A DNA stretch of 15,083 nucleotides from Promethearchaeota archaeon (GTDB lineage: Archaea; Asgardarchaeota; Lokiarchaeia; Sigyniarchaeales; SOKP01): NCBI GenBank assembly GCA_048940925.1, contig JBHLOC010000014.1, positions 1 through 15,083 on the forward strand, read 5' to 3'. The stretch's first letter is position 1. Each line of letters starts with the position of its first letter. Made by a program: the position numbers and the translations under genes. This document shows, piece after piece, positions 1-15,083 of this stretch. The notes under the pieces were generated by a model. The model ran no database searches and had not been told where the DNA came from. It saw only the letters and a program-made list of their open reading frames with translations.

Positions 1-281
1 CATGTTATTAATTTCATATTTTTTTCTTAAACCCCTTATGATGTTATACTTATTTCTTTTAATATTTGGGAGCTAGTACAGTATAATATATCAATATAAT
101 ACCACGATAATACAGAAAGAAAGTAGGGAGTAGCATAAAAAATAAAAAGATTTTAAAAAATATCTAAATATTAAATATAGAAATATTTTTGCTGAGATAA
201 TAGCTCTATAGTTTAAAGGTTATTATAGTTTGATAATAGAATCTTTTTAGTTTTTGAATTATTCCTTTTTTAGAGTATACC

Positions 282-289
282 TTTAAATA
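282..289 (+). promoter_or_regulatory. Candidate archaeal TATA box (TTTAAATA) for the SDR operon
   Basis: Matches TTTAWATA about 40 nt upstream of ATG 328. The AT-rich background makes chance matches common. Confidence 0.35.
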
Positions 290-327
290 AATATTAATAT
301 TTAGTATTTTTATTTAATAAGATTAAT

Positions 328-1458
328 ATGAACAAATTAGTTTTAGTAGATGGCGCCAAGGGACACTCCGGTACGTTTCTAATTAAAGAAATTTTAAGAT
401 CGAGACCAAATTGGAAAATTATTGCGACTGACTTACCAGGAGATAAGAGAAATGAATTAATGACTAAGGAAAATATTTTTAGTGAAAAATTTAAATATAT
501 GACTGAAATCCTTGAACATGAACGAGTTATTTTTATTCCTGCTGATTTAACTAATATACAAACTCTCAGTAATTTATTTAAGGATAAGAAATACGATTTA
601 ATTTTCCATACTGCTAGCTTATATGATTATTTTGCACCATTAAATCTTCTTAGAAATGTAAATATAGAAGGTATTAGAAATTTACTCAAAACCATTTGCG
701 TCACTCAGGATATTGAGAAATTAAAGCTCTTACATTGGAGTACTTGTGGTGTCTATGGAGAACCTAAATACAAAAAAGACAAAAAAGGATATCCAATACC
801 TGCTGATGAAACAACGCCTTATAATCCCTCCAATGATTATAATGTCAGTAAGGTGGAACAAGAAATGGTTTTAAAAGAGTATATAAAGAACAGACAATTA
901 AAAGCAATAATAATACGTCCTGCTCCAATAATGGGACCATACCAAATGTATGGCATTTTCCATATAATTCAAGTGGTTAATAAATCAGGAATAGGGCCAG
1001 GGACACATATTTATCCAAGGAAAAAGCGATTAACTATGCCATTAATCCATATTGAAGATCTTGTTCGAGCAGCAATATTTTTAGCTGAAAATGATGAAAC
1101 AATAGGAGAAGCGTATAATATCATTATTGATCCATGTTTTCAAGAAGACTTTCTAGAATATTTAGCTGATTTATTAAATGTAGATTATTTTAATTTTCCA
1201 GTATGGTGGCCATTTTATAAGTTATTTACAAAATTTCTTTTTTGGCTTAATAAACGAAAAGAAGTAAAAGCTAGAAATCTAAATTCAAGGCCTCCAGTTG
1301 ATTCATCTATGGTAGAGTATATCAAACATCAATATCTATTTTCTAATAAAAAATTAAAAGAATTGGGATTTAATTTTAAATTTCCAGATTTTAGAAGTGC
1401 AACTTATAATACAATTAATTGGTATCTTAAAAATAACTGGGTAGAGAGTGAAAAATAA
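328..1458 (+). CDS. Extended SDR, NAD(P)-dependent epimerase/dehydratase family (3-beta-hydroxysteroid dehydrogenase-like)
   Basis: Rossmann loop variant VLVDGAKGHSG, ADL, IFHTAS, NVNIEG, STCGVYG, catalytic YNVSK (YxxxK), RPAPIMGP, IHIEDLVRA and GEAYNI. An aromatic amphipathic stretch PVWWPFYKLFTKFLFWL lies near the C-terminus. Confidence 0.9.
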   Translation: MNKLVLVDGAKGHSGTFLIKEILRSRPNWKIIATDLPGDKRNELMTKENIFSEKFKYMTEILEHERVIFIPADLTNIQTLSNLFKDKKYDLIFHTASLYDYFAPLNLLRNVNIEGIRNLLKTICVTQDIEKLKLLHWSTCGVYGEPKYKKDKKGYPIPADETTPYNPSNDYNVSKVEQEMVLKEYIKNRQLKAIIIRPAPIMGPYQMYGIFHIIQVVNKSGIGPGTHIYPRKKRLTMPLIHIEDLVRAAIFLAENDETIGEAYNIIIDPCFQEDFLEYLADLLNVDYFNFPVWWPFYKLFTKFLFWLNKRKEVKARNLNSRPPVDSSMVEYIKHQYLFSNKKLKELGFNFKFPDFRSATYNTINWYLKNNWVESEK

Positions 1459-1908
1459 ATGGGATTTATAGAAGGATTGATTATAAGTTTTATTGTGGGT
1501 TGGATGAATTCCTATTTATATCGAAAGTTTTTACGCAAAAAAAATAAGGATTGGATAGTTTTTCTTGCACTAATGTTTCTATCATTATTATGGAGTATAG
1601 ATATTTTAATATATATTGAACTTATTGATATGAGATGGTTAAACTTTCTCCCTTGGGTCACCATACCTTCTATTGATGGTGGAAAATATTTTCTATGGAA
1701 TTCTTTTATAGTATTTGGTTTAGATCTTAATATACGACCTCAGTCTGGAATGGTGATTATCGCAAGTTTTTTATTGGTTTCTTATTTATTCTGGTACTAT
1801 TTTGGCTCAAAATTAGGGAAACTGTTTCACGGATATCGAATCTATCAAAAAGGATATTTTTTATTATTTCGACCTATAAAAAAATTCTTAAGAGATCGTA
1901 AAAAATAA
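1459..1908 (+). CDS. Hypothetical integral membrane protein (3-4 TM), abutting the SDR
   Basis: ATG directly follows the SDR stop (TAA|ATG). Hydrophobic segments lie at about aa 3-21, 32-56 and 97-115, separated by a basic loop (RKFLRKKNK), with a basic C-tail. Confidence 0.8.
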   Translation: MGFIEGLIISFIVGWMNSYLYRKFLRKKNKDWIVFLALMFLSLLWSIDILIYIELIDMRWLNFLPWVTIPSIDGGKYFLWNSFIVFGLDLNIRPQSGMVIIASFLLVSYLFWYYFGSKLGKLFHGYRIYQKGYFLLFRPIKKFLRDRKK

Positions 1909-1944
1909 TAACAACGTTTTAATAAATCCAGAAAATAATTAAAA

Positions 1945-3069
1945 TTAATCTGTTATATCTTCTGGATAAATTTCTTTCCCCTCAACTGATGACTTCAAAG
2001 CAGCTAATGCAAATTGTGTGGTATATTTACCATCTTCTCCAGTTAATATTGGATCTGTATCATTTTTTATAGCATCAATAAAATGATGAGTTGAGTTAAT
2101 AAATCCATATTTCCAATCTCTTTCTATATCTGTAATAGTCTTAATTTTTCCATCCTTAAATATTACAATTGGCGGAAATATTTTAGACTCTGACATAATA
2201 TTAGGTGCAGCGGTAGCTTGGTTAATCCACATTACGCCTTTTGATCCTGTAATTGAAATGAATTCATCTTCTGGATAATAGGAACTGGGTAATAGCATAT
2301 GAGGTGAATAGTTATATTCCATAGTTCCATAAGTGGATACAAGAATATCAGAATCATCTGGAGATGTATATTTCCACATCATGTAAGCTGGTACATCTAA
2401 TTGATTAAATCTATCAATCCAAGCATATACCTTTTCTATCCTTGCTCCGATCAAGTGTAAAGCTAACCAAAATTTATGAAATCCATCATCAAAGATGAAA
2501 GGAGAACCGCACTCTAGACCTCCACCACAAGTTTCAGGATTAATCCTCCATATCCATGAACTAGTCGGAATGTCCCAACCTCCTTTTGTAGCTTCAAGAA
2601 CTTTGATATGAATTGAATTTACTTCCCCAATTTCTCCTCTTGTTAATAAATCTTTTGCATATGCGATTGGAGGATAAAATGTGAAATTTTCAAAAACTTT
2701 AAGTTTAATTTCATTATTTTTACACACGTTAATCATTTTTTCACAATCTTTTATGCTTGTAGCCATTGGTTTTTGAACGCTTATTCCTTTAATTTCTTTT
2801 TGAGCTGCATAGTAGGTTGCTTCACAATGTAAATGTTGAGGAAGTAAAATCTCTAGAATATCAATTGATTCAGAATCTAACATTTCTTTGTAATCGCAAT
2901 ATATTCTTACCTTAGGATTTAGGTTAAAATTATGAATTTTCTTTTCCATACTTTTTCTTTTTCTATCACTAAGACATGTGATTTCTACATCATTTCGATT
3001 CAGATAACCTAAAACATTAAGATCAAAAATAACTCCACATCCGATAATTCCTACTTTTAATTTTTCCAT
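1945..3069 (-). CDS. Gfo/Idh/MocA family NAD(P)-dependent oxidoreductase
   Basis: KVGIIGCGVI Rossmann motif, DYKEML, LP..LH, VQKPMA (variant of the family EKP motif), GEIGEV, GGG...DDGFH (DxxxH) and C-terminal FIDAI....P..TGEDG. Confidence 0.93.
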   Translation of the reverse strand: MEKLKVGIIGCGVIFDLNVLGYLNRNDVEITCLSDRKRKSMEKKIHNFNLNPKVRIYCDYKEMLDSESIDILEILLPQHLHCEATYYAAQKEIKGISVQKPMATSIKDCEKMINVCKNNEIKLKVFENFTFYPPIAYAKDLLTRGEIGEVNSIHIKVLEATKGGWDIPTSSWIWRINPETCGGGLECGSPFIFDDGFHKFWLALHLIGARIEKVYAWIDRFNQLDVPAYMMWKYTSPDDSDILVSTYGTMEYNYSPHMLLPSSYYPEDEFISITGSKGVMWINQATAAPNIMSESKIFPPIVIFKDGKIKTITDIERDWKYGFINSTHHFIDAIKNDTDPILTGEDGKYTTQFALAALKSSVEGKEIYPEDITD

Positions 3070-3316
3070 GATTATTCGTCAACTACCAACATTTCACAGG
3101 GCTTTGGAAAGAGAATTATTAATCTCAAGGGCAAATATTTTCGAGTTTAACTTATCTACCTCTTAAAAGATTTCTCTATTCATAAAATTAATTATTGTAA
3201 AATTTATATTAGGTAATATTAATTTAAACAATCAATATTCTACTGTATTAGAAAGAGTGAGTTTTTATATAAATAAGCAATAATGAAATATAATTGAAAA
3301 GTTAGAAATAAAAATT

Positions 3317-4567
3317 ATGATAATTCAAGTACCCAGAAGACTTGCAGCAGGAAGATACCTAATCTTTTTTCTTCTTCTTGTAGTAATAGTAATAATCCTA
3401 TATTTAATTATTAAGAAAAGGAAACAAAAGAAAGTTAAAGCAAAATTGAGAGAATTTGAAAAAGAAACACCAAAAATTGTTAATTCTATAAAAGAAACAA
3501 TTCATCAAAAGAAAATTTATGACAGCTCAGAAATTGTCATCAAATTGGTAAATTTAACAAAAAAATTTGGGAATTTAACAGCAGTTGATAATATTAATCT
3601 TGAAGTTCATAGAGGAGAAACAATAGGATTAGTAGGTCCTAATGGTGCTGGTAAAACTACTACAATTAAAATGATTGCTAAAATATTAAGACCTACATCT
3701 GGTAAAATACTCATTAGGACTGACCAACAAGGATTACAAGATCTCCAGAAGATTTCAAGAACTATCAGTCACATGGGATTTTTAATTGATATTCCTACTT
3801 TTTATGATATGACCGCTGATCAAGTGTTAAGATATTTTGCAAATCTTCAGAATTATCCAAAAGAAAAAATAGATGGACGTATAGAAGAATTGTTAACTTT
3901 ATTTAAGCTTGAAGGCTGGAGATGGGAAAAAGTAAAAACCTTTTCTAAAGGAATGACTCAAAAATTAGGAGTAATTCAAGCAATCATTCATGACCCCGAA
4001 ATTGTAATTTTAGACGAACCACAGACAGGTTTAGACCCAATAGCTAGAATTGAAATTAGAAAATATATAAGAGAATTACAGGATCACGGAAAGACAATCT
4101 TTGTAGCGTCTCACTTACTACATGAGATCTCAGAAGTCTGTGATAAAATCGCGCTTATTAATAATGGTTCAATTATAGGATTTGATACGGTTGATAATTT
4201 AGAAGGTACTCTGAAAATTAAATCAATAGAATGTAAGGTATTAGATCCAATTCTACCCGAAAATCTTGGACCTATTATAAATAAACTTACAGAAAAACTT
4301 AATCTTTATCTTGATAAAAATTTAGATCCTGATATTTCAAAAATCCCAGTAAAATATGATCCAAAGAATCAGAGATTAGTAATATATTATGATGGTAAAA
4401 AGGAATCGAGAGGAGAAATATTGAAAAAATTAATTAAGGAATTTGAAACTGATTTTACAATAATTTCATATACTAAACCGGAAGTTTCACGATTAGAGAG
4501 AATTTATTCTCAAATGATCACAGAGAGTATGAAAATAACACAAGCAAATATTAGGAGGAAAGATTAA
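3317..4567 (+). CDS. ABC-2 type transporter ATP-binding protein with N-terminal transmembrane anchor
   Basis: LTKKFG..TAVD, Walker A GPNGAGKTT, signature variant FSKGMTQK, Walker B IVILDEP, D-loop GLDP and H-switch ASH. It has an extra ~70-aa N-terminus with hydrophobic aa 14-32 followed by KKRKQKK. Confidence 0.95.
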   Translation: MIIQVPRRLAAGRYLIFFLLLVVIVIILYLIIKKRKQKKVKAKLREFEKETPKIVNSIKETIHQKKIYDSSEIVIKLVNLTKKFGNLTAVDNINLEVHRGETIGLVGPNGAGKTTTIKMIAKILRPTSGKILIRTDQQGLQDLQKISRTISHMGFLIDIPTFYDMTADQVLRYFANLQNYPKEKIDGRIEELLTLFKLEGWRWEKVKTFSKGMTQKLGVIQAIIHDPEIVILDEPQTGLDPIARIEIRKYIRELQDHGKTIFVASHLLHEISEVCDKIALINNGSIIGFDTVDNLEGTLKIKSIECKVLDPILPENLGPIINKLTEKLNLYLDKNLDPDISKIPVKYDPKNQRLVIYYDGKKESRGEILKKLIKEFETDFTIISYTKPEVSRLERIYSQMITESMKITQANIRRKD

Positions 4568-5397
4568 TGATTAAAAATTTAATAAATTATAATTTTTCAA
4601 TAAAACCAATTCTGGAAACATTTTTATTTGAGTTAAAAAAACAATGGAAAAAATTCGTATTTTTTCTTGTCATATCTATTATTGTTGTATTTCTTCAAAG
4701 TTTTTTATTAAATACCTTAATCTCTACAAATTTATTACCTGACACTCAAAGTGATTTCTTTCGCAATGGTCTTGGTTTTCTTTCTCTTCTAATTTTATTT
4801 TCTGGCTGTTTATTTTTTGCAGGAATAATATGTGAAGAATTTAAAACAAAGACAGGGAATATTGTGTTCCCTAAAATAAATAAATATAAGTTAATAGTGG
4901 GAAAATACCTTGGGAATTTGGTTTATATAGTTATAATAATGGGGATTTATTACTTCATGCTTGGACTCTTAGGATTTTATTATTATGGCGGCCCAATTAA
5001 TATTAGAATATATTATTCCTTTGGTTTCGCTTTATTATATCTTTTAGCTATAAGTAGTTTTGTTACTTTTTTTAGTTCGTTCATGAGAAGTCCTACTATA
5101 ACAATTGTAGTGACTATATTATTACTTTTAATTGGATTTAATATTGCTGATTCGATAGTAATTGCAGTTGCACCAGATTTTGAAACTATTTATTCCTTAA
5201 CTTATATGGGCAATCTTATTACTTCAATTCTTATAAATCCATTTCCAGATCCAAGATATATAGATCTTAATATTGGAGAGTTTACAATAAGATCCTGGAT
5301 CACACCAAGTGTCGAAATGGGAATTACAATCTTATTATTATACACTTTTATATGCATGATATTAGCATCCTATTTATTTAAAAGAAGACAATTATAA
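4567..5397 (+). CDS. ABC-2 family transporter permease (6 TM)
   Basis: Start overlaps the ATPase stop (TAATG), with AGGAGG at 4553-4558. Motifs IICEEF..KTG...FPK, K..LIVGKYLG and C-terminal YLFKRRQL are typical of ABC-2/NosY-like permeases. Confidence 0.9.
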   Translation: MIKNLINYNFSIKPILETFLFELKKQWKKFVFFLVISIIVVFLQSFLLNTLISTNLLPDTQSDFFRNGLGFLSLLILFSGCLFFAGIICEEFKTKTGNIVFPKINKYKLIVGKYLGNLVYIVIIMGIYYFMLGLLGFYYYGGPINIRIYYSFGFALLYLLAISSFVTFFSSFMRSPTITIVVTILLLLIGFNIADSIVIAVAPDFETIYSLTYMGNLITSILINPFPDPRYIDLNIGEFTIRSWITPSVEMGITILLLYTFICMILASYLFKRRQL

Positions 5398-5441
5398 GAA
5401 AAGAAAAGTAAAAAAAAAAAATAAAATAATATTTGAAAACA

Positions 5442-6404
5442 ATGAAAAAGAAAACCTTAGTTATAATTTTACTTTCAGTAGTTATAACAAATTTAATATC
5501 AGTTTCTGGTCTTGCCAATTATAATTATCAAATTGCTTTAGAGAAGGGTACTGAAATATTAAAAGTAAAAAAGTATGACAAAGATGCTTGGAAAAACACT
5601 GTAAGTAATTTTACTACTCCTAACGTTTGGTTTGAGGGAGAATCTAATAACACAGGTTCACGGAGTAAGTATGTAATAAAAGGATGGAGGGGATTAACAT
5701 GGAACACTTACGATGTCTTTATTTCAATATTTCTTCCAATATTTCTTGATTCTAAACAAATTGTTCCCTTATTAATGATTATGAACAAATCAGGATATAA
5801 TGAAACAGCTATTAATAATAATTATACTAATAACTACAAATTTTGGGTAGGTTTACGTGCTAAATGGAATTTTACAATTAATGATTTTGATGAAAAACCA
5901 ATTGAATCAAATGATCGTTTCTTAATATTTAAAAATCCTGAAGATTACATTAAGGCTTTGAGTGATTATAATAGTATAGCTCAACAATTGAATAACGATT
6001 TGACAATAAAAATGTCAGGATATTCATTTCCATACTTTGATGGTGATCAATTCTTATGGATTCTTATTCAGAGTGAATTTGCAATAGCAAAACCATTTAA
6101 TAAATACTTGTCAATTTTAGTTGAAGAACTAGGTTGTAATAATGCTACGGTTATTGATAATGTGCTAACAATAAAACGTTTTGGTGAAACGATCTATACC
6201 GTAGAAATCTCTTATGGAACTGAAGGTATCATGGTTTCATTCGTAGTAAAAGATATCAATAATGTTATAATATATCAAATTATAAAGACAAGTTCAGAAT
6301 GGGTTTTTTATATAATTTTACTGATCTTATCAATTTGTATTGTTGTCTTATGTATTTTTATAATACTAAGAAGAAGAAAGATTATGCGAATTCGAAAAAA
6401 ATAA
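5442..6404 (+). CDS. Hypothetical cell-surface (glyco)protein with signal peptide and C-terminal membrane anchor
   Basis: ATG 5442 is preferred over TTG 5433. MKKKTLVIILLSVVI signal-like N-terminus, seven N-X-S/T sequons (NFT, NNT, NKS, NET, NYT, NFT, NAT), and C-terminal TM WVFYIILLILSICIVVLCIFIIL followed by RRRKIMRIRKK. Confidence 0.85.
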   Translation: MKKKTLVIILLSVVITNLISVSGLANYNYQIALEKGTEILKVKKYDKDAWKNTVSNFTTPNVWFEGESNNTGSRSKYVIKGWRGLTWNTYDVFISIFLPIFLDSKQIVPLLMIMNKSGYNETAINNNYTNNYKFWVGLRAKWNFTINDFDEKPIESNDRFLIFKNPEDYIKALSDYNSIAQQLNNDLTIKMSGYSFPYFDGDQFLWILIQSEFAIAKPFNKYLSILVEELGCNNATVIDNVLTIKRFGETIYTVEISYGTEGIMVSFVVKDINNVIIYQIIKTSSEWVFYIILLILSICIVVLCIFIILRRRKIMRIRKK

Positions 6405-6429
6405 TATTGCATTCTCCATACACAAGTTT

Positions 6430-6445
6430 AAAAAAAGAAAAAAAA
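6430..6445 (-). terminator. Oligo-T tract (T8-C-T7) downstream of hsp20
   Basis: Plus-strand AAAAAAAGAAAAAAAA reads as a long T tract on the minus strand, about 90 nt after the hsp20 stop and just beyond a hairpin. This fits an archaeal-type terminator. Confidence 0.6.
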
Positions 6446-6456
6446 TAATATTAGAT

Positions 6457-6514
6457 GGGGTGCTTTAGAGTTAGTATTATCAGTGCCGATATTAATTAAA
6501 TTCTAAAGCGCTCC
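6457..6514. other. Long intergenic stem-loop between convergent genes
   Basis: GGGGTGCTTTAGAG (6457-6470) pairs with TTCTAAAGCGCTCC (6501-6514): 14 bp with 3 G-U pairs on the + strand, and core GCTTTAGA/TCTAAAGC perfect on both strands. A further inner stem is possible. Confidence 0.75.
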
Positions 6515-6537
6515 TCCTCAAAATCTTTCTAAAACCA

Positions 6538-7017
6538 TTAATTTTCACTAACATCTATCTTTTTAGCTGGTTTTTTTCTCATAGTTATTTTCAAAAGCCC
6601 GTGAACCATTTTTGAAACTATAGTATCTGTATCAGCATCAACTGGGAGAGGTATATCCATATTAACCTCTATAAAAGTAAAACCTTTCCAGAAAAATGGA
6701 AAATGCCAATCCTGTGGTGAACCTTTTTCATCTGACTCTTCTTTTAAGTTTTCTCTTTCTGGAATTTTAGGTTTCGCTGCTTTAATATTTATATGTTTAT
6801 TAATTAAAGAGACTGTGATATCTTCCTTGGTACGCCCCGCTAAAGGAACTGTAATTAAATAACTGTCTCCAAGATCTTCCACATTGTAGGGAATATATTT
6901 TCCCATAAATCCTTTCATAAAATGTCCGGCCATCCTTTTCATCTTCGCAATATCATGATGTCCAAATGGGAACCAACCAGCGAAAACGTTAGGTCCATAA
7001 GATCTTTCATTACACAT
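6538..7017 (-). CDS. Small heat-shock protein, Hsp20/alpha-crystallin family (atypical)
   Basis: Alpha-crystallin domain pattern YNVED..DSYLITVPLAG..KEDITVSL....INIKA ... IPLP..D...I.SKM.HGLLKITM.K, with C-terminal IDV (IXI/V). AGGAGG SD lies 7 nt upstream of the ATG. Confidence 0.9.
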   Translation of the reverse strand: MCNERSYGPNVFAGWFPFGHHDIAKMKRMAGHFMKGFMGKYIPYNVEDLGDSYLITVPLAGRTKEDITVSLINKHINIKAAKPKIPERENLKEESDEKGSPQDWHFPFFWKGFTFIEVNMDIPLPVDADTDTIVSKMVHGLLKITMRKKPAKKIDVSEN

Positions 7018-7069
7018 TTTTTTGCCTCCTTTTTTTATTAACTATATTTTGTATTTTTATTGGTGATTG

Positions 7070-7720
7070 CTAAAAATTGTAGAATTCATCATCATCAACA
7101 ATAGGTATTGTTTTTGTATTTTCATCTCTTTTTTGGATTAAATCATTTAAAATTATTTTATAGTTTTCAATTTCTTTACCAATTTCATTTAATCTCATTG
7201 AAATCCTCTCCTTACTATATTCTAAATCATTGATAATTCTTTTAACTCGGTTAATATTTGTTAAAGAATAATCATTTTGATCAATTTCTCTTTCAATCGG
7301 TCTATAATGAAAAGGGAAGCATGACATAACATGATTAACCCTTTTTTCATTAGGTAACCATGCATTTACAATTGTTTGTATGAAATCTCCAAGTGTTTTC
7401 ATGCTTGATTCAAAATTATTTTTTAAAACAACTTTTAATCTTTCTATCCCTGCAACTGTAATTGTATAAAGTTTTTTGTGACGATTACTTTCATCAATGA
7501 TTTCTTCTGACTCGACAAAACCCCTCTCTTCTAACCTATTCATTAGGGGATATATGGTTCCAGGTGAAGCTTTCCACAAAGGTTTAAATTTTTTATTAAT
7601 TTCTTGCGTTATTTCATATCCTGATATACCCTTACGGTTTTTTATTATGGATAGAACCAAGATATCTAAACCTGAAAATATTCCTCCATGATGTCCACTA
7701 AAACGTTTACCAAAAAACAA
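7070..7720 (-). CDS. PadR family transcriptional regulator with C-terminal coiled-coil extension
   Basis: ILVLSII....ISGYEI, W.ASPGTIYPLM.RLEERGFV and KKLY.IT..G...L form a PadR wHTH. TTG start is preceded by SD-like GGTGGTG. A heptad pattern runs over aa ~153-197. Confidence 0.93.
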   Translation of the reverse strand: MFFGKRFSGHHGGIFSGLDILVLSIIKNRKGISGYEITQEINKKFKPLWKASPGTIYPLMNRLEERGFVESEEIIDESNRHKKLYTITVAGIERLKVVLKNNFESSMKTLGDFIQTIVNAWLPNEKRVNHVMSCFPFHYRPIEREIDQNDYSLTNINRVKRIINDLEYSKERISMRLNEIGKEIENYKIILNDLIQKRDENTKTIPIVDDDEFYNF

Positions 7721-7734
7721 TTTTTATACACCAC

Positions 7735-7821
7735 CGATATGTTCGATATTTAATATATCATAAATCGAATATCAATTAATTAATATTAAATCAACTATAT
7801 AAATATATCGAAATCGAATAT
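7735..7821 (-). promoter_or_regulatory. padR-hsp20 promoter with TATA box and repeated operator-like elements
   Basis: Minus-strand TTTATATA at 7803-7796. Near-direct repeats (+ strand) AATATATC-AT-AAATCGAATAT 7752-7772 and AATATATC-G-AAATCGAATAT 7802-7821. Palindrome GATAT-N5-ATATC at 7745-7759 and TTCGAT-N16-ATCGAA at 7742-7769. Confidence 0.6.
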
Positions 7822-7902
7822 TCTGTAAGATGTGAGAAAGTTGTAAAAAAGAACATTCTTTTGATGCTGTAGTATATTAACATATATACTAATGCCCTTT
7901 TA

Positions 7903-7922
7903 TCTAATTAGGTCTAATTAGG
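7903..7922. repeat. Perfect tandem 10-mer repeat (TCTAATTAGG x2)
   Basis: Copies at 7903-7912 and 7913-7922, each containing the palindrome CTAATTAG. Confidence 0.85.
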
Positions 7923-8081
7923 GAAATGTAAAAAACACTTGCTATGATAATTAATAGAATATATAATCTTGGTTTTAATAATATATGATTACTTGAACAT
8001 TAATTCGAGAAATTCTTTATAATAACACGAATAAATGGAAAAATAAGTTTATTTTTTAAAAAATGAATATTTGTTAAGATT

Positions 8082-8813
8082 ATGTTAGCACAATTATCAG
8101 CTTTTGAAGTTTTTTATGGAAGTTTCACATTCGCATCTGTTATTATATCTACATTATTAGGTCTTTTCATTGCATTAAAATATAGAGAACATAAAAAAGT
8201 AGAATTACTATTAGTTGGAATTACATGGATTCTACTAGCAAGTCCTTACTGGTCCGATGCAATACAATTTATTATAGTTATGGTATCAAACACAGAATTA
8301 AACCCTCCAATATATTTCTTTTTAGCTAATGCTTTTATTGCACCCATTCACATTACTTGGGCTTATGTTTTCACATCTCTTCTTTTTAAAAAGCAGAAAA
8401 AGATACTCTTGGTCTTTTTTGGATCTGAAGCCACTATATTTGAAATTGCGTTCTTAATTATATTTTTCATTGATCCAACTTTAATTGGTACTCCACAAAG
8501 TTATTTTGTGGTAGAGTGGGCGATATGGGTTCAAATTTATTTATTATTTTCTATAATTCTTTTCTTAATTACAGGATTTCTGTTTGCAAGGGCAAGTCTT
8601 AAATCAGAAAATCCTGAACTTAAATTAAAAGGAAAATTTTTAATTTTAGCATTCATAACTTTTACCATTGGAACTATAATAGATGTCATTGGAGCAGAAA
8701 GCCCTACAGAAATAATAATTCTTCTTGCGAGAACTTTTGTAATTATCAGTTCTATTAGTTTTTATATTGGATATACACTTCCTAAATTCATTAAGGATCG
8801 ACTTATAAAATAA
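8082..8813 (+). CDS. Stand-alone seven-transmembrane protein (HisKA_7TM-like sensor topology, no output domain)
   Basis: Seven hydrophobic segments (about aa 9-33, 42-66, 77-101, 108-130, 146-170, 186-204, 211-232). Basic loops after TM1, TM3 and TM5 and a basic tail imply N-out/C-in. The family assignment is from recall of similar Asgard proteins and is not verified. Confidence 0.75.
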   Translation: MLAQLSAFEVFYGSFTFASVIISTLLGLFIALKYREHKKVELLLVGITWILLASPYWSDAIQFIIVMVSNTELNPPIYFFLANAFIAPIHITWAYVFTSLLFKKQKKILLVFFGSEATIFEIAFLIIFFIDPTLIGTPQSYFVVEWAIWVQIYLLFSIILFLITGFLFARASLKSENPELKLKGKFLILAFITFTIGTIIDVIGAESPTEIIILLARTFVIISSISFYIGYTLPKFIKDRLIK

Positions 8814-8845
8814 AAGATTTACTATCTTTATATTAAATTAACATC

Positions 8846-8852
8846 TTTTTTT
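8846..8852 (+). terminator. T7 tract after the 7TM gene
   Basis: TTTTTTT 33 nt downstream of the stop at 8813, in pyrimidine-rich context. Confidence 0.4.
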
Positions 8853-9070
8853 CCTTATCTATATAATATCAGGATATTATCCTTATATTTGCATATATTC
8901 GCGAAATGAAGCTTTCACGAACATCACTACTAAATAACTATTTTTGAGACTCAATTATAAAAACTAACCTTTAGGCTATTACAATTGCACCGATATTAAA
9001 AAAAGATAAAGCTATAATTTCTAAACTGATTTCAAATTCCATGGGAATTACCTATATACATTCGCTTTTT

Positions 9071-10027
9071 TCATTTTATAGATTTTAATTTAATCATAAT
9101 ATGTTTAAGCATTTGAAATCCTACCTTTATCATATCATTAAGGTTGTTTTCCACACCAAATTTAATATAGTGTAGACAAGTACATCCATATAAGAATTTC
9201 ATTCTCTCTTTAAAATAAGGATCCATCTTCTTTTTATAACTAGCTAAAAGTTTCTCTAAAAAAATATTCCCTTCCTCATAAAAAATAAAATCAGTTGCGG
9301 GGTCATAAAGTCTCGATTCTTCAAAATCAATTATTCCAGTAATCATAAAAGTATTAGGATCGACGAGTATGTTACTCGTATCAAAATCTCCATGAATAAT
9401 AGTTGGTGTAAAATTAAAATTTTTCTCTTTAGTTAGAAATGAGTTGAAATGATTTGACACCCAAATTTTTTGGTATAATTTCATTAAAGGAAATACATTA
9501 GTTTGGATTTGATCGAAATAATTTTGCCATTCTTGCCTGTATTTATCAGGTGTTAAAATTACTTCAATAATCTTATTATTTATTGCTTTTTCTACAAGTT
9601 TATCTGAGTGAAGTTGAGACAAAAACACACCAATTTCATTAGCAATTTTAATTTTTTCTATTTTGGAAGTTTTATTAAAACATTTTGATAGAGAAATCCC
9701 ATTTATTTTTTTGTATCCAAAAAAAGGATTACTAAATTCTCTTGAAATAAAAATAGGCATAGGAATTTCTATAGAGACATATTTTTGGATAAAATTTAGC
9801 ATTTTTATTTCATGATTAATAAGATGAACTCCTTTATAATTTCGAAAAAGTCTATCTGGAAATCGAAAAATATATTTATTATTTACTTCAAAAACATTAT
9901 ATGTTCCATGATAACAGAATTTAATCTGATTTTCCTTTATTTCTGGGAGAAAAACTTGAAGAGAATTAAAGACATCATTTTGAGAAATATCTTGTTTTCT
10001 TTTTTCTTCGTAATTTATCAATGTCAC
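9071..10027 (-). CDS. Aminoglycoside phosphotransferase / choline kinase (APH) family protein
   Basis: G...VFEVN..YIFRFP N-lobe, E...L, LSQLH, Brenner motif IIHGDFDTSNILV, GIIDFE and DPATDF. Confidence 0.92.
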   Translation of the reverse strand: MTLINYEEKRKQDISQNDVFNSLQVFLPEIKENQIKFCYHGTYNVFEVNNKYIFRFPDRLFRNYKGVHLINHEIKMLNFIQKYVSIEIPMPIFISREFSNPFFGYKKINGISLSKCFNKTSKIEKIKIANEIGVFLSQLHSDKLVEKAINNKIIEVILTPDKYRQEWQNYFDQIQTNVFPLMKLYQKIWVSNHFNSFLTKEKNFNFTPTIIHGDFDTSNILVDPNTFMITGIIDFEESRLYDPATDFIFYEEGNIFLEKLLASYKKKMDPYFKERMKFLYGCTCLHYIKFGVENNLNDMIKVGFQMLKHIMIKLKSIK

Positions 10028-10184
10028 ATTATGTTTTTTTAGTTCAATTTAATTACTCATAAACTGTCTTAAAAGTTAGATATTCTCTTCTATATTAAAA
10101 TGATACCAAAAAAAAATTTTTATCAAGTCTTATTTAAAATGTATCTAGCTTAATATTATATAAATTTAATACTTTCTAATTCTA

Positions 10185-10988
10185 ATGAGAGAAAATAGCT
10201 TTAAAGAAATCGAATATTTTACTGATGAGGAATATGAAAAAGCCTTTGCAAATTTTTGCTCATTTCGGGAAAAAATTAGTGTTGAATTAGTAAATTTCGG
10301 TCTTCTAGAAAGTCATTATATAATAGATTTAGCTGCAGGACATGGTTTTCTTTCTTTTGCAATAAATAAATTGGGATATAAAGGACAAGTTTTATGTATT
10401 GGTTTACCTAATGATTATAATACATATAAAAGAGTATTAGAATCTGGTAATTATTCTTCTAAAAATATCCAATATTGTATTATGGATACTTCACAAATGG
10501 GTTTTCGAGATGGTACAATTAATTTCATTACTAATTTTTTAGGTTTAGAAGATATAAATATGTTGGGTGGTAAAAAAGCAATTACCTATACACTTTCTGA
10601 AACAAGTAGATTATTAAGAGATCCTGGGATTCTACAAATTTCTATCCTTTTGAAAGGATCAGAACCATCCAGTAAATTGAATTGGAAATTATGGAAATAT
10701 ATTGGATTAAATAGTATCTTTTACAAACCAAAGTTTTATACTAAAAAATTAAAAAATCTTGGTTTTAATTTGCAGAAATCATTTCAATTAAAGACATTCA
10801 AAAAGATGACTTTAAATCAGGCAAGAGAAGAAATATTATTTGCTTGCAAAGAAACACCTAAAATATTTAATAAATATAAGGTGAAATCCAAAAGTTTCGA
10901 GAAAGTTTGGGAAAAATTTAAACATAATATAAAGAAATACGGGCTTGCCTTTTATCCAGAAATATTAATTTTAATTTTTCAGAAATAA
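10185..10988 (+). CDS. Class I SAM-dependent methyltransferase
   Basis: Motif I IIDLAAGHGFLS, MDTSQMGF.DG.INFI and LSE.SRLLRDPGIL. Substrate unknown. Confidence 0.85.
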   Translation: MRENSFKEIEYFTDEEYEKAFANFCSFREKISVELVNFGLLESHYIIDLAAGHGFLSFAINKLGYKGQVLCIGLPNDYNTYKRVLESGNYSSKNIQYCIMDTSQMGFRDGTINFITNFLGLEDINMLGGKKAITYTLSETSRLLRDPGILQISILLKGSEPSSKLNWKLWKYIGLNSIFYKPKFYTKKLKNLGFNLQKSFQLKTFKKMTLNQAREEILFACKETPKIFNKYKVKSKSFEKVWEKFKHNIKKYGLAFYPEILILIFQK

Positions 10989-11036
10989 TGATATTATCTT
11001 TTGATATTAGGAAAATATAAATTTAGAATTATAAAA

Positions 11037-11044
11037 TTTATATT
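11037..11044 (+). promoter_or_regulatory. Candidate TATA box for the permease operon
   Basis: AAAA-TTTATATT about 32 nt upstream of ATG 11076, with no SD. Compatible with a leaderless or short-leader transcript. Confidence 0.35.
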
Positions 11045-11075
11045 GCTGTTTTGAATAATGGAATTTTGTTAAAAA

Positions 11076-12098
11076 ATGAGTTTTTCTCGATATATTGTGA
11101 GAAGAATTTTCACATCAATAATCACTATTTTGGGAATCTTAGTTATTACATTCTTTATAACAAGAGCCTTACCTGGTGATCCAGCTTGGTTAAGATTGCC
11201 TCAAAGAGCTACTTATGAAGAATATTTAGCTCAAAGAAAGAGGTTGGGATTAGACAAACCCTTTTTTATACAGTTTATAATTTTTGTAAAAGATATGTTT
11301 ACAGGGAACTGGGGTCTTTCTTACACATTGACAAGAGACTCACCAGTTTGGGGATTGGTTATGCAAAAATTACCCCGTTCTTTAGAAATTATGTTTATTA
11401 GTATGATTATTGCAATCATATTTGGTTTAATGTTAGGAAAAATCACAGGTGCTAACATAAATTCAAAAAAAGATATTTTAATTAGATGTGTCTCATACTT
11501 TTTTGTCTCAATTCCTGCGTTCGTGCTAATTCTCTTTTTTATGCAATTATATGTTAATACCCCTCTCAGGATATTTCCTATGTTTGGTTATAAAACATTT
11601 AATTATGAGGAACCTCCTACAATTACAAATTTTCCTTTATTTGATAGTTTAATTTCTGGAAATTTTTATCTCTTTATTGATTTATTATGGCATTTAATTG
11701 TTCCTGTTTCAGCAATGACATTAATACAATTAGTAATAATTATGAGACAGACTCGAGCCAGTATGATAGAAACAATGGAACAAGATTTTATTCTTGTTGC
11801 TCAAGCAAAAGGATGTACCAATAAATATATTAGGAATAAACATGCATTTAAAAATGCAGTTCCTCCAGGAATTATTGCTTCGGGAACAGGTTTCGCTATC
11901 ATTTTAGGAGGAATGGTTGCTGTAGAAAGACTCTATTATCTTCCTGGCTTAGGATGGATGTTTCATGACGCAATTATCTATTCTGATTATAATATTATTA
12001 CTGCAACTGTTTTTGTTTTTTCTATTGTATCAATTATTTTCAACCTTATTTCGGATTTATTAATAGCTATGCTTGATCCTCGTGTTAGATTAAAATGA
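11076..12098 (+). CDS. dppB: Dipeptide/oligopeptide/nickel ABC transporter permease, DppB/OppB family
   Basis: YIVRRI, LPGDPA, LGLDKP...QF, GNWGLS, LPRSLE, SIPAF, HLIVP, EAA-like MEQDFILVAQAKG, KHAFKNA, PGLG and DLL.A.LDPRVR. Confidence 0.93.
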   Translation: MSFSRYIVRRIFTSIITILGILVITFFITRALPGDPAWLRLPQRATYEEYLAQRKRLGLDKPFFIQFIIFVKDMFTGNWGLSYTLTRDSPVWGLVMQKLPRSLEIMFISMIIAIIFGLMLGKITGANINSKKDILIRCVSYFFVSIPAFVLILFFMQLYVNTPLRIFPMFGYKTFNYEEPPTITNFPLFDSLISGNFYLFIDLLWHLIVPVSAMTLIQLVIIMRQTRASMIETMEQDFILVAQAKGCTNKYIRNKHAFKNAVPPGIIASGTGFAIILGGMVAVERLYYLPGLGWMFHDAIIYSDYNIITATVFVFSIVSIIFNLISDLLIAMLDPRVRLK

Positions 12099-12130
12099 CA
12101 GTTTAGATTTAAAAATAAAGATGATACTTT

Positions 12131-13138
12131 ATGATTCAGGATAAAATAAGAGACAGAAACGATGTAGAAATTGAGAAAGTAGTTATTTCAGATAGAGAAT
12201 CATGGTTAAGTAGAACTCTGAAATTTATTTTTATCCCTAAATATCGGCTTAAACAATTAAATCCGGAATTATTTGATCAAATAAATTTCAAAAAGAAAAG
12301 ACAATATCGTAATTGGTTAAAATCTCCTCTAACTATTATTGGAATTGTAATTGTTTTTGTAATAATAAATTTTGCAATATTTGATTCATGGTTTGCTCCA
12401 TATAGTTATGAAGAAACCAGATATTCCTTTTTTGAAAACCCTTATTCTCCTCCTTCCTCACAACATTTATTAGGAACGGGTTTTTCTGGTGAAGATATAC
12501 TTTCCAAAATCATCTATGGAACGAGATATTCATTATTAATAGCAATTTCAGCAGTAGGTATTAGTTTAGTACTGGGTATATTATTAGGTATATTTTCAGG
12601 TTATTATGGGGGATGGATTGATGCGATTATGATGAGAATTATAGATATCATTTTAGCATTCCCGGGCCTAATATTTGCTATGGCGATTCTTGCAATATGG
12701 GGATCCTCAATTGAGAAAATGATTTTAATTTTAGGGATTATAGGAACACCTTATTTTGCTCGATTAATGAGAATGTCTGTAATGCGAATAAAAGAGATGG
12801 AATATGTTTCTGCAGCAAGAGTTGTAGGCGCGAACAATCGAAGGATCATGTTTCGACATATTCTACCAAATTCTTTCGATCCAATCCTTATCTCTATAAG
12901 TTTCGATATAGGTAGATTGATTATTAATATTGCTATACTATCATTTTTAGGTTTTGGAGATTTTCGATTTATTTTATGGGGTGATCAGCTTTTTCATGCA
13001 GCTGAAAACATGTGGATAGCGCCATGGGCATCTTTATGGCCATGTGTAATGATTTTAATTTCCGTTTTAGGCTTTATGCTACTCGGTGATGGTCTACGCG
13101 ATGCTTTGGATCCCAGATATCAGTACAAAACCATTTAA
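12131..13138 (+). CDS. dppC: Dipeptide/oligopeptide/nickel ABC transporter permease, DppC/OppC family
   Basis: APY, PPS.QHLLGT...GEDILSKIIYGTRYSL, SGYYGGWID..MMR..D...AFP, EAA motif EYVSAARVVGA, RHILPN, LSFLGFG and GDGLRDALDPR. Confidence 0.95.
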   Translation: MIQDKIRDRNDVEIEKVVISDRESWLSRTLKFIFIPKYRLKQLNPELFDQINFKKKRQYRNWLKSPLTIIGIVIVFVIINFAIFDSWFAPYSYEETRYSFFENPYSPPSSQHLLGTGFSGEDILSKIIYGTRYSLLIAISAVGISLVLGILLGIFSGYYGGWIDAIMMRIIDIILAFPGLIFAMAILAIWGSSIEKMILILGIIGTPYFARLMRMSVMRIKEMEYVSAARVVGANNRRIMFRHILPNSFDPILISISFDIGRLIINIAILSFLGFGDFRFILWGDQLFHAAENMWIAPWASLWPCVMILISVLGFMLLGDGLRDALDPRYQYKTI

Positions 13139-13161
13139 TCTTATCTTTGTTTATAATAATC

Positions 13162-13953
13162 ATGAACCAATATAGGAATTTTGAGAATATAAAAGGAATT
13201 TTAGCTGATATTGATGGAACACTTTATTTTAAGGGAGTTCCAATTTCAGGAGCTATAGAGACAATTTCTAAATTACGTGAATTAGGTATAAAATTCCTAT
13301 TTTTCACAAACACAGACAGTAAAACCCCTAAAACAATTTTACACCTGATGCGTGATTACGGATTTACAATTACTGAAGAGGAGATTTTTACACCAATTAT
13401 AGCTTTGAAAGAATTCTTATCTAAAAATAAAGATAAAAGATCTTTTTTAGTTACAACCATAGAAGTTGAGAAGGAATTTCAAGAATTTCCTTTAGTTGAG
13501 GGGTCTGAGATTCCTGATTATGTAATTTTAGGTGATTTTCATGATAATTGGGATGTTAATCGATTAAATCAAGCCTTTAAATATGTAATGAAAGGTGCTA
13601 AACTTCTAGGAACGCAAGGTAATAAATTTTATCTTGATCATAATGGTGAACCAGTTATAGATACAGGCTCATTTGTACAAATGATCGCAAACGCAGCGAA
13701 TGTAACTCCTAAAATATTCGGAAAACCATCAAAGGAATATTTTTTACAAGCTTTAAACAAGCTTAATCTTAATCGAGATGATACTATTGTTATTGGAGAT
13801 GATATTGAATCAGATATTCAAGGAGCTATTAATGCAGGTATTCAAGGAATCTTAGTAAGAACTGGAAAAGGGAAATTATTTGAGTTGAAAGAATCAAAAA
13901 TAAAACCTAATAAAATAATTAATTCTTTCAGTTCTATTCTAGAATTGATTTAA
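13162..13953 (+). CDS. HAD-superfamily subfamily IIA hydrolase, LHPP/HDHD2-like phosphatase
   Basis: Motif I DIDGTL, motif II FFTNT, motif III GKPS, motif IV IGDDIESDIQGA and LVRTGK. ATG 13162 is preferred over TTG 13147. Confidence 0.9.
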   Translation: MNQYRNFENIKGILADIDGTLYFKGVPISGAIETISKLRELGIKFLFFTNTDSKTPKTILHLMRDYGFTITEEEIFTPIIALKEFLSKNKDKRSFLVTTIEVEKEFQEFPLVEGSEIPDYVILGDFHDNWDVNRLNQAFKYVMKGAKLLGTQGNKFYLDHNGEPVIDTGSFVQMIANAANVTPKIFGKPSKEYFLQALNKLNLNRDDTIVIGDDIESDIQGAINAGIQGILVRTGKGKLFELKESKIKPNKIINSFSSILELI

Positions 13954-14047
13954 AATTACATAGATAAAAAATAAATAATATAAAACATTGAGAGTCCAAT
14001 TTTTATAAATCTGTAAATTATTTGAGTAATTTCTTTTGACCAAAACA

Positions 14048-14078
14048 TTTAAATATTGTTTTCTGTGTATGATTCATA
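14048..14078 (+). promoter_or_regulatory. Candidate TATA box plus downstream palindrome upstream of the CBS gene
   Basis: TTTAAATA at 14048-14055 preceded by CAAAACA. Perfect inverted repeat TATGA-T-TCATA at 14068-14078. Confidence 0.4.
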
Positions 14079-14115
14079 ACAACACTATTTAACAGAAAAA
14101 AGAGATTTTTAATTC

Positions 14116-15083
14116 ATGGCATTAAATAAAAAGGAATTTCATGTCAGAGATTTAGTAATTGATGATGAATACGGAGTAATTGACTCAAATGCAAGTATTC
14201 AAGATGCTGCAAAGAAAATGAAAGAATTAGGAGTCCCAGATTTAGTAGTAGTTGAAGAAAAAAGCCAAAAGGTACTTGGGGTTATAGCTGATTTCGATAT
14301 CGTCCAAAATGTAATTGCTGAGGGCATTGATTGTAAAACTGAAAAAGTAATTTCAGCTATGTATACCATTACACCAGTATCACTTGATACTCCTGTATCC
14401 GATGCTTTTAATAGAATGCGCGATTTACAAGTCAATGTTGTACCTGTAGTTGAAAATGAAAAATTAGTGGGTGTATGCTCTATTCAAGATTGCTGGAGTT
14501 ATATCCCTGATAAAGTTGTAGATAAAATAGGACTAATTCCCGTTAGAAATACAAAAGTTGCAGAATTTTGGTTTGCTAGTATATGTGCTATTGTTGCCTT
14601 TACACTTGGTGTAATTCTACCTTTAGCAGGAATTTTTGGATTTTTTGTAGGGAAATATAGTGATCTAATGAGTTTACTTGGTATGGGTCCTATGGTAGAA
14701 GATCCATTACTGGTTTTCAATTTATTTGATTTAAGAGGTTCGGGGATTATCGTGCCTTTTCTTACCTTAAATGAACCAATATGGATAGTAATAGATATAT
14801 TTAGCATTTTAATGTTGATTTTTAGCATTATTGGTTTGTGTTCAATTATTTATACAAGTTTTTCTGATACTAGAAATTTACAAACCAGCTGGATCATAAA
14901 GACGATTATACCAGGATTAGCCGTGTTCTTTATGGCTTTTGAATGGATATTATTCGGTATAGCTTTTGCAACTACCATACCATCACAGAAAATAAATATA
15001 GATGTTGTAGGTCTAATAATGTCAATTGTTTCTATGATCCTCTTTTTATTGGCTATCAATAGAGATTACATTTTCAGAGGAAT
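14116..15083 (+). CDS. CBS-pair (Bateman module) protein fused to at least four TM helices; truncated by the window end
   Basis: Translated by hand: open from ATG 14116 to the end (322 codons). MALNKKEFHVRDLV...ASIQDAAKKMKELGVPDLVVVE...LGVIADFDIV (CBS1) and TPVSLDTPVSDAFNRMRDLQVNVVPVVENEKLVGVCSIQD (CBS2). Hydrophobic segments at aa ~151-178, 222-246, 263-285 and 297-314. Confidence 0.92.
   Translation, partial: MALNKKEFHVRDLVIDDEYGVIDSNASIQDAAKKMKELGVPDLVVVEEKSQKVLGVIADFDIVQNVIAEGIDCKTEKVISAMYTITPVSLDTPVSDAFNRMRDLQVNVVPVVENEKLVGVCSIQDCWSYIPDKVVDKIGLIPVRNTKVAEFWFASICAIVAFTLGVILPLAGIFGFFVGKYSDLMSLLGMGPMVEDPLLVFNLFDLRGSGIIVPFLTLNEPIWIVIDIFSILMLIFSIIGLCSIIYTSFSDTRNLQTSWIIKTIIPGLAVFFMAFEWILFGIAFATTIPSQKINIDVVGLIMSIVSMILFLLAINRDYIFRG

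Follow-up and report, generated by a model that had tools for sequence, protein, structure and literature searches.

A probable padR-hsp20 operon of Lokiarchaeia with a candidate repressor whose tail resembles the C-terminal anchor of its small heat-shock protein partner

Chaperone-titrated heat-shock regulation is known for HspR with DnaK, HrcA with GroEL and sigma-32 with DnaK/GroEL, and the regulated proteolysis of heat-shock regulators (sigma-32, CtsR) is established in bacteria. How cells measure the state of their small heat-shock proteins (sHsps) is largely an open question, and the only feedback of this kind found in our literature search is that of IbpA in gamma-proteobacteria. IbpA of Escherichia coli senses aggregation and feeds back on its own expression, being titrated by aggregates; its targets are the 5' UTRs of its own mRNA and of the rpoH mRNA, and it works at the level of translation (PMC10474464, PMC10410725; 10.1101/2020.04.20.050740). 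Phr of Pyrococcus furiosus is a winged-helix repressor with palindromic sites at heat-inducible promoters, including that of hsp20, and with a regulon of ten or more genes (PMC10746257). The groove of sHsps is bound and competed for by IPV or I-x-I ligands, among them sHsp tails, the IPV of BAG3 and tau (PMC6212398). Among solved PadR-family proteins, PadR of Bacillus subtilis and LmrR (5x11 and 3f8b) sense small molecules (phenolic acids and drugs) through a C-terminal domain or a dimer pore. Here we describe a padR-hsp20 gene pair in a window of 15,083 nt, the whole stretch of DNA that was analysed, from a Promethearchaeota archaeon. The sequence-only reading of this window knew of no circuit joining a PadR-family protein to an sHsp, and our search of the literature likewise found no publication describing one.

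All coordinates are positions in the window, and all features described lie on the (-) strand. The padR gene (7070-7720), assigned by ORF, Pfam and Foldseek analysis, encodes a 216-aa PadR-family regulator with a TTG start; homologues share the N-terminus MFFGKRFSG without variation, in support of this start. It is followed by a 52-nt intergenic spacer (7018-7069) with AGGAGG at 7025-7030 and then by hsp20 (6538-7017), which starts with 'MC' and encodes a 159-aa sHsp. The sequence-only reading had proposed these two genes at this spacing together with a set of short protein motifs; ORF and Pfam analysis shows both genes to be real, 52 nt apart, with the motifs where they had been placed.

The winged helix-turn-helix (wHTH) of PadR (aa 22-96; 7433-7657; AlphaFold2 pLDDT 82-92) is matched by Pfam PF03551 (PadR) with E=7e-17 and 61.6 bits against a cut-off of 27, and the fold resembles solved PadR proteins with a Foldseek probability of 1.00 and TM scores by target of 0.73-0.77 (3hhh, 4esb, 1xma and 5zi8). 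AlphaFold2 models the C-terminal half as a disordered linker that leads into one helix. The linker carries the motif S-C-F-P-F-H (aa 133-138; 7307-7324), of which C-F-P-F-H corresponds to aa 134-138; C134, the sole cysteine of PadR, is 93% conserved, F135 98% and P136 100%, and the pLDDT is below 50 over aa 136-143. The long C-terminal helix (aa 153-201; 7118-7264), modelled as one helix that gives way to low-confidence coil, is the least conserved part of the protein and is presumed to be a coiled-coil or dimerisation element. Of the ~45-aa coiled coil read earlier from the sequence, AlphaFold2 bears out the long helix, the pairing remaining presumptive. Like B. subtilis PadR and LmrR, which are autoregulated through repeats in the promoter region of their own genes, the protein has a wHTH plus helix fold, and it may be autoregulated in a similar way; unlike them, it has a linker, a long helix and a motif tail, and the full-length rmsd is ~14 Å. 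Its C-terminal half does not superpose on the ligand-binding helical domain of the B. subtilis PadR type (rmsd 14-15 Å over 175-190 columns). The PDB sequence matches and the listed Foldseek matches are all PadR, MarR or BlaI-like; 2P4W, which we take to be the solved structure of Phr, appears neither among the 48 sequence matches in the PDB (E<=1) nor among the Foldseek matches listed.

Hsp20 is matched by Pfam PF00011 with E=5e-9 and 36.7 bits (cut-off 20.8), and its top Foldseek matches are all solved sHsps; archaeal Hsp14.0 with a C-terminal peptide (PDB 3vqm) is among the matches listed. The alpha-crystallin domain (ACD; aa 45-148; 6574-6885) is predicted by AlphaFold2 with strands at pLDDT 87-92 and a long disordered beta5-beta7 loop (aa 87-112). 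The columns of beta4 (V-x-V-S-L) and beta8/9 (S-K-M-x-N-G-L-L) are nearly invariant in orthologues, and within the ACD the strands that form the groove, beta4 and beta8, rank with the most conserved columns. The C-terminus, K-K-I-D-V-S-E-N, contains a conserved anchor of its own, I-D-V (aa 154-156; 6550-6558), and orthologues keep K-K-P-A-K-x-I-[DN]-[IV]; the protein also has two F-P-F motifs. All seven sHsps of the genome end in I-x-I. Hsp20 misses the NCBIfam equivalogs NF041799 (31.3 bits against 100) and NF041800 (20.6 bits against 140), and by its sequence we classify it as a divergent, separate, lineage-specific sHsp subfamily that keeps the hallmarks of an oligomerising chaperone, namely the ACD, its own I-x-I and an aromatic N-arm. 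This N-arm is unusual in bearing Cys and His, C2 being the single Cys of the protein. The N-terminal GHH that had been noted as common to PadR and Hsp20 is present in both, but it is not conserved in the orthologues of either.

The two genes are consistently linked. In 64 of 67 orthologous loci hsp20 lies directly downstream of padR on the same strand, and the remaining three are cut by contig ends, leaving 64/64 informative loci; in the sister families f3 and f5 hsp20 is downstream of padR in 12/12 loci. Sister-family genomes closed as single contigs (G135, G138 and G143) are among the carriers of the module. When more distant PadR-like proteins with I-x-I tails are grouped at 50% identity, hsp20 is adjacent in seven of the eight informative clusters, the exception being cluster P0190, an I-x-I-tailed PadR without an hsp20 neighbour; P0152, P0155 and P0160 are uninformative, their contigs being too short or cut. 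In three GTDB families belonging to a single class, Lokiarchaeia, adjacency is thus all but universal, as counted over related genomes whose observations are non-independent, and the possibility raised at the outset that it might be sporadic is answered by these counts.

The last 15 residues of PadR form a conserved tail that is predicted to be disordered (aa 202-216, with K-T-I-P-I-V-D-D-D-E-F-Y-N-F; 7073-7117; predicted coil, pLDDT 55-63). Its I-P-I occupies aa 205-207 (nt 7100-7108), and the conservation on which the sequence-only reading had staked its proposal holds: among 59 orthologues I205 and I207 are each 98% conserved, K203 and D209 93% and F216 86%. The middle residue of the I-x-I is P in 38/59 orthologues and E in 21/59. 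The mean top-residue frequency is 0.77 for the wHTH, 0.77 for the tail and 0.60 for the helix (59 orthologues), so that a segment predicted to be disordered is conserved on a par with the DNA-binding domain and above the helix next to it. Of the ten PadR paralogues in the genome, this one alone has the tail and an hsp20 neighbour. Conservation also extends beyond the I-x-I to the extreme C-terminus, D-D-D-E-[YF]-x-x-F. The sister families lack the aromatic end and retain the I-x-I and acidic residues, for example as a terminal K-I-P-I-V-E-D-D.

This tail appears to copy the C-terminal anchor with which one sHsp inserts into the beta4/beta8 groove on the alpha-crystallin domain of its neighbour: a basic residue, I-x-I and an acidic run. 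In 80/80 PadR/sHsp pairs both proteins have [IVL]-x-[IV] with acidic residues after it, and the variants run in parallel, K-I-P-I-V-E-D-D being paired with K-V-P-I-A-E-E-E at locus L094 and P-V-K-V-V with T-V-K-V-E at L095. The flanks of cognate pairs score 4.22 against 2.77 +/- 0.48 for shuffled pairs, a value reached by 0.2% of 20,000 shuffles, in a comparison that draws on related genomes and is uncorrected for shared ancestry. Being so short, the bare I-x-I or [IVL]-x-[IV] pattern can readily occur by chance. In the family of the present genome (f1) the middle residue is P or E in the PadR tail and D or N in the partner sHsp.

The promoter of padR carries two operator-like boxes. Box 1, ATATTCGAT-N3-GATATAT (7803-7821), recognised as a repeat and in orthologous promoters, abuts the upstream (BRE) side of a candidate archaeal TATA box, TTTATATA (7796-7803), assigned from the sequence; in orthologous promoters box 1 is followed by TTTAAATA or TTTATATA. 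Box 2, ATATTCGATTTATGATATAT (7753-7772), lies where transcription is expected to start, ~25 nt past the TATA box, and pairs as an inverted repeat with a TCGAA half-site, AATATCGAACAT (7739-7750). The boxes share an exact 11-nt repeat, 49 nt apart, and both are positionally conserved across ~60 promoters, box 1 recurring at the same position in most of 60 orthologous promoters. The stretch 7735-7821, which had been put forward for gel-shift assays (EMSA), holds conserved operator-like boxes. Sister-family promoters have palindromes, TTCGA-N2-3-TCGAA, in the same places; the box of the f1 family is not a clean palindrome, unlike classical PadR operators. In a position-weight scan of the 4.8-Mb genome box 2 alone scores strongly, at 27.7 bits against 17.1 for the runner-up, and the lack of a comparable box elsewhere in the genome points to a dedicated autoregulated operon. 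With this model of the box a multi-gene regulon like that of Phr finds no support, a strict pattern and a position-weight matrix applied genome-wide having found the padR promoter alone. A Shine-Dalgarno-like GGTGGTG (7729-7735) stands 8 nt before the TTG start, and orthologues keep a (T)GGTGA-type element there.

Within the 52-nt padR-hsp20 spacer no T-run or terminator-like site was found, so that the two genes are probably co-transcribed; the spacers of orthologous loci are mostly 35-60 nt. A T8-C-T7 run ~95 nt after the hsp20 stop (6430-6445) is, by its sequence, the likely archaeal oligo-T terminator of the operon. In sister-family loci with a gap of 400-700 nt, an operator copy before hsp20 is present in 1/11, and the rarity of such copies points to a single promoter. 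Scans with bacterial models, which are inapplicable to archaea, returned about as many sigma-70 promoters as chance would give (12 against 11.5) and turned up no hairpin terminator.

Prediction of the PadR-Hsp20 complex gave an ipSAE of 0.35 against 0.15 for the best control, with runs agreeing in at least 88% of contacts and a partner pLDDT of at least 64. The model that the sequence-only reading had called for scores above its controls, but in a low range that we grade as weak support and for which the tool lists no contact residues. When the tool was calibrated, 58 of 80 solved complexes and 2 of 110 mismatched pairs attained the mark; of these, just 7 of the 80 solved complexes, but both of the mismatched pairs, had scores no higher than 0.60. 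On this calibration a low-scoring pass is likelier to be false than true unless the proposal had good prior odds. As peptide-in-groove complexes have already been solved (e.g. 3vqm), the pass may also reflect likeness to known structures.

We propose, with a probability of about one half, that padR and hsp20 form a dedicated, self-regulated two-gene stress operon of Lokiarchaeia whose repressor carries an sHsp-docking tail through which it receives feedback. A PadR dimer would bind the two conserved boxes, one abutting the TATA box on its BRE side and one at the expected transcription start, and would thereby shut off padR and the co-transcribed hsp20. The tail would most likely dock in the beta4/beta8 groove of the operon's own Hsp20, and repressor activity would follow the number of free grooves, as set by sHsp amount, assembly state or client load. 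Free Hsp20 might serve as co-repressor until clients or self-assembly titrate it away; activated sHsp dimers might otherwise sequester the repressor. From the conserved tail and the linkage of the genes we infer that PadR probably senses the state of its chaperone partner, in what would be a variant of chaperone-feedback regulation, well supported by genome comparison. Groove docking by itself leaves the D-D-D-E-[YF]-x-x-F end and the C-F-P-F motif of PadR unexplained.

Compared with the described systems, the locus is closest in outline to the HspR/HrcA type, in that the putative regulator of a chaperone gene is encoded with the chaperone (shared strand, 52-nt gap and a single operator-bearing promoter), would be autoregulated and is proposed to depend on free chaperone. 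It differs in that the partner is an ATP-independent sHsp, the regulator is a PadR-family protein of an archaeon and the contact would be made by a motif mimicking the chaperone's assembly anchor rather than by a client-like unfolded state. The proposed feedback of an sHsp on its own expression is shared with IbpA; the PadR circuit, unlike IbpA, would act on transcription through a separate DNA-binding repressor with an I-x-I tail. The [IV]-x-[IV] of PadR resembles known groove ligands in lying in a disordered segment with flanks like those of the partner's tail, but none of the I-x-I/V ligands compared is a transcription factor, and the docking model of PadR is weak. Phr is likewise an archaeal winged-helix regulator tied to hsp20, so that dedicated archaeal sHsp repressors have a precedent; it belongs to a different protein family, its regulon stands against a PadR box unique to one promoter, and the description consulted mentions no I-x-I tail (PMC10746257).

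PadR might instead be a plain autonomous sensor-repressor that senses stress directly and makes no contact with a chaperone, either because pairing of its long helix is heat-labile, as in RheA, TlpA or CtsR, or because the conserved Cys134 is oxidised or binds metal; its tail would then serve its own structure, for instance by bridging two operator-bound dimers 49 nt apart. The length and sequence variability of helix 153-201, as expected of a coiled coil, would suit such a protein, as would the single, 93%-conserved Cys within the invariant C-F-P, the Cys-Gly-rich linkers of PadR relatives and the presence of two boxes at this spacing, and Phr offers an example in Pyrococcus of a heat-shock repressor for which the source consulted names no chaperone partner (PMC10746257). 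It would, however, leave unexplained a copy of the sHsp anchor that persists in every lineage despite a drifting helix, and the restriction of the tail to the hsp20-linked paralogue; in the AlphaFold2 monomer the tail is not docked onto PadR itself, which has no alpha-crystallin-type receptor for it. We regard an autonomous sensor as rather unlikely. Also unlikely, by a small step more so, is that PadR is an sHsp 'pseudo-subunit' that copies both assembly handles of its partner, the I-x-I anchor and an aromatic C-F-P-F motif resembling that of the sHsp N-arm, and enters or leaves the oligomer according to its assembly state, with thiol or oxygen input through the single conserved cysteines, C134 of PadR and C2 of Hsp20. 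If this were true, a transcription switch of anaerobic Lokiarchaea would read proteotoxic and oxidative stress directly, and Asgard archaea would have their first defined stress regulator.

Docking of the tail on sHsps need not make PadR a sensor. As a client or adaptor it could be kept soluble by Hsp20 acting as a holdase, or the two could join in a stable heteromeric complex that binds DNA and has no part in signalling; the linkage and the motifs that argue for the sensing operon would apply equally, and an Hsp20 that is divergent, falls below equivalog cut-offs and has an unusual Cys/His-bearing N-arm would be compatible with such a role. We nevertheless consider it improbable, since one would expect an interface larger than a three-residue anchor to hold a constitutive complex together and since Hsp20 retains the hallmarks of an oligomerising chaperone. 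The conserved end D-D-D-E-[YF]-x-x-F, with F216 at 86%, might alternatively mark the tail as a degradation or handover signal, in which case an unfoldase or protease (Cdc48/VAT, PAN-proteasome or Lon) would recognise this acidic-aromatic end under stress and the turnover of the repressor would derepress the operon and the likeness to I-x-I would be incidental, by analogy with the bacterial proteolysis of sigma-32 and CtsR. That this end is missing from the sister families, where the I-x-I and acidic residues persist, argues against it, as does the absence from PadR of an HbYX-type end and of any protease or unfoldase gene linked to the operon in the loci inspected; such a signal appears slightly less probable still. 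The reading that we prefer remains that of a repressor whose tail would dock on the sHsp encoded beside it.

If the proposed operon works in this way, the repressor, by docking in the sHsp groove with a copy of the sHsp's own anchor, would couple transcription to chaperone occupancy in a manner both simple and new. The rule that a regulator's tail copies a chaperone's tail could help to find similar circuits elsewhere. Our literature search found no heat-shock regulator described for Lokiarchaeia, and PadR would, if the proposal is true, be the first candidate stress-response regulator for this class, which includes cultured relatives of eukaryotes.

The padR and hsp20 genes lie on the minus strand of the window, which is contig C58 of a 4.8-Mb Asgard genome. 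padR (7070–7720) is a 216-residue ORF with a TTG start that is secure, since the N-terminus M-F-F-G-K-R-F-S-G is invariant in homologues; a 52-nt spacer containing AGGAGG separates it from hsp20 (6538–7017; 159 residues). The first product belongs to the PadR family of winged-helix proteins (Pfam 61.6 bits, cut-off 27) and matches solved PadR structures with a Foldseek probability of 1.00, and all top structural matches of the second are small heat-shock proteins (sHsps). Both fall below all curated NCBIfam equivalog cut-offs and so belong to lineage-specific subfamilies; close homologues of the regulator are all in Lokiarchaeia/Promethearchaeota-type MAGs. The pair is flanked by two membrane-protein ORFs without a Pfam family (5433–6404, plus strand, 323 residues; 8082–8813, plus strand, 243 residues). 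The remaining genes of the window encode ABC-transporter, oligopeptide-permease, HAD and sugar-nucleotide enzymes, and no other stress-related gene was found in it.

The gene order is not sporadic. With one genome per species, hsp20 follows padR directly on the same strand in 64 of 67 loci, the other three being cut by contig ends, such that all 64 informative loci agree. In a scan of 400 genomes of the phylum, padR orthologues (E<1e-25) were present in 95 of the 134 genomes of the window's own GTDB family; the 266 genomes from 32 other families had none. Searched with a profile made from more remote PadR look-alikes, two sister families yielded a single copy per genome (in 10 of 14 and 2 of 3 genomes), with hsp20 downstream in 12/12 loci. 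Among distant PadR-like clusters (50% identity) ending in I-x-I, hsp20 adjoins in seven of eight informative contigs and is missing as a neighbour in one; the same order is seen at L093 (2800–4081) and L125 (11–1214), two loci of more distant lineages. In the window's genome, one of ten PadR paralogues carries the I-x-I tail, and it is the sole paralogue beside an hsp20. Another paralogue (contig C68, 12257–12406) has a Pro/Phe/Gly-rich N-terminal extension (a P-P-F-G-G-F-P-P-F-G-P type run) and a long helical C-terminus without an I-x-I end. At L075, a locus in a 6-Mb genome of a sister family in which padR-hsp20 spacers are typically 400–700 nt, two candidate genes of 79 and 69 residues (4887–5126 and 5625–5834), neither in a Pfam family, flank hsp20, the 79-residue ORF lying between padR and hsp20. 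A 2.4-kb contig binned as 'Omnitrophota bacterium' (JAGLHE010000293.1) holds a 61%-identical padR fragment with Lokiarchaeial promoter boxes and most likely represents archaeal DNA placed in the wrong bin.

AlphaFold2, run on 22 PadR orthologues, places the winged helix-turn-helix at residues 17–87, followed by a helix (89–121), a low-confidence linker with an invariant S-C-F-P-F/Y motif (133–138), a single long helix (153–201) and a coil tail (202–216). In 59 orthologues, Ile205 and Ile207 are each conserved at 98%, and Lys203 and Asp209 at 93%; the middle residue of the I-x-I is Pro in 38 and Glu in 21. Conservation of the tail (0.77) equals that of the DNA-binding domain (0.77), with the neighbouring helix clearly lower (0.60). 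Judged by this alignment, the tail is a functional short linear motif, because a disordered segment is so strongly constrained. The predicted Hsp20 consists of a disordered N-arm, a helix (residues 20–36), a confident α-crystallin domain (ACD; 45–148) with a long disordered loop (87–112) and a short C-terminal extension carrying I-D-V (154–156). In the ACD alignment, columns of the β4/β8 groove strands rank with the best conserved.

The sequence-only reading had proposed that the PadR tail mimics the sHsp anchor. Both partners of 80/80 pairs have an [IVL]-x-[IV] pattern with acidic residues after it; in the sHsp it is the canonical C-terminal anchor, with which all seven sHsps of the window's genome end. 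Cognate tails are often alike (K-I-P-I-V-E-D-D with K-V-P-I-A-E-E-E; P-V-K-V-V with T-V-K-V-E). Excluding the two hydrophobic anchor columns, flanks of cognate pairs score 4.22 versus 2.77 ± 0.48 for shuffled partners, a value reached in 0.2% of 20 000 shuffles by a statistic that ignores shared ancestry; this is suggestive of a motif aimed at the sHsp. Two tandem canonical sHsp genes on another contig of the genome (C7, 82174–83295; Pfam up to 94.9 bits; ends K-I-E-I-K and V-I-E-I-K) have neither a PadR neighbour nor a copy of the promoter box described below, and are potential additional docking partners. A complex was modelled from alignments of two ACD copies (residues 40–150, own tail removed) and PadR residues 180–216. 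The ipSAE was 0.35 (runs 0.38, 0.32 and 0.35) versus 0.15 for the best control, rated 'weak support'; runs agreed in at least 88% of contacts, with partner pLDDT of at least 64. In calibration, 58/80 solved complexes and 2/110 mismatched pairs reached the mark, of which seven solved complexes and both mismatches scored 0.60 or less. The pass may reflect likeness to known structures and not a signal specific to this pair, since peptide-in-groove complexes are already solved (e.g. 3vqm), and the model adds no more than a small increment to the case for docking.

Upstream of padR, two copies of an exact 11-nt repeat, 49 nt apart, in register with some 60 orthologous promoters, define a box (A/G)T(A/G)TTCGAT-N4-GATA(T/C)AT. 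On the minus strand, copy 1 (7803–7821, with an N3 spacer) abuts a candidate TATA box (7796–7803) on its BRE side, copy 2 (7753–7772) lies at the expected transcription start, and an inverted TCGAA half-site (7739–7750) follows downstream. Sister families have clean palindromes (TATTCGA-N2-3-TCGAATA) at both corresponding positions, and L093 has T-G-T-A-G-A-T-T-T-C-T-A-C-A twice around its TATA box. Since positions are kept with differing sequences, the two-site architecture is older than the operator sequence and outlives it. Archaeal repression can block TBP/TFB binding and polymerase recruitment, and the arrangement is what would be expected of such a repressor. Phr is described as a negative regulator that recognises palindromes (PMC10746257); PadR gave no Phr match among 48 PDB sequence hits (E≤1) or the Foldseek matches listed, and Phr homology was rejected. 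No second operator emerged from a genome-wide position-weight scan (padR promoter 27.7 bits, next best 17.1), and where sister loci have long spacers, the operator precedes padR and only 1/11 has a copy before hsp20. These observations point to a dedicated, probably autoregulated two-gene unit.

The most likely reading, with a probability of about one half, is that PadR represses its own operon and docks its tail in the Hsp20 β4/β8 groove. Operator occupancy would then track the availability of free grooves. Free Hsp20 might strengthen repression until clients or self-assembly take it away; alternatively, activated, dissociated sHsp dimers might bind the tail and draw PadR away from DNA. PadR could instead sense temperature or redox state autonomously. 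Both proteins contain a single cysteine, located in a disordered segment: Cys134 of PadR (93% conserved; motif residues 133–138, 7307–7324) and Cys2 of Hsp20 ('MC' start, 7012–7014; conserved in at least 90%). In sister families, Cys-Gly-rich motifs occur in the PadR linker as well as in the N-arm of the sHsp, where they also bear His. Such cysteines may serve these anaerobes as a thiol, metal or oxygen input. Together with the C-F-P-F motif and a conserved acidic-aromatic end (D-D-D-E-[YF]-x-x-F) of PadR, they go beyond what groove docking alone explains. The invariant PadR C-F-P-[FY] (residues 134–138, 7307–7321) also resembles the sHsp N-arm G-[CW]-F-[PQ]-F-x-P (or G-C-F-[PQ]-F-x-P; Hsp20 residues 14–18, 6964–6978) and may represent further mimicry, given that aromatic motifs of sHsp N-arms bind the ACD (PMC6791718). 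Further rival readings take the conserved tail as a degradation signal, or PadR and Hsp20 as a constitutive complex.

Groove docking with feedback would work most like chaperone-titrated repressors and IbpA self-regulation (PMC10474464, PMC10410725), and its co-repressor form would be homeostatic, as in HspR-DnaK or HrcA-GroEL. BAG3 IPV motifs and sHsp tails exemplify the kind of contact proposed (PMC6212398) and, unlike PadR subfamily 1, this regulator has no ligand-binding C-terminal domain. Full-text literature searches turned up neither a PadR-sHsp circuit nor an I-x-I-bearing transcription factor. The motifs named in the sequence-only reading are all present at their positions and its proposed circuit gains strong comparative-genomic backing from adjacency and tail conservation; the N-terminal 'GHH' it had described as shared is not conserved in orthologues of either protein. 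Chaperone-feedback control of this stress operon is partly supported by the comparative evidence.
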